Of a stretch of DNA of 61,831 nt, positions 1-61,831 are shown in pieces. Position numbers and translations under genes: made by a program. The DNA lies in assembly GCA_018826075.1 (NCBI GenBank), contig JAHKAJ010000012.1, forward strand, positions 1-61,831. The letters are read 5' to 3'. Every line of letters begins with the position of its first letter. The stretch's first letter is position 1. The notes below the pieces were generated by a model, which did not search any database, was not told the DNA's origin, and saw nothing but the letters and a program-made list of their open reading frames with translations. The DNA is from Candidatus Omnitrophota bacterium. GTDB taxonomy: Bacteria; Omnitrophota; Gorgyraeia; Duberdicusellales; 4484-171.

Positions 1-7
1 ATGAGAA

Positions 8-14
8 CCTCCTT
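8..14 (-). promoter_or_regulatory. Shine-Dalgarno of a minus-strand gene starting at the window edge
   Basis: Minus strand reads AAGGAGG-TTCTC-AT| at the edge, consistent with an ATG at positions 2..0. Confidence 0.45.
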
Positions 15-141
15 GTTTTGTGGCCCTAAGGCCGTTTGTGTATGAGCCTAATCCGGCCAGGATTATGAGCTCGATTTATTATGCACTGGCACAAGGCTAT
101 GAGCAAGGGGGTGTTTTCATGTTATCAATCCAGCCGACCCT

Positions 142-175
142 CTTCGCCCGCCTTTGGCGGGCTTCGTCAGGCAGG
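142..175. repeat. REP-like GC hairpin element
   Basis: CTTCG-CCCGCC-TTT-GGCGGG-CTTCG followed by TCAGGCAGG. GTCAGGCAGG (166-175) is the exact reverse complement of 13690-13699. Confidence 0.6.
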
Positions 176-204
176 TGATTTTTGTGTTAGAGAGCATAAT
201 AAAA

Positions 205-840
205 ATGGTAATATTTATGAAAGCGAGAGTCAAAAGAATTATCAAGCCAGCCTCTCTACTTTTTAAGCATGAAATATCGAAACGGAAAATAAAGCGCCTT
301 TTGAAGGAAAAAAAAGAAATATTCTTAGAGTTCGGAGCTGGAGACAAAAAGGGGGTTGATGGATGGCTGACAATAGATGTGACAAAAAATTGCGATATTT
401 TCTGGGACTTGAGAAAGGGGATACCTTTCCCAAATGAAAGTATCTCCAAAGTATATTCATCGCATTTCCTTGAGCATCTTTCATTTAAAGAAGGGCAAAA
501 GTTCCTGGATGAATGTTTGAGAGTCTTATCAGCAGGTGGAAAATTTTCGGTTTGTGTGCCCAATGCCAAGTTATATATAGAAGCTTATTTGACAAATTCT
601 CATTTAGATACAAACTTGTTTTTCGGTCACAAACCATCTTATAACAATACAACCAAAATAGACTGTGTAAATTACACCGCTTATATGAATGGGCTTCATA
701 AATATATGTTTGATGAAGAAAATCTCATTCATATTCTAAAATCAAAAGGGTTGAAAAATGTGCATCTAAGAAAATTTGACCCCGGCGTCGATCTCAAAAG
801 GAGAGACTTTGAATCTATTTATGCGGAGGCTGAGAAATAG
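205..840 (+). CDS. Class I SAM-dependent methyltransferase (Methyltransf_11-like)
   Basis: LEFGAG motif I, WDLRKGIPFPNESI, YSSHFLEHL. The ORF track start (154) lies in the hairpin repeat; ATG 205 or 217 is more likely. Confidence 0.8.
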   Translation: MVIFMKARVKRIIKPASLLFKHEISKRKIKRLLKEKKEIFLEFGAGDKKGVDGWLTIDVTKNCDIFWDLRKGIPFPNESISKVYSSHFLEHLSFKEGQKFLDECLRVLSAGGKFSVCVPNAKLYIEAYLTNSHLDTNLFFGHKPSYNNTTKIDCVNYTAYMNGLHKYMFDEENLIHILKSKGLKNVHLRKFDPGVDLKRRDFESIYAEAEK

Positions 841-921
841 TGCTTTCTAACAAAGTATTCCGGCAGACAGTTTTCACCCGCCGTTGAGCTTTGTCATTAG
901 GACATTAATTACAAAGTTATA

Positions 922-2709
922 TCAATCTGTCGAGAGATCCTCCGGAACACAAAACATAAGACCCCGTAAAGAGTTACCTATATATACCTTGTCAGCGGTT
1001 AAAAGGTCTTGCCGATAAAGAATTTTTTCTTTGGCTTTACCGGATTTGAGCAGATGTTCCCGCAAAACTCCCGGCAGTAAGCCACAGGCCAAAGGCGGCG
1101 TATAAAGGGTTTTTCCTTTTAAAATAAAAATATTGCTGATCGAGCCTTCGGTCAATTCTCCGCGGGTATTTAAAAAAATAACTTCAAAAAACCCCTGCTT
1201 AAGGGCTTTTTTCCTTTCTAGATCATACCGAGAGCGCTGGGTGGTTTTGTGGTATAAAAACCGGTTGCCGGGATCGATTCGCTGGCTGGCTATCATTACC
1301 CTTGGCCGGCCGGAAATTTCTTCCAAAGGCTTTACCTCCACTTCAACCTTACCCTCTAAATCCAGAAGCAGCCTTACTTTGAACTTACCTTTCTTACTCA
1401 AAGCCGCTTTGTTTAAAGCGGCTTTTATTTTAGCAATATCTAACGGTATTGAGAAATAACCACTCGATCTTTTGATCCGCTCTAAATGCTGATTCAAAAA
1501 ACTATACCGGCCGTTGGCTAAAAGCAGGGTCTCTATCAGTTTTAATTCCGGGAAGCCTTCAACAAAAAATTTAGCCTTTAGTAAAGCTTCCTGATATTCA
1601 GCGCTGCCCAGAGAATCGTACACTATGCCGCCGCCAACCCCCATCTCTCCATGCCCATCTTTGAAGCTAAGGGTTCTGATGGCCACATTAAAACAGCTCT
1701 CGCGCTTCGGAGAGATATAACCGATGGCTCCGGTGTAGATACCGCGTGGCTCTTTTTCCAGCTGATCGATTATCTGCATGGTTTTTATCTTAGGCGCTCC
1801 GGTAACTGAACCAGAAGGAAACAGCGAAGAGAATAACTCTTTTAATCTCAGGTTATTTTTAAGGCGGCCGTTAATAGTCGAGGTCATCTGATGAAGGGTC
1901 CGGTATGGTTCGACTTCAAACAATTTTGAAACCGAGATTTTTTTAGCGATCCGGCCCAAATCATTTCTTAATAAATCCACGATCATGATATTTTCGGCTT
2001 TAGTCTTGGGGCTTAGTTTAAGCTCTTGCTTCAGGCGTTCATCCTCGGCTATAGTTAAGCCTCTTTTTATGGTTCCCTTCATCGGCCGGGCAATGATCTG
2101 CCTGCCGTTGATGCGAAAAAACAGCTCCGGAGATAAAGAAATCATCTGGCTTTGGCCGGTATTGATCAAAGCGGCGTAACTAGAAGGCTGAGAACGGCGT
2201 AAATTAAGATAACAGGCCAAGGGGCTGCCGGAAAAATCAAACTTTACCTTAAAGGTAAAGTTAACCTGATAACTAAAGCCCTGCTCTAAATAGCTTTTGA
2301 TCTTTTTTATCTGTTCCAAATAATCAGAACGGCTGATATTGGGGCGCAGGTTTAGTATCTGATAATTGCCGGCCGGCCCGGTAAAAAACTCCGCCAGCCT
2401 GCCTCTTTTAGAAATGTTTTTTGGTTTTTTCGACACCCCTAACCAAGCCAAAGGCTGCCGGTTTTTTTTAACTAACTTCCGAAGCGCCGGTTCTAGACAA
2501 TAACCAAACTCATAGCTAAAGTAGCCGCTGAGCCAAAAACCTTTATCTAAATAGGCCTCGGCTTTTTTAAAAAACTTTTCAGGATTGTCACCGGGATAAA
2601 ACTTTAGCTGGTCAACAAAATCATAAAACAAAAAGGAGCTACGGTTTTCCTGGTCGAAACGTAAGGTTTCCAAAAATACATAGGGTTGGCTTGGTTTAAA
2701 AAAGTTCAC
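922..2709 (-). CDS. pabB: Aminodeoxychorismate synthase component I fused to class IV aminotransferase/ADC lyase (PabB-PabC)
   Basis: SPELFF, RPMKGT, KAENIMIVDLLRNDLG, FPSGSVTGAPK, AIRT, MGVGGGIV. C-terminal HKTTQR, EGSISNIF, GLLPGVLR. Confidence 0.92.
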   Translation of the reverse strand: MNFFKPSQPYVFLETLRFDQENRSSFLFYDFVDQLKFYPGDNPEKFFKKAEAYLDKGFWLSGYFSYEFGYCLEPALRKLVKKNRQPLAWLGVSKKPKNISKRGRLAEFFTGPAGNYQILNLRPNISRSDYLEQIKKIKSYLEQGFSYQVNFTFKVKFDFSGSPLACYLNLRRSQPSSYAALINTGQSQMISLSPELFFRINGRQIIARPMKGTIKRGLTIAEDERLKQELKLSPKTKAENIMIVDLLRNDLGRIAKKISVSKLFEVEPYRTLHQMTSTINGRLKNNLRLKELFSSLFPSGSVTGAPKIKTMQIIDQLEKEPRGIYTGAIGYISPKRESCFNVAIRTLSFKDGHGEMGVGGGIVYDSLGSAEYQEALLKAKFFVEGFPELKLIETLLLANGRYSFLNQHLERIKRSSGYFSIPLDIAKIKAALNKAALSKKGKFKVRLLLDLEGKVEVEVKPLEEISGRPRVMIASQRIDPGNRFLYHKTTQRSRYDLERKKALKQGFFEVIFLNTRGELTEGSISNIFILKGKTLYTPPLACGLLPGVLREHLLKSGKAKEKILYRQDLLTADKVYIGNSLRGLMFCVPEDLSTD

Positions 2710-2981
2710 GGTTTCTTGTGCTGGATAAGGTATAAATTTCTGGTGTAGATGAGGATTCCGCAGGATTGCCCGGCGATAAATACCGGGTCTTTGCGGTAAA
2801 TAGCGTAAACCAAAAGAATAAGGCCTCCGAGGATACTACAATACCAAAAGCCCAAAGGAATTACACTCTCCTTTTTGCGCTCCGAAGCCAGCCACTGGAT
2901 CAAAAAACGCATAAAAAAAAGAAATTGACCTAAAAACCCCACAACAATCCAAATTGTTTCAGCGCTGGTTGATAACTTCAT
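2706..2981 (-). CDS. Lipid A biosynthesis N-terminal domain (LAB_N) membrane protein
   Basis: GFLGQFLFFMRFLIQWLASE, SVIPLGFWYCSILGG, DPVFIAGQ. Confidence 0.9.
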   Translation of the reverse strand: MKLSTSAETIWIVVGFLGQFLFFMRFLIQWLASERKKESVIPLGFWYCSILGGLILLVYAIYRKDPVFIAGQSCGILIYTRNLYLIQHKKP

Positions 2982-3666
2982 GTCTTGCCATCCTTTTTTT
3001 TAGCCGATACAAACTCCAAAGATCAAACCAACCCTGCCAGAGGCGGCCCCAGGTTCGGTAATTTGATTGTCCGGACTGCCGCTGCCGGTGCTGAACATAA
3101 GTCTCCTTCACTGAAAAACCCTGTAATCTGACCAGAAAGGTAAAAAAACGGTGGAAGTTTCGCAAATCCGAAATAGTTTCAATGATCTCCCGCTTAAACA
3201 TCCTTAAAGAACAACCAGTATCTTCGGTAGTGTCACCCAAAACTAACCGCCTGAATATTTTTGCTACCCAAGAGCTGGCTTTTTTAATAAACCTGTCTTT
3301 GCGGTTTTTACGGATTCCGGTTATGAAATCATAGCTTTGACAAAAAGGAATAAACTGGCTGAAATCTTCCGGCGGATTCTGCCCATCAGCATCTAAAGTC
3401 AGGATCCATCTGCCTTGGGAATTTTTAAACCCGGCCAATAAAGCTTCTGACTGGCCCCGGTTGCGCTCAAAAGAAATCACTTTTACTTTTTGGTCTTCCT
3501 CGACAAGGCCTTTTAAAATTTGTCCTGAGGAGTCGCTGCTGGCATCGTCAACGTAAATAATTTCATATTCAAACCCGGTTTTAGCCATTGCCTCAATAAT
3601 TTCTTTCTGTAAAACCGCTAAATTACCGGCTTCGTTATGCACCGGGACTACTATCGATAAATCCAT
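2959..3666 (-). CDS. GT2 polyprenyl-phosphate glycosyltransferase (DPM1/ArnC/RgtE-like)
   Basis: SIVVPVHNE, YVDDASSD, RNRGQSEAL, TLDADGQNPP, DTGCSLRMF. Confidence 0.9.
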   Translation of the reverse strand: MDLSIVVPVHNEAGNLAVLQKEIIEAMAKTGFEYEIIYVDDASSDSSGQILKGLVEEDQKVKVISFERNRGQSEALLAGFKNSQGRWILTLDADGQNPPEDFSQFIPFCQSYDFITGIRKNRKDRFIKKASSWVAKIFRRLVLGDTTEDTGCSLRMFKREIIETISDLRNFHRFFTFLVRLQGFSVKETYVQHRQRQSGQSNYRTWGRLWQGWFDLWSLYRLKKRMARHEVINQR

Positions 3667-3677
3667 AAAATCTAATT

Positions 3678-5111
3678 TTACCGGTTAACAACCATTAAAT
3701 AAACCTTATAATATTCTTTCTCTGAGTGTTTATATAAAGCCTGCTTTACTGTCTCGGTACGCGAAGCTTTAATCCCATAGTGCGGTAAAATTTCGGCTAA
3801 TTCCTTAGGAACATCATACCACCAGGTATCACCCCAAATAAGCAATATTTTATCAAGCCTCGGTTTGGGCTGTAAGGGCATTCGGTGAGTCAGGACTAAA
3901 GAATCTTTAAATTGCAATTTGATATCAGCGGCTACTGAAGTGTCGCAGGAAAGTACCAGCCCTTGATCGAAGCCTTCGGACCTGATCTGTTTAGCTAGCT
4001 CGGCTATCGGATAATGCAGCCGTTTGTAACCAAAGGTGTCGGGGACTAAGGCGCAAGCGACCATCATCACCGGCAAAGCCAGGGCAAAAATCACAACCAG
4101 CCAACTGTAAATTTTAAGCTTTACACCGGAAATAGTCTTGCCTTTAAGGCGCAAGAATAGATATAAAGGAACGGTGAAAAAAATCAATTGAAGCCATCTT
4201 TCTTCGAAATCGACTATTTTAAAAACTACAACCCAGATGGCAGTAATCAAAATCGCCGCAATAAAAAATCTTTCCAGGAGTTTTTTAAACTGAACGTCAC
4301 TGGCATCAAGTGAGCGGTTTCGGCTAAAGGCTTTGGGAAAAAAGATCAAGAATACTACCAGAAAAGGGCCGAGGATAGCTAAAAGACAAATCAGAAAATC
4401 CAACAACCCTTTGACTTTGTTAGTATCGGCCTGTATTTGGACTAACCTCTGGGTGGCTAGCTTAAGATGCGAACCAAACCAGACAAAATGCGGGCTGCTG
4501 ATCAGCAAAGCAATGATCAAAACTAAAACCATCCGCTTATTGAAAACAGCCTTCCTGAACTCTTGGATAGTTAAGGCAGCGATTAAAAGAGCTAGAATGA
4601 AAATAAGGTAGTTATATTTAGCCAAAATTCCCAGTCCGGCCATAAGCCCCAAAACTAAATAATACTTAAGTTTTTGGGTCTGGATGACTTTTAAAAATAC
4701 AAAGAAAGTTATTGAGCAGACGGCCAAGGCTAATATGGCGTGGGTCAGCTGATGCATTGACTGCCAGCCATAAGTGTAGGTAAGAAATAAAGCTAAAGAA
4801 GCTAAAACTGCATATTTCTCCTGTTTTAGGATCAGCTTTGCGCTTTGGTATAAGAAAAAATAAATTAAAACAAATAAACTGTTTTTAAGCAAAGCTAAAG
4901 AAAAAATATTCAGGCCGAAAACGGTAAAAAATACCTTCTGCAACCACTCATAAAGCGGCGGTTGGGATCCGTAACCTAAACTTAAGTTTTGAGAAAAAAG
5001 AACCTGCTCGGCTTCGTCAAACTCAACTGAATCAGAGATAAAAATCCTTACCAAAAGGTGGATCAAAAAGTAAGCTGCTATCAGGAGAAGAAATTTATTT
5101 TTTTTACTCAT
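3678..5111 (-). CDS. ArnT-like GT-C membrane glycosyltransferase (PMT_2/GT83-like)
   Basis: Polytopic protein with DEAEQ, GYGSQPPLYEW, GILAKYNY and SPHFVW motifs. ATG 5111 overlaps the mutM stop. Confidence 0.85.
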   Translation of the reverse strand: MSKKNKFLLLIAAYFLIHLLVRIFISDSVEFDEAEQVLFSQNLSLGYGSQPPLYEWLQKVFFTVFGLNIFSLALLKNSLFVLIYFFLYQSAKLILKQEKYAVLASLALFLTYTYGWQSMHQLTHAILALAVCSITFFVFLKVIQTQKLKYYLVLGLMAGLGILAKYNYLIFILALLIAALTIQEFRKAVFNKRMVLVLIIALLISSPHFVWFGSHLKLATQRLVQIQADTNKVKGLLDFLICLLAILGPFLVVFLIFFPKAFSRNRSLDASDVQFKKLLERFFIAAILITAIWVVVFKIVDFEERWLQLIFFTVPLYLFLRLKGKTISGVKLKIYSWLVVIFALALPVMMVACALVPDTFGYKRLHYPIAELAKQIRSEGFDQGLVLSCDTSVAADIKLQFKDSLVLTHRMPLQPKPRLDKILLIWGDTWWYDVPKELAEILPHYGIKASRTETVKQALYKHSEKEYYKVYLMVVNR

Positions 5112-5911
5112 TATTTCTGACAGTGGGAGCAAAAACTAGTTCCTCTTCCAGCCAGCTGTATCTTGGTTATCGGGGTTTTGCAGATTAGGCAAGGCTGGCC
5201 CTTGCGGCCATAAACTTTTAACCGCTCCTCCATACCGCCTTTGTCGCCGTTTAAATCCCGATAAGAATCGACTGAAGAACCTTTATATTTTATACCTTCT
5301 CTGAGTACCGCGGTTAATTTAAGGCCCAGCAGTTTTGCTTCCTGGCTGCTCAAACTATTAGCCGGCCGTCGGGGATCGATTTTAGCCAAAAACAAAGCTT
5401 CCTGGGCGTAGATATTGCCTAGCCCGGCGATTAGCGTCTGGTCTAACAGCAAAGCTTTGATCTTAGTTTTTCGGGATTTAAAGATCTGGACAAATTGCTC
5501 AGGGCGTAACGTAAACGGCTCGGGGCCTAAATTTTTTACAAAATTTAAACTCCGCCAATCCTTAATCAACCTTAGTTCACCTAAAAGCCGCTGATCCATA
5601 TAATGCAGAAACTTGCCGTTAGAAAATTGAAAGCTCACCCGAGCTCTTTCCTCCTTGTGGCCATAAATCAACCAGCCGGCAATCCGTAAATGCACCGCCA
5701 GAAATTTATCCGGCCGGAATTTAATGATTAACAGCTTACCCTGCCGAATAACTTCCTTGGCGCTTTCTCCAATCAGACTCTTTTTAAATTTAGCTATCGA
5801 TGGCTCTTTGATGACTTTTGGCTTGCGGATACAAACCGCCACTATTTTTTTATTAAGGATGGTTTTGGTTAGATCTCTTTTGATAGTTTCGACTTCTGGC
5901 AGTTCAGGCAT
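5111..5911 (-). CDS. mutM: Formamidopyrimidine-DNA glycosylase (Fpg)
   Basis: N-terminal PELPEVE (start moved to 5911), H2TH IAGLGNIYAQEALF, C-terminal zinc finger CLIC...CSHCQ. Confidence 0.96.
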   Translation of the reverse strand: MPELPEVETIKRDLTKTILNKKIVAVCIRKPKVIKEPSIAKFKKSLIGESAKEVIRQGKLLIIKFRPDKFLAVHLRIAGWLIYGHKEERARVSFQFSNGKFLHYMDQRLLGELRLIKDWRSLNFVKNLGPEPFTLRPEQFVQIFKSRKTKIKALLLDQTLIAGLGNIYAQEALFLAKIDPRRPANSLSSQEAKLLGLKLTAVLREGIKYKGSSVDSYRDLNGDKGGMEERLKVYGRKGQPCLICKTPITKIQLAGRGTSFCSHCQK

Positions 5912-5921
5912 GAACCCTTTC

Positions 5922-6434
5922 TTATTTGAGGTCTTTGTAAATCCCTTGATAGCCTTCGGTTTCCTCAACCGCTAAAAAAACCAGTTGGGATAGGCGGGCA
6001 TTTTGTTTTATTTTTAATCCTTGAGGATTCTCTACTACTAAAATGAATTCTCCGCGGCCTTTAAACCCAGCATCCCAGACTCCGTGCTGAGTGAAAGCTC
6101 CCATGCGTAAAAGCGATGTCCGGCTGAAGGCTAAAGCAATAAGGTTATTAGGCAAATTAACTGTTTCATTAGTCTTGACTTTATACGCTCCTTTTTTAAG
6201 CTTCCACCAGCCGTATTTTTCCTGAGAGTTTATTTCTTCCGGCATTAACATTTCTGTATCGGGAAGCTGACGTTGTTTATTGGAAAAATCCAAAGCTCCC
6301 GAAGAGACAAATCCGGAAATTTCAGCAACAGTTAAATCAAATCCATTGGGAGTAAGCTGTTGAGCAAGGTCAATATAGCCTTCAATCAGCTTTTCTTTCT
6401 CGATTAACTGCCGGATCTGTTCCTTATTTAACAT
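5922..6434 (-). CDS. Trimeric dUTPase / dCTP deaminase family protein (short, archaeal-like type)
   Basis: LTPNGFDLTV, SRTSLLRMG, VWDAGFKGRG, RLSQLVF, YQGIY. Confidence 0.82.
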   Translation of the reverse strand: MLNKEQIRQLIEKEKLIEGYIDLAQQLTPNGFDLTVAEISGFVSSGALDFSNKQRQLPDTEMLMPEEINSQEKYGWWKLKKGAYKVKTNETVNLPNNLIALAFSRTSLLRMGAFTQHGVWDAGFKGRGEFILVVENPQGLKIKQNARLSQLVFLAVEETEGYQGIYKDLK

Positions 6435-6888
6435 GCAATTTGGCCTTTACCTTAGCAATAGCATCTTTGGCACTAGAGGCTTTTATTACCCCCTCGATAT
6501 CCCAAGTCTCTATCCCCACTACCGGCTTTTTCTCACTCAAAGCAAAGCCTATTTCTGAAAGTGTGCCTTCCTTACCGGTAAAAGCGATAACCGCTTCGGC
6601 CGCCCTCACTACCAAGGCATTGCGGGCAAAACCTAAACCGGTCGGTATTTTAACATCTAAATAAGGATTGGCATCTTTGCCATTATAGCTGGGCAGAATC
6701 CCTACGGTCAAACCTTTAGCTTGTTTTACGCCCTTACAGGCTGCCTCCATTACTCCGGTCCTGCCACCGCAAATTAGAATCCAGCCTTGCCGAGCAATCA
6801 ACTGGCCTACGCTATAGGCAAGGTTATAGATTTTTTTCGAGCAACGGTGCCCGCCGACCACCGCCACATTGATCTTTTCATTTTTCAT
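6424..6888 (-). CDS. TIGR00725 / LOG-family Rossmann nucleotide-binding protein
   Basis: ICGGRTGVMEAACKG, VGILP, TGLGFARN, GTLSEIGFAL. Confidence 0.88.
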   Translation of the reverse strand: MKNEKINVAVVGGHRCSKKIYNLAYSVGQLIARQGWILICGGRTGVMEAACKGVKQAKGLTVGILPSYNGKDANPYLDVKIPTGLGFARNALVVRAAEAVIAFTGKEGTLSEIGFALSEKKPVVGIETWDIEGVIKASSAKDAIAKVKAKLHVK

Positions 6889-6909
6889 TTTGGGTTTTTA
6901 ATTTTAAAC

Positions 6910-6981
6910 TGTCCCTGGCAGGAATTGAACCTGCATCTTTGGCTCCGGAGGCCAACGCCTTATCCGTTAGGCCACAGGGAC
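6910..6981 (-). tRNA. tRNA-Arg(CCG)
   Basis: GTCCCTG acceptor stem, anticodon arm TTGGC-CT CCG GA-GCCAA, GGTTCAATTCC T-arm. CCA not encoded. Confidence 0.95.
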
Positions 6982-6985
6982 AAGT

Positions 6986-8224
6986 TTAAAATAAAGTCAA
7001 TTGTTGCTTTTCTGGCTTCTCTTCTTCCTGGCCAAAAATCTTGATAGTCCCGTATTCGCCATCGTAACCAGGAAGAATTTGGAGTTTTTTCTCTCTCACT
7101 TTCCTTATGCCGACAGCTACTTTCTCCGGCAAGCTGCTGTCTATTTCCCTCTGGCTCATTTTTACCAATAGATTAAATTCTGAACCAAAGCTATTCACTA
7201 AATTCATATACTCGTTGACCACCTGCTTGGCTCCTTTCTTAACCCCTTTGGTCTCGGCGATGATTTCATCCAGTGGCACCAAACTCTTATACCCGATAGC
7301 ACCGGAAGGGATAAAACCTTCCGGCCGGTCAGCCAGTTCTTCTACTCTGGCTAAAACCCCTCTGGTAACTGCCCGGCCGCAAACACTGCAACGGCCGTTA
7401 TGGCTTTTGGTCTCTTTGGGATGCCAGCGCAGATTACAATTGCGATGGCCGTCATAATGGTATTTGCCTTCCTCGGGGAAAAATTCCACAGTATAAAGAA
7501 ATTTGTTCGGGTCTTTTTGCTCTAAAACTTTTTTGATCTCCCAGTAGTCCAGCTGGCAGTTAAACACATTGGCTTCACGGCCAATCCTTGAGGGGGAGTG
7601 CGAATCAGAGTTGGAAACCAATGAATATTTATCCAGTTTGGAAATCATCCAGTTCATTGCCGGGTCCGAGGAAAGCCCGGTTTCCAAAGCAGTTATCTTT
7701 CCAGTATATTCCCCGTAGGCATCTTCCAGGGAGTTAAACCCTGAACTGGAACCGAAAACCGAAAACCAGGGAGTCCAGATATGAGCCGGAATCAACATCA
7801 CGTCCTGGGATATCCGAAAAACTTCCTCGGCTATTTTTTTACAACTCATCCCCAAAATCGGCCTTCCGTCAGAGGCGATATTTCCGTAGGAAGAAAACAT
7901 CTTATTGATCTCATCTACGATCTCAAAAGAAGGGGCCAGCAAAATATTATGGACCCGGTAGGATTTACCGTCCTGAGAAAAAATACTTGATATTTCCGCC
8001 GAAAGGATAAACTGCGTACTTTGATAACTGAAAAGGCCGCTTTTACCCTGAGGTTGTAAATATTTTTTTAACTCCTGAAGCCAGAGATGATGAGTAAAGT
8101 CTCCGGTTCCCAGAAGATCGACACCTTTAAGCTTAGCCCATCGGGCTAAAGCCGGTATTTCCATATCCCGGGAAGTGGCCCGCGAATACTTGGAATGAAT
8201 GTGAAAATCAGCTACAAACTCCAT
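6986..8224 (-). CDS. Endonuclease Q family PHP-domain nuclease (stand-alone, TIGR00375-like)
   Basis: DFHIHSKYSRATS, GTGDFTH, PAHIWTPW, ETGLSSDP, SNSDSHS, GKYHYDGHRNC...CSVC. Confidence 0.88.
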   Translation of the reverse strand: MEFVADFHIHSKYSRATSRDMEIPALARWAKLKGVDLLGTGDFTHHLWLQELKKYLQPQGKSGLFSYQSTQFILSAEISSIFSQDGKSYRVHNILLAPSFEIVDEINKMFSSYGNIASDGRPILGMSCKKIAEEVFRISQDVMLIPAHIWTPWFSVFGSSSGFNSLEDAYGEYTGKITALETGLSSDPAMNWMISKLDKYSLVSNSDSHSPSRIGREANVFNCQLDYWEIKKVLEQKDPNKFLYTVEFFPEEGKYHYDGHRNCNLRWHPKETKSHNGRCSVCGRAVTRGVLARVEELADRPEGFIPSGAIGYKSLVPLDEIIAETKGVKKGAKQVVNEYMNLVNSFGSEFNLLVKMSQREIDSSLPEKVAVGIRKVREKKLQILPGYDGEYGTIKIFGQEEEKPEKQQLTLF

Positions 8225-9495
8225 TTAACCTGCCCCTGATGAATCGTATAGATAACTTGGCCCTTTAACTTTTTTTCCAGAAAACAGGAATTTTTTGATT
8301 TCGACAAAAAAGCCTCTTTTCTGACTACCCACTCTTGGTCCGGAGAAATTACTACAATTTCAGCTGGGCTGCCGACAGATAGTTTACCCTTATCTATGCC
8401 TAAGATTTTAGCCGGATTATAAGAAACCGCTTTAGCTAATTGGAGCCAGCTTAGAATCCCCGGTTCAACTAATTCAGTTATAGCCACGGCCAGCTCTGTC
8501 TCTAGCCCGATTACCCCGAAGGCTGCCCGGTCAAATTCGATATCTTTTTCACTGGAAGCATGCGGAGCGTGGTCTGAAGCAATCGCATCAATAATGCCTT
8601 GGCGCAGCCCCTCTTTGATCGCCTCAAGATCTTCTTTGCCGCGTAGCGGCGGATTCATCTTCATATTGGTATCAAAACCCAGCACTGCTTGGTCACAAAG
8701 TGTAAAGTAATGAGGGGCGGTCTCAGCGCTAACCGCTATTTTTTGTTGTTTTGCCCGGGCAATGATCTCTATTGATTCTTTGCAACTGACGTGGGCAATA
8801 TGGATCCTTGCTCCGGTTTCTTTAGCCAATTCTACATCTCTAGCCACCCGCTTATATTCTGACTCTTTAGAAATACCTTTTAACCCCAAACGGGTTGAAG
8901 TAAACCCCAGGTTTACCGCTCCATCCCCTGAAAGCTTTTTATCCTCAGAGTGGCAGATCACCAGCAACCCACACTTTTTGGCTTCCTGAAAAGCCTTACG
9001 CATCAACTCCAGATCATCGACTGATGACCCATCGTCAGTAATAGCTAAGGCTCCTTTCTTCTTTAAAGCAGTAATATCGCTAAGCTCTAAACCTTCCCGT
9101 TTTTTAGTGATTGTTCCACAGATTAAAACCTCAATGTGGGCAGTTTTTTTTATGATCTGGCTGAGCAACTCGATATGCTCTGGGCTGTCTATCGCCGGAT
9201 TGGTGTTAGGCATGGCTAAAACCGAAGTAACCCCGCCGCGCAGAGCTGCTGTAGTGCCGGAAGCTATGGTTTCTTTGTCCTCCCGGCCGGGTTCTCTTAA
9301 ATGCACATGCATGTCTACCATAGCCGGCATGACGATTTTTCCTTTAGCCTCAATAACTGTATCGGCCGAAGAACCCTGGGCATCGCCCCGGTGGCTGATC
9401 AAGCCATCCTCGATAAGAATATCTCCGATTTGGTCAAAATCACCGTCCGGATCGATTATCCGGCCACCCTTAATTAGAATTCGCTTTTTTGCCAT
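8212..9495 (-). CDS. pyrC: Dihydroorotase (type I)
   Basis: DMHVHLREPG, MPNTNP, HIAHVS, KMNPPLR, IASDHAPH. Confidence 0.96.
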   Translation of the reverse strand: MAKKRILIKGGRIIDPDGDFDQIGDILIEDGLISHRGDAQGSSADTVIEAKGKIVMPAMVDMHVHLREPGREDKETIASGTTAALRGGVTSVLAMPNTNPAIDSPEHIELLSQIIKKTAHIEVLICGTITKKREGLELSDITALKKKGALAITDDGSSVDDLELMRKAFQEAKKCGLLVICHSEDKKLSGDGAVNLGFTSTRLGLKGISKESEYKRVARDVELAKETGARIHIAHVSCKESIEIIARAKQQKIAVSAETAPHYFTLCDQAVLGFDTNMKMNPPLRGKEDLEAIKEGLRQGIIDAIASDHAPHASSEKDIEFDRAAFGVIGLETELAVAITELVEPGILSWLQLAKAVSYNPAKILGIDKGKLSVGSPAEIVVISPDQEWVVRKEAFLSKSKNSCFLEKKLKGQVIYTIHQGQVKWSL

Positions 9496-10414
9496 TTTTT
9501 GCCTGTGCCACTAAAAATAAAACTGCCATTCTTACGGCTATTCCGTTAGTTACCTGTTCTAAGATCACTGAATTTACCCCATCAGCAACCTCGCTGGACA
9601 TCTCAATACCCCGGTTGATTGGCCCGGGGTGCATCACCACAATATCCTTTTTGGCTTTTTGAAGCCTCTCTTCGGTGATCCCGAAAGTTTTAAAATATTC
9701 CCAGGCTTTAGGAAAGGCTCCGGCTTCGTCGCGTTCAAACTGCATCCGCAAAACATTGATCGCGTCAGCCTCACTCAAAGCTTGGTCGAGATCATCAGTG
9801 ACTTTAACGCCGGTTTCCTCTATGCCCGGCGGGATCAACATCAGCGGCGCGCAAAGGGTTACCTTTGCTCCCATTTTAGTTAACCCCCAGATATTGGAAC
9901 GGGCAACCCGGGAATGGGCAATGTCTCCGATAATACTGACCTTTAAACCTTCTATCCTGCCCAGCTTTTCCCTTAAAGTAAAAATATCTAAAAGGGCCTG
10001 GGTAGGATGTTCATGCCAGCCATCACCGGCGTTGATTACATTAGCTTTTAAGTGCCTGGCCAGCATGGCTGCGGCTCCCGAAGCACTATGCCGGACTACA
10101 ATAATATCAGCCTTAAGGGCTTCGATATTTTTACCGGTATCGATCAAAGTCTCGCCTTTTTTGACGCTGGAAACTTCAGCGGCAATATTTATCACATCGG
10201 CCGAAAGCCGCTTAGCCGCCACCTCAAAAGAAACCCGGGTGCGGGTTGAAGGCTCATAAAAAAGATTGACTACGGTTTTTCCGCGCAGAGCCGGAACTTT
10301 TTTTATCTGGCGGCCGGTAACTTCCTTGAATGATGCAGCAGTAGTTAAAATATACTCCAGCTCTTGAAGGCTTAAGCTTTCCAGATCAAGAAGGTCTTTT
10401 CTTTTCCAACGCAT
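9470..10414 (-). CDS. pyrB: Aspartate carbamoyltransferase catalytic subunit
   Basis: FYEPSTRTRVSFE, HEHPTQALLD, HPGPINRG. Confidence 0.97.
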   Translation of the reverse strand: MRWKRKDLLDLESLSLQELEYILTTAASFKEVTGRQIKKVPALRGKTVVNLFYEPSTRTRVSFEVAAKRLSADVINIAAEVSSVKKGETLIDTGKNIEALKADIIVVRHSASGAAAMLARHLKANVINAGDGWHEHPTQALLDIFTLREKLGRIEGLKVSIIGDIAHSRVARSNIWGLTKMGAKVTLCAPLMLIPPGIEETGVKVTDDLDQALSEADAINVLRMQFERDEAGAFPKAWEYFKTFGITEERLQKAKKDIVVMHPGPINRGIEMSSEVADGVNSVILEQVTNGIAVRMAVLFLVAQAKNGKKANSN

Positions 10415-10424
10415 AAGGCTTTAA

Positions 10425-10973
10425 CTATCGTTTATCTTCTTGCCGGTTTATTATCGTGACCTCATCGCTTCCGTCGCTTTCCTGAAATTTGACCTCTACT
10501 GATTCTTCTAAAGATGTAGGGATGTTTTTACCGACAAAATCCGGCCGGATCGGCAACTGCCGGTGGCCGCGGTCGATTAACACTAAAAGCTCTATAGTCT
10601 TAGGCCGGCCGAAATCCATTATCTCATCCAAAGCCGCCCGGATAGTCCGGCCGGTAAAGAGGACGTCGTCGATCAAAACTATTCTTTTATCGTTTAAATC
10701 AAATTCGATATTAGTTTCTTTGACTACCGGGCTTGAACCGATAGCGGTTAAATCATCCCGGTAAAAAGTGATATCTAAAACTCCCAAAGGCATATCCTGG
10801 TTCTTTAATTCTTTTATGGCAGCCTGAATTCTTCTGGCTAAACAAACTCCCCGGGTCTGGATTCCGATCAACACTAAATCTTTGAGGCTTTGATCTCTTT
10901 CTAAAATCTGGTGGGTCAGTCTCTGGATGGCCTTTCGAACCTCTTGCGACGAAAGTATTATTTTTGCCTCCAT
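10425..10973 (-). CDS. pyrR: Bifunctional pyrimidine regulatory protein / UPRTase
   Basis: GIQTRG, LDITFYRDDL, VLIDDVLFTGRTIRAALD, DRGHRQLPIRPDFVGKN. Start moved to ATG 10973, below the attenuator. Confidence 0.96.
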   Translation of the reverse strand: MEAKIILSSQEVRKAIQRLTHQILERDQSLKDLVLIGIQTRGVCLARRIQAAIKELKNQDMPLGVLDITFYRDDLTAIGSSPVVKETNIEFDLNDKRIVLIDDVLFTGRTIRAALDEIMDFGRPKTIELLVLIDRGHRQLPIRPDFVGKNIPTSLEESVEVKFQESDGSDEVTIINRQEDKR

Positions 10974-10991
10974 GGCTAGCTGGTTTCTCCC

Positions 10992-11032
10992 AAAAAACAA
11001 TACCCGTTCCAACTAAGGGTTAGAACGGGTAT
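10992..11032 (-). terminator. Intrinsic terminator of the pyr leader
   Basis: Minus strand ATACCCGTTC-loop-GAACGGGTAT followed by TGTTTTTT. Confidence 0.85.
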
Positions 11033-11060
11033 CGGATTTTTGCTTATTATTTTCATATCA

Positions 11061-11094
11061 GTCCTTGCTGGCCTCTCAGGACCAGCTTAAAGGC
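11061..11094 (-). promoter_or_regulatory. PyrR-binding RNA stem-loop (attenuator)
   Basis: GCCTTTAAGCTGGTCCTGAGAGGCCAGCAAGGAC matches the CUUUAA...UCCNGNGAGG PyrR binding-loop pattern and sits directly upstream of pyrR. Confidence 0.88.
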
Positions 11095-11100
11095 TATATA

Positions 11101-11129
11101 CTTATATACCTTATAGACTTGCCTGTCAA
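11101..11129 (-). promoter_or_regulatory. Sigma70-type promoter for the pyr leader
   Basis: TTGACA-17 bp-TATAAG ending just before the PyrR loop. Confidence 0.7.
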
Positions 11130-11138
11130 GGCCGATCT

Positions 11139-11822
11139 CTACTTATGCCTTTCGGCCGGCTCTTGGCCAGGAATAATCACCACCATCTCACCCTTAGGGG
11201 GTTTACTACTAAAATAAGCTAAAAGATCTCCAGGGCTAGCTTCTCGAATCTCCTCAAATTTTTTAGTCATCTCCCGGGCAACTGCTACTTTCCGGTTGCC
11301 AAAAACTTCTCTGATAATTCCCAAAGATTTGATCAGCCGGTAGGGAGATTCTAAAAAAACAACCGTTACCTCCCAGCCTTTGACCTCCTCGAGAAGCCTT
11401 TGGCACGCGCTTTTCTTGCGCGGCAAATAACCCAGAAAAACGAACTTCTCATGAGGTAAAGAAGTCAAAGCTATTGCATTGATCAGACTTGAAGCCCCGG
11501 GCAAAGAGGTAACCGGCAAGTTTTGTTTTCGGCACTCTCTTATCAGCTTATAGCCGGGGTCGGAAATCGTGGGAGTTCCAGCCGAAGAAACCAAAGCTAT
11601 ATTTTGCTCTTTCTTTAATCCCTCGACCACCTGGGGTATTTTTCTTAGCTCATTGTGTTCAAAAAAACTGATTAAAGGCTTCTTGATATTAAAATGCTGG
11701 AGCAGCAGGCCGGTCTTTCGGGTATCTTCGCAAAGGATTAAATCAACTTCCCCTAATATGCGCACAGCCCTTAAGGTGATGTCTTCTAAGTTCCCGATCG
11801 GGGTTGCTACTAGATAAAGCAT
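11139..11822 (-). CDS. rsmI: 16S rRNA (cytidine-2'-O)-methyltransferase
   Basis: LYLVATPIGNLEDIT, CEDTRKT, AGTPTISDPG, ESPYRL, REMTKKFEE. Confidence 0.96.
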   Translation of the reverse strand: MLYLVATPIGNLEDITLRAVRILGEVDLILCEDTRKTGLLLQHFNIKKPLISFFEHNELRKIPQVVEGLKKEQNIALVSSAGTPTISDPGYKLIRECRKQNLPVTSLPGASSLINAIALTSLPHEKFVFLGYLPRKKSACQRLLEEVKGWEVTVVFLESPYRLIKSLGIIREVFGNRKVAVAREMTKKFEEIREASPGDLLAYFSSKPPKGEMVVIIPGQEPAERHK

Positions 11823-13651
11823 TATTCAACCGTAACTGATTTGGCCAGGTTGCGTGGCTGGTCTATTTCGCAGCCTAAGTTTTTAGCTACAAAATAAGCA
11901 AACAACTGCGTAGCTACTGCCACTAAAAGCGGGTTTAAATCCGGGTTGACGACTCCCGGCAGGTAAATCACAGCATCGCTCAAAGTACTGATCATGCTGT
12001 CGGTAGGATTTAAAATTGCTAAGACTTTGCCTTTACGCGCTTTTATCTCCTGAACATTAGAAAACATTTTCTCGTAAAGTTCGTCCTGGACAGCGATGCA
12101 GACCACTGCCCGGTATTCGTCGATCAAAGCGATCGGGCCATGCTTCATCTCGCCGGCAGGATAACCTTCAGCCGGGATATAAGAGATCTCCTTTAATTTG
12201 AGTGCGCCTTCCAGGGCTGAAGGGTAATTGATTCCCCGGCCAAGGAACAAAAACGACCCGAATTTAGAAAACCGGCCGGCGATTTTCTTTACCTTTAAAC
12301 TAGACCGTAAAATAGTCTCCTGAAGATGCGGAATGCGGCGCAGCTCTTTTAAAACCTCGGCAGCTAAACTGGTTTTCAAACTCCCCTTGATTCTGCCTAA
12401 ATATAAACAAAAAAGATAGAGACAGAAAATCTGGGCGGTGTAGGCTTTAGTTGAAGCAACCCCGATTTCCGGACCAGCTAAAGTAGGGATAATCCCGTGG
12501 CTTTCTTTAGCCAGGCTTGAGCCTAAGACATTGCAAACACTTAGAACCTTAGCCCCCTCTTTTTTTGCCTGTCTTACTGCCGCCAAGGTATCGGCTGTCT
12601 CTCCGGATTGAGAAATCGCGATCAATAGATCGCCTTGGTTTAAAGCCAGGCTTCGGTAACGGAATTCCGAAGAAGTATCAATCTCAACGCTGATCCGGCA
12701 ATACTTTTCCAGAAAATATTTAGCCGCGTACCCGGCGTGGTAAGCGGTTCCGCAAGCAGTAATGTATACTTTCTTTACCTTTTTCAGATACCCATCCTTA
12801 AGCCCCAAACCGGGAAAACTTACTTTCCCTCGGGATGAGTAAACCGAAAGGAGCCTCTTGAGTACTGCCGGCTGCTCGTTGATTTCCTTAAGCATGAAAT
12901 GCTCGTAACCCTTTTTCCCGGCTTCCTCGGGTTTGATGTCGACTTTTTTAAACCTAAGCCTGACCGGCTTGCTTTTAAAATTAAAAACATTGATTTTTTT
13001 GGAAGTGATCACTGCTATCTGCTGCTCATCAAGGTAGGCGGCTTTCTGGGCAAAATTAAGTATGGCCGGAAGGTCGGAAGTCAGAAAATTACCTCTGGGC
13101 CCGGTTCCGACAATCAACGGGCTGGCCTGGCGGACAGCAATAATTTTGTCCGGTTCTTCCAGAGAGGCGATGCCCAGGGCAAACGACCCTTTGAGTTCTT
13201 TTACGGTTTTAACTACTGCGGCTAAAAGAGAATTTTTATAAAATTCCTCGATAAGGTGGGCGATGACTTCGCTGTCGGTCTGACTTGAAAATCTATGGCC
13301 TTTTTTAATAAGACTCTGCTTTAATTCTAAAAAGTTCTCGATTATCCCGTTGTGCGCTACAACTATTTTTTTTTCGCAATCCAGATGCGGATGGCAGTTA
13401 GCCCAGTTGGGTTCTCCATGAGTGGCCCAGCGGGTATGTAGCAAGGCTAAAGAAGTTACTTTTTTCTCGGTACTTTTTAAATCCTTTCTCAGTTGGTTGA
13501 TCTTCCCAGCCCGCTTTTTTAGAAAAAGCTTCTGGCCATCCAAACTGGCGATGCCGCAGGAATCATAGCCACGGTACTCAAGGCGGCTAAGCCCGTAGAC
13601 CAGTTCAGAAAAACTTAAACCGCTTCCTACATAACCAAAAATACCGCACAT
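11822..13651 (-). CDS. glmS: Glutamine--fructose-6-phosphate transaminase
   Basis: MCGIFG, LEYRGYDS, HTRWATHG, SQSGETADT, GEMKHGPIAL, PRNLAKSVTVE. Confidence 0.98.
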   Translation of the reverse strand: MCGIFGYVGSGLSFSELVYGLSRLEYRGYDSCGIASLDGQKLFLKKRAGKINQLRKDLKSTEKKVTSLALLHTRWATHGEPNWANCHPHLDCEKKIVVAHNGIIENFLELKQSLIKKGHRFSSQTDSEVIAHLIEEFYKNSLLAAVVKTVKELKGSFALGIASLEEPDKIIAVRQASPLIVGTGPRGNFLTSDLPAILNFAQKAAYLDEQQIAVITSKKINVFNFKSKPVRLRFKKVDIKPEEAGKKGYEHFMLKEINEQPAVLKRLLSVYSSRGKVSFPGLGLKDGYLKKVKKVYITACGTAYHAGYAAKYFLEKYCRISVEIDTSSEFRYRSLALNQGDLLIAISQSGETADTLAAVRQAKKEGAKVLSVCNVLGSSLAKESHGIIPTLAGPEIGVASTKAYTAQIFCLYLFCLYLGRIKGSLKTSLAAEVLKELRRIPHLQETILRSSLKVKKIAGRFSKFGSFLFLGRGINYPSALEGALKLKEISYIPAEGYPAGEMKHGPIALIDEYRAVVCIAVQDELYEKMFSNVQEIKARKGKVLAILNPTDSMISTLSDAVIYLPGVVNPDLNPLLVAVATQLFAYFVAKNLGCEIDQPRNLAKSVTVE

Positions 13652-13657
13652 CGTGTT

Positions 13658-14149
13658 TTAATCTCCTGGTTTTTCCTGCCGCGGCAAACCCTGCCTGACG
13701 GCAGGTAGGCCTCTGAAATATCCTTCGACATTTTTATTGGTCAAATAAACGATCAGTATGCCGGGATAGATTATCTGCACAAAGGCCTGCCGGACAACGC
13801 CTCGGTTAAAAAGAGCCGCGGCAAAAGTCAACAAGACTACAAAAAAAGAAAAATAGACTGTGGCTTTGCGGGCGGCTTCTTTGCCTAAAAGCAAGCCCAG
13901 ACCGGTTAAGGCAAAAACTGCCGATACTCCCATTTGGATCAAAATCACTTTCTTGACTACCTCCACCTCTGGTTGAGCCCCGAAATATTTAGCCATCTCG
14001 GCCAAAAGAGCGGTAAACGTCTGGGAGTCGCTGCGAAAGTATAAAGAAGACAAAACCAGAAGCGACCCTAGACCCAAAATCAAAAAATTTAATCCTCCCA
14101 AAACCAACACTCCGGCTGGACGATTTTCTTTTTTGTTTATTTCTTTCAT
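13658..14149 (-). CDS. Hypothetical 4-TM membrane protein
   Basis: Hydrophobic helices and co-directional packing with glmS. The C-terminus contains a palindromic repeat. Confidence 0.7.
   Translation of the reverse strand: MKEINKKENRPAGVLVLGGLNFLILGLGSLLVLSSLYFRSDSQTFTALLAEMAKYFGAQPEVEVVKKVILIQMGVSAVFALTGLGLLLGKEAARKATVYFSFFVVLLTFAAALFNRGVVRQAFVQIIYPGILIVYLTNKNVEGYFRGLPAVRQGLPRQEKPGD
13690..13709. repeat. Short palindromic repeat inside a coding 3' end
   Basis: CCTGCC-TGAC-GGCAGG-TAGG, translated as LPAVRQ. Confidence 0.6.
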
Positions 14150-14173
14150 TCAACTACCGCCTTAAAAACAAAA

Positions 14174-14248
14174 CGACCCCAGCCGGATTTGAACCGGCGT
14201 CGTCGCCGTGAAAGGGCGATGTCCTAGGCCGGGCTAGACGATGGGGTC
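14174..14248 (-). tRNA. tRNA-Glu(TTC)
   Basis: GACCCCA acceptor stem, TCGCC-CT TTC AC-GGCGA anticodon arm, GGTTCAAATCC T-arm. Confidence 0.95.
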
Positions 14249-14267
14249 GTTACTTGAAATCTTGCCT

Positions 14268-14295
14268 ATTGTAATTGTCTAAGCTATTTTGTCAA
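14268..14295 (-). promoter_or_regulatory. Promoter for tRNA-Glu
   Basis: TTGACA-16 bp-TACAAT. Confidence 0.6.
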
Positions 14296-14311
14296 TAAAC
14301 TTCCCGCTGTT

Positions 14312-16753
14312 TTATTCTTCGGGGATAACCCGCGCCGTAGTCGCTAATTTATCGGCCTTCTCTAAATTGATTACTCTGACTCCTTGAGTGGAGCGCCCGG
14401 AAGCCCGGATATCACCGGCTTTTATCCGGATCAGGATCCCTTTTTGAGTAATACAGACCACTTCATCTTCAACCTTGACTAAAAGGAGGCCTGCGACTGC
14501 TCCGATTTTAGCCGATAACTTTATATTAGTCACACCTTTGCCTCCGCGCGACTGGATACGATATTCTTCGACATGAGTGCGTTTAGCAAACCCGTTCTCA
14601 GTGGCGGTGAGAAGGTAGACATCTTCTTTTTTCAGTTTAGTCTCCAGCAAAACCATCCCCAAAACCATATCGCCTTTAACCAATTTTATTCCTCTCACTC
14701 CTTGAGACTGCCTGCCGGTAGGCCTTACTTCTTTTACTACAAAATGTATCGACAATCCTTTTCGGGTTGCTAAAATTGTTTCGTCCTTTTCCTGGGCTAG
14801 GCTTGCTCCGATAAGCCGATCACCATCTTCCAGAGTAATCGCTAAAATGCCGCTCTTGCGGGCATTAGCAAAAAGTTCTAACGACGTCCGCTTAACCATC
14901 CCGTTTTGGGTAGACATAAAAATATAAGAATCGGGGGTGAACTCTTTTACTGATAAAACCGTAGTCGTCATTTCTTTGTTGTTTAAATTTAAAACGTTAA
15001 CAATCGCTCTCCCTTTAGAAACCCGGGAACCTTGTGGCACTTCATAGGTTTTTAAAGGGTAGGCCTTACCCTGGTCGGTAAAAATCAGTAAGGTGTCTTT
15101 GCTGGAAGCCACAAAGAGATGCTCAACGAAATCCTCATCGGACATAGACATGGCAGTAACCCCGCGGCCTCCGCGGCGCTGCTGGCGGTAGCTGCTTAGG
15201 GGCATACGCTTGATGTAGCCGCCTTTGCTGATAGTAACTACCATCTCTTCCTCCACGATCAGATCTTCCACCTCGATCTCTTCCTTCTGGGCAACTATCT
15301 CTGTACGCCGAGGGTCGGCGAATTTATCTTTAAGGTCCTTTAGCTCCTCTTTAATCAAAGCTTCTTGTTTCTTTTCCGAAGCAAGTATCCCTTTTAGATA
15401 TTCTATTCTTTTTAAAAGCTCCAGGTACTCGTCTTCTATTTTTTGCCGCTCCAGAGCGCAAAGCCGCTGTAATTGCATTTCCAAAATCGCCTGGGCCTGG
15501 GCTTCGCTCAATTTAAACTTCTTGATCAGAGCCGCCTTTGCCTCTTGAGGATTTTTTGACTTCCTGATCGTCTCGACAACCTGATCGAGAAATTTAAGGG
15601 CTATTTTTAACCCTTCCAAAATATGGGCTCTTTTTTCAGCCTTGTCCAGATCAAATTGAGCCCGGCGGACAATGACTTCTTTGCGAAAATGGATATGGTG
15701 GCTAAGCATTTCTTTGAGATTTAATATCTGGGGTTTGCGGTTAAGCAGGCAAAGAAAAATTGCGCCGTAAGTAGTCTCCATGCTAGTGTGCTTATAGAGC
15801 TGGTTCAGCACAATATCGGCTTGGGTATCGCGTTTTAGTTCCACCACTATCCTAATTCCTTCTTTGTCGGATTCGTCGCGAAGATCAGAAATACCTTCTA
15901 TCCTTTTATCATTAATCACGTTAGCGATTTGCTCCATGAGCGTAGTTTTATTTAGCTGATAAGGGATTTCGCTGACGATAACTTGATTTTTACTTTTTTG
16001 AACCTCGATAGTGGCTTTAGCCCGCACAGTGAGCTTGCCCCGGCCGTCTTTATACATATTAAGGATGTCTGTCTTGCCGCAGATGATGCCGCCGGTGGGG
16101 AAATCCGGACCTTTGACATATTGGTGGAGTTCTTTTATCGAGGCGTCGGGGTGGTCGAGAAGATAACCTAAAGCATTGCATACTTCTTCCAAATTATGCG
16201 GCGGCATATTAGTAGCCATACCTACGGCAATGCCGCTAGCCCCATTGATCAACATGTTCGGCAACACCGACGGTAAGACTTCCGGTTCAGTCAGAGAGTT
16301 GTCGAAGTTGGGGAAAAAATTAACCGTCTTCTTTTCTATGTCTTGAAGAATACTGTCAGCGATCCGCGACATCCTGGCTTCGGAATACCGCATGGCTGCC
16401 GGCGGATCTCCATCGATCGAACCAAAGTTACCCTGCCCGTCGATCACCGGATAACGCAAAGAAAAATTCTGGGCCATTCGCACCAAAGCTTCGTAAACCG
16501 CGATGTCTCCGTGGGGATGATATTTACCTAAAGTTTCCCCTACTATTCTGGCGCACTTTTTATGGGCTTGATTATAGCGCAGATGTAAATCGTGCATGGC
16601 GTAGAGGATTCTCCGCTGAACCGGCTTAAGCCCATCTCGTATGTCCGGCAGAGCCCTGCCGACGATTACGCTCATGGCGTAAGAAAGGTAAGACTCTTTC
16701 ATCTCCTCTTCAAGGTATCTATTGATAATTTTTTCTTTTATTATCTCAGCCAT
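14312..16753 (-). CDS. gyrA: DNA gyrase subunit A
   Basis: [24 protein letters not shown] active site, GyrA-box QRRGGRG, beta-pinwheel repeats. Confidence 0.98.
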
Positions 16754-16780
16754 TGTTCCTTGTTTTTACCGAGAAGCGCA

Positions 16781-19410
<2,630 letters not shown>

Positions 19411-19415
19411 AAAAT

Positions 19416-20513
19416 TTAAATTTTGATTGGTAATAGTAAATAGACATACCCTTCTTTTTTTAACACCGCCGGTTTATCTGTACCAAAAAAATTGATGGTT
19501 ATGGTTTCGTCTTCAAGATTTTTTAACGCATCGATTAAATACCCTGGGTTAAACCCGATCTCCAACCCGGCGCCGTTGTAGCCTACACCGATTTCTTCCT
19601 TTACTTCACCTAATTGTGGTGTGTTTTTCCAAACTATTAGATTATCTTTTTTTAAAGTTAGGGTGACTCCTTGGTGGTCTTGAGTGGATAAAAGGCTGGC
19701 TCTTCGTAAAGCAAAGAGTAAATTTTTACGGTTAATAGTCAGTACATCTTTGTTTTCGGTTGGGATATATTGCGAATAGTTGGGAAATTCACCCTCTAAT
19801 GTCCGGGCGATAAATTGAGTTTCTTTAAGGTTAAATTCGACAGCGTTGTTGTTGACTGATAAATAAATTTCTCCGTTATGCTCTTTGACTAGTTTATGGA
19901 GTTCGATTATAGCTTTTATTGGTAGAATAAAAGAGATCTTTTCTTTTAATTCTGGTTGGTTGATTGGGAGTGGTTTTTGGGTAACCGCTAAGCGTTTGCC
20001 GTCGGTTGAAACTAGGGTTATTTGGTTTTTTTCTATTTCAAATAGGACCCCCGAAAGAACATAACTAACGTCTTCCTGCCCCACCGCGAACGATGTTAGT
20101 TTGATCATTTCTTCCAGCTCTTGGGAAATAAGTTTAATTAAAGATGCGTTTTTGTTCTCTGGTGGTTTAGGAAATTCCTCATTATTAAGTGTGTTTATTT
20201 TAAACTCAACTTTTCCACACTTTATTAAGAGGTTGTTTTTAACAGTTTCAATGGATACTTCTTGTGGTGGCAACTCTCGGATAACAGAAAAAAACCGTTT
20301 CATTGGGATAACTACTTGGCCGGGGGTTGATTCGTTGGTTTTTTGTGAAGAAATTACTGTTATATCTAGATCGGTTGTTGTAAACACAACCACATTGTTG
20401 ACGGTTGTGATTAAAACACTAGTTAAAACAGGGAAGTTTTGTTTTGTAGTTGTCGGTCCAAAAACTCTCTGCAGGTTTTCTACTAAGATATCTTTATTAA
20501 GAATAAATTTCAT
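19416..20513 (-). CDS. dnaN: DNA polymerase III beta clamp
   Basis: TTDLDI, VSTDGKRLA, EGEFPNY, IGFNPGYLID, YLLLPIKI. Confidence 0.96.
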   Translation of the reverse strand: MKFILNKDILVENLQRVFGPTTTKQNFPVLTSVLITTVNNVVVFTTTDLDITVISSQKTNESTPGQVVIPMKRFFSVIRELPPQEVSIETVKNNLLIKCGKVEFKINTLNNEEFPKPPENKNASLIKLISQELEEMIKLTSFAVGQEDVSYVLSGVLFEIEKNQITLVSTDGKRLAVTQKPLPINQPELKEKISFILPIKAIIELHKLVKEHNGEIYLSVNNNAVEFNLKETQFIARTLEGEFPNYSQYIPTENKDVLTINRKNLLFALRRASLLSTQDHQGVTLTLKKDNLIVWKNTPQLGEVKEEIGVGYNGAGLEIGFNPGYLIDALKNLEDETITINFFGTDKPAVLKKEGYVYLLLPIKI

Positions 20514-20600
20514 AGTAGTAGTATTAGTATGGTCTGTTTAAACTGTTAATGAGTGGATATTGTATCAAATCCCAAAAGAAAAACAAATCTTTTATTCACA
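20513..20600. other. oriC unwinding element (DnaA box plus DnaA-trio array)
   Basis: TTATTCACA at 20592-20600 and TAGTAGTAGTATTAGTAT at 20513-20530, in the dnaA-dnaN gap. Confidence 0.7.
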
Positions 20601-20608
20601 ACAACCTT

Positions 20609-21943
20609 CTATAAACCCTTAATTTCTTGTGTAAGGGTGTTAATAACCAACCGTAGCTTTTCATCCCCCCTTAGGTCCTGTTTGATTTTTTTGTAAGCGT
20701 AAAGAACGGTAGTGTGGTGCTTAGCCCCAAAAACCCCTCCAATCTCCGGTAGAGATAATTCAGTCAACTCTCTAATAAGATACATAGCTATTTGACGGGG
20801 CAAAACAATAGTTTTACTGCGTTTGCTTTTTTTTAAATCTTCAACCGAAGTATTGTAAAAATCACCGACAACTTCAATAATGCTTTCAGGGGTTATTCTT
20901 CTGTAAATTTCCTTAACCATATCTCTTAAAATCTCTTTAGCTAAACCCAGATCAATCGGCTTATCTTCAATTAGAGAGTAAGCAATAATCCTAACTAAAG
21001 CGCCTTCTAATTCCCTTATGTTTGTCGAGACATTTTGGGCGATGAAGTGAATTACATCACGGTCTATTTTTATCGGATCTTTTTCTAGTTTTTTTTCCAA
21101 AATAGCAACCCGGGTTTCAAAATCCGGAGGCTTAATATCAACCACCAAACCCCAATTAAACCGGGAAACCAACCGTTCCTCCAACCTAGGGATTTCTTTG
21201 GGCGGCTTGTCTGAAGAAACAACAATTTGTTTGTGGTAGTCGTACAAAACATTAAAAGTGTGGAAAAATTCCTCCTGGGCAGCTTCCTTGCCGGCTAAAA
21301 ACTGGATGTCATCAATCAAGAGAATATCGATTTCCCGGTATTTATGACGGAATTTTTCAGTGGCCCGGTTGCGGATAGAAAAAATGAGTTCGTTGGTAAA
21401 TTTTTCCGAGGAGGTGTATTTCACTTTTCGCCCCTGCTTGGCGGAAAGGACATGTTGGGCAATAGCCTGCATCATGTGGGTTTTACCCAACCCTACTCCG
21501 CCATAAATAAAAAGCGGATTGTACGATTTACCGGGAGCATTGGCTACGGCCAAGGAAGCCGCATGGGCCATGCGGTTTGAAGAACCGATAACAAAACTAT
21601 CAAAAGAAAAACGGGGGTTGAGGCGTAGGGAGTCCTGGGGTTCCTCGTGGAAATTTTTTTGGATAGTTTTAAAGATCAAATTAGTCTTGTGCTGTAGAAG
21701 GTTGGGATTGACTTCAAAACTGATGTCAAAAGTTTTTTGGCTTACATCATTGAGAGCCTGTTGGATTTGCGGTAAATAGTTTGTTTCAATCCAGTTTTTA
21801 AAAAAAGCGTCAGGAGCTTCCAAAGTCACCGCCGATTGGGTAATTTTTTTTACCCCTAAAGGAGAAATCCAAGTATCAAAAGAGGTTTCTCCCAAGACTT
21901 CTTTCAGGCGCGCTTTGCAATCTTTCCAGAGTTGCTCACTCAT
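20609..21943 (-). CDS. dnaA: Chromosomal replication initiator
   Basis: YNPLFIYGGVGLGKTH, LLIDDIQF, RELEGAL, domain IV RQIAMYL...HHTTVLYA. Confidence 0.98.
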   Translation of the reverse strand: MSEQLWKDCKARLKEVLGETSFDTWISPLGVKKITQSAVTLEAPDAFFKNWIETNYLPQIQQALNDVSQKTFDISFEVNPNLLQHKTNLIFKTIQKNFHEEPQDSLRLNPRFSFDSFVIGSSNRMAHAASLAVANAPGKSYNPLFIYGGVGLGKTHMMQAIAQHVLSAKQGRKVKYTSSEKFTNELIFSIRNRATEKFRHKYREIDILLIDDIQFLAGKEAAQEEFFHTFNVLYDYHKQIVVSSDKPPKEIPRLEERLVSRFNWGLVVDIKPPDFETRVAILEKKLEKDPIKIDRDVIHFIAQNVSTNIRELEGALVRIIAYSLIEDKPIDLGLAKEILRDMVKEIYRRITPESIIEVVGDFYNTSVEDLKKSKRSKTIVLPRQIAMYLIRELTELSLPEIGGVFGAKHHTTVLYAYKKIKQDLRGDEKLRLVINTLTQEIKGL

Positions 21944-21979
21944 TCAAAAGTTCCTGCCTTTGTTTAGGTTAGGATAGGT

Positions 21980-22008
21980 TATTCCACAAAATCCACAACT
22001 TATCCACA
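21980..22008. promoter_or_regulatory. Three tandem DnaA boxes in the dnaA leader
   Basis: TATTCCACA (21980), AAATCCACA (21989), perfect TTATCCACA (22000). Confidence 0.8.
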
Positions 22009-22031
22009 TTAGTGGTTTGGAAGCGAAAATA

Positions 22032-22059
22032 ATTATACCTTAATGCGGCAGCTTTGCAA
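22032..22059 (-). promoter_or_regulatory. dnaA promoter
   Basis: TTGCAA-16 bp-TATAAT on the minus strand. Confidence 0.6.
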
Positions 22060-22070
22060 GATTTTTGTGG

Positions 22071-22098
22071 TTGACACAAAAAAGATATATGCTAAAAT
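22071..22098 (+). promoter_or_regulatory. rpmH promoter
   Basis: TTGACA-16 bp-TAAAAT with extended TG. Confidence 0.7.
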
Positions 22099-22128
22099 CT
22101 CATCTTAAACCTTAGGAGGTTTACGGCA

Positions 22129-22266
22129 GTGAAGAAAAATTTTAAAACTCCGACAAAACTTAAAGGTAAACGGAAACATGGGTTTCGAGCCAGGATGGCT
22201 AGCGCTTGCGGCAGGCAGGTATTAAAACGGCGCCGGGCAAAAGGCAGGAAGAAATTGACGAAATGA
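22129..22266 (+). CDS. rpmH: 50S ribosomal protein L34 (missed by the ORF track)
   Basis: GTG start after AGGAGG; [45 protein letters not shown]. Confidence 0.95.
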
Positions 22267-22469
22267 GATGTTTTATTCTCAAGGCGATCGCCTTTTATCG
22301 AAAAATCTCTTTCTTCTTGCCCCACAAGTGTTTATATAACCCAACTTGTTCTGATTATGCCCAGGAAGCCTTTTCGCGCTACCCTTTTTTTAAAGCTTTT
22401 TACGTTGCTGTTTGGCGGATTTTGCGTTGCCATCCCTTGGCCAAGGGTGGTTGGGATCCAGTGAAGTAA
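22263..22469 (+). CDS. yidD: Membrane protein insertion efficiency factor
   Basis: [30 protein letters not shown] overlaps the rpmH stop. Confidence 0.93.
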
Positions 22470-22472
22470 GTT

Positions 22473-23921
22473 ATGGAAAAACGACTTTTGGTAGCTTTTT
22501 CTCTGACCTTAATTTTTCTTTTAGTCTGGGGCAGGTTTATCGCTCCGCCTCCGGTTAAAGTGCCTGAAACTGCCAACCAGCCGGTCGGCCTTGAAACCCA
22601 GGCATCCGGTGTTCCAGCAAAAGAACCAGTTCAAACAAAGTTTGTCGACCAAAACTCGGCCAAAGACTTGCCCGAATTACAAATAGGAAATTTTATTGTA
22701 AAATATTCTCCAGCAGGAGGTTACCTAAGTAAAATTTATATAGGAAATCTTGATAACCCTTTGCCGTTCGAGAACATCGGGTTTATCGCTGAAGACCAGG
22801 AAAAAAAATTTACGGTTGTCCTCGGCTCGGACAGAATTGCCTTTAACGGCCCGCAAGGCTCAGGCAAAGAGTTTATTTTTAACGGGTATGATTTAGAAAT
22901 TAAAATATCCTCCACCCCGGCTCAAATGCTTTTGTTTTCTAACTATTGGCACCCCAATATGTTAGATCAAAGGTATCAGGAAATATTTTATAGCCAGGGC
23001 CAGGGGATCAAGCGCAGCAACCCTAAAAAAGTAAAATCCGGCCAATACAACAATCTTTTGTTTGCCGGGGGGCGTGATCGTTACTACTGTTTTTCCTTAT
23101 TTAAAGACTCTTACGATGTGAATTGGGTAGGCGACAAAAACCAGGAACAATTGTATTTGGTGGCTCCGGCAGCCACAACTAAAGTTTACATCGGGCCTCA
23201 AACTCGTAAGCTTTTGGCAGAGAGAGATTTAGAAGGTATTATCTATTTCGGGTTTTTCCATGGGATTGGCGCCCTGATGATCAAACTCCTCCACTTCTTT
23301 TATGCTATTGCGAAAAACTGGGGTTTGAGTATTATCTTTTTTGCAATCTTTATCTACTTTTGTTTGTTTCCGTTCACTATGAAGAGTACCAAGGCAATGC
23401 GGCGGATGCAAGAGATCCAGCCGGAGCTGGAGGCTTTGAAAGCGAAATATAAGGATAACCCTCAGAAGTTTAGCAAGGAACAGCTGGAATTATTTAAAAA
23501 ATACCGGATTAATCCTTTAGGGGGATGTTTGCCTCTATTTCTACAACTCCCGATTTTTATTGCCCTCTACCAGGTTTTGTTTAGGTTTGTTGAGTTGAAA
23601 GGAGCTTCTTTTTTGTGGATTAAGGATTTGTCTTTGCCTGACCGGGCTATTCCCCTGCCATTTAAGATACCGCTGCTTGGCGAGTATATTAATATTTTAC
23701 CCATTTTAATTATGATTGTGGGGTTGATCCAGCAAAAGGTAACTACTGCCAAGACGACTTCTTCTGAGCAAAAATCAATGGGGTTATTTTTCTCGGTATT
23801 TTTGGGGGTTATCTTTTACAATTTTCCAGCAGCCCTGGTCCTCTATTGGTTTGTACAAAATTTACTCACCCTGGTTTATCAGCTCAGGATTTCTAAAACA
23901 CACTCCCTCCAAGTTGCCTGA
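22473..23921 (+). CDS. yidC: Membrane protein insertase
   Basis: MEKRLLVA N-anchor, NWGLSII, INPLGGCLPLFLQLPIF, FLWIKDLSLPD, LYWFVQN. Confidence 0.96.
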   Translation: MEKRLLVAFSLTLIFLLVWGRFIAPPPVKVPETANQPVGLETQASGVPAKEPVQTKFVDQNSAKDLPELQIGNFIVKYSPAGGYLSKIYIGNLDNPLPFENIGFIAEDQEKKFTVVLGSDRIAFNGPQGSGKEFIFNGYDLEIKISSTPAQMLLFSNYWHPNMLDQRYQEIFYSQGQGIKRSNPKKVKSGQYNNLLFAGGRDRYYCFSLFKDSYDVNWVGDKNQEQLYLVAPAATTKVYIGPQTRKLLAERDLEGIIYFGFFHGIGALMIKLLHFFYAIAKNWGLSIIFFAIFIYFCLFPFTMKSTKAMRRMQEIQPELEALKAKYKDNPQKFSKEQLELFKKYRINPLGGCLPLFLQLPIFIALYQVLFRFVELKGASFLWIKDLSLPDRAIPLPFKIPLLGEYINILPILIMIVGLIQQKVTTAKTTSSEQKSMGLFFSVFLGVIFYNFPAALVLYWFVQNLLTLVYQLRISKTHSLQVA

Positions 23922-23930
23922 TACCAGCCG

Positions 23931-23946
23931 GTTTTCACGTGAAAAC
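23931..23946. other. parS site 1
   Basis: Perfect palindrome GTTTTCACGTGAAAAC, close to the TGTTTCACGTGAAACA consensus. Confidence 0.85.
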
Positions 23947-23987
23947 TTGACCTGGGACATTAAGCGAAAGAAACTTTCATAAAAGGC

Positions 23988-24016
23988 TTGACAGTATTAC
24001 TTCCGGTAATTAGAAT
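23988..24016 (+). promoter_or_regulatory. parAB promoter
   Basis: TTGACA-17 bp-TAGAAT. Confidence 0.7.
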
Positions 24017-24075
24017 GATAGTATTATTAAGATTTTATTTTCGAACTTATTATCAGAGATAGGGTTATCTCTGGC

Positions 24076-24091
24076 GTTTCCACGTGAAAAC
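24076..24091. other. parS site 2
   Basis: GTTTCCACGTGAAAAC, 2 bp before the parA ATG. Confidence 0.8.
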
Positions 24092-24093
24092 CT

Positions 24094-24885
24094 ATGGGTA
24101 AAATAATCGGTATTTGTAATCAGAAGGGCGGCACCGCGAAAACTACCACCGCTATCAATCTTAGCGCCTATTTTGGACAAGCAGGAAAAAAAACCCTTTT
24201 GATCGATATGGATCCCCAGGGAAATGCAACTTCGGGAGTCGGGGTCGATAGCAATGGGAAAAACTCGATTTATGACTTGCTTTCCGGGAAGGTTACTATA
24301 GAACAAAGCATTTATCCAACCGAATACCCCAATCTAGACATTATTCCCGCAGATATTTCCCTTACCGGCGGAGAAGTGGAGTTAGTCAATATTTCCGGTC
24401 GAGAACTGCTTTTGCGAGAAGTTCTGGGGGTAATCAAAGACTCTTTTTCTTTTATTATAGTTGACGCACCGCCATCATTAGGGTTACTGACTGTAAATGT
24501 TTTAACTGCTGCTGATAGCATCATTATCCCTATACAATGCGAATACTACGCTTTAGAGGGCGTCTCCAAGCTGATCAACACTGTTGAACTAATACAAAAC
24601 CGATTAAATCCCAATTTAGAAATCGAAGGCATACTATTGACCATGGCCGATTTTCGAACCAAGCTTACTTTGCAAGTGATAGAGGAGGTCAGAAGGTATT
24701 TTCAACAAAAAGTCTTTAATGTTATCGTGCCGCGCAATGTAAAGCTTGCCGAGGCTCCCAGCTTTGGTAAGCCAATATCAGTTTATGACCCGGCCTGTGT
24801 AGGCTCAAAGTCATATCTTAAAGTAAGCCAAGAGGTTATGAAAAATAATTTTCCAATGGAAAGTTTGGTAAAAGAGAGGAGTTGA
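24094..24885 (+). CDS. parA: ParA/Soj ATPase
   Basis: NQKGGTAKTTT, DMDPQGNATSG, DAPPSLG, LAEAPSFG. Confidence 0.96.
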   Translation: MGKIIGICNQKGGTAKTTTAINLSAYFGQAGKKTLLIDMDPQGNATSGVGVDSNGKNSIYDLLSGKVTIEQSIYPTEYPNLDIIPADISLTGGEVELVNISGRELLLREVLGVIKDSFSFIIVDAPPSLGLLTVNVLTAADSIIIPIQCEYYALEGVSKLINTVELIQNRLNPNLEIEGILLTMADFRTKLTLQVIEEVRRYFQQKVFNVIVPRNVKLAEAPSFGKPISVYDPACVGSKSYLKVSQEVMKNNFPMESLVKERS

Positions 24886-24888
24886 TAA

Positions 24889-25716
24889 ATGGAAAGACGT
24901 GTTTTAGGTAAAGGATTGGATGCTCTTATTCCCAAGACGACTAGCCATATTATGAGTCGCGAATTTACTTATTTACCGCTGGGTAAAGTCAAGCCATCCT
25001 TATCCCAGCCGCGGCAAAAAATCGCTGGAGTGGAACTTGAGGAACTCAGCCAGTCAATAAAAGAAAAAGGTTTTATTCAGCCGATCGTAGTTAGAAAAGT
25101 GGGGGCCGACAGCTATGAAGTAGTGGCTGGAGAAAGACGGTATCAGGCTGCTAACTCATTGGGGCTCAAGGAGATACCAGCTATTATCCGAGAGATAAGT
25201 GATAAGGAAGCCTTTGTTTTAGCAATCGTGGAAAATTTACAGCGTAAAGATTTAAACCCTTTGGAAGAAGCCTCGGCCTTTAGAAAATTGGTAGAGGAGT
25301 TTGATTTTTCATTAGAGGATGTGGCCAAGTTTGTCAGTAAGGATAAAACCACCGTGGTGAATACTTTACGCTTGTTAAAGTTGCCGCCGAAAATTAAAAA
25401 AGCCGTGGAAGAAGGATTACTTAGCCGGACTCAAGCCCGGGCGATTTTAGGGATGGAGGACTCAAAAAAACAGGAGTTGCTTTTTGAGCAGATTCTTCGC
25501 GAAGGGCTTTCAGTGCGGGAAATCGAAAAAAAAGCCCGAGTTTCTTCGCGCCGCAGGCAGGCTCGCGACCCCTTTGTTTTGGAAGTGGAGGAGCGTTTAC
25601 AAAAAGCGCTTGGTACCAAGATAAAGATATTTAACCGGCGCAATAATCGCGGTAAGATAGTTATTGAGTATTATACTTTAAAGGATTTAGAGCGGATTAT
25701 CAAAAAAATTCGCTGA
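24889..25716 (+). CDS. parB: ParB/Spo0J
   Basis: LGKGLDALI, QPRQ, VAGERRYQA, ENLQRKDLNPLEEA. Confidence 0.96.
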   Translation: MERRVLGKGLDALIPKTTSHIMSREFTYLPLGKVKPSLSQPRQKIAGVELEELSQSIKEKGFIQPIVVRKVGADSYEVVAGERRYQAANSLGLKEIPAIIREISDKEAFVLAIVENLQRKDLNPLEEASAFRKLVEEFDFSLEDVAKFVSKDKTTVVNTLRLLKLPPKIKKAVEEGLLSRTQARAILGMEDSKKQELLFEQILREGLSVREIEKKARVSSRRRQARDPFVLEVEERLQKALGTKIKIFNRRNNRGKIVIEYYTLKDLERIIKKIR

Positions 25717-25736
25717 TTTTAGGAGGTGGATACAAA

Positions 25737-26243
25737 GTGGCAAACGAATCGACTTTAGTAATAATCAAACCCGATGGATTAAAAAAATCTCTCACCGGAA
25801 ATATCTTGAGCCGGCTTTCCGAAACCAAGCTGAAAATCATCGGTGCAAAAGTTCTCTGTGTTGATCGAGAGCTAGCCGACAAACACTACCAGCATTTAAA
25901 AAATGAGCCGTTTTATCCGGAACTGGCTAAATATATCACCGGCGAACTCCACGGAGACAACCGGGTTATGGCTTTGGTCTATTGGGGAGAGAAAGCTATT
26001 CTCAAGGTCAGGGCTATTGCCGGTGAGACTAACCCGGAGAAGGCTGACCCGGTCAGCGTACGCGGCGCCTATGGCCGGATTTTAACCAGCGGATTATTTG
26101 AAAATGTGATCCACGCTTCCAGCAGCCCGGAGGAGGCTGAACGGGAAATAAGATTATGGTTTAAACCCGAAGAGATAGTACAAGAGCTTTACCCTACCCA
26201 AGAGGAAGCCGTTACCGGCCTAAAAAGGAGAGTTTGGAAATGA
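25737..26243 (+). CDS. ndk: Nucleoside diphosphate kinase
   Basis: TLVIIKPDG, SVRGAYG, NVIHASSS; GTG start after AGGAGG. Confidence 0.95.
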   Translation: MANESTLVIIKPDGLKKSLTGNILSRLSETKLKIIGAKVLCVDRELADKHYQHLKNEPFYPELAKYITGELHGDNRVMALVYWGEKAILKVRAIAGETNPEKADPVSVRGAYGRILTSGLFENVIHASSSPEEAEREIRLWFKPEEIVQELYPTQEEAVTGLKRRVWK

Positions 26244-27022
26244 AATCAATGACTGCCTATGCTGCTTGCCACAAGCGGAAAGAATCACAAACTGTTCAGA
26301 TCGTCCTGCGTTCGATGAATTTCAAATATTTGGATATATCGGTCCGCAATCTTCCGGCTGAAGATATTTTGTTGGAAGAGGAGATCAAGCGGGAAGTCAA
26401 AAAGAGTATTTTTCGGGGCAAGCTGGAAGTTTTTATTTTTTTGACCGGCGCGCAGTCAAGAAAAGTCAGTATCAATGAAAAAGTAGTCTTAAAATACCTT
26501 TCCCAAATAAAAAGTCTTGCCAGGAAACACGCGGTTCGGGCCGAGGTCAATATTACTGATTTGGTGAGTTTGCCGCAGGCAGTATATTGGGAACAAAGGA
26601 TCTCCAGTGACCGCAGTTTGATCATGCCGGCGGTAAAAGAAACTTTAAGGAAGTTGTTGGAGTTTAAAGAAAAAGAAGGGCGGATAATCAGAAAAGAAAT
26701 GCTGGAGAACCTAAAAAAACTGGCGGCGAACATGGCCCAGGCAAAGAAACACAAACCGCTTATCAGCGCCATGGAAAACGGCAAAGAAGATATCGACGAA
26801 GAAATATCTTTAAGTGCTTTTTACCTTTCTAAACTAAAAGGTAAAATTAATTCTAAAAACCAAGCCCCCAAGGGTAAAGCAATCGATTTTTTAACCCAGG
26901 AAATTCTTCGTGAACTCAACGCCGCTTCTAGTAAGACCAAAAAGAAAATTCCGGCTTTGATGATCGTTGAGGCGAAAAATTATCTTGAACGAGTACGCGA
27001 ACAGGCGCAAAATATAGAGTAA
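26240..27022 (+). CDS. yicC: YicC/YloC family endoribonuclease (short form)
   Basis: MKSMTAY, RSMNFKYLDI, RGKLEV, DIDEEI, DFLTQEILRELN, LERVREQAQNIE. Confidence 0.88.
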   Translation: MKSMTAYAACHKRKESQTVQIVLRSMNFKYLDISVRNLPAEDILLEEEIKREVKKSIFRGKLEVFIFLTGAQSRKVSINEKVVLKYLSQIKSLARKHAVRAEVNITDLVSLPQAVYWEQRISSDRSLIMPAVKETLRKLLEFKEKEGRIIRKEMLENLKKLAANMAQAKKHKPLISAMENGKEDIDEEISLSAFYLSKLKGKINSKNQAPKGKAIDFLTQEILRELNAASSKTKKKIPALMIVEAKNYLERVREQAQNIE

Positions 27023-27051
27023 GGGTTTTAGGAGTTTTAACAGGGGAGGCG

Positions 27052-27630
27052 ATGAAAAGAAAAAATCCGACAATTTTTGTTATTTCCGGCCCCGGCGGCG
27101 CCGGCAAGACTACCCTTTTGGAACAGCTGTTTAAAAAGCGGCAGATGCGGGATATTTTTATCCGGGGGGTGGCGGTAACTACACGGAAAAAACGGCCTCA
27201 GGAAAATAATGCTAAAGATTATTTTTTTGTAAATAAAAAAGATTTCCTGCGTTTAAAAAAAGAAGGTTTTTTTCTGGAAAGCCAGAAAATTTTAAACGAC
27301 TATTACGGAACCCCGAAAATTTTTTACGCTTTGGCTAAAACCCAAAACAAAGATTTGATTTTGTGTGTCGATGTCAAGGGCGGATTATATTTGAAAAAGA
27401 AACATAAAGCTGGTAAAATAATTACCGTTTTTATCGCCGCCCCAACCCAGAGAGAACTTTATCTCAGGATGAAGAAGCGGGCTGAAAACAAAAAAGTTAT
27501 GAATCAACGAGTAGCCTTGGCTAAAAAAGAACTACGCTGCGCCAAGCAGTACGATTATCTAGTAACTAATGAAAATGTGGCCAGGGCTTTGAAGCGACTG
27601 GAGGAGATTTTACTCAGCGGTAGGCGGTAA
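27052..27630 (+). CDS. gmk: Guanylate kinase
   Basis: ISGPGGAGKTT, TTRKKRP, DYFFV, YYGTP. Confidence 0.94.
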   Translation: MKRKNPTIFVISGPGGAGKTTLLEQLFKKRQMRDIFIRGVAVTTRKKRPQENNAKDYFFVNKKDFLRLKKEGFFLESQKILNDYYGTPKIFYALAKTQNKDLILCVDVKGGLYLKKKHKAGKIITVFIAAPTQRELYLRMKKRAENKKVMNQRVALAKKELRCAKQYDYLVTNENVARALKRLEEILLSGRR

Positions 27631-27673
27631 ACTCCCTTAAAGTAAAAAAGCCGGGTAAAAGGAGGCTTAAGCG

Positions 27674-27868
27674 GTGGATAGAATGAACATTCCTTTAGAG
27701 AATCTTTTAAAAGCAACCAATGGATCAATTTTTCAAGTAACTATTTTGGCCGCTAAACGGGCGATGATTTTAGCTGATGGCGAGAAGCCGCTGATAGCCA
27801 AACCAGGCGAAAAAGTACTGGACAATGCGCTTAGGGAAATTGAAGAAGGAAAGATCAAGTCAAAATAG
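27674..27868 (+). CDS. rpoZ: RNA polymerase omega subunit
   Basis: SIFQVTILAAKRA...ALREIEEGKI; gmk-rpoZ synteny. Confidence 0.88.
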   Translation: MDRMNIPLENLLKATNGSIFQVTILAAKRAMILADGEKPLIAKPGEKVLDNALREIEEGKIKSK

Positions 27869-27892
27869 AAATACCGGCTTTTTGAATTTGCC

Positions 27893-27964
27893 GGCGTGGT
27901 AGCCAAGTGGTAAGGCAGCGGTCTGCAAAACCGCTATGCGCCGGTTCAAATCCGGCCCACGCCT
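27893..27964 (+). tRNA. tRNA-Cys(GCA)
   Basis: GGCGTGG acceptor stem, GCGGT-CT GCA AA-ACCGC anticodon arm, T-arm. Confidence 0.95.
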
Positions 27965-27993
27965 GGTTTATTGCGCTTAAGCGCAATAAACCA
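27964..27993. repeat. 30-bp perfect palindrome abutting the tRNA-Cys 3' end
   Basis: TGGTTTATTGCGCTT|AAGCGCAATAAACCA, followed by a second hairpin TCTCG-AGCGAAG-CGAGA. Confidence 0.9.
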
Positions 27994-28026
27994 TCTCGAG
28001 CGAAGCGAGAGATCTAAAAATAATTA

Positions 28027-28821
28027 ATGCCTCAGAAGCGGAAACAGTTCAACATCAAAGGACCGAAGCTTTGGTATTTAGTAGGTTTAATTGTTAGCGA
28101 CGGCAATTTATCTCCGGACGGGAGGCATGTAGATATAACGTCAAGTGATTACGAATTTTTACAGGAAATTAAAAATTCAACAGAAATCAAAAGCAAAATT
28201 GGCTTTAAGTATGGTAGCAACAAAAAGCAGAAAGCTTTCCGTATTCAGATTGCCAATAGTAATTTTTACGACTTTCTTATATCCATAGGGCTTACTAGAA
28301 AAAAATCTTTAACTATAGGAGCGATAAATGTTCCGGAAGAATTTTTCGTTGATTTTTTAAGAGGGCTAATCGATGGAGATGGCTCTATCCGCAGTTGGGA
28401 ACATCCAGCTAATTTTCGTGAACAATGGTCATTGCGTATTTCTTCCGGTTCGGGTAAATTTCTATACTGGCTTAGTGAAAAAATAACCCATTGTTTAGGA
28501 GCGTGCGGGAGGATTCATAAAGATAATAAGTCAGAACATAATTATGTGTTAAAATTTGGGAAGATAGCAGCGCAAAATATCCTCAAGCAGTGTTATTACA
28601 AAAATAGTTTGGGTTTACAGAGAAAAAACAGATTAGCGCAGCGGTGCATTCGTTCTAATACAAGTTGGCAGAAAAGTAAAACAGTATTAGCAGAAGTTAA
28701 TCAACGCCGGGGTGTCGAAATTGGCAAACGATCTGGACTTAAAATCCAGCGCTCCGTGAGGAGCTTGCGGGTTCAAGTCCCGCCCCCGGCATGTTTTCGG
28801 GCGATTAGCTCAGTTGGCTAG
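28027..28821 (+). mobile_element. Free-standing two-motif LAGLIDADG homing-endonuclease-like ORF
   Basis: WYLVGLIVSDGNL and DFLRGLIDGDGSI motifs. No flanking extein or interrupted gene. Confidence 0.85.
28706..28791 (+). tRNA. tRNA-Leu(TAA)
   Basis: GCCGGGG acceptor stem, CTGGA-CT TAA AA-TCCAG anticodon arm, long variable arm, GGTTCAAGTCC. Confidence 0.95.
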
Positions 28822-28872
28822 AGTGTTTCCTTGACATGGAAAAGGTCACAGGTTCAAGTCCTGTATCGCCCA
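28799..28872 (+). tRNA. tRNA-Val(GAC)
   Basis: GGGCGAT acceptor stem, TTTCC-TT GAC AT-GGAAA anticodon arm. Confidence 0.95.
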
Positions 28873-28970
28873 TTCTTCTTCGCCCTTTAACAGGCAAAAG
28901 ACAGTAGGGCTTCGAAGAAATTGATTAATTCTGCGAAGCTCTATAGTTAACATGCCGAAGAGCGAAGCAG
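28873..28970. repeat. Degenerate CTTCG/CGAAG hairpin element after tRNA-Val
   Basis: CTTCGCCC (28878)...GGGCTTCG (28907), the same arms as 142-166, followed by several CGAAG copies. Confidence 0.5.
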
Positions 28971-29072
28971 ATTCGCCCATGGTTTCATTTGTTGATTTAT
29001 CTTTGACAAAGAAAAGGTTTTAGTATAAAGTAGTAACCGAAAACTTGATAATGAGTTAAAAGGAGGTGGAGG

Positions 29073-29267
29073 ATGAAGGCATTGAGTTATATTTTATTAG
29101 TTGTTGCATTTGGGCTTTGTTCCTATGCAGTAATCGGAAGATTTGTCGGCTCGGGCACTTTAGGTTTTCTTAAGCTTTTGCCTACCATGAGGGCAACAGC
29201 AGTAATTACGGCAGCCAATACAATATTGTTGATCTCAATAGTTTTGATGCTTCAAGATAAAAAATAA
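29073..29267 (+). CDS. Small 2-TM hypothetical protein
   Basis: Strong AAGGAGG SD, two hydrophobic segments, basic tail. Confidence 0.75.
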   Translation: MKALSYILLVVAFGLCSYAVIGRFVGSGTLGFLKLLPTMRATAVITAANTILLISIVLMLQDKK

Positions 29268-29295
29268 ATTTTACTTACAAGCCAGATATTTTTTC

Positions 29296-29374
29296 GGGGT
29301 CGTCGATTAGCCTGGTTTAAGTCCCCTGCCTGTCACGCAGGTGACCGTGGGTTCAAATCCCATCGACCCCGCCA
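29296..29374 (+). tRNA. tRNA-Asp(GTC)
   Basis: GGGGTCG acceptor stem, CCTGC-CT GTC AC-GCAGG anticodon arm, encoded CCA. Confidence 0.93.
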
Positions 29375-29392
29375 GCTTTCTTACATACGAGC

Positions 29393-29821
29393 ATGATATT
29401 TTTTTTTATTTTCAGCTTAATTTTTAACTCATTCCTTTTCACTTCAGCCAACGCTTCAGATAAACAAAACAAGGTTTGTTTTCAAGATAAATGCTTTTCG
29501 GTAGAGCTAGCAATGACTCCCGAGGCACGTACACAGGGCCTGATGTTTCGAAATGAACTGGGCCCGCAAGAAGGAATGTTGTTTATTTTTCCTACCGAAG
29601 AGATCTATCCGTTTTGGATGAAAAATACTTATATAGCTTTGGATATAATCTGGTTGAATAAAAGCAAAGAAGTAGTTTTTGTTAAAGAAGGCGCAGAGCC
29701 CTGCAGCGAAGAAAGTTGCCCGGTCATTCACCCCGATCGAAAAGCGCTTTATGTTTTAGAAGTAATAGCCGGTACAGTGAGGAATGAGGGGTTAAAAGTG
29801 GGGGACAGTTTCAGTTTTTGA
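29393..29821 (+). CDS. DUF192 family exported protein
   Basis: Signal peptide, VELAMTPEARTQGLMFR, GMLFIF, FWMKNT, YVLEV. Confidence 0.9.
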   Translation: MIFFFIFSLIFNSFLFTSANASDKQNKVCFQDKCFSVELAMTPEARTQGLMFRNELGPQEGMLFIFPTEEIYPFWMKNTYIALDIIWLNKSKEVVFVKEGAEPCSEESCPVIHPDRKALYVLEVIAGTVRNEGLKVGDSFSF

Positions 29822-29844
29822 AGCAAAGGATAACAAGAAAGACA

Positions 29845-30975
29845 ATGGGCATTAGAAAAAAAATTAAATCCAACAATAAAATCGTGATTGTCGGGGCCGG
29901 CCCAACCGGTTGCTATTTAGGACAGCTTTTGAAGGGCAAAGGTTTCGATCTCTTACTCATCGAGGAGCACAAGGAGATAGGCCGGCCGGTTCATTGTGCT
30001 GGCCTGATTGGTGAGAAGGTTTTTAAAGAAGCCAAAATTCTGGTTTCCCCTAAATGTATTCTAAATACGATTAACGGGGCAATTCTCCATTTAGGAGAGG
30101 AAGCTTTTACCCTTAGGAAAGATAATGTTGCTTATGTGGTTGACCGGGAAGTGTTTGACAAAAGTTTAGGTAAAGACTTAAACATACTTTTTGAGACAAA
30201 ATTTATAGGGTTAGAGAAGGAAAACGGCCGCTATGTTATCGAAACCGACAAAGGAGAAATATCAGCCGATATTGTTATCGGTGCCGATGGCGCTAACTCA
30301 ATGGTGCGGGAATTTGTGGTCGGAAAGTCTCAAAGCTTCCAGCTTAAAGGAGTCCAATTTCGCATGGCTCATAAACCAAACCAAAAGGATCTGGTAGAAG
30401 TCTACATAAAACGGCCTTATTTTTATTGGATAATACCAGAGTCAGAACAGGTGATCCGGGTCGGTGTGATTTCTCAGAATCCTTACCAGGACCTCCTGTC
30501 TTTTGTTAAAAAGCAGAAAATAAACGGGGAAATAATTGAAAAGTTTGCCGGGGCCGTACCCCTAAATTACTACAAGGCATTATCCCGTGAGAAAGTATTT
30601 TTAGTCGGTGACAGCGCTGCTCAGACCAAACCTTTAACTTACGGCGGGATTTATATGGGGATGCGTGGAGCCGAGATATTGGCCGAATGTATTATTGAAA
30701 AAAAGTTTTCTAACTACTCTTCTCTTTGGATGCAGAAATTCGGCCGAGAGTTAAAAGTGCCGCTGAAAGCGCGAAGAATATTTCAGGAACTAAGCGATAA
30801 AGATGTTAAGAGGATATTTTCCTTTGCCAGAAAAAATATACCGGTCATTGAACGCAAAGGGGATTTTGAACACCACTCAGCCTTAATTTGGGAACTGCTG
30901 CGGAATCCGGACAATCCACGAGAGCTAACCGCAATTCTTTTTAAGATACTTAAAGCCAACCTGCGCAGCAACTAA
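29845..30975 (+). CDS. Geranylgeranyl reductase family FAD oxidoreductase
   Basis: IVGAGPTG, PVHCAGLI, DREVFD, IGADGANS, VGDSAAQTKPLTYGGI. Confidence 0.85.
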   Translation: MGIRKKIKSNNKIVIVGAGPTGCYLGQLLKGKGFDLLLIEEHKEIGRPVHCAGLIGEKVFKEAKILVSPKCILNTINGAILHLGEEAFTLRKDNVAYVVDREVFDKSLGKDLNILFETKFIGLEKENGRYVIETDKGEISADIVIGADGANSMVREFVVGKSQSFQLKGVQFRMAHKPNQKDLVEVYIKRPYFYWIIPESEQVIRVGVISQNPYQDLLSFVKKQKINGEIIEKFAGAVPLNYYKALSREKVFLVGDSAAQTKPLTYGGIYMGMRGAEILAECIIEKKFSNYSSLWMQKFGRELKVPLKARRIFQELSDKDVKRIFSFARKNIPVIERKGDFEHHSALIWELLRNPDNPRELTAILFKILKANLRSN

Positions 30976-31010
30976 TAGCTATAGCTAAAGAGGTGTATTC
31001 TGAACGGTTT

Positions 31011-31070
31011 TCTATTTTAACAATAGTTAGTAATAGTTAATAAAGGATAACTTTAGATAGCTTTTATTAA
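31011..31070. promoter_or_regulatory. Phased 10-bp direct-repeat array upstream of the HTH gene
   Basis: Six consecutive decamers each ending W-T-A-R, including the AATAGTTA tandem pair. Confidence 0.5.
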
Positions 31071-31132
31071 AAAAAGCATTGTTTATTGACTTTTATAGAA
31101 GAATGTGCTATTTGTAGAATATCGGAGGCTAA

Positions 31133-31372
31133 ATGAAACTTAAAAATACAAAGCGAAAACCGTCTGGACGTTCGCAGATTATGACGCCCAAGGAAGCGGC
31201 TAAGTATCTAGGGTTGCACCCAATCACAGTTTATCGGCTCATAAAGAAGGGGCAGCTTCCCGGGTTTAAGCTTGGCGGGCAGTGGCGGTTTAAAAAAGAT
31301 TTGCTCGACTCCTGGATAGCAAGCAAAATAAATAAAGACAGCGAACAAAAGGATGGAACCGCGAGCATTTAA
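31133..31372 (+). CDS. Excisionase/HTH_17 (Xis/BldC-like) DNA-binding protein
   Basis: MTPKEAAKYLGLHPITVYRLIKKGQLPGFKLGGQWRFKK. Confidence 0.9.
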   Translation: MKLKNTKRKPSGRSQIMTPKEAAKYLGLHPITVYRLIKKGQLPGFKLGGQWRFKKDLLDSWIASKINKDSEQKDGTASI

Positions 31373-33203
31373 ATTTATGGTAAAGAAAACAAGATTTTAT
31401 TTAAATGTAGTGCGGTTAATACAATTTTTCCACAAGGTAGATGTCCGCCTATCGCATTTTATTCTTCCATTGGTTTTATCTTTAGGGGCAGCCTTATTCG
31501 AGGGTATCAGCATAACACTTCTGATCCCTACGGTAAGAGGGATTATTAAAATGGATTTCAGTTTTGTCAAAGAAATTCCTATTCTAAAAAATATTGTGGC
31601 GCAAGCCCCACAGATGTTTGCTGTGACAAATACTTCAATATTTGTATTGCTTTTAGCAATGATCGCTGCTGCGGCAATAACAAAAAATATTCTACAATAT
31701 CTATCTGCCGTGGGTATGGCACATCAGGTGAGAAAGCTTTCCAATCAACTAAGAAAGAATATTTTTAAGCGTTATCTTAGCTTTGGGAAGCAGTATTTTG
31801 ACTATAACAATACAGGAAGTCTTAACCAGGTGCTTATAGGCTTTACTAATGCGGTTGCCAGCCAGGTTATGATTTTGGAGTCTTCACTTACTTCGGTATT
31901 TATACTTGTTGCATATCTAGTCATAATGTTGGTAATTTCATGGAAGTTGACAATCTTCGTAATGCTTATTTTCCCTTTGGTAGCCTATTCCTCGAAATGG
32001 GTTATCGAGAAGATTAAAAAAAGCTCGATGATCTGGGCCGAAGCCCACACCATTTTGGGTAGAAGAATTTTCAATACATTATCCGGCATACTTTTAGTTA
32101 AAGCCTATGTTACAGAAGATAGTGAGGAGGAGCAGTTTAATGATGCCAGCAATGCCATAAAAGAGCTAGAATCTAATATTGACAAAAAGCGTTGCTTAGT
32201 GCCTTTGGTCCACGAAATCATTGCTTTGGTAATGCTTTTGTTGTTTATCGCCGCCATTGCTTTTTTGGTTGTGAAAAAGGGGTCAGGCGATGTAGCGATT
32301 TTTGCGGTATATATCATTATTGTCAGAAGAGTTTTTACTTACTCAAAGGAGTCGAGTTCGGTCAGGGTTTCTCTAGCCAACATGGAGGGCCCAATGAGAA
32401 ATATATTGAAAGTTTTTGATGATCAAGATAAGTTTTTTGTGATCGGCGGCAAAAAAGAGTTTAAGGGGATAAACAAAAGTATAGAATTTAATCATTTAAA
32501 TTTTTCTTATAAAAAAAGAGCCCAAATATTGAAGGACATCAGCTTTTCTGTCGAAAAGGACGAAATGACTGCAATGGTCGGTCCGACCGGGGCCGGCAAA
32601 ACAACACTGATTAATCTTATTTTGCGTTTTTATGACTGCCCATCTTCAGCAATCCTGGTTGACGGCATTGATATAAGAGAGTTTACGGTTAAATCCTTAA
32701 GAGCAGGTATAGCGTTGGTGAACCAGGAACCTTTACTTTTTAACGACACCCTTAGAAAGAATATGACCTATGGGTTAAAGAGGGAATGCCCAGATGAAGA
32801 ATTAATGACCATTGCTGAGAAGGCAAGACTGCATGAATTCATTTTGAAATTACCGAAAAGATTGGATACGGTGATAGGGGATAGGGGTGTCCAGTTATCA
32901 GGAGGAGAGAAGCAGAGGGTTTCTATAGCCCGGGCATTACTTAAAGATTCTGAGATTTTAATTTTAGACGAGGCGACCAGCTCTCTCGATACACATACCG
33001 AGAAGCTTTTGCAGGAGGCAGTCGGACAGCTGATCAAAGGCAGAACCACAATAACTATTGCCCATAGGCTTTCGACGATAAAAAACGCTGATAAAATAGT
33101 AGTCATAGAGGACGGTCGATTTGTGGAGCAAGGCAGCTTAAATCAACTGCTCAAGGAAAAAGGTAAATTTTACCGGTATTGGGAAGAGCAGAAGTTCTAT
33201 TGA
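31353..33203 (+). CDS. ABC exporter, fused TMD+NBD (PglK/MsbA/HepA-like flippase)
   Basis: Six TM segments, GPTGAGKTT, LSGGEKQR, ILDEATSSLD, IAHRLST. Start may be 31377. Confidence 0.92.
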   Translation: MEPRAFKFMVKKTRFYLNVVRLIQFFHKVDVRLSHFILPLVLSLGAALFEGISITLLIPTVRGIIKMDFSFVKEIPILKNIVAQAPQMFAVTNTSIFVLLLAMIAAAAITKNILQYLSAVGMAHQVRKLSNQLRKNIFKRYLSFGKQYFDYNNTGSLNQVLIGFTNAVASQVMILESSLTSVFILVAYLVIMLVISWKLTIFVMLIFPLVAYSSKWVIEKIKKSSMIWAEAHTILGRRIFNTLSGILLVKAYVTEDSEEEQFNDASNAIKELESNIDKKRCLVPLVHEIIALVMLLLFIAAIAFLVVKKGSGDVAIFAVYIIIVRRVFTYSKESSSVRVSLANMEGPMRNILKVFDDQDKFFVIGGKKEFKGINKSIEFNHLNFSYKKRAQILKDISFSVEKDEMTAMVGPTGAGKTTLINLILRFYDCPSSAILVDGIDIREFTVKSLRAGIALVNQEPLLFNDTLRKNMTYGLKRECPDEELMTIAEKARLHEFILKLPKRLDTVIGDRGVQLSGGEKQRVSIARALLKDSEILILDEATSSLDTHTEKLLQEAVGQLIKGRTTITIAHRLSTIKNADKIVVIEDGRFVEQGSLNQLLKEKGKFYRYWEEQKFY

Positions 33204-33319
33204 TCCAAAGATAATCCAGAGATGGTCAAGTCAAAAGCAGCAATAATTTTTTTATACTACTGGGCGTTGCGCTGGTAATCAGCAAAGCAGTTATTTCCCA
33301 AAACCTAAGAGTATTATAT

Positions 33320-34657
33320 TTGATTTTAGGTCTTGGTGCCTTTGCCGGCAGCCTGGCTATCGTTAAAAGAATAGGCGCATTTCCTCTTTTTTGCATCTTG
33401 GTTTTTATTTACTGGCTGCCATTGGATTCAAGGCTGCGAACTTTCTCCCCGGTATTAGGTGAGTTATATCTAACTGAACTAGGCATATGGGTATTGTTTT
33501 TAGGGATGCTGGTCCATAGAGGCATTTCTAGGAATATTCAAGACAATGCCAGCTTGAACAAATTTCTCTTTTTACCTTTTTTGTTTTTTATCGGAGGCGC
33601 CTTACTTACATATTCAGTAACGGAATACAACGGCGAATCTTCACTTACACAAATCCGATTTTTTTGTATTTTACCGGCGTTATTTTATTCCTTATGTTTA
33701 TATTTGATTAAGACCGTCAGGCAAGCAGAACGCTTGCTTTGGGTTTTTTTGATTTCGGCTGGATTGCTTGGTTTAATCTTTCTCTATGCACCACAACTAC
33801 CTACCTATGAATTTGAAATCTTGCATGCCGAGTTGCTGGAAAAGGAACGCATGATGAAGATAATTAAAGTACCCTTATGTAATGTTTTATTTATGGGGTC
33901 TGAAGTCACCCCCATAAATTATGCCTTCATAGCGGCCTTAGCATTTAACTTTTGGTTAAACCACCCTTCTTTTTGGAAGCGTTTACTAGCGAGTGGTCTT
34001 TTATTGATATCGGCTTTGGTAATCATCAAGGCGCAGGGGAGGATGGGGTTGGTTGCCAGCGCGGTCGCGGTGACAGCAATAACAACGTTAACCGTAGTAG
34101 GTAAAAAATATTCCCCAGCCTCGTTTACTAAAACTCTATGGAAAATAGGGATTGCGGTTTTTATTCTATTTTTTGGTTTTTGGTATTATGCAAACATTTC
34201 GACGGGAGTTGTCCAACAACGGGTTTTGGAGACTTTTGCTGATCCGAGCCAGGCGCCTGGCTTGGCTGATCGTTTCTGGCGATGGAAAGAATCGTTTCTT
34301 GTGGTTTTAAAACACCCCTTTTTTGGTGTAGGTCCAGAAGGATTTCAAAAATTTGGTTACATCCATTCTTGGTTTGCCCATAATTTATACTTATATCTAT
34401 GGCTTTCTTTTGGGATCAGCGGCCTTATCGGATTCCTGTGGATTTTTGTTCGTTTCACAAAAGCTTGTTGGGTGGTTTTACGCCCAGCTAATTCTGATTG
34501 CCAAATTTTAGCTATTGGAGGAATAGCTTGTGTTATTGTTTTGTTGGCTGCCGGGATAACCTCTTCTACCTTTATGATTTCTGTTTGGCAGTCATTGATG
34601 TTTTGGATACCCTTCGGCACTATTTTTGCTGCGGCTAACTTACGAGGCGAACATTAA
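33320..34657 (+). CDS. O-antigen ligase/polymerase family (Wzy_C/WaaL-like) membrane protein
   Basis: Polytopic; QGRMG, RFWRWKESF...HPFFGVG, AHNLYL. The true start may be 33222 via a frameshift. Confidence 0.85.
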   Translation: MILGLGAFAGSLAIVKRIGAFPLFCILVFIYWLPLDSRLRTFSPVLGELYLTELGIWVLFLGMLVHRGISRNIQDNASLNKFLFLPFLFFIGGALLTYSVTEYNGESSLTQIRFFCILPALFYSLCLYLIKTVRQAERLLWVFLISAGLLGLIFLYAPQLPTYEFEILHAELLEKERMMKIIKVPLCNVLFMGSEVTPINYAFIAALAFNFWLNHPSFWKRLLASGLLLISALVIIKAQGRMGLVASAVAVTAITTLTVVGKKYSPASFTKTLWKIGIAVFILFFGFWYYANISTGVVQQRVLETFADPSQAPGLADRFWRWKESFLVVLKHPFFGVGPEGFQKFGYIHSWFAHNLYLYLWLSFGISGLIGFLWIFVRFTKACWVVLRPANSDCQILAIGGIACVIVLLAAGITSSTFMISVWQSLMFWIPFGTIFAAANLRGEH

Positions 34658-35337
34658 TGAATATTTTTAACTTCAAGAAAGCAAATAGTTTCTTTGCCCA
34701 AACTCGCAAAAAGAGAGCAAAATGGGCCAAACGCTTGTTAGAAAAATGGGAAAAAATGCATGTTTCCTTTTTTGATCATCGGATAGATGAGTTGAACTGG
34801 CCAGAAAACATATTTTGGATAGAACGAGGAGCCTTTGCCCGATTATACATGGATAAGGGGGCTAAAATTCTTGATTTATGTTGCGGCGATGGGTATTTCA
34901 GTGAAATTTTTTGGGTTCCTGCGGCAAGCCATATCGATGCTGTTGATAGAAACAATAAGGCTTTAACACTTGCGAAGTGCGAGCATCCGCACCTGGTCAT
35001 TACACACCATAAAATAGACATTCTAAGAGAGCCATTCCCCGATTCCGGTTACGATATGGTGTGTTTTTTTGAAGCCATAGAACATTTTTCCTCGCAAAAC
35101 GCCGCAGGTATTTTGAAAGAAATTAAACAGTCTCTTAAGCCAGGTGGCGTTTTGGTTGGTTCCACACCGCTTATTGAACCAGAGATGAGAGGCAAGGGTA
35201 ATTTTGAGCATGCAAATGAATTTATAGAAAGCCATAGCTTAGAGACTTTCCTGGCAGAAGTTTTTACAGATGTAGAAACATTTGAAACTTACCATCCAAA
35301 TCGCAAAACTATTTATTTCAAATGCAAGAAAACTTAA
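34657..35337 (+). CDS. Class I SAM-dependent methyltransferase
   Basis: ILDLCCGDG, FEAIEHF, LKPGGVLVGSTP. Confidence 0.88.
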   Translation: MNIFNFKKANSFFAQTRKKRAKWAKRLLEKWEKMHVSFFDHRIDELNWPENIFWIERGAFARLYMDKGAKILDLCCGDGYFSEIFWVPAASHIDAVDRNNKALTLAKCEHPHLVITHHKIDILREPFPDSGYDMVCFFEAIEHFSSQNAAGILKEIKQSLKPGGVLVGSTPLIEPEMRGKGNFEHANEFIESHSLETFLAEVFTDVETFETYHPNRKTIYFKCKKT

Positions 35338-36392
35338 TGAGTAGGTATCCCAAAGTTACCTTTGGTATTATTGTTCTTAACGGCGAACCGTTTACTAGTT
35401 ATTGCTTGCGGTCTTTATACCCCTTTGCTTATGAAATTATTGTGGTAGAGGGGGGTCATGAGGGCGCTAAAAAAATGTGTACGCATGATGGACACTCTAT
35501 AGATAGTACTTTAGAAAGTCTTTGGCGTTTTAAGAAAGAGGAAGACCCTGAGAATAAGGTGCAGATTGTTACTCGAGATGGTTTCTGGCCGAAGTTAGAC
35601 GAATTAGGAAGATGCAAAACCCCGCAGTCTCGAGCCTATGCAGAAAAGGCCACTGGCGATTATTTGTGGCAGGTGGATATTGATGAATTTTATAAACCCG
35701 AAGATATGCAAACTATTTTGAAGATGTTAGAAGATGATCCGGAAATTACTGCTGTATCTTTTAAGCAAATTACTTTTTGGGGCAACCCCAACTGCACGGT
35801 TGATGGGTGGCCTTTAAGGCGGGGAGAAGCTATTTATCATCGTCTGTTTAAGTGGGGGCCCGGCTATAGATATGTTACCCATCAACCGCCTACCATAGAT
35901 GATGAGAGGGGGCAAGATTTACGTTCACTCAAATGGGTCAAAGCTGAAACCTTAGCTAAGAAGAAAATATATATGTACCATTATTCGCTTTTATTTCCTT
36001 GGCAGGTTAAGCAGAAGGCACATGTGTATCAGGCCCAATCCCCGCAGGCATGCCCTGAGATTGTGAAGTGGGCCGAAAATAATTACTTTCGGATTAGTAA
36101 TCCTTATCGAGTTCATAATCTTTATCAATATCCCAGTTGGCTTGAGCGTTTCTCTGGTGACCACCCACCCCAAGTAAGACAGATGATGGAAGACATTCAT
36201 TCCGGAAAAGTCAAGACGGCTTTAAGACCCACAGACGATATCGAAGCTTTATTGAATTCCCGGTGGTATTCTTGCGGCAGATTCGCTCTGAAGATAGGGG
36301 ATTTAATGGATAGAAACTGGAAGCAAGCCTCGAGTATTATAAAAGGTGCCGTTCGAAAGATAATAAAAAAGATAATAGTGAAAAATAATTGA
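35337..36392 (+). CDS. GT2-like glycosyltransferase
   Basis: FGIIVLNGEPF, IIVVEG, WQVDIDEFY. Confidence 0.8.
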   Translation: MSRYPKVTFGIIVLNGEPFTSYCLRSLYPFAYEIIVVEGGHEGAKKMCTHDGHSIDSTLESLWRFKKEEDPENKVQIVTRDGFWPKLDELGRCKTPQSRAYAEKATGDYLWQVDIDEFYKPEDMQTILKMLEDDPEITAVSFKQITFWGNPNCTVDGWPLRRGEAIYHRLFKWGPGYRYVTHQPPTIDDERGQDLRSLKWVKAETLAKKKIYMYHYSLLFPWQVKQKAHVYQAQSPQACPEIVKWAENNYFRISNPYRVHNLYQYPSWLERFSGDHPPQVRQMMEDIHSGKVKTALRPTDDIEALLNSRWYSCGRFALKIGDLMDRNWKQASSIIKGAVRKIIKKIIVKNN

Positions 36393-36424
36393 AGAGTCAG
36401 AACAAGGCTGACATAGAGAATATT

Positions 36425-37696
36425 ATGCGCGTATTTTGGTTTAACAATATTTTATTTCCCGAGGCAGCTCAGTCCCTTGGTTTACCGCCTCCGGTTAGCG
36501 GCGGATGGATGCCGGCATTGGGACACGCCCTAAATGAAACTGGTAAAGTTCAATTAGCCGTAGCCACAGTAGTCAAAAAGCCCCTTTGGAGCAAAAAAGA
36601 GATAGACGGCATAATGCACTACACAATTCCTTTTCCCCAAGGAGGCCGTAAGGAAATTGATTTACGCCCCGGTAAAAAGCTTTTGGGAGATTGCCTAAAA
36701 GCGATAGAAGATTTTGCTCCTGATGTTGTGCATATTCATGGGACGGAGTATTTTTATGGGTTGCTTTCCGCAAAGAGTTTAATAAAATGTCCGGCTATTG
36801 TCTCAACCCAGGGCCTAATCAAAGAGTATGCTAAAGTTTATTGGGGAGAGCTGTCATTTAAAGAAGTTTTAAAATGCCAGTCACTATATGAGTTTATTAT
36901 AAGGTGTGGCAGCGGCCTATTACTGGATAGAAGAAGGTGGCATAAACGCGCTAAATATATGGAGCAGAAAATTATTAAAGGGAATCGCTATTTCATCGGG
37001 AGAACCCTTTGGGACAAGGCCCATCTGCTTGAGATCAATCCCACCGCAGATTACTATCATTGTGATGAGTTGCTAAGGCCGCCATTTTATTCAATACACT
37101 GGGAACCTAACCATATGGCCAAATATTCTATTTTTGCTGCCTCAGCTCGTTATCCGATCAAGGGTTTTCACTTGCTGTTAAAAGCCGCGGCAATGCTAAA
37201 GCGAGATTTTCCTGAAATGTCGATAAGGGTAGCAGATGGTTTAATTGGGAGGAGGCCGCGTCGGAAGACTTACAACACCTTGCTTTATGACTTGATTGAT
37301 TCATCAGGGCTTAAGGATTGCGTTGTCCCTTTAGGATTGCTTTCCGCTGAAGAAATGGCTAAAGAGATGTCTAAAGCTCACGCCGTAGTCATCCCTTCGT
37401 TTATCGAGAATAGCTCCAATAGCCTGGCAGAAGCAATGCTGGTGGGAGCGCCATGCGTAGCCTCTTTAGCTGGCGGGACCACTACTATGATCGATGACCG
37501 ACAAACCGCACTCGGTTTTCCGGCTGGGGATGCGGCAATGTTAGCTGAATGTCTGCGCATGATATTCAGCGATGATAAATTAGCTAACAATTTATCAAAA
37601 TCAGCTAAAGCTACGGCGCAAAAAAGGCATGATAAAAAAATAATTGTTAAAACAATGCTGCAGATTTACGAAGATGTAATAAAAAAGGGGCGGTAG
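36425..37696 (+). CDS. GT4 glycosyltransferase
   Basis: DVVHIHGTE, KGFHLLL, ENSSNSLAEAM. Confidence 0.88.
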   Translation: MRVFWFNNILFPEAAQSLGLPPPVSGGWMPALGHALNETGKVQLAVATVVKKPLWSKKEIDGIMHYTIPFPQGGRKEIDLRPGKKLLGDCLKAIEDFAPDVVHIHGTEYFYGLLSAKSLIKCPAIVSTQGLIKEYAKVYWGELSFKEVLKCQSLYEFIIRCGSGLLLDRRRWHKRAKYMEQKIIKGNRYFIGRTLWDKAHLLEINPTADYYHCDELLRPPFYSIHWEPNHMAKYSIFAASARYPIKGFHLLLKAAAMLKRDFPEMSIRVADGLIGRRPRRKTYNTLLYDLIDSSGLKDCVVPLGLLSAEEMAKEMSKAHAVVIPSFIENSSNSLAEAMLVGAPCVASLAGGTTTMIDDRQTALGFPAGDAAMLAECLRMIFSDDKLANNLSKSAKATAQKRHDKKIIVKTMLQIYEDVIKKGR

Positions 37697-39022
37697 GTGG
37701 AAATAAGCAAAAAATACCCTAAGGTGTTAATGGTAGGGCGAAATTATTTTTGCCGAGAAGAGGGTTGCGGAGTTACTATGGCCAACCTATTTAAAGGGTG
37801 GCCCAAAGATAGAATTGCCGTTGTTACATATGAAATAGACCCCTGTGAAGAGGAGATTTGTAATCGATCCTATCTCTTGGGATTTGATGAAATCCGGATG
37901 ATTTGGCCTTTTAGTTTATTTCAGAACAAAGTCATCTCCGGCATAATTACTTCTTATAAAGGGGAAAGAAAAGAAAAGCCGGCTTGTAGTTTTAGAAAAA
38001 AAAGTCTGTATTTGGTTCTAAAAAAAATTATAATAACATTTTTTAGTTTCCTTAGCCTCTACCCCTTACTAGTGGAAATAAGGATTTCCCATAAGTTACT
38101 AAAATTCATTGATGAATACAATCCTAATATCATCTATTCGCAATTAGCAAACCCGGTAGTAATCAGCCTGGTCAGTAGTTTGCATCATGCCAGAAAGGTG
38201 CCAATTGTTCTTTATATACAGGATGATTGGCCAAAGGTGATAGGCAAGATGGGGATTTTTCAGTTTTTTTTGAGCAGAAAGTTTGATCGGGAATTCCGAA
38301 ACTTAATAAACAAGGCTTCAGTTTTGATAGGGATATCAACAGCGATGTGCGGTGAATATAAGAAAAGGTACGGTCGGGAATTTTTGCCGTTTTCTAATCC
38401 CATCGAAACTGAAAAATGGCTGGTCTATTCAAAGACAAATTGGCAGGCAGGCAGCCCGTTTAAAATATTGTATGCCGGTAGAATCGGCAGGGTTAACACT
38501 CAAGCAATTTTTGATCTCTGCCAAGCAATAAGAAAGCTTAAGAGTAGAGGATTGGACTTAAGATTAGAAATTTACTCAAAGGATGTGGATTTTGCCAAGG
38601 CAAAAAAAAATAAAATTTCCGATGTGGCTAATATAAATAATCCTCTTGCCCATGAGGAAATGCCTCGTCTGTTAGCCAGCCAGGATCTACTATTTTTACC
38701 CCTTGATTTTGGTAGAAAGAATATCCTTTACACACAATACTCTATGTCAACCAAGATTTCTGAATATATGATTTCCGGAACCCCGATTCTTATTTATGCT
38801 AGCCCAAAAACTGCTTTGTATAAATATGCAGAGGCAGAGAAATTTGCGCATTTAGTCTCAGAAAGAAGCATTGATAAACTTTTAGAGGCCATTAAAGATT
38901 TATATGTAAATGAAGATTTACGTGAATCGTATGGCAAAAAGGCAAAAGAAGTAGCAATCAAAAATCACGATGCGACTATAGTAAGGAGTAATTTCAGAAA
39001 AGCTTTAACCCAACAAAGCTAA
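37697..39022 (+). CDS. GT-B fold (GT4-like) glycosyltransferase
   Basis: YIQDDWP, ILYAGRIG, TKISEYMISGTPIL. Confidence 0.82.
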   Translation: MEISKKYPKVLMVGRNYFCREEGCGVTMANLFKGWPKDRIAVVTYEIDPCEEEICNRSYLLGFDEIRMIWPFSLFQNKVISGIITSYKGERKEKPACSFRKKSLYLVLKKIIITFFSFLSLYPLLVEIRISHKLLKFIDEYNPNIIYSQLANPVVISLVSSLHHARKVPIVLYIQDDWPKVIGKMGIFQFFLSRKFDREFRNLINKASVLIGISTAMCGEYKKRYGREFLPFSNPIETEKWLVYSKTNWQAGSPFKILYAGRIGRVNTQAIFDLCQAIRKLKSRGLDLRLEIYSKDVDFAKAKKNKISDVANINNPLAHEEMPRLLASQDLLFLPLDFGRKNILYTQYSMSTKISEYMISGTPILIYASPKTALYKYAEAEKFAHLVSERSIDKLLEAIKDLYVNEDLRESYGKKAKEVAIKNHDATIVRSNFRKALTQQS

Positions 39023-39042
39023 CTCAAGGCAGAAAATGATGT

Positions 39043-40281
39043 ATGAATAGGAAAAAATCATTACATATCGTAATCGCAGGCTGTGGTTTTAGTTTTCCTT
39101 TAGGCGAAGCTTTGACTAGCCGCGTTCGTCTCTTAGCCTCAGCTTTGGATAAAAACGGTGCTTCAGTCAGAGTGTTGCACTTTAATTATTCCGAAAGGCC
39201 GCCGCAGATTAATAATTTAGAAACCAAGGGTGCATACAAGGGAATTGATTTCGAATATACAACTGGCAATACGATCAGGCCATCATTTTTTATCAGCCGG
39301 TGTTGGTTACAAATAAAAGGGTTGCTTTTCGGCTTGTGGCGTCTAAGGCAACTATCTCATCACGGCCAGCTAGATTGTCTATGTCTTTATGGAAGAAGAC
39401 ATAGGATTATCATCCCGATAATTTTTATTTGCCGCCTGCTTAGGGTACCGGTTATATTAGACTTATGTGAATGGTGGCCAGTTTTTACCAATTGCTCACG
39501 ACGCGAGAAAGCCATATTTTTTAAATACATCTTGGAGAAAGTAAGCGGAGTCATAACTATTTCAGAACACATCCGGGAGAAGCTCAAAATAATTTATGGG
39601 AAGAAAGGTATAAACATGCCGATTCTAAAAGTTCCCATCCTGGTCGATAGTGTTGAATGGCAATTACCTCCCAGTCAAAGCGATGACGATTCCCAAAAAT
39701 ACGTTCTTTGGTGCGGCAGTTTATCCGGCTATCCTCAGACGGTTAAGTTTTTAATGCGAGTTATGCTTGAGCTTTCCAATAGAAAGGGCGAGGCAAAACT
39801 TAAATTAGTAGGAGCGATCACCCCTTTTCAAATTAAGCAATTTCGCAATTATCAGCGTAATCTGGGTTTGACAGAGCAGAGAGTTGAGTTTGTGGGATAC
39901 AAACGACAAGAGGAATTGAAGCAACAATTTAGTGCTGCAACAGCGCTGCTCGTACCAGTAGGTAATACAGAGCGCGAGCTGTGTGGATTTCATACCAAGA
40001 CAGGAGAATACCTTGCATCGGGGTGTCCAATTGTGACTACCAACATAGGAGAACCAGCAAATTATTTTAAAAATGGGGTAAATGCTATGTTGTGTAAACC
40101 AGAGGATGCAAAAGATTTTGCCCATAATATCCAATTACTGCTCGATTCACCGCAACGCGCGAAAGCCATTGGTGAAGCCGGGCAGGAATTAGCTAAAACT
40201 GTTTTTGACTATAGAATACACGGCCCACGGATAATAAACTTTATTCGTCAAGAAATAATAGTTAAAAAATGCAGCTATTAA
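39043..40281 (+). CDS. GT4 glycosyltransferase
   Basis: DLCEW, WCGSL, KTGEYLASGCPIVTTNIGE. Confidence 0.85.
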   Translation: MNRKKSLHIVIAGCGFSFPLGEALTSRVRLLASALDKNGASVRVLHFNYSERPPQINNLETKGAYKGIDFEYTTGNTIRPSFFISRCWLQIKGLLFGLWRLRQLSHHGQLDCLCLYGRRHRIIIPIIFICRLLRVPVILDLCEWWPVFTNCSRREKAIFFKYILEKVSGVITISEHIREKLKIIYGKKGINMPILKVPILVDSVEWQLPPSQSDDDSQKYVLWCGSLSGYPQTVKFLMRVMLELSNRKGEAKLKLVGAITPFQIKQFRNYQRNLGLTEQRVEFVGYKRQEELKQQFSAATALLVPVGNTERELCGFHTKTGEYLASGCPIVTTNIGEPANYFKNGVNAMLCKPEDAKDFAHNIQLLLDSPQRAKAIGEAGQELAKTVFDYRIHGPRIINFIRQEIIVKKCSY

Positions 40282-40309
40282 ACTTAAAAAAAGGGGGTAA
40301 TAAATAATT

Positions 40310-41347
40310 ATGAAGCCAACGCAAAGTTTATTGATTACCGGCGGGACAGGTTCTTTCGGCACAAAAATGCTACAGTATCTTATTAAGCTGCCGCTGGACC
40401 AGTGTCCGGGCCGAATTGTAGTGTTGAGCCGCGACGAAGAGAAACAATTTTCTCAAAGGTGCAATTTTCCTGATCAGCGGATTAAGTATATTATTGGAGA
40501 TATCCGTGATTCAAAAACTTGTATCAGCGCTATGGAAGGGATAGATATAGTTATGCATGCAGCAGCTTTAAAACAGGTGCCGACCGGAGAGAGTTTTCCT
40601 TTAGAAATAGTAAAGACCAATGTTTTAGGGACAAATAATTTAGTAGAAGCTGCTGAAATCTGCGGAGTAAAAAAGTTTATTATTCTAAGCACCGACAAAG
40701 CAGTTTACCCGATCAATGTCTATGGCATGAGCAAGGCTTTAGCTGAAAAGATTATTGTTGCTGCTGCCGGTAAAAATTTCGCCAAAGGTAAAGGCACCAT
40801 CTATAGTGTAGTCCGTTATGGTAATATCATTGGTTCTCGCGGTTCGGTGATCCCTCTTTTTGTCAAGCAAATCAAAGAAAAGAAAGAGCTTACAGTTACC
40901 GATGCCAGCATGACCCGGTTTCTTTTCGCAAAGAGCCAAGCCATAGCTCTGGTGTTACATGTTGTAGAATCTGCTAAACAGGGCCGAATTTATGTTAAAA
41001 AATCACCGGCTTGCACTATCGATACCTTGATTAAGGCTCTGGAGTTACATTATGCTTTGAGAATAAAAAGGCGCCAGATCGGCATCCGTCCCGGAGAAAA
41101 AATACACGAAACCCTGATTACCGCTGAAGAGAACATGAGAGCCAAAGAGGAAAAGTGTGCTTTTGATAACACGCCGGTAACTACAATACGTTCCTATTTC
41201 GAATGTGAAATTGTCCCGGATATTGACGTAATCAGTCGTTATGCAAAAGCTTTCTTACCGGCTAACAGCGATTTTACCTCTAAAGATACGAAACTATTAA
41301 ATCCTAAAGAAACCTTAAGTTTATTGAAAGAAGGATATTCACTATAA
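40310..41347 (+). CDS. fnlA: UDP-GlcNAc 4,6-dehydratase/5-epimerase (FnlA/WbjB/CapE-like)
   Basis: ITGGTGSFG, SRDEEKQ, HAAALKQVP, LSTDKAVYP, RYGNIIGSRGSVIP. Confidence 0.8.
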   Translation: MKPTQSLLITGGTGSFGTKMLQYLIKLPLDQCPGRIVVLSRDEEKQFSQRCNFPDQRIKYIIGDIRDSKTCISAMEGIDIVMHAAALKQVPTGESFPLEIVKTNVLGTNNLVEAAEICGVKKFIILSTDKAVYPINVYGMSKALAEKIIVAAAGKNFAKGKGTIYSVVRYGNIIGSRGSVIPLFVKQIKEKKELTVTDASMTRFLFAKSQAIALVLHVVESAKQGRIYVKKSPACTIDTLIKALELHYALRIKRRQIGIRPGEKIHETLITAEENMRAKEEKCAFDNTPVTTIRSYFECEIVPDIDVISRYAKAFLPANSDFTSKDTKLLNPKETLSLLKEGYSL

Positions 41348-42456
41348 TGGAAAGAAAGATTGGTGTCACCGGGGCTGCGGGGTTCATCGGCCAACATCTG
41401 GTTTCGGCTTTAAAACTTACCGGGCTTGAGCCGATTATTTTTGAAGACGATATTTGTAATGCCCAGAGAGTTAGCGAGTTTGTTAGCCGTTGTTCGGTGA
41501 TATTCCATTTGGCGGCAAAGCATCGGGCTCCCGAAGAAGAAATTCTCAAGGTCAATATCGAAGGCGGAAAAAACCTGGTTTCAGCGGCCAAAGATTATGG
41601 AAATCGGCGTCTTGTCCTGATGTCCACTAATTATATATCAAGATATCCGGACAGCGCCTATTCTAAAACTAAGCTGTTTACCGAAAAGATATTTTCTGAA
41701 ATTGCCGGGGTGCATGGTTGTTCGGCAATAATATTTCGATTCCCGAATGCCTATGGGCCAGAGTCTAGGCCATTTTATAATTCGGGTGTGGCCACCTTCT
41801 GTTGGTACGAAGCAAACGGTCTAGGGGACAAAATGCCCATCTTCGGAGATGGCCGCCAAAAAACCGACTACATTGCTATAGGCAAAGTCATAGATTTTCT
41901 TATAGATTCGCAATCTTGGAAAGATGATTTTAAAAGAGTCGATGTAGCTGGAGATATTTTTTCTGTACGCGACTTAGCCGATATTATACACAACCCAAAA
42001 AAACGTAAGAAGTACCCCGCCCTAGAAGCTACATGGGAATTTTTTGCCAAACCCAGGCTATTGCCAGAGAAGCCATTGAAGGCTTACCCCGTCCACATAA
42101 ACGCTTCAGGTAGCTTTCAAGAACTTATCCATGAAGGCGAAATTACAATTGGCCAGTTGAGTTTATGTACAATTGAGGCGGCCAACCAACGCGGAGGGCA
42201 TTACCATACCCGTAAAGAAGAGTGGTTTTATCTTGTGCAAGGGAGAATGGCTTTAGATTTTTATACTAAAGAGGCAGAATATTTGCAAACCCAATTGCTC
42301 ACTACAGATTCTCCTAAATTTATCTATATCCCCCCGGGCTATCTGCATGTGGTACGTAATTTAGGCAATGAGGTTGCAAAATTTCTTATTCTCTGTAATG
42401 AGAAGTTTAACCCCGATGACGCGGATACTTATCGGGCTAAAGTTCACATTTTATAG
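41347..42456 (+). CDS. fnlB: SDR epimerase/reductase plus C-terminal cupin (FnlB/WbjC/CapF-like)
   Basis: [27 protein letters not shown], cupin RGGHYH...E...H. Confidence 0.75.
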
Positions 42457-42484
42457 GTATAAACATAATTATCGGAGGTGTACT

Positions 42485-43627
42485 ATGGAAAAGCTAAAAA
42501 TAATGACGGTTGTGGGAACCCGCCCGGAGGTAATAAGGCTTTCGCGGGTCATAGCCTGTTTAGACCGCCAGGCCAATCACGTATTGGTGCATACCGGGCA
42601 GAATTATGACTATGAACTGAATGAGATCTTTTTTAAGGATCTTGAGATCCGTCCGCCCGATCATTATTTGGAAGCAGCAGGGGCCACAGCGGCTGAAACA
42701 ATCGGTAAGACTATTAGCCTAATCGATCCTTTGCTCGAACGGGAAAATCCAGCGGCCTTTTTGGTTTTAGGCGATACCAACAGTTGTTTATCGGCCATAG
42801 CTGCTAAACGCCGCAGGATACCAATTTTTCATATGGAGGCCGGTAATCGTTGCTTTGATCAACGAGTTCCCGAGGAGATTAATCGCCGGATTATCGACCA
42901 TGTCAGTGATATCAACTTACCCTACAGCAGTATCTCTCGAGAATATCTCCTTCGAGAGGGTTTGCCATCTGATCGGGTGATCAAAACCGGAAGCCCGATG
43001 CTGGAAGTTCTTACCTATTATAGTGAGCGTATCGAACAATCACAAATTCTTACTAAGCTTAAACTGAATAAGGAGAAGTATTTTATTGTTAGTGCCCATC
43101 GGGAAGAAAACGTGGATTCGCCAGTACTTTTAAACAAACTGGTCGAAGCTCTTAACGGCCTGGCTAATACTTATGGCCAGCGGGTGATTGTTTCTACGCA
43201 TCCCCGTACACGCAAAAGACTGGAAGCAAAAAATGTTTCACTGCATAAGTATGTAGAGTTAGACAAGCCGATGGGGTTTTCTGATTATTTAAAGTTGCAG
43301 AAAAATGCCCGGGCTGTTCTTTCTGACAGCGGCACGATTACCGAGGAATCATCAATACTTAATTTTCCGGCTTTGAATATCCGTCAGGCCCACGAACGGC
43401 CAGAGGGCATGGAAGAGGCAGCGGTAATAATGACTGGTTTGGATTGGAAGAACATTGAACGAGGCCTAAATGTAATTTTTTCGCAAGGACGAGGCCCTAA
43501 GCGTACATTGCGGATGGTGACTGATTACAATACGCCTAATGTTTCGGAAAAAGTGTTACGGATTATCCTGAGCTATACAGATTACGTGAATAGGATTGTT
43601 TGGCATAAAGGCGGTTATGATGGTTGA
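42485..43627 (+). CDS. fnlC: UDP-N-acetylhexosamine 2-epimerase (FnlC/WbjD/CapG-like)
   Basis: [43 protein letters not shown]. Start moved to 42485. Confidence 0.88.
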
Positions 43628-44486
43628 GAAACCTATTTTTATTGTGGGAGTTGGCAGGAGCGGGTCAACAGCTTTTCATGAAATGCTTTCCGAGCATCCC
43701 CAGGTAACGTGGCTATCGCCATTGTGCAACCTATGTCCCCAGAATTTTTTCTTAAATAGATTACTTATGAGGGCTATTGATTGCCCCTTGGCTGGAACGT
43801 ATTTAAAAAGAAAAATTAAGAAGAGCGAAGGTTACAAATTCTGGGAATTTCATTGTAAAGGTTTTAGCGCACCCTGCAGAGATCTTTTAGCTGAAGATTT
43901 AACGGATAAGGTGAGAGCGAAAATCCAAAAAATAATGTCAGCTATGCTAACGAACAAAAGAAACCGGTTGTTGATTAAGGTTACCGGTTGGCCCAGAATA
44001 GGTTTTTTGCAGGCAATTTTTGAGGATGCGAAATTTATCCACATTGTTCGAGATGGCAGGGCTGTAGCAAATTCTATGATTAACGTCGGTTGGTGGCGTG
44101 GTTGGCAAGGTCCCGAAAGTTGGCGATGGGGCGAACTCACGCCATCTCAAAGGCAAGAATGGGAAAAATATGGTAAATCGTTCCTTGCCCTTGCCGGGAT
44201 CGAGTGGAAGATTTTAATGGATGCGATGGACAAGGCAAAGGGGTCCATCGATAGCAATAATTTCTTAGAAGTTAAATATGAAAATCTTTGTTGCGATTCC
44301 GTACAGGTACTCAAAGGTGTTTTAAAATTTTGTAATCTTGAATGGTCAGAGAAGTTCGAGAAGTCAATTAGGAGACATCCTTTAGAAAATAAAAATTACA
44401 AATGGCAAAAGGAGCTTACTAATCAACAAAGATGCATCCTCGAGGACGTTCTTGGTGATTATTTAAAAAAATATGGATATGTATAA
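43617..44486 (+). CDS. PAPS-dependent sulfotransferase
   Basis: 5'-[13 protein letters not shown], 3'-[18 protein letters not shown]. Confidence 0.88.
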
Positions 44487-44492
44487 TTTTTT

Positions 44493-45590
44493 ATGAGTGA
44501 AAATCTTGTAGCAATTTTTGTACCTTCTATGCGTGGCGGTGGTGCCGAACATGCAATGCTTAATTTGGCCATTGGCCTACAGGAACGTGGCTTAAGTGTG
44601 GATATGCTGCTTATAAGGGTCAAAGGTCCTTATTTAAGCAAGATTCCGCCACAGATAAGAGTAATAGATTTGGGGGCATTAAGGGTTTTAACTAGCCTTA
44701 GGGGGTTAGTGCGTTATCTTAAAAAAGAACAGCCAGCGAGTTTGATTTCAGCCATTGACCATGCAAATATTGTGGCTATATTGGCTAACTATCTTGCTCG
44801 AGTGAATACAAAAATTATCATTACAGTTCAAAACACGGCCTTAACAATATTGTCAAAGAAAAGAAAACTAAAGATTATAAGCATACTGCTGTTGATGAAG
44901 ATATTCTATTCTTGGGCTTACGCTGTAGTGGCGGTCTCGCGAGCCGTTGCCGACGATATGACTAATCTGGGGGTTATTGATCGAAGCCGGATCAAAGTTA
45001 TTCATAATCCAGTGATTACTCCCGAGATTAAGAGTAAAAGCAAAAGCAATATCGAACATAGATGGCTTGTCACGAGGGACAGGCCGGTTTTAGTCTCCGT
45101 AGGCAGATTAACAGCTCAGAAAGATTTTTGGACTTTATTCAAAGCCCTTAAGCTTATTTTACAACAACGGCCAATTCGCTTGATAATTTTGGGGGAAGGA
45201 GAGGAGAGAGAGAGCCTTGAAAAGTTGAGTGTTGAACTAGGCATAGAGGCAGATGTAGATATGCCGGGCTTTGTGGATAATCCTTATGCTTATATGGCAA
45301 AAGCTGACGTTTTTATCTTGTCTTCAGCCTGGGAAGGACTCCCTACAGTTTTGATAGAAGCTTTGGCTTTGGGAACACCAGTAGTAGCTGCTGATTGTCC
45401 GGGTGGTTCGCGAGAAATCCTTCAGGCCGGTCGGCTTGGCCGGCTAGTGCCCGTAGGGGATCAAAAGATGTTAGCTGAGGCTATTGTGGCGACTCTCGAT
45501 GAACCGGTCCGACCGGTAGACCCTGAGGCATTGAAGCCTTTTACTCAAGAAGCGGTCGTAGAGAAATATTTGGAGCTCCTCAAGCGATAA
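44493..45590 (+). CDS. GT4 glycosyltransferase
   Basis: GGGAE, VGRLTAQKDF, WEGLPTVLIEA. Confidence 0.92.
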   Translation: MSENLVAIFVPSMRGGGAEHAMLNLAIGLQERGLSVDMLLIRVKGPYLSKIPPQIRVIDLGALRVLTSLRGLVRYLKKEQPASLISAIDHANIVAILANYLARVNTKIIITVQNTALTILSKKRKLKIISILLLMKIFYSWAYAVVAVSRAVADDMTNLGVIDRSRIKVIHNPVITPEIKSKSKSNIEHRWLVTRDRPVLVSVGRLTAQKDFWTLFKALKLILQQRPIRLIILGEGEERESLEKLSVELGIEADVDMPGFVDNPYAYMAKADVFILSSAWEGLPTVLIEALALGTPVVAADCPGGSREILQAGRLGRLVPVGDQKMLAEAIVATLDEPVRPVDPEALKPFTQEAVVEKYLELLKR

Positions 45591-45612
45591 AAAGAGGTGG
45601 AATAATTAATTT

Positions 45613-46749
45613 TTGATGAAAATTTGCCATATCATAACTGGTTTAAATGTCGGCGGGGCCGAGATGGTATTGTACAGGCTCCTTTTGCGCTTAGATAAAG
45701 AAAGATATGAATCTTCAGTTGTTTCTTTGACTGACCTTGGGCCTGTTGGAAAAAAAATCCAAAGTTTAGGTGTGAGCGTAAAGACGCTTGGTATGCGATA
45801 CGGCATTTCCGACCTCAAGGGGTTAATTACATTAGTATCTCATTTAAAGCGCAACCGTTTCGACTTAGTACAGACTTGGATGTATCATGCTAATTTAATA
45901 GGAAGCATTGCTGTTAAGTTTTCTGGCAGAATTCCGATTATTTGGGGATTGCACCATAGCAATATAGATAAAAAAGTCGATAAATTAAGCACATTATTGG
46001 TAGCAAGGCTATGCGCTGGGCTATCTCATCGGCTTCCTGCAGCTATAGTATGTTGTTCTGAGGCGACTCGTCTAGTACACATCCAACATGGATATTGTGA
46101 AAAAAAAATAGTTGTGATTTCTAACGGGTGTGATTTGGACGAGTTTAAACCAGAGCACACTGCCCGAGAAGCTATTCTTAAAGAACTTGAGTTGTCAAAT
46201 GAAACTTTATTGATTGGCCTGGTTGCGCGGTTTCATCCCCAGAAAGATCATCAGACCTTTATTAAAGCTGCAGAATATTTGAGTAAAAATAATTCCCGGG
46301 TGCATTTTGTATTGGTTGGTAGAGATATTACACAAGAGAACCAGCAGCTTTCTCAGTGGATTGGTAAAGATACCCTAAGCAAACGTATCCATCTGCTTGG
46401 GGAGAGGGACGATATACCGCGAATAATGGCCAGTTTGGACATTCTAACTTTGTCATCATGTCATGGGGAAGGATTTCCAAACGTATTAGTAGAAGCTATG
46501 GCCTGTGGTATTCCTTGCGTGGCAACTAATGTTGGGGATTCAGCCTTTATTGTTGGTGAGACAGGGGTAGTTGTTTCTCCCGGAAACCCCAAAGCACTTA
46601 GCAATGCTTGGCAAAAGCTTCTGGAATTAAACCCCGAAAGGCGCAAACAACCTGGTTTAGCTGCGCGAGAAAGAGTCACTAATAATTTTTCACTGGATAA
46701 AACTACGCAACAGTACGAAAAGGTGTACGAAGATATTATGGCCTTATAA
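45613..46749 (+). CDS. GT4 glycosyltransferase
   Basis: GLNVGGAE, QTWMYHAN, ARFHPQKDH, EGFPNVLVEAM. Confidence 0.92.
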   Translation: MMKICHIITGLNVGGAEMVLYRLLLRLDKERYESSVVSLTDLGPVGKKIQSLGVSVKTLGMRYGISDLKGLITLVSHLKRNRFDLVQTWMYHANLIGSIAVKFSGRIPIIWGLHHSNIDKKVDKLSTLLVARLCAGLSHRLPAAIVCCSEATRLVHIQHGYCEKKIVVISNGCDLDEFKPEHTAREAILKELELSNETLLIGLVARFHPQKDHQTFIKAAEYLSKNNSRVHFVLVGRDITQENQQLSQWIGKDTLSKRIHLLGERDDIPRIMASLDILTLSSCHGEGFPNVLVEAMACGIPCVATNVGDSAFIVGETGVVVSPGNPKALSNAWQKLLELNPERRKQPGLAARERVTNNFSLDKTTQQYEKVYEDIMAL

Positions 46750-46785
46750 CAGTTTAATTTTTAATGCTCGCCGAGGAGCTTTTTT

Positions 46786-48555
46786 ATGGCAAGTATGAAA
46801 ATGAGTAAGAAAAGCTTATGTATTGTTGTAACCCATTCAATATCGCTCAATTTTTACCGCGGCCAGTTTGAGTTTTTTATTAAACATGGTTTCGATATTA
46901 CAGTGGTTTGTGATCCGCGTGGCGGTATGCAACCAACAGCAAAAAAAGCAGGGTGTAAAGTGGTCTCGCTACACATGGATAGGCCGCTAGCCTTAGTTTC
47001 AGATTTAATCTCTTTTGCAAGGCTTAATTTATTTTTTTTTCGAAATCGTTTCGATTTAGTCGAAGTCAGTACGCCCAAAGCAAGTTTATTGGCTGGAATG
47101 GCAGCCTGGATTTCTTGTCAACCGGTGATAATCTATACGCATAGGGGGGTGTATTATGAAACCCAGGCCCCCGGGCGTAAGAAACTTTTTTCTTTATTAG
47201 ATTTTCTTCTTTGCAATCTTGTAAGCCAAGTAAGATGTGTTTCTAAAGGAGTAAAAGATTACCTGTTTAGACAATTTCACATTCCTTCTGACAAAATAGT
47301 CTGTTTATTGGAAGGAAGTGATAATGGCATAGACCTTTCGCAGTGGACTCTTGTTAGTGATTTAGAAAAGCAAGGAGAGCTAATCCGGCAAAAATTAAAA
47401 ATACCGAAAAAGGATGTTGTAATCGGATATTCCGGGCGTCTAGTTAAAGATAAAGGGATTTGTGAGTTAGTCAGTGCTTTCGAGTCTTTTAGTGAGCGTT
47501 ACCGGGCGCATCTTCTTCTCGTCGGTTGCTATGAACAGCAAGATTTTGTTCCCGAAAGCATCCGGGTACGGATTAAAGACAATCCTAATATTCATTTTGT
47601 CGGGTGGCAGGATAATCCAGTGCCATACTTTGTAGCAATGAACATTTTTGCCTTGCCAAGCTATCGTGAGGGTTTTAACAACACCATAATCCAGGCTTCA
47701 GCAATGCAGCTCCCGGTGGTGACTACAGATGTATTTGGTGCCCGGGAGGCCGTTTTAGATGGGGTAACAGGTTTAGTGATTCCTAAGCGAAATGAGAAGG
47801 CTTTGATTGTTGTGCTTGAAAAGTTAATTAACGACTCTGCTTTTAGAGAAAAGCTGGGTAAAGCTGGCAGAAAACATGTTGAGCAATTATTCGATTCGCA
47901 CAAAATTTGGGCAGCAATCAAGGATAATTATGAGGGATTAATTTTAAACCGTCGATTAAAGCAAAAACGTATATTTGATTTTGTGGGAGCTTGTTTTGGT
48001 TTAGTAATATTTTTCCCGATCCTTATAGTATTTTCTCTGCTTATTTTAATTTTTATGGGCCGGCCAATATTTTTTAGACAGCAAAGGTTAGGCTACAAAC
48101 AAAGGCCTTTTGTATTATATAAATTCAGAACAATGCGTACAACATATGATTCTTGTAGTAAACTACTTCCGGATGAACAACGTCTGACTTGGTTGGGAAA
48201 GATTATAAGAAGAACTGGGCTTGATGAGATAATCGGATTTTTTAATGTTTTAAAAGGCGATATGTCTTTGGTGGGTCCCAGGCCTCTGCTTATAGAATAC
48301 TTAGAAAGATACAGCCCTGAACAAAGGAGAAGGCACGATATGCTTCCGGGAATTACCGGTTGGGCCTTGATCCATGGCCGAAATGCTATTTCCTGGGAGG
48401 AAAAGTTTAAATATGACCTCTGGTATGTGGATAATTGGAGTTTAAGGCTCGATTTAAAAATTTTGTTAATCACTATCTGGAAGATACTTAAAGGAGAAGG
48501 GTTAACTCAAAAAGGCCATGCGACAATGGAAGAATTTAAAGGAACAGGAGGCTAA
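46786..48555 (+). CDS. GT4 (PglA-like) fused to monotopic phosphoglycosyl transferase (PglC-like)
   Basis: GRLVKDKG and REGFNNTIIQA, then in-frame KRIFD, YKFRTM, GDMSLVGPRP, PGITGWA. Confidence 0.88.
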   Translation: MASMKMSKKSLCIVVTHSISLNFYRGQFEFFIKHGFDITVVCDPRGGMQPTAKKAGCKVVSLHMDRPLALVSDLISFARLNLFFFRNRFDLVEVSTPKASLLAGMAAWISCQPVIIYTHRGVYYETQAPGRKKLFSLLDFLLCNLVSQVRCVSKGVKDYLFRQFHIPSDKIVCLLEGSDNGIDLSQWTLVSDLEKQGELIRQKLKIPKKDVVIGYSGRLVKDKGICELVSAFESFSERYRAHLLLVGCYEQQDFVPESIRVRIKDNPNIHFVGWQDNPVPYFVAMNIFALPSYREGFNNTIIQASAMQLPVVTTDVFGAREAVLDGVTGLVIPKRNEKALIVVLEKLINDSAFREKLGKAGRKHVEQLFDSHKIWAAIKDNYEGLILNRRLKQKRIFDFVGACFGLVIFFPILIVFSLLILIFMGRPIFFRQQRLGYKQRPFVLYKFRTMRTTYDSCSKLLPDEQRLTWLGKIIRRTGLDEIIGFFNVLKGDMSLVGPRPLLIEYLERYSPEQRRRHDMLPGITGWALIHGRNAISWEEKFKYDLWYVDNWSLRLDLKILLITIWKILKGEGLTQKGHATMEEFKGTGG

Positions 48556-48557
48556 TT

Positions 48558-48992
48558 ATGCGGCAGAGAAAGAAACTTAATAATATACAAGCAAGGTTTA
48601 AAAGCTGGGAGTTTCCTAAGATTTATGAAGGGAAGCCAACTAAATATGGCTGGATAGTCCAGCATAAGAATAATTTTAAACTCGGTAAAGATACGGATAT
48701 CGGCAGCTTTACTTACATCAATGCAGAGAGAGGAGTGGTTGTAGGCAATAATGTTCAAGTTGGTTCTCATTGTTCTATCTATTCGGTCTCGACAATAGAT
48801 AAAAAAAGCGGTAAAGTTATCTTGGAAGAGAATTGCAAAATTGGCAGCCATAGCGTTGTAATGCCCGGAGTAAGAGTTGGCAGAAACTCTGTAATCGGAG
48901 CTTTTTCTTTTGTGAATAAAGATATTCCGGATAACACTGTTGCCTTTGGGATACCGGTAAGGATCATTAAGAGAAGGGGAAAGAAAAAATGA
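48558..48992 (+). CDS. Hexapeptide-repeat acetyltransferase
   Basis: LbH repeats (IGSHSVVMPGVRVGRNSVIGA), GIPVRI. Confidence 0.85.
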   Translation: MRQRKKLNNIQARFKSWEFPKIYEGKPTKYGWIVQHKNNFKLGKDTDIGSFTYINAERGVVVGNNVQVGSHCSIYSVSTIDKKSGKVILEENCKIGSHSVVMPGVRVGRNSVIGAFSFVNKDIPDNTVAFGIPVRIIKRRGKKK

Positions 48993-50101
48993 AGATACCA
49001 CTTTCCCGCCCTGACATTACGCAAAGAGAGATTAAGGAAGTTATCGGGGTACTTAAAACACCCTATCTTAGCCTGGGGCCGAAGCAAGCCGAATTTCAAA
49101 AGAAATTCGCCGCCTACATCGGAACAAAATATGCCGAAGTTGTAAGTAGCGGCACAGCCGGCCTCCATATTTTAATGAAAAGTTTTGGAATCGGTAAAGG
49201 TGATGAAGTAATCACAACCCCGTATAGTTTTATCGCCTCGGCTAACTGCATACTTTTTACTCAAGCCTCTCCGGTGTTTGTAGATATAGATGTGCAAACT
49301 TTTAATATCGACGCAGAGAAAATAGAAGAAAAGATTACTTCGAAAACAAAAGCTATATTGGTAGTACATGTTTTTGGAATGCCTGCCGATATGCCGAAAA
49401 TAAACAGAATAGCCAAAAAGCATGGCCTGATTGTTATCGAAGATGCCTGTGAAGCCCTAGGTGCAGGAATAAACGGGAAGAAAGTCGGCGCTTTCTCAGA
49501 TGCGGCAGTTTTTGCTTTTTATCCTAATAAACAAATAACCACTGGCGAGGGTGGAATGGTAGTTACCAATAAAAAGTCTATCGCCGATAATTGCCGAAGC
49601 CTAAAGAATCAAGGCAGAGGCCCGCAAGGCAGTTTCGTACAGTTAGGTTATAATTATCGCTTAAGCGATATTAATTGTGCCCTTGGTGTTGCCCAGCTTG
49701 CCAGAATAAATAGCAGCTTAAAGAAGCGAAAAGAAGTAGCGCAAGTTTACAAGGAACAATTAAAAAATTTCCAGGGACTTAAGCCGTTGTGTGAAAGAAA
49801 AGGTTATGAACGAAGTTGGTTTGTTTATGTTATCAAACTTAGCGATCAATTTAAACGTAACCATAAATTCAAAATGCTCAGATTGTTGGCTAAGAAAGGA
49901 ATAGAGTGCGGTGATTATTTTTCAGCCATACATCTTACACCTTTCTATCAGAAAATGTTTGGTTTTAAACGAGGCGATTTCCCGATTGCCGAGAAAATAG
50001 CCGATCGTACTCTAGCCCTTCCTTTTCATAATAAGTTAAAGAAAAAAGAGATAATCGAGGTATGTCGAGAGCTGGTAAAATTTTTAAACAAAAATGGTTG
50101 A
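48989..50101 (+). CDS. DegT/DnrJ sugar aminotransferase (PglE-like)
   Basis: SSGTAGLH, IEDACEALG, FYPNKQITTGEGG, GYNYRLSD. Confidence 0.93.
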   Translation: MKIPLSRPDITQREIKEVIGVLKTPYLSLGPKQAEFQKKFAAYIGTKYAEVVSSGTAGLHILMKSFGIGKGDEVITTPYSFIASANCILFTQASPVFVDIDVQTFNIDAEKIEEKITSKTKAILVVHVFGMPADMPKINRIAKKHGLIVIEDACEALGAGINGKKVGAFSDAAVFAFYPNKQITTGEGGMVVTNKKSIADNCRSLKNQGRGPQGSFVQLGYNYRLSDINCALGVAQLARINSSLKKRKEVAQVYKEQLKNFQGLKPLCERKGYERSWFVYVIKLSDQFKRNHKFKMLRLLAKKGIECGDYFSAIHLTPFYQKMFGFKRGDFPIAEKIADRTLALPFHNKLKKKEIIEVCRELVKFLNKNG

Positions 50102-51947
50102 AAAATATATAGTTTTTAGATACCGGTTATTACAGGTGGCTATCGACAGCCTGTTGGTATTTTTTTCTCTATACGGCTCGTATGTTTTAACAGAACAGGC
50201 TTTGTATATACCTAATCAATACAGGCTTTGGTTTTTTAAAACACTTATCCTTATGTTAGTTGTAAGGCTAACCGTTAACAGTTTGTTGGGAGTATACCGT
50301 CAAATTTGGCGGCACGTAAGCCTTGAGGACATCATAAACATTTTTAAAGCGGTCTCTTTAAGTACTTTTACCGCCGTCTTGGTTATCTTTTTATTTCAAG
50401 GTTCGGTTATTAACTGGGCTATATTTTTGGTAGACGCATTATTGTGTTTTAGCCTATTTTCCGGAGCTAGGCTGCTTAGACGCTATCTTATCCTAAAGAC
50501 GGTTAAGCAGAAATCCAAGTTTATTAAGAAAGCAAAAGTTTTACTTTATGGAGCAGGTGAAGGAGGAGATATTTTTATAAGGCAAATCATAAGAGAACCT
50601 TATTCAAAGATATTAATAGAGGGCATTATTGATGATGATTCTCGCAAGCAGGGGGCGATTCTTCATGGCCTAAAGGTCTTAGGTGATAGAAGCAAAGTAA
50701 TTGACATAATAGACCATAAACAGATAGATGAAGTTATTATTACAATTCCTTCAGCCACCAAGCAGCTGATCGAAGGCATTTACAAGGTTTTACAACAAAG
50801 AAACGTTAAAATAAGGACTGTACCTTCTTTGTATGAAATATTAAGCGAGCGGAGAAAACTAACCAATATAAGAGATATAGAGATAAACGATCTTTTAGGA
50901 AGAGAGGCTATGAGCGTAAGTTTTGAATTCCTAGACAAAGCGATAAGGGGTAAGAAATTCTTAATTACCGGAGGTGCCGGATCCATAGGTAAAGAATTGG
51001 TTAAACAAATAACTCATTTCAGTCCAGAAAAAGTCGTCGTTTTGGATATAAATGAAAATGCTATTTTCTGGCTAAGTTATGAACTTTCACAGCTTACCAA
51101 GAAAGATAAGTACTCTCTTTTAATCTGCGACATAAAAAATAAAGAGAAGTTGGACAAGATAATAGAAAAAGAACGGCCTGATTTTATATTCCACGCTGCA
51201 GCGCATAAACACGTGCCGATTTCTGAATTTAACCCTTCGGAAACCGTCTTAGCTAACGTGTTGTGTACAAAGAACTTGATAGAGATAGTAAAAGCTAAAA
51301 AGTTTATTAAAAAATTCTGTTTCATATCTACAGACAAAGCAGTTAAGCCCTCTAGTCTAATGGGGGCGACTAAGGCTATCGGCGAAATTTTGATATTAAA
51401 CGAGGCTAATTTGAATAAAGATAAGCGATTCTGTTTTGTCAGATTCGGCAATGTTTTGGGAAGCCGGGGCAGCGTAATCCCGCTTTTTAAAGAGATGATA
51501 GAAAGCGGCGGGCCAATAAGGGTAACCAGCCCCTATTCAGAAAGGTACTTTATGGGCATCCAGGAGGCAATCAATCTAATATTGCAGGTATCGTTTATGT
51601 CCTCAGAGACCAACGCTTTTTTACTTGATATGGGAGATCCGATAAAAATAGTCGATTTAGCAAAGCTGTTGATAAATATTTTTGGTTTTAATGATAAGAG
51701 CATCGGAATAGAATATATTGGTTTAAGGCCCGGTGAAAAATTAAAGGAGGAGCTATACGATAGAGATCATGAAAAACTTGCCAACAGCCCACACAAAAAG
51801 ATATTTGCTATAATCCTAAATAAAAATGAATATGGCCTAAAGGCAGACGACTTAGCGATTAATAATCTTATAAAAAATGCCAGCAGACATAACGAAGACG
51901 AAGTTATAAAAAAGTTAAAACAGATGTTCCCAACGCTAACTAGATGA
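50094..51947 (+). CDS. Membrane-anchored UDP-GlcNAc 4,6-dehydratase (PglF/CapD/WbpM-like)
   Basis: Four N-terminal TM segments, YGAGEGG, TGGAGSIG, HAAAHKHVP, STDKAV, RFGNVLGSRGSV. Confidence 0.93.
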   Translation: MVEKYIVFRYRLLQVAIDSLLVFFSLYGSYVLTEQALYIPNQYRLWFFKTLILMLVVRLTVNSLLGVYRQIWRHVSLEDIINIFKAVSLSTFTAVLVIFLFQGSVINWAIFLVDALLCFSLFSGARLLRRYLILKTVKQKSKFIKKAKVLLYGAGEGGDIFIRQIIREPYSKILIEGIIDDDSRKQGAILHGLKVLGDRSKVIDIIDHKQIDEVIITIPSATKQLIEGIYKVLQQRNVKIRTVPSLYEILSERRKLTNIRDIEINDLLGREAMSVSFEFLDKAIRGKKFLITGGAGSIGKELVKQITHFSPEKVVVLDINENAIFWLSYELSQLTKKDKYSLLICDIKNKEKLDKIIEKERPDFIFHAAAHKHVPISEFNPSETVLANVLCTKNLIEIVKAKKFIKKFCFISTDKAVKPSSLMGATKAIGEILILNEANLNKDKRFCFVRFGNVLGSRGSVIPLFKEMIESGGPIRVTSPYSERYFMGIQEAINLILQVSFMSSETNAFLLDMGDPIKIVDLAKLLINIFGFNDKSIGIEYIGLRPGEKLKEELYDRDHEKLANSPHKKIFAIILNKNEYGLKADDLAINNLIKNASRHNEDEVIKKLKQMFPTLTR

Positions 51948-51979
51948 ATACATACCAACAGAAGCTTAGCAATGCAAAG

Positions 51980-52705
51980 CTATTTATTTTCCATAAGAAA
52001 AGTTTTTAAGCCTTTAGCTTGCATGATAACCCGAAAAGTCATCAAAATAATTTTGAGGTCATAAAAAAACAACTTTAGGGCAGAATACTGTTTATATTTT
52101 TCAAAGTAGATACTGTCAAGCCGTAAAAGTTTAGAATGCATATTATTTGTATTAAAGGCGTCGACTAAGGCCTGCTGTAGTTTAAGATTCTTTTTGGAAG
52201 CCTGGCATAAACCACACAGGCCAGCTTTTAAATAACGCAGAGAAGGATTATCGGTTTTAAAATGGGTTTTATAGGTAGATATCAGCTGCGGCCGAGGCCC
52301 GACAAAACTCATGTCACCCTTTAAGATATTGAAAAACTGGGGCAGCTCATCAAGGTAGAATTTCGCCAAAAGTTTGCCTACAAAGGTCAATGTGTTTGGT
52401 TTGTATTGAATCGCACTTTGAGATTCATTTTCAGGGTTTTCTTTCACAGTTTTGAGCAGATATCCTTTAACAGTTCGAAATTTATATATCCGGAAGGGTT
52501 TGCCTTGAGAAATTCTTGTTTCGTTATGGATAATTGGGCCTTTTGATGAGGGATTTAAGACATTCTCTAATTCAATAAGGAGAGCTACGAAAAGAAAAAA
52601 CGGTAATATAAGAATAATTCCGGCTAGCGAAGTTAGAATATCAAAGGTGCGTTTTAAGTATTGTTTTTTCACATCTTTCCCTATTTCGTAGGATTTAAAG
52701 TTCAT
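51980..52705 (-). CDS. Stand-alone monotopic phosphoglycosyl transferase (Bac_transf)
   Basis: KRTFD, YKFRT, LDELPQFFNILKGDMSFVGPRP. Confidence 0.88.
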   Translation of the reverse strand: MNFKSYEIGKDVKKQYLKRTFDILTSLAGIILILPFFLFVALLIELENVLNPSSKGPIIHNETRISQGKPFRIYKFRTVKGYLLKTVKENPENESQSAIQYKPNTLTFVGKLLAKFYLDELPQFFNILKGDMSFVGPRPQLISTYKTHFKTDNPSLRYLKAGLCGLCQASKKNLKLQQALVDAFNTNNMHSKLLRLDSIYFEKYKQYSALKLFFYDLKIILMTFRVIMQAKGLKTFLMENK

Positions 52706-52814
52706 AATATTGTAAGCAGCTGGATTAATTGTGTCAATGAAAATAGCAAAAATGACAATTTTGCATATTTTAGGGAGAGAAAAGGCTAAAAAACAGATAA
52801 AAGTTTAATAAAAT

Positions 52815-54245
52815 ATGCTATTTAACTCGTTGCAATTCGGCATCTTTTTTATAATCGTTTATAGTTTATATTTAATTCTTAACCATAAGTGGCAGAATAG
52901 AATGCTTCTTGTAGCAAGTTATGTATTCTATGGTGCCTGGGATTGGAGATTTTTGTCTTTAATCTGGATATCAACCATTCTTGATTATATCTGTGGTATC
53001 AAAATATATGAATCAATTGATTTTAAAAAAAGGAGATTATTCTTATTTCTTAGTATTTTAGGAAATTTGTCTATCCTAGGATTCTTTAAATATTTCAATT
53101 TTTTTGCTGCAAATATTCAGAAATTGTTAGGCTTATTTGGTGTTTCTGTAAACCCTAACTTTCTTAATGTTATCCTTCCGGTGGGAATATCTTTTTATAC
53201 CTTCCAGACTATGAGCTATACCTTAGATATATATCGAAAGCAAATGAAACCCACCCGCAAATTACTTGATTTCGCATTGTTTGTTGCTTTCTTCCCACAG
53301 CTTATTGCTGGCCCTATTGAACGCGCGAAAAATCTCTTGCCCCAGGTGCTAAAAACCAGGAAAGTAACAGTAGAAAAATTCCTTGAAGGTTTCAGGTTAA
53401 TTCTTTGGGGGCTGTTTAAAAAAGTCGTAGTGGCAGATAGGCTTGGTATTTATGTTGATGCTGTGTATGGCAATGTACATCACCATTCAAACATAACTTT
53501 TATTCTTGCAACCTCTTTTTTCGCATTCCAGATATATTGTGATTTTTCAGGCTATTCTAATATGGCCAGAGGGTTAGCAAAAGTAATGGGATTCGACCTC
53601 ATGGTTAATTTTCGTAACCCCTACTTTGCAAAAAACATAAAAGAATTCTGGCAAAGGTGGCACATTAGTTTATCATCCTGGTTGAAAGACTATTTGTACA
53701 TTCCTCTTGGAGGTAATAGAAAAGGATTTTTAAAAACGAATAGAAATATATTCATAACAATGTTATTGGGTGGATTATGGCATGGTGCCAATTGGACTTT
53801 TATAGTCTGGGGGATGCTGCACGGTATTTATATTGTGGGTACAAAGATTGTTCAGGCGGCACTAGAAAAAATTATCAAAGATAAAAAAAGAAATAACATC
53901 ATTAGTAAAATGCTAAATACACTTATTACATTTATTATCGTTTCGTTAGCTTGGATTTTTTTTAGAGCCGAAAATTTAAACGATGCATTCTATATATTAA
54001 GATCTATTTTTTCCTTTCCCGAGTATCTTTTTATAGAAGGAGTTGCTTTGGGCCATATTACATATAGCTTAATGGGGATTTTGGTTGTTATTCTAGTGGA
54101 GTACAGATCGCGCAATAATACAACTGGCGATGTGTTGCAGTTTAAATCAATGGTTGCTCAATGGGCTGTCTATTACCTAGTTATTTTTGGTGTTATATTT
54201 TTTGGTGTTTATGGCGGAGAGCAATTTATCTATTTTCAATTCTGA
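52815..54245 (+). CDS. MBOAT O-acyltransferase (AlgI/PatA-like)
   Basis: LPVGISFYTFQ, FPQLIAGPIER, DFSGYS, FWQRWHISLS, GLWHGANW. Confidence 0.95.
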   Translation: MLFNSLQFGIFFIIVYSLYLILNHKWQNRMLLVASYVFYGAWDWRFLSLIWISTILDYICGIKIYESIDFKKRRLFLFLSILGNLSILGFFKYFNFFAANIQKLLGLFGVSVNPNFLNVILPVGISFYTFQTMSYTLDIYRKQMKPTRKLLDFALFVAFFPQLIAGPIERAKNLLPQVLKTRKVTVEKFLEGFRLILWGLFKKVVVADRLGIYVDAVYGNVHHHSNITFILATSFFAFQIYCDFSGYSNMARGLAKVMGFDLMVNFRNPYFAKNIKEFWQRWHISLSSWLKDYLYIPLGGNRKGFLKTNRNIFITMLLGGLWHGANWTFIVWGMLHGIYIVGTKIVQAALEKIIKDKKRNNIISKMLNTLITFIIVSLAWIFFRAENLNDAFYILRSIFSFPEYLFIEGVALGHITYSLMGILVVILVEYRSRNNTTGDVLQFKSMVAQWAVYYLVIFGVIFFGVYGGEQFIYFQF

Positions 54246-55135
54246 TGAGAAGAAAATTTTTTAAAGTATTAATTTTTATATTATTTTTTCTCGTATTGGA
54301 CAATATATTTTATATGGGATTTTCTTTTTTATATCAAAAATCAAGGTTTAACGCCCTTAAACAAATATTGATGGAAAAACCAGATGTAATATATCTTGGA
54401 AATTCTAAATTTTTAAGCGGCATCATGCCGGAAGCAATAAAACGCGAAACTGGATTAAGTGGTTACAATGCTAGTGCCAATGGCAGCGGAATAGTTTTCG
54501 CAAAGGGCCTCGAGTCTGTTATTTTGTCATATTATCGTCCAAAAATATTTGTAATCCAGGTTATGCCTTTATCGTCAGAAAGAGGTGCAATGAGTCGCCT
54601 TGCTCCTTACTTGCATAATAGCGGAGTAAAAAATCTATTATCTTACTATCCATATAACATTAGAATTAAGTATGGTTTGTTGAAAACCTCAAGATATAAC
54701 TCTATGTTAGTGGTTATCATCAAAGGACTGTTCGGTAAACTTGACTCTCAGTGTGGCTATAGACCTTTGTTCGGTTCATTATCGCAAAAGAGAAGTAGGC
54801 AAGTCAGATCCTCGATAGAAACTAACTTTCCTGCTCAATTTGGCGAAACCCTATTAAGAAATTTTATAGAGGAAGCGAGAAGAAACCAGGTGGAGATAAT
54901 TATGGTTGAAATGCCTATATTAAAACAAGAAAAAAACGATGGTTATGATACCTATGGTAATTTTGCTAAAATTTATAATATCCCATTGATAAACTTATCA
55001 AAAAAAAGCGATACATGCCTACAATCAACCAAGGAATATTTTTGGGACAAGTTTCATTTAAATAATAAAGGGGTTACGGTATTTTCGGCGGTACTTGGTG
55101 AAGAAATAAATAAATTTATAAAAAATAACCCATAA
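54245..55135 (+). CDS. SGNH/DltD-like extracytoplasmic partner of the MBOAT
   Basis: N-terminal anchor, YLGNS, GYNAS, C-terminal FWDKFHLN (DxxH) motif. ATG overlaps the MBOAT stop. Confidence 0.75.
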   Translation: MRRKFFKVLIFILFFLVLDNIFYMGFSFLYQKSRFNALKQILMEKPDVIYLGNSKFLSGIMPEAIKRETGLSGYNASANGSGIVFAKGLESVILSYYRPKIFVIQVMPLSSERGAMSRLAPYLHNSGVKNLLSYYPYNIRIKYGLLKTSRYNSMLVVIIKGLFGKLDSQCGYRPLFGSLSQKRSRQVRSSIETNFPAQFGETLLRNFIEEARRNQVEIIMVEMPILKQEKNDGYDTYGNFAKIYNIPLINLSKKSDTCLQSTKEYFWDKFHLNNKGVTVFSAVLGEEINKFIKNNP

Positions 55136-55446
55136 TCCCTCCGTTTGATTATTTTTATCTAGTCTGGTTGAGGGATAGATTTTAGCTTATTCTTGCTGAC
55201 TCTGGAGACATTCAGCAAGAGGCCTCTTTATGGCAGAGCATGGGGTGTTGGGAGGTAAGCGGATGACAAGGTTAATGTTTTGTATAAATTGAGATGGAGA
55301 ATTAAAGGCGACGATAGAGACCGACTGTAAAGAATAGCGGGATGCTAAAGAAAATATTTACTTTTATAGAAAATAGCAGGATAATGAAAGGTGATAATTT
55401 TAAAAATTCTTTTTGCGATAGTGAAATAAACTTTATTTGATAAAAG

Positions 55447-56751
55447 ATGAAAGCAGTTACTTTAAAAAGTCGGGTTACAATTTTACTTACTACATTCTCT
55501 ATTTTGACTATCAGCATTTTTATAGTTATCCAGCTGACTCACGAAGTAAAATTGGTAAGAAAATTTAAGGAAACGCAAGCCCAAATAGTTTCTTTAGCTA
55601 TCGGAAATACCTGGGATAAAATCATGACCCTTTCTCAAGAACCAGAAAAAAGAATGGAACTGCTTAAGAAAAAAATAACCGCTCTCAAAGATTCCCAGAC
55701 GATAAATAGTGCTGAGGTATTGAATCCAAAAGGCGAGGTTATTTTTTCTACTCAAGAATGGCGCCAGGCCCAAAAAGGAAGCTATGAAGACCTATCAGCA
55801 ATCAGAAAATTAAGTCAGCCCGGAGCAGAAGAGTCAGAAAGCGCAATTGATAAAGCCTCCCAAACCTTTTCTTTGTATATTCCTTTAAAGGGAGAAAATG
55901 AGCTGCAGTTTTTAGTTAAGGCATCTTTTTCTTTAGCCGTACTCCAAGCAGCCCTGCGCGGTGTCTATCAACCGGCAATCATTGTCGGCATTCTTTTGGT
56001 TATGGTTAATCTGGTTTTGGGAGTTTTCTTAAGCCGTTTGGTAGTTAACCCGATAGGAATTTTCAATGAAGCTGCCAAAAAAATTGCTTCCGGACGCCTA
56101 GATTTAAGAGTGAATATTCTTACTGGTGATGAACTCCAGGAATTAGGGGAGACTTTTAACTTTATGACTGAAGAGTTGATCCGGATGAAAGATAAGGCGG
56201 AGAATGCCAACCCTTTGACTAAACTCCCCGGCAATATCGTAATTATGGAGGAAGTGACTAAAAGAATCAAAGCCGGTAAAAAATTTACGGTTATTTACTG
56301 CGATTTGGATAATTTTAAAGCTTTTAACGATAAATACGGAATTCATAAGGGAGACGAGGCGATTATGATGACCGGTAATATTTTTAAAGAAGCAGTCAAA
56401 GCTAATGGGGCCAGCGATGATTTTATCGGCCATGAAGGTGGAGATGATTTTCTTTTAGTCACAATTCCTGAAAGGACTCAAGCCATCGCCGACTATATAA
56501 CTTCCGAATTTGATAAAAAGGTAAGAGTTTTGTACAGTAAAGAGGATTTAGACCGCGGCCATATCGTGGCTCATGCCCGGGACGGTTCAGTAAAAGAATT
56601 TCCAATCATGGCCATATCTTTAGCCGGAGTAACTAACGCCCATCGCCAGATAAATAACTATGGAGAAGTAACTAATATTGCTGCGGAGGTAAAGAAAAAG
56701 GCTAAAAAAGAACCTGGCAGCTGTTTTGTTTTAGATAAACGCACCTCTTGA
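55447..56751 (+). CDS. Membrane diguanylate cyclase (TM-periplasmic-TM-HAMP-GGDEF)
   Basis: HAMP (DELQELGETFN), NPLTKLPGN, DLDNFKAFNDKYG, GGDDF. Confidence 0.9.
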   Translation: MKAVTLKSRVTILLTTFSILTISIFIVIQLTHEVKLVRKFKETQAQIVSLAIGNTWDKIMTLSQEPEKRMELLKKKITALKDSQTINSAEVLNPKGEVIFSTQEWRQAQKGSYEDLSAIRKLSQPGAEESESAIDKASQTFSLYIPLKGENELQFLVKASFSLAVLQAALRGVYQPAIIVGILLVMVNLVLGVFLSRLVVNPIGIFNEAAKKIASGRLDLRVNILTGDELQELGETFNFMTEELIRMKDKAENANPLTKLPGNIVIMEEVTKRIKAGKKFTVIYCDLDNFKAFNDKYGIHKGDEAIMMTGNIFKEAVKANGASDDFIGHEGGDDFLLVTIPERTQAIADYITSEFDKKVRVLYSKEDLDRGHIVAHARDGSVKEFPIMAISLAGVTNAHRQINNYGEVTNIAAEVKKKAKKEPGSCFVLDKRTS

Positions 56752-56798
56752 AGCAATTGAAATGAAGGTATTTTGGGTAAGACCGGAACGCCCAGGAA

Positions 56799-57008
56799 TT
56801 ATTTTTCCTTAGGAAAAGGAACCTTTAGGGCGGTAAGTACTAATTCTTGCTTCCCTAATTCAATCGACAATTTCTTCGAAGTTTCTTTTTCATCTGTGCT
56901 GGTGGCAGCGTTTTTTGAGACCTCTGCCGGCGGGCTGGAATTGGCAATCAGAGCTATCCCGCTAATTAACCCAGCAAAGCATAATATCGCTAGTAAGTTT
57001 TTCATCAT
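56799..57008 (-). CDS. Small exported hypothetical protein
   Basis: GGAGG SD before ATG 57008; signal-like N-terminus. Confidence 0.55.
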   Translation of the reverse strand: MMKNLLAILCFAGLISGIALIANSSPPAEVSKNAATSTDEKETSKKLSIELGKQELVLTALKVPFPKEK

Positions 57009-57031
57009 CTTACCTCCAATTAAAGGATACC

Positions 57032-57484
57032 ATGGAATCAGGGAAATGTCAAGATTGTAACTCATTGAACGAAAGCAAGTTAGGTATAAAAGCCCTTGCC
57101 AGCTTCTATCTCTTCTTGGTTTTTCTCTATTTTTTGCCTTTGGCTATTTTTTCTACCCGGATGGTCTTTCTAGGTAAAACCTTGCCGGTTTTCGAGAGTT
57201 TTTTAGTGAACTTGGCCTCTTTATGTTTCATGTTTTTTATCTATTTACTGATAAAACGCCTAAGCCGATTAGGATTTTTGTTGGCCCTGGCTCTACACAG
57301 CTTCTTTTTTACTAACAATCTTTTTTTGGTCTATGGTAAAACCGCCATCTTGGCAATAGAAGGGTTGCTGCCGGGAAACTACCGGTTTAAACTACTTTCG
57401 GTTTTAGCCGCAATAGCCATTAATTTTTGGATTATCTTTTACCTGGTTTTCAATAAACGCTGTTTTGTTGACAAGCCGAAATAA
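57032..57484 (+). CDS. Hypothetical 4-TM membrane protein
   Basis: Four hydrophobic segments. Confidence 0.65.
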   Translation: MESGKCQDCNSLNESKLGIKALASFYLFLVFLYFLPLAIFSTRMVFLGKTLPVFESFLVNLASLCFMFFIYLLIKRLSRLGFLLALALHSFFFTNNLFLVYGKTAILAIEGLLPGNYRFKLLSVLAAIAINFWIIFYLVFNKRCFVDKPK

Positions 57485-57495
57485 TTTGCTATAGT
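57468..57495 (+). promoter_or_regulatory. Promoter for the TPR-PilZ-barrel-OPX unit
   Basis: TTGACA-16 bp-TATAGT with extended TG. Confidence 0.6.
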
Positions 57496-57518
57496 AAATG
57501 TATATATAATTTAAGACT

Positions 57519-59264
57519 ATGAAAATCGTGAAGATATTTAAGCCGTTTTTGCCTTTGATCATTGCCTTTTTCGGGGCGGTGATTTTCTTTGCAAGTTATA
57601 ACCATTATCTTTTGGATAGTTCCCTGGTTAATCTTAAACTTTCCTTAAAAAATCTTGATGATAGCGGCAACCTTCAGGAAGTGAAAGGTATTTTGGACGA
57701 TACCTTTCTTCAGGAGATTTCCAGAGACAGTTTTGACCTGGCTGCGGCGATAAAACTAGAAATTTCAACCCAGTTGATAAAAGATCTTCCTGAGCCAGAA
57801 CAAGTGGTAAATGAAAAATATCTCCGTAATCTGAATTCAGCCATGAAGATAGACCTTTCCGAAGCAATGCTGAGAGAAAATCCCAATCTTGCCCAGATCA
57901 AAGATGCTAAACACTTTATTAACGAAGTGATCGAAGAGAAATCTAAAGGAAAGTTTTTTCTGGTTTCTAAGATAGAAGATGCTTTGGTTGCTTTATTTCC
58001 CAAAAAGCGAAAGGTAGCCGAGGGCAAAGTCTTGCCGAAAATAGACGAGCTCAAGAAAGACCTTTCTTCCTATCAAGGCCCCCAGCTTCAGGAAAAATAC
58101 CTGGAAATAGCCCGATTATATTTAAGAATAAAAGACCTGGATAACTCCTTTAAAAATGTTCAGGAAGCTATAAGGCTGGGACCGGATACCCCTTCCGGAT
58201 TAAAAGGGGTTTTTTATTTAGGAATTATTTATAAGGCCAAGGGTGATTTCCAACAAGCTTCGGCAACTTTTAACCAAGTAAAAAATAAGCTTTCCGGAGA
58301 ATGGAAAGTTTTTTCTTCTTACCAAGAGGCCACCGCAGTGATTAAATCCGGAGAAATGACCAGGGGTTTAGCTTTGCTTGAAGAGATTTTTGGGAAAAAT
58401 CCTTCTTCAGAAATAAGTCAGCTTTCTTTATTCCTGGCCGGCCACATCTATCTCCATGATTTGAATGACCAAGTAAAAAGTCGGGAGATATTTAATAAGT
58501 TAGCCAAGGAAACTTCCGGCAGTAAATTAGGGCAATATATAACCTATAAGGTTAATGAAGATGTCAGCGCTAGCTATATTAAGAAAGGGTTTAATTTATT
58601 AGAGGCGTTCACTTTGTTAAAGCAGAGCCGTGAATCTTCTGACGAGCGAAAGTGCATTGAGGCCTTAGAGATGTTTAATCTGGCTCTGGAAACTATACCT
58701 AATGAGGCTTTAGCTTACGGTGGTAAAGCCTTAGCCTTTTATTTTCTAGGCAGATCCGAAGAAGCCTTAAAGGTGGCAGAAAAATCTAAAGAGTTGAGTT
58801 CGAAAAATTCAGAAAACATAGCGATCTTAGGCTTCATCTATTACAATCTAGGGATGATGGATAGGGCTATTGCCGAGTATAAAAATATAGCTAACAAAAC
58901 AACTTCTAGTATAGATTTTTATAACTTGGCGACCCTTTACGCTTTAAAGAATGACTATTCAGAGTCCGAAAAAGCTTTTCGGAAAGCAATAAAATTTGAT
59001 CCGGAATTTTCCGAAGCCTATAACAATCTAGGGTATGTCCTATGGCTCGGTGGAAAATATACGGAGGCAAAAGATTTTTTTAAAAAATCAATCAGTTTAA
59101 ATTCTGACTATCTTGACCCGCACTATAATCTAGGGGTTGCTTTATATGCGGCCGGAGACTACGAAGGGTCTAGAAAAGAATTCCTTTACATAGATAAAAT
59201 CAATTCGGGTTATAAGGCAGTAAAAACTTACCTAGCAAGGATCAAAGAGAAATTAGGCTATTAG
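57519..59264 (+). CDS. N-anchored tetratricopeptide repeat protein
   Basis: N-terminal TM segment; repeated TPR patterns (YNLATLY, AYNNLGYV, HYNLGVAL). Confidence 0.9.
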   Translation: MKIVKIFKPFLPLIIAFFGAVIFFASYNHYLLDSSLVNLKLSLKNLDDSGNLQEVKGILDDTFLQEISRDSFDLAAAIKLEISTQLIKDLPEPEQVVNEKYLRNLNSAMKIDLSEAMLRENPNLAQIKDAKHFINEVIEEKSKGKFFLVSKIEDALVALFPKKRKVAEGKVLPKIDELKKDLSSYQGPQLQEKYLEIARLYLRIKDLDNSFKNVQEAIRLGPDTPSGLKGVFYLGIIYKAKGDFQQASATFNQVKNKLSGEWKVFSSYQEATAVIKSGEMTRGLALLEEIFGKNPSSEISQLSLFLAGHIYLHDLNDQVKSREIFNKLAKETSGSKLGQYITYKVNEDVSASYIKKGFNLLEAFTLLKQSRESSDERKCIEALEMFNLALETIPNEALAYGGKALAFYFLGRSEEALKVAEKSKELSSKNSENIAILGFIYYNLGMMDRAIAEYKNIANKTTSSIDFYNLATLYALKNDYSESEKAFRKAIKFDPEFSEAYNNLGYVLWLGGKYTEAKDFFKKSISLNSDYLDPHYNLGVALYAAGDYEGSRKEFLYIDKINSGYKAVKTYLARIKEKLGY

Positions 59265-59292
59265 CTTTAAGTAAGTATTTCCAAACCCAAAA

Positions 59293-59670
59293 ATGTTTAA
59301 AAAGAAACCACAATATAAACGAAGATTCGTACGAGTGAGTTTGCATTGCCTCTTGAAATACGAAAAACTTGAAGGCCAACAGGTATTGTCTTTCGCCCGT
59401 AATATAAGCGCCGGAGGTTTGCTGTTTCATAGCCAGGAGCAGGTTCCGGTTGGCGCCACCATGAGGCTGAAGCTGAATTTTCTAAATCATCCCCAGTCGA
59501 TTTCAGTGATCGCTAAGGTATTGCGAACCAGAGCGCTAAAAAAACTCGGCGGGTTTGATGTGGCGGTAGAGTTTATCAATATCGAAGAAAAGGACAGGGA
59601 CTACATCAATCGAAGACTTTTGGATATTGCTGAAATTAAAAAGGATCGCAGTGAAGATAGAAAATATTGA
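59293..59670 (+). CDS. Stand-alone PilZ domain protein
   Basis: RRFVR and NISAGG c-di-GMP-binding motifs. Confidence 0.9.
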   Translation: MFKKKPQYKRRFVRVSLHCLLKYEKLEGQQVLSFARNISAGGLLFHSQEQVPVGATMRLKLNFLNHPQSISVIAKVLRTRALKKLGGFDVAVEFINIEEKDRDYINRRLLDIAEIKKDRSEDRKY

Positions 59671-59700
59671 TCGGTAGGCTTAAAGCCTTTAAAGGGGAAA

Positions 59701-60993
59701 GTGTACAAAAAGAAAGTTTTATTTCTAATTTGTATAATGGGGGGCTGTTGTTTTTTCAGTTCTTATGCCGAGGTATCGCGCCAGGAGCTGATTTCTTATT
59801 CTCTGGATTACTATACCCTCAAAGATAAAGCTGAACAAAAACAACAGGAGGAGAAGAAAATTCAGGAGGTAAAAACAGTTGAGCTAAAGGTAAAACAGCA
59901 GAAACGTTTGGATAAAGTGAAAGGTTTTTTAGATAACTTTCATCTTTACGCCGAAACCAAGGTCAGTTTTAATGATAACATCTACCTTACTGAGTCCGAC
60001 ACAGCAGAAGATATCATCACCGAGATTACTCCTGGGATAAAATATGAGAATTTTTCGAAGCAAAAGCGGTTGAGAATTCTTCTGGATGGCGGAATCAGGT
60101 TCAAAAATTATGTTCAGGAAAATCAGCATGACACCGGCAATCCTTATGGAAATTTCGTGTTTAGTTACGGTTTGGGCCGGATGAGTTTCGACCTCGAAAA
60201 TGATTACAAAAAGGATCAGTCAGAAGTTTCTCAAATTACCACTGGTTCCCAGGGCGATTTAATCGATTACCGCCAGAATAGAACAAAGGCGAAAGTCAAC
60301 TTGGATTTAAACCGTTTAGCTTGGGATTTTTGGTATTCGCATTTTTTTAGGACTTATGATAGAGGAAGGCACCAGTTGACCGGAAATTATGATGAAGATT
60401 TTATCGGAATAGCCGGTGCTTGGAAAGTGTTTCCTAAAACCTTAATCTTTCTGGAATATGACCATCGATGGCTAGATTACTTTAAGGGAGGTAAATTGGA
60501 TAGAAACTACGATATGTACTGGATAGGAGTAAAAGGAGACATTTTTACTAAGCTCAAAGGAGTAGCTAAAGCCGGCTATGAACAGGGTCATTATGAGGAC
60601 GAAAGTACAAAGAGCGGCAGTACGGTAAGTTTGAACCTTAGCTACCAGGCTTCGCCTCGGATTACATATGATTTAACTATAGAAAGGTCTATTGGCGATG
60701 CAGAAATAGATAATCAAGTCAGCGATGGAACACAGAAATATACTTTGCTTTGCAACTACCTGCCGCCGTTTAATAAAAAGCTGCGTTTGTCGGCTGGAGC
60801 AGCTTATGGTTTTAATGAATATGAATCCAGTCGAGAAGACAATGCTTACAGTCTAAAATTTCTTTCTGAATACGAATTGCGCAGCTGGCTTAAACTGACC
60901 GGAGAGTACGAATTTAACAAATTAGTTTCTACTGAGAATGCGGCCGAATATAATAATAACATTTTATCTTTAAAATTAATTTCTGAATTTTAA
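59701..60993 (+). CDS. Outer-membrane beta-barrel, polysaccharide-export associated (BBP2/EpsX/VpsM-like)
   Basis: Signal peptide, NDNIYLT...TPGI, alternating amphipathic strands, C-terminal Phe. Confidence 0.8.
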   Translation: MYKKKVLFLICIMGGCCFFSSYAEVSRQELISYSLDYYTLKDKAEQKQQEEKKIQEVKTVELKVKQQKRLDKVKGFLDNFHLYAETKVSFNDNIYLTESDTAEDIITEITPGIKYENFSKQKRLRILLDGGIRFKNYVQENQHDTGNPYGNFVFSYGLGRMSFDLENDYKKDQSEVSQITTGSQGDLIDYRQNRTKAKVNLDLNRLAWDFWYSHFFRTYDRGRHQLTGNYDEDFIGIAGAWKVFPKTLIFLEYDHRWLDYFKGGKLDRNYDMYWIGVKGDIFTKLKGVAKAGYEQGHYEDESTKSGSTVSLNLSYQASPRITYDLTIERSIGDAEIDNQVSDGTQKYTLLCNYLPPFNKKLRLSAGAAYGFNEYESSREDNAYSLKFLSEYELRSWLKLTGEYEFNKLVSTENAAEYNNNILSLKLISEF

Positions 60994-60995
60994 CT

Positions 60996-61831
60996 ATGAA
61001 GAAATTTTTAATTGGTTTAACGATCGTTTTTTATTTAGCTATTCTCGGAGAGGTTGTTTGGGCCCAAAGTTTGCGAATAGTTCAACCTGGGGATATTTTG
61101 GATATCTATGTAGAGGGCCAGCCCCATATGGATACTACAGCAATTGTTTCTCGAGACGGAACATTCTATTACCGTTATTCCGGAGAGGTGAAAGCCAAAG
61201 GTCTAACTCCTCAAGAGGTAGCTCAGGCAGTTACCGGATTGATCAGGAAATCTTACTCATTTTTAGATAACCCTAAAGTCAAAGTTGTGTTTAGAGAACA
61301 ATCCCAAACAGTCATTAGCGATGAGAATCTTTTTCTGGACCAAGATAATCCTCAGTTTTTTGAATCAGAAGGGGAAGGAGATTTCCGAGCAACAGAGGCT
61401 TCTTATCGTATAGGGCCCAACGATAGATTGACCATCACTGTTTATGATGAACCGGAGTTGAGCCGCACAATAGTTGTTTCAGAAATCGGAACTATCATTT
61501 TTCCTTTCGTCGGTGAGATCAGGGTTAGCAGCTTTACACCCAATGAGGTTGCTAAGAAAATAGAAGATATCTTGGGTAGAGATTATTTGGTCAACCCCCA
61601 GGTGAGCGTTCTGGTAGCTGAGTATGCAAAGTTTTTTATCTTCGGTGCGGTAAATAAAGAAGGAAGTTATGAGGCCAAAGGAGAGCTTACCCTTATTGAT
61701 GCCTTAGCTTTAGCCGGAGGCGCTAAACCAGAAGCCGACCTTTCCAAAATAAAAGTGCTGAGAAAAGAGTCTGGGGAGTCAAAAGAAATAATTCTGGATC
61801 TAGAAACTGAAGGACGACTGTTTTTTTTAAA
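60996..61831 (+). CDS. OPX/Wza-like polysaccharide export protein (partial; missed by the ORF track)
   Basis: Open from ATG 60996 to the edge. Poly_export 1 (VQPGDILDIYV...VSRDGTF), Poly_export 2 (YRIGPNDRLTITV...FPFVGEI...NPQVSV), SLBB (FGAV...LIDALALAGG). Confidence 0.9.
   Translation, partial: MKKFLIGLTIVFYLAILGEVVWAQSLRIVQPGDILDIYVEGQPHMDTTAIVSRDGTFYYRYSGEVKAKGLTPQEVAQAVTGLIRKSYSFLDNPKVKVVFREQSQTVISDENLFLDQDNPQFFESEGEGDFRATEASYRIGPNDRLTITVYDEPELSRTIVVSEIGTIIFPFVGEIRVSSFTPNEVAKKIEDILGRDYLVNPQVSVLVAEYAKFFIFGAVNKEGSYEAKGELTLIDALALAGGAKPEADLSKIKVLRKESGESKEIILDLETEGRLFFL

Follow-up and report, generated by a model that had tools for sequence, protein, structure and literature searches.

A free-standing LAGLIDADG nuclease gene adjoining tRNA-Leu(UAA) in Omnitrophota: a probable intronless homing cassette

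LAGLIDADG endonucleases are recognised by site-specific double-strand DNA cleavage that leaves 4-nt 3' overhangs. Free-standing homing endonucleases have been well studied in phages and organelles; those annotated in bacterial chromosomes are, to our knowledge, mostly mere annotation labels. The locus considered here raises the question of what an apparently intact nuclease gene, designated LAG1, is doing between the tRNA genes of an Omnitrophota chromosome, to which of its neighbours it is tied, and whether it moves. The whole stretch of DNA that was analysed, 61,831 nucleotides long, is referred to as the window. The features of the locus within it were as follows.

27893..27964, plus strand: tRNA-Cys(GCA) (ARAGORN; Rfam 71.5 bits)
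27965..28013, plus strand: two hairpins belonging to the resident spacer between tRNA-Cys and tRNA-Leu (fold energy -25.8 kcal/mol, z = -4.3)
28027-28821, plus strand: LAG1 ORF of 264 codons, with its own ATG 62 nt past tRNA-Cys (ORF list)
28027..28704, plus strand: family-homologous part of LAG1, 226 codons, a predicted monomeric two-domain enzyme (family comparison)
28075..28104, plus strand: LAGLIDADG motif 1, YLVGLIVSDG (sequence), with the Asp25 codon at 28099-28101
28354..28383, plus strand: LAGLIDADG motif 2, FLRGLIDGDG (sequence), with the Asp118 codon at 28378-28380
28702..28704, plus strand: CAA codon, the lost TAA stop of relatives (alignment with L007 and L171)
28705..28821, plus strand: read-through tail, 38 codons plus stop, spanning tRNA-Leu and running 23 nt into tRNA-Val
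28706..28791, plus strand: tRNA-Leu(TAA) (ARAGORN; Rfam 57.6 bits)
28799..28872, plus strand: tRNA-Val(GAC), the next gene in the same tRNA operon (ARAGORN and Rfam)

The operon adjoins an origin-proximal parAB-ndk-yicC-gmk-rpoZ cluster. Its tRNA genes scored 57-72 bits against the Rfam tRNA model, and the intact tRNA-Cys, tRNA-Leu and tRNA-Val genes and the hairpins reported in a preliminary description of this DNA were all recovered by ARAGORN, Rfam, and folding; the E. coli Cys-Leu tRNA arrangement cited there as a parallel is also correct (glyW-cysT-leuZ). An Rfam search of positions 26000-31000 at E <= 1 returned four tRNAs only, with no group I intron (RF00028) and no other structured RNA, and an intron or structured RNA surrounding the ORF was accordingly rejected for the window. 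No Hint/intein match was obtained with Pfam, Hom_end gave only a faint match under its cut-off (E = 0.017), and there is no host protein, so that an intein-associated nuclease was likewise rejected and the original reading of a gene free of any intron, intein, or interrupted host gene was upheld. The spacer hairpins are not part of the nuclease cassette, because the second of them (atctcgagcgaagcgagagatc) also occurs in the ORF-less 77-nt spacer of a close relative (L168).

The ORF was assigned to Pfam PF14528 (LAGLIDADG_3) with E = 2.5e-9 and 37.7 bits against a cut-off of 22.5, in two stretches; NCBIfam yielded no meaningful match to it. A total of 574 homologues were found, the best 120 at 54-78% identity, and those that carry a name are from Omnitrophota. 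Across 36 homologues 48 residues are invariant, namely both catalytic aspartates and 46 more; D25 and G26 of motif 1 and D116, D118, and G119 of motif 2 are among them, and the earlier observation of two motifs that keep both acidic residues holds throughout this set. The AlphaFold model (pLDDT 87, pTM 0.86) shows two alpha-beta-beta-alpha-beta-beta-alpha domains with the expected order of helices and strands. In a Foldseek search of the PDB the best match was I-Tsp061I (E = 2e-12, TM 0.65-0.71), followed by I-AniI, I-DmoI, and PI-SceI. The two-domain fold with one catalytic acid per motif is shared with I-Tsp061I, I-DmoI, and I-AniI (PDB 2dch, 2vs7, 1p8k); those enzymes, however, are encoded inside rRNA or mitochondrial introns and are only 15-20% identical to LAG1, which has no intron and ends in a conserved basic C-terminal tail (…GW.KSKTV). 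By family, motifs, and predicted fold, LAG1 encodes an intact LAGLIDADG enzyme of two domains, and as shown by comparison (dN/dS 0.09-0.24), the gene is under purifying selection.

Selection of this strength, together with the number of invariant residues, would also be expected of a domesticated host gene that stays beside tRNA-Leu because the two act together, be it a DNA-binding regulator of the WhiA kind or a helper of RNA or tRNA maturation. WhiA (DUF199; PDB 3hyi), a domesticated bacterial LAGLIDADG protein (PMC3984707), was among the structural matches and resembles LAG1 as a bacterial chromosomal protein with a monomeric LAGLIDADG fold. Moreover, LAG1 occupies the same chromosomal place across the phylum, is conserved as much as NDK or ParA, and shows 41-71% identity to the window copy, above that of Gmk or YicC; a host function would predict likewise. 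WhiA, however, has lost the catalytic residues, carries a C-terminal helix-turn-helix, and is vertically conserved, whereas LAG1 keeps the catalytic aspartates, is patchily distributed (below), and scored under the cut-off of the WhiA Pfam model (PF14527, 19.4 bits against 23.2) with no helix-turn-helix domain detected by Pfam. On these grounds LAG1 was not classed with WhiA, and a domesticated gene is considered highly improbable.

The 264-codon ORF had been described as a unit of its own ahead of tRNA-Leu. It is present at the position given above, but it is not separate: no stop codon precedes tRNA-Leu, and the frame crosses the full length of that gene before a TAG in tRNA-Val closes it (28819-28821). 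Members of the family are typically 219-225 amino acids long, only codons 1-226 of the window ORF are homologous to them, and the last 38 codons are translated tRNA DNA outside the conserved protein. In the stop region L007 and L171 have GTTAATTAA, and the window has GTTAATCAA, the stop having been lost through a single T-to-C change (TAA to CAA). At the border with tRNA-Leu, which begins GCCGGGG in all three, the preceding sequence is GTTAATCAAC in the window, GTTAATTAAT in L007, and GTTAATTAAC in L171. In about 15 other members of the family the ORF likewise extends into tRNA-Leu, with tails such as ...DLKS from GACTTAAAATC.

To determine which neighbour is constant, about 90 related loci were compared, including 79 distinct LAG1 loci, 72 of them with downstream sequence available. 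The nuclease gene lies directly 5' of tRNA-Leu(UAA) in 72/72; in 70 the tRNA gene is on the same strand and uninterrupted, and in the other two it is split by an intron. The stop codon falls 0-12 nt ahead of tRNA-Leu in 49 loci, and in 13 the ORF extends into the tRNA gene. Upstream, the neighbour is tRNA-Cys in 59/72 loci (with the LAG1 start codon <= 12 nt past it in 27 of the 59) and tRNA-Val, tRNA-Thr, or tRNA-Gly in eight, the types including Val(GAC) and Val(CAC); in one locus (L153), which has unrelated neighbours, a 337-codon gene stands between tRNA-Cys and the nuclease. The order Cys-[nuclease]-Leu-Val is kept in most homologous loci. Among distant viral LAGLIDADG loci, which served as a control, any tRNA within 250 nt was found in only 2/78, and the enrichment next to tRNA genes anticipated in the preliminary description is thus evident. 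The proposal made there of an intron-less element at the Cys-Leu junction stands as regards a free-standing, mobile gene, but what stays constant is the adjoining tRNA-Leu(UAA) gene and not the Cys-Leu junction. In exchange of the cassette, tRNA-Leu probably acts as target or as right homology arm, and tRNA-Cys probably as the left one.

Presence of the gene was assessed independently of the nuclease in 11 relatives sampled via Gmk or YicC. The Gmk contig scan used patterns that proved too universal, with only L007, L008, L009, and L012 informative and the other hits from other phyla, and its place was taken by YicC homologues and contig look-ups. One relative is occupied (L007), two carry in-frame deletion remnants (L008 and L171), and eight have no ORF, among them the six closest relatives of the window. 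Seven of the eight (L009, L167, L168, L169, L170, L172, and L173) have Cys-Leu spacers of 15-77 nt, and in the eighth, L012, the spacer measures 209 nt and likewise contains no ORF; the ORF is the sole difference between empty and occupied sites. Relatives with an empty junction, the search for which had been suggested, thus exist, and vertical fixation, the outcome named as contrary to a homing element, was not seen, since close relatives are often empty or degenerate. As judged by comparison of these loci, the cassette is carried by a minority of related genomes and decays via internal deletion. Absence from eight of the 11 relatives, with remnants in two more, also argues against the domesticated host gene considered above. 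No difference in tRNA-Leu cleanly divides occupied from empty loci in the manner of a resistance polymorphism; position 13 is A in 5/7 occupied against 1/8 empty loci, but it was rejected as a resistance marker because phylogeny is a confounder and further occupied loci do not fit the pattern.

Comparison of the nuclease with host genes, as had been proposed, was performed on pairwise distances at 29 loci. Distances for Gmk, YicC, and NDK were mutually correlated with Spearman coefficients of 0.76-0.83, whereas those of LAG1 correlated with the same three at only 0.34-0.42 (Mantel p = 0.0005), so that the two histories are decoupled. The clearest single case is the pair L130 and L135, in which divergence is 1.3% for host proteins and 15.8% for LAG1. 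Their upstream DNA has 0-5 mismatches per 100 nt over 2.9 kb; mismatches rise to 15-25 per 100 nt about 8 nt past the tRNA-Cys 3' end, and near identity is regained within tRNA-Leu. The LAG1 alleles differ with a dS of 0.89 between flanks that are 1-2% apart, a clean allele replacement bounded by tRNAs. Comparison thus indicates that LAG1 passes horizontally between genomes as one block, whose limits are the tRNA genes on either side, and an allele swapped between near-identical genomes speaks further against domestication. A phage vector for LAG1 was rejected, since a search of IMG/VR gave no relative above 32% identity.

These data also bear on whether LAG1 could be an ancient immobile relic, inserted once in the ancestor of Omnitrophota, inherited vertically, lost many times, and no longer moving. 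Such a history would accord with the site and the parAB-ndk-yicC-gmk-rpoZ synteny, which are shared by almost every locus whose flanks are long enough, with the remnants, which show that loss happens, and with the correlation to host distances, which is weak but significant. That correlation is nevertheless half of that among the host genes themselves, and the sharp borders of divergence at the tRNAs of L130 and L135, the ectopic contexts (Thr, Gly, Val(GAC), or Val(CAC) upstream, and the unrelated neighbours of L153), and several independent tRNA-fragment scars all run counter to it. Nor would an immobile selfish gene be expected to keep its catalytic residues intact and its dN/dS low across the divergence of a whole phylum, and the relic is regarded as quite unlikely.

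The scars are of two kinds. In seven loci (L097, L107, L112, L113, L119, L142, and L143) LAG1 is immediately preceded by a fragment of the tRNA-Leu 5' end, which begins at nt 1 and stops between nt 12 and nt 27; the junctions to LAG1 vary among the seven. In five of these loci the fragment was compared with the downstream tRNA-Leu (L143 ends before tRNA-Leu is reached); four of the five fragments are of another sequence type than the downstream gene, and the 12 nt of L142 differ from it at one base. Fragments of the tRNA-Cys 3' end are found between tRNA-Cys and LAG1 in L005, L093, L097, L134, and L161. The repeated occurrence of tRNA-Leu 5' fragments suggests that breaks occur inside the tRNA-Leu gene and not in the spacer. 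Reconstruction of a target from the joined 5' and 3' junctions of compact loci allowed none to be defined, as the flanks are short, A/T-rich, and poorly conserved; the sole conserved flank feature is a loose TAAAATTTAWTY before tRNA-Leu.

In the two loci with a split tRNA-Leu(UAA), the gene beside LAG1 contains a group I intron, matched by RF00028 with 60.1 bits in L144 and with 42.9 bits (E = 1e-9) in L163, and the ORF lies outside the intron, upstream of the 5' exon. With the ORF so placed there, and with no RF00028 match in the window, LAG1 was not classed as a group I intron-encoded nuclease. These loci raise the alternative of collaborative homing, in which the nuclease would act on intron-less tRNA-Leu(UAA) genes, cleaving the anticodon loop at the point where the intron inserts, the free-standing position being ancestral to, or derived from, an intron-borne one. 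The model for it is F-CphI, a free-standing nuclease that acts with the cyanophage psbA intron (PMC6083498; PMC3984707), where the nuclease likewise adjoins a gene with an ORF-less group I intron in some genomes; homing by such a pair, a free-standing nuclease together with an intron that has no ORF, is documented (PMC3984707). The tRNA-Leu stubs, which reach nt 27 at most, would fit cleavage at a more 3' point, within the anticodon arm. However, F-CphI has an Endo VII-type catalytic motif, and most LAG1 loci are free of introns: tRNA-Leu is uninterrupted in all but those two of the 72 loci, including the window, in which Rfam detected no intron-like sequence. Since an uninterrupted tRNA-Leu has an invariant anticodon loop, the carrier's own chromosome would be a target, and collaborative homing is considered unlikely.

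With respect to expression, no promoter-like site was found on the plus strand between tRNA-Cys and the ATG of the window, and no terminator-like site between the tRNAs outside the ORF. The sole plus-strand terminator-like match, at 28393-28410 inside the ORF, is weak and no more than expected by chance, and a promoter or terminator belonging to the ORF was rejected. With no room for either, LAG1 would be transcribed as part of the tRNA precursor, and from gaps of 5-12 nt on either side of the ORF we infer that its mRNA is released by tRNA processing. Processing of the tRNA-Cys 3' end and RNase P cleavage at tRNA-Leu would free a nearly leaderless LAG1 mRNA, whose 3' end would be set by the RNase P site. 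If RNase P cuts at tRNA-Leu in the window as well, the message there would be a non-stop mRNA, and this copy may be poorly expressed or beginning to decay. In mitochondria, organelle mRNAs are freed from polycistronic precursors by tRNA-processing enzymes in a comparable manner, known as tRNA punctuation. Because the tRNAs remain intact, the cost to the host is proposed to be low.

Taken together, the comparisons indicate that the ORF is probably a free-standing LAGLIDADG homing-endonuclease gene, carried as a bare cassette of about 670 bp immediately 5' of tRNA-Leu(UAA). The cleavage, target site, and homing mechanism that we infer for it are the following. On chromosomes that lack LAG1 the enzyme would cut tRNA-Leu(UAA) within its first third, counted from the 5' end, or a short way ahead of it, and the break would be repaired from a LAG1-carrying copy, with the conserved tRNA genes as homology arms (usually tRNA-Cys on the left, and tRNA-Leu and tRNA-Val on the right). 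Where left homology is absent, the broken tRNA-Leu 5' stub would be joined straight to the start of the nuclease gene, which would yield the tRNA-Leu fragments seen upstream of LAG1.

Among known systems the closest analogue by comparison is SegB of phage T4, a free-standing GIY-YIG homing endonuclease encoded among the phage's clustered tRNA genes (PMC2988022, Table 1; Brok-Volchanskaya et al. 2008 cited there). As described there, its gene is likewise inserted between tRNA genes, those for tRNA-Arg and tRNA-Ile, its target is in the tRNA gene region, and it favours inheritance of itself and the adjoining tRNA genes by intronless homing (PMC2988022). The two differ in nuclease family and in residing in a phage genome or, for LAG1, a bacterial chromosome; as far as that account goes, SegB is also served by a late promoter of its own and a regulatory hairpin and is not tied to one tRNA species over hundreds of genomes. 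For the T4 seg/mob nucleases SegF, SegG, and MobE, intronless homing has been shown experimentally in phage co-infections (PMC2988022; PMC2790892). Their genes, patchy among relatives as LAG1 is, lie beside and not within the cut gene (a presumed cut in the case of LAG1), and they spread via double-strand-break repair with co-conversion of flanking markers, for which the LAG1 counterpart is deduced from comparison. LAG1 differs from them in being flanked by tRNA genes, in its host, the cellular chromosome of an uncultured phylum, and in the comparative nature of the evidence. Free-standing LAGLIDADG ORFs also occur intergenically in fungal and algal organelle genomes (e.g. PMC5626475, PMC10151680), an organellar setting as opposed to the bacterial one of LAG1, and no fixed partnership with one tRNA gene was found reported in that literature.

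A second LAGLIDADG family, LAG2, abuts tRNA-Cys in the same manner and is also found in CPR bacteria. A broader reading, offered tentatively and with doubt prevailing, is that Omnitrophota and CPR bacteria harbour a guild of tRNA-dedicated free-standing nucleases, each cutting its own tRNA gene and expressed by tRNA punctuation. Its members may be LAG1 at tRNA-Leu(UAA) and LAG2 at tRNA-Cys(GCA), with perhaps a third, now extinct, at tRNA-Val(GAC). Each nuclease would spread with the linked tRNA allele, the neighbouring tRNA genes would serve as cross-species homology arms, and RNase P and 3' processing would yield a near-leaderless mRNA in place of a promoter, terminator, and ribosome-binding site of its own. 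If true, such a guild would amount to a gene drive on tRNA alleles in cellular chromosomes and to a bacterial counterpart of mitochondrial mRNA punctuation.

If the homing cassette itself is confirmed, LAG1 would be a natural intronless-homing system in cellular genomes, very compact and held to a strict phylum-wide partnership with one tRNA, for which occupied, empty, and decayed alleles are all already available. It may also serve as a tool, as the source of a small monomeric meganuclease that exists in hundreds of natural variants and whose target is probably deducible. Its location between tRNA genes would be explained by cross-species homology arms and by free expression at little cost to the host, and elements of this kind may drive the exchange of tRNA alleles, leaving tRNA-fragment scars in the genomes of Omnitrophota and CPR bacteria.

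The tRNA operon of the window lies downstream of parA, parB, ndk, yicC, gmk and rpoZ, all on the + strand, and ARAGORN and Rfam agreed on each of its tRNA genes. The features of the region are as follows.

27893-27964, + strand, tRNA-Cys(GCA)
27965-28013, two stable hairpins in the Cys-Leu spacer (-25.8 kcal/mol, z = -4.3)
28027-28821, LAG1 ORF of 264 codons, between tRNA-Cys and tRNA-Leu
28706-28791, + strand, tRNA-Leu(TAA)
28799-28872, + strand, tRNA-Val(GAC)
29296-29374, + strand, tRNA-Asp

The order tRNA-Cys, hairpins, 264-codon ORF with two motifs, tRNA-Leu and tRNA-Val given in the preliminary description was confirmed with ARAGORN, Rfam and Pfam. Its statement that the locus holds no intron was borne out as well, as Rfam found no intron or other RNA family besides the tRNAs in the tRNA/ORF region, and the ORF is free-standing. 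The tRNA-Leu placed after the ORF is intact, but the two are not separate units: the ORF has no stop codon ahead of tRNA-Leu, crosses that entire gene and terminates inside tRNA-Val. Positions 28702-28704 read CAA in the window and TAA in relatives, so a single substitution abolished the stop. A 64-codon hydrophobic ORF with no recorded Pfam match is located between tRNA-Val and tRNA-Asp (29073-29267), and an ORF of the same position and length (64 aa) is present in relatives L167-L170. The cumulative GC-skew minimum falls at about 20 kb and gene orientation flips there; the region of about 19000-24000 is probably the replication origin, which would make the tRNA operon and nuclease origin-proximal.

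The window ORF matched Pfam LAGLIDADG_3 above threshold and contains two LAGLIDADG motifs, both terminating in Asp-Gly (D25 and D118). A database search returned 574 homologues, the best 120 of which were 54-78% identical, with all named ones among those 120 belonging to Omnitrophota; the typical family length is 219-225 aa. Homologue names and the gene neighbourhood (parA to rpoZ) assign the window to Candidatus Omnitrophota. Several members are labelled 'LAGLIDADG family homing endonuclease' by NCBI, so the protein family is already recognised. An alignment of 36 diverse members had 48 invariant residues, including both catalytic Asp. The AlphaFold model (pLDDT 87, pTM 0.86) comprised two alpha-beta-beta-alpha-beta-beta-alpha domains, and its best structural matches were the monomeric, intron-encoded I-Tsp061I (TM 0.65-0.71), I-AniI and I-DmoI; 2dch was also matched at the sequence level. 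Together with dN/dS values of 0.09-0.24 between allele pairs, the conserved catalytic Asp and the confident fold indicate that LAG1 is an intact enzyme maintained by selection.

A total of 79 distinct LAG1 loci (L-numbers denote comparison loci) were gathered via contig look-ups and a metagenome scan, and position counts were based on the 72 with downstream sequence. Homologues had been expected beside tRNAs, and a tRNA-Leu(TAA) was found downstream in all 72: ARAGORN placed one on the same strand in 70, and in the other two it was split by a group I intron interrupting the anticodon arm, at the classical cyanobacterial and plastid position.

L144, 696-943, group I intron in tRNA-Leu(UAA) (RF00028, 60.1 bits)
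L163, 849-1041, group I intron in tRNA-Leu(UAA) (RF00028, 42.9 bits, E = 1e-9)

As a control, distantly related viral-contig LAGLIDADG genes had any tRNA within 250 nt in just 2 of 78 cases. The LAG1 stop codon was 0-12 nt ahead of tRNA-Leu in 49 loci, and the ORF overlapped tRNA-Leu in 13. The upstream neighbour was tRNA-Cys(GCA) in 59 of the 72, frequently just 5-12 nt from the ATG, and Val(GAC), Val(CAC), Thr(TGT) or Gly(GCC) in eight; in L153, tRNA-Cys and LAG1 are separated by a 337-codon gene. Since the downstream tRNA is constant and the upstream one variable, the proposal of a homing element at the Cys-Leu junction was retained as to a free-standing, mobile gene, but its fixed partner is tRNA-Leu(UAA), not the junction.

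Occupancy was assessed in 11 loci sampled independently of the nuclease, namely four informative loci from a Gmk-based scan and seven looked up through YicC homologues 57-74% identical to the window's YicC. Relatives with an empty Cys-Leu junction, sought on the earlier proposal, were found: one locus was intact (L007), two held remnants and eight had no ORF. The latter comprised L009 (20-nt spacer), L012 (209-nt spacer) and L167, L168, L169, L170, L172 and L173 (15-77 nt); LAG1 was absent from the window's own closest relatives. The remnants were in frame, with 51 codons in L008 and, in L171, 117 codons left by a deletion retaining domain 1 and the C-terminal tail. In these decayed copies (L008:7413-7567, L171:5727-6078), the internal deletions left the start codon in place together with the final 23-45 codons, adjoining tRNA-Leu, and L171 still codes for a complete first LAGLIDADG domain. 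The L008 MAG (SBBM01000023.1) is labelled Planctomycetales, yet it combines Omnitrophota-type synteny with the LAG1 remnant, and its tRNA-Leu is the same as in the Omnitrophota locus L005; mis-binning or mislabelling of the contig is possible. Hairpin 2 of the window spacer (atctcgagcgaagcgagagatc) was identical in the ORF-less spacer of L168 (5655-5731), whose YicC is 70% identical to the window's. The hairpins are therefore part of the resident spacer, with the cassette lying between them and tRNA-Leu; hairpin 2 looks like a conserved element of the spacer and is possibly a processing signal.

Across 29 loci for which flanks were available, the distances of Gmk, YicC and NDK were intercorrelated (Spearman 0.76-0.83), whereas LAG1 distances correlated weakly with them (0.34-0.42), and the nuclease-host comparison thus spoke against vertical descent. 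The near-identical genomes of L130 and L135 differ by 1.3% in host proteins and show 0-5 mismatches per 100 nt of DNA along 2.9 kb of upstream sequence. Mismatches rose to 15-25 per 100 nt from about 8 nt past tRNA-Cys and across the ORF (dS 0.89 between nuclease alleles), and near identity was regained inside tRNA-Leu, a pattern indicating a cassette swapped for a long-diverged allele with breakpoints in the flanking tRNA genes.

The flanks of LAG1 loci were also searched for tRNA pieces. Fragments of the tRNA-Leu 5' end (nt 1 to 12-27) were located immediately upstream of LAG1 in L097, L107, L112, L113, L119, L142 and L143, with junctions varying from locus to locus; in L107, L112 and L119 the D-loop sequence AATGGCA or ATTGGCA supplies the start codon (ATG/TTG) and an Ala codon. 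Comparison with the complete downstream copy was possible in all but L143, which ends earlier. The fragment was of another sequence type in L097, L107, L112 and L119, differed at several bases in L113, and differed at one base in L142 (12 nt). Fragments of the tRNA-Cys 3' end lay between the complete tRNA-Cys and LAG1 in L005, L093, L097, L134 and L161, that of L005 mismatching its own locus's tRNA-Cys. Such fragments would be expected as footprints of repeated, imprecisely resolved break-repair, and the tRNA-Leu stubs suggest breakage within the tRNA-Leu gene, at about nt 20-27 or further 3'.

Elsewhere in the cluster, the Leu-Val spacer carried one to three tandem units (L130:5765-6019, L135:3737-3871, also L131, L136, L139, L161, L109 and L117), each consisting of the first 16 nt of tRNA-Val with upstream sequence, then an inserted GC-rich hairpin that ends in sequence complementary to the tRNA-Val fragment. 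They may represent either a small mobile insert lodged in the D-loop of tRNA-Val or what is left of a third nuclease cassette. Genes for large serine recombinases (Resolvase/Recombinase/Zn_ribbon_recom) were found on the opposite strand immediately past tRNA-Asp (L167:6325-7227, L171:6575-8356, L172:6044-7756), and tRNA-Asp fragments were present in L007 (9079-9096) and L089, which suggests that integrative elements attach at tRNA-Asp in relatives.

Another LAGLIDADG family, LAG2, which shares 28% identity with LAG1 and is absent from the window, was located immediately 5' of tRNA-Cys(GCA) in L007 and L153, and abuts or overlaps tRNA-Cys in L174 (Magasanikbacteria) and L176 (Omnitrophota); overlap with this tRNA gene is frequent.

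L007, 6882-7631, LAG2
L153, 3097-3858, LAG2
L174, 2501-3190, LAG2
L176, 2501-3169, LAG2

In L007, 22 nt from the 5' end of a canonical tRNA-Cys (6796-6817) lie ahead of LAG2, and the complete downstream tRNA-Cys has an atypical D-arm. A search with LAG2 returned 2017 matches in Omnitrophota and in CPR phyla, including Campbellbacteria, Magasanikbacteria and Moranbacteria, many with C-terminal peptides corresponding to the translated tRNA-Cys 5' end. A nuclease gene fixed 5' of one tRNA gene is thus not unique to LAG1.

Intronless homing was defined for the T4 seg and mob genes (PMC2988022). T4 SegB is a free-standing nuclease of the GIY-YIG family whose gene sits between those for tRNA-Arg and tRNA-Ile; its target is the tRNA region, and it favours inheritance of the T4 tRNA cluster (PMC2988022, Table 1). 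It is the closest analogue of LAG1, which differs in being of another enzyme family, chromosomal and cellular, without its own promoter, and bound to one tRNA across hundreds of genomes. The two loci with LAG1 beside an intron-split tRNA-Leu resemble collaborative homing (PMC3984707, PMC6083498). Most reports of free-standing LAGLIDADG ORFs concern organelles, and a full-text search found no papers linking LAGLIDADG genes with Omnitrophota, save one incidental co-mention; the tRNA-linked biology of LAG1 appears undescribed in the literature searched.

As judged from sequence comparison, LAG1 is a free-standing gene of patchy distribution that is decaying in some genomes, is strictly linked to tRNA-Leu(UAA) and is exchanged horizontally as a tRNA-bounded cassette, and there is good support for its being a mobile, free-standing element. 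In the proposed mechanism, the enzyme would cut LAG1-free chromosomes within or just 5' of tRNA-Leu(UAA), and repair would copy the cassette with the tRNA genes as homology arms (intronless homing). LAG1 would be transcribed as part of the tRNA precursor, because the gaps on either side (5-12 nt) are too small for signals of its own and none were found for it in the window, and its mRNA would be freed by tRNA 3' processing and RNase P. In the approximately 15 family members, the window's included, that have no stop codon before tRNA-Leu, RNase P cleavage would yield non-stop mRNAs.
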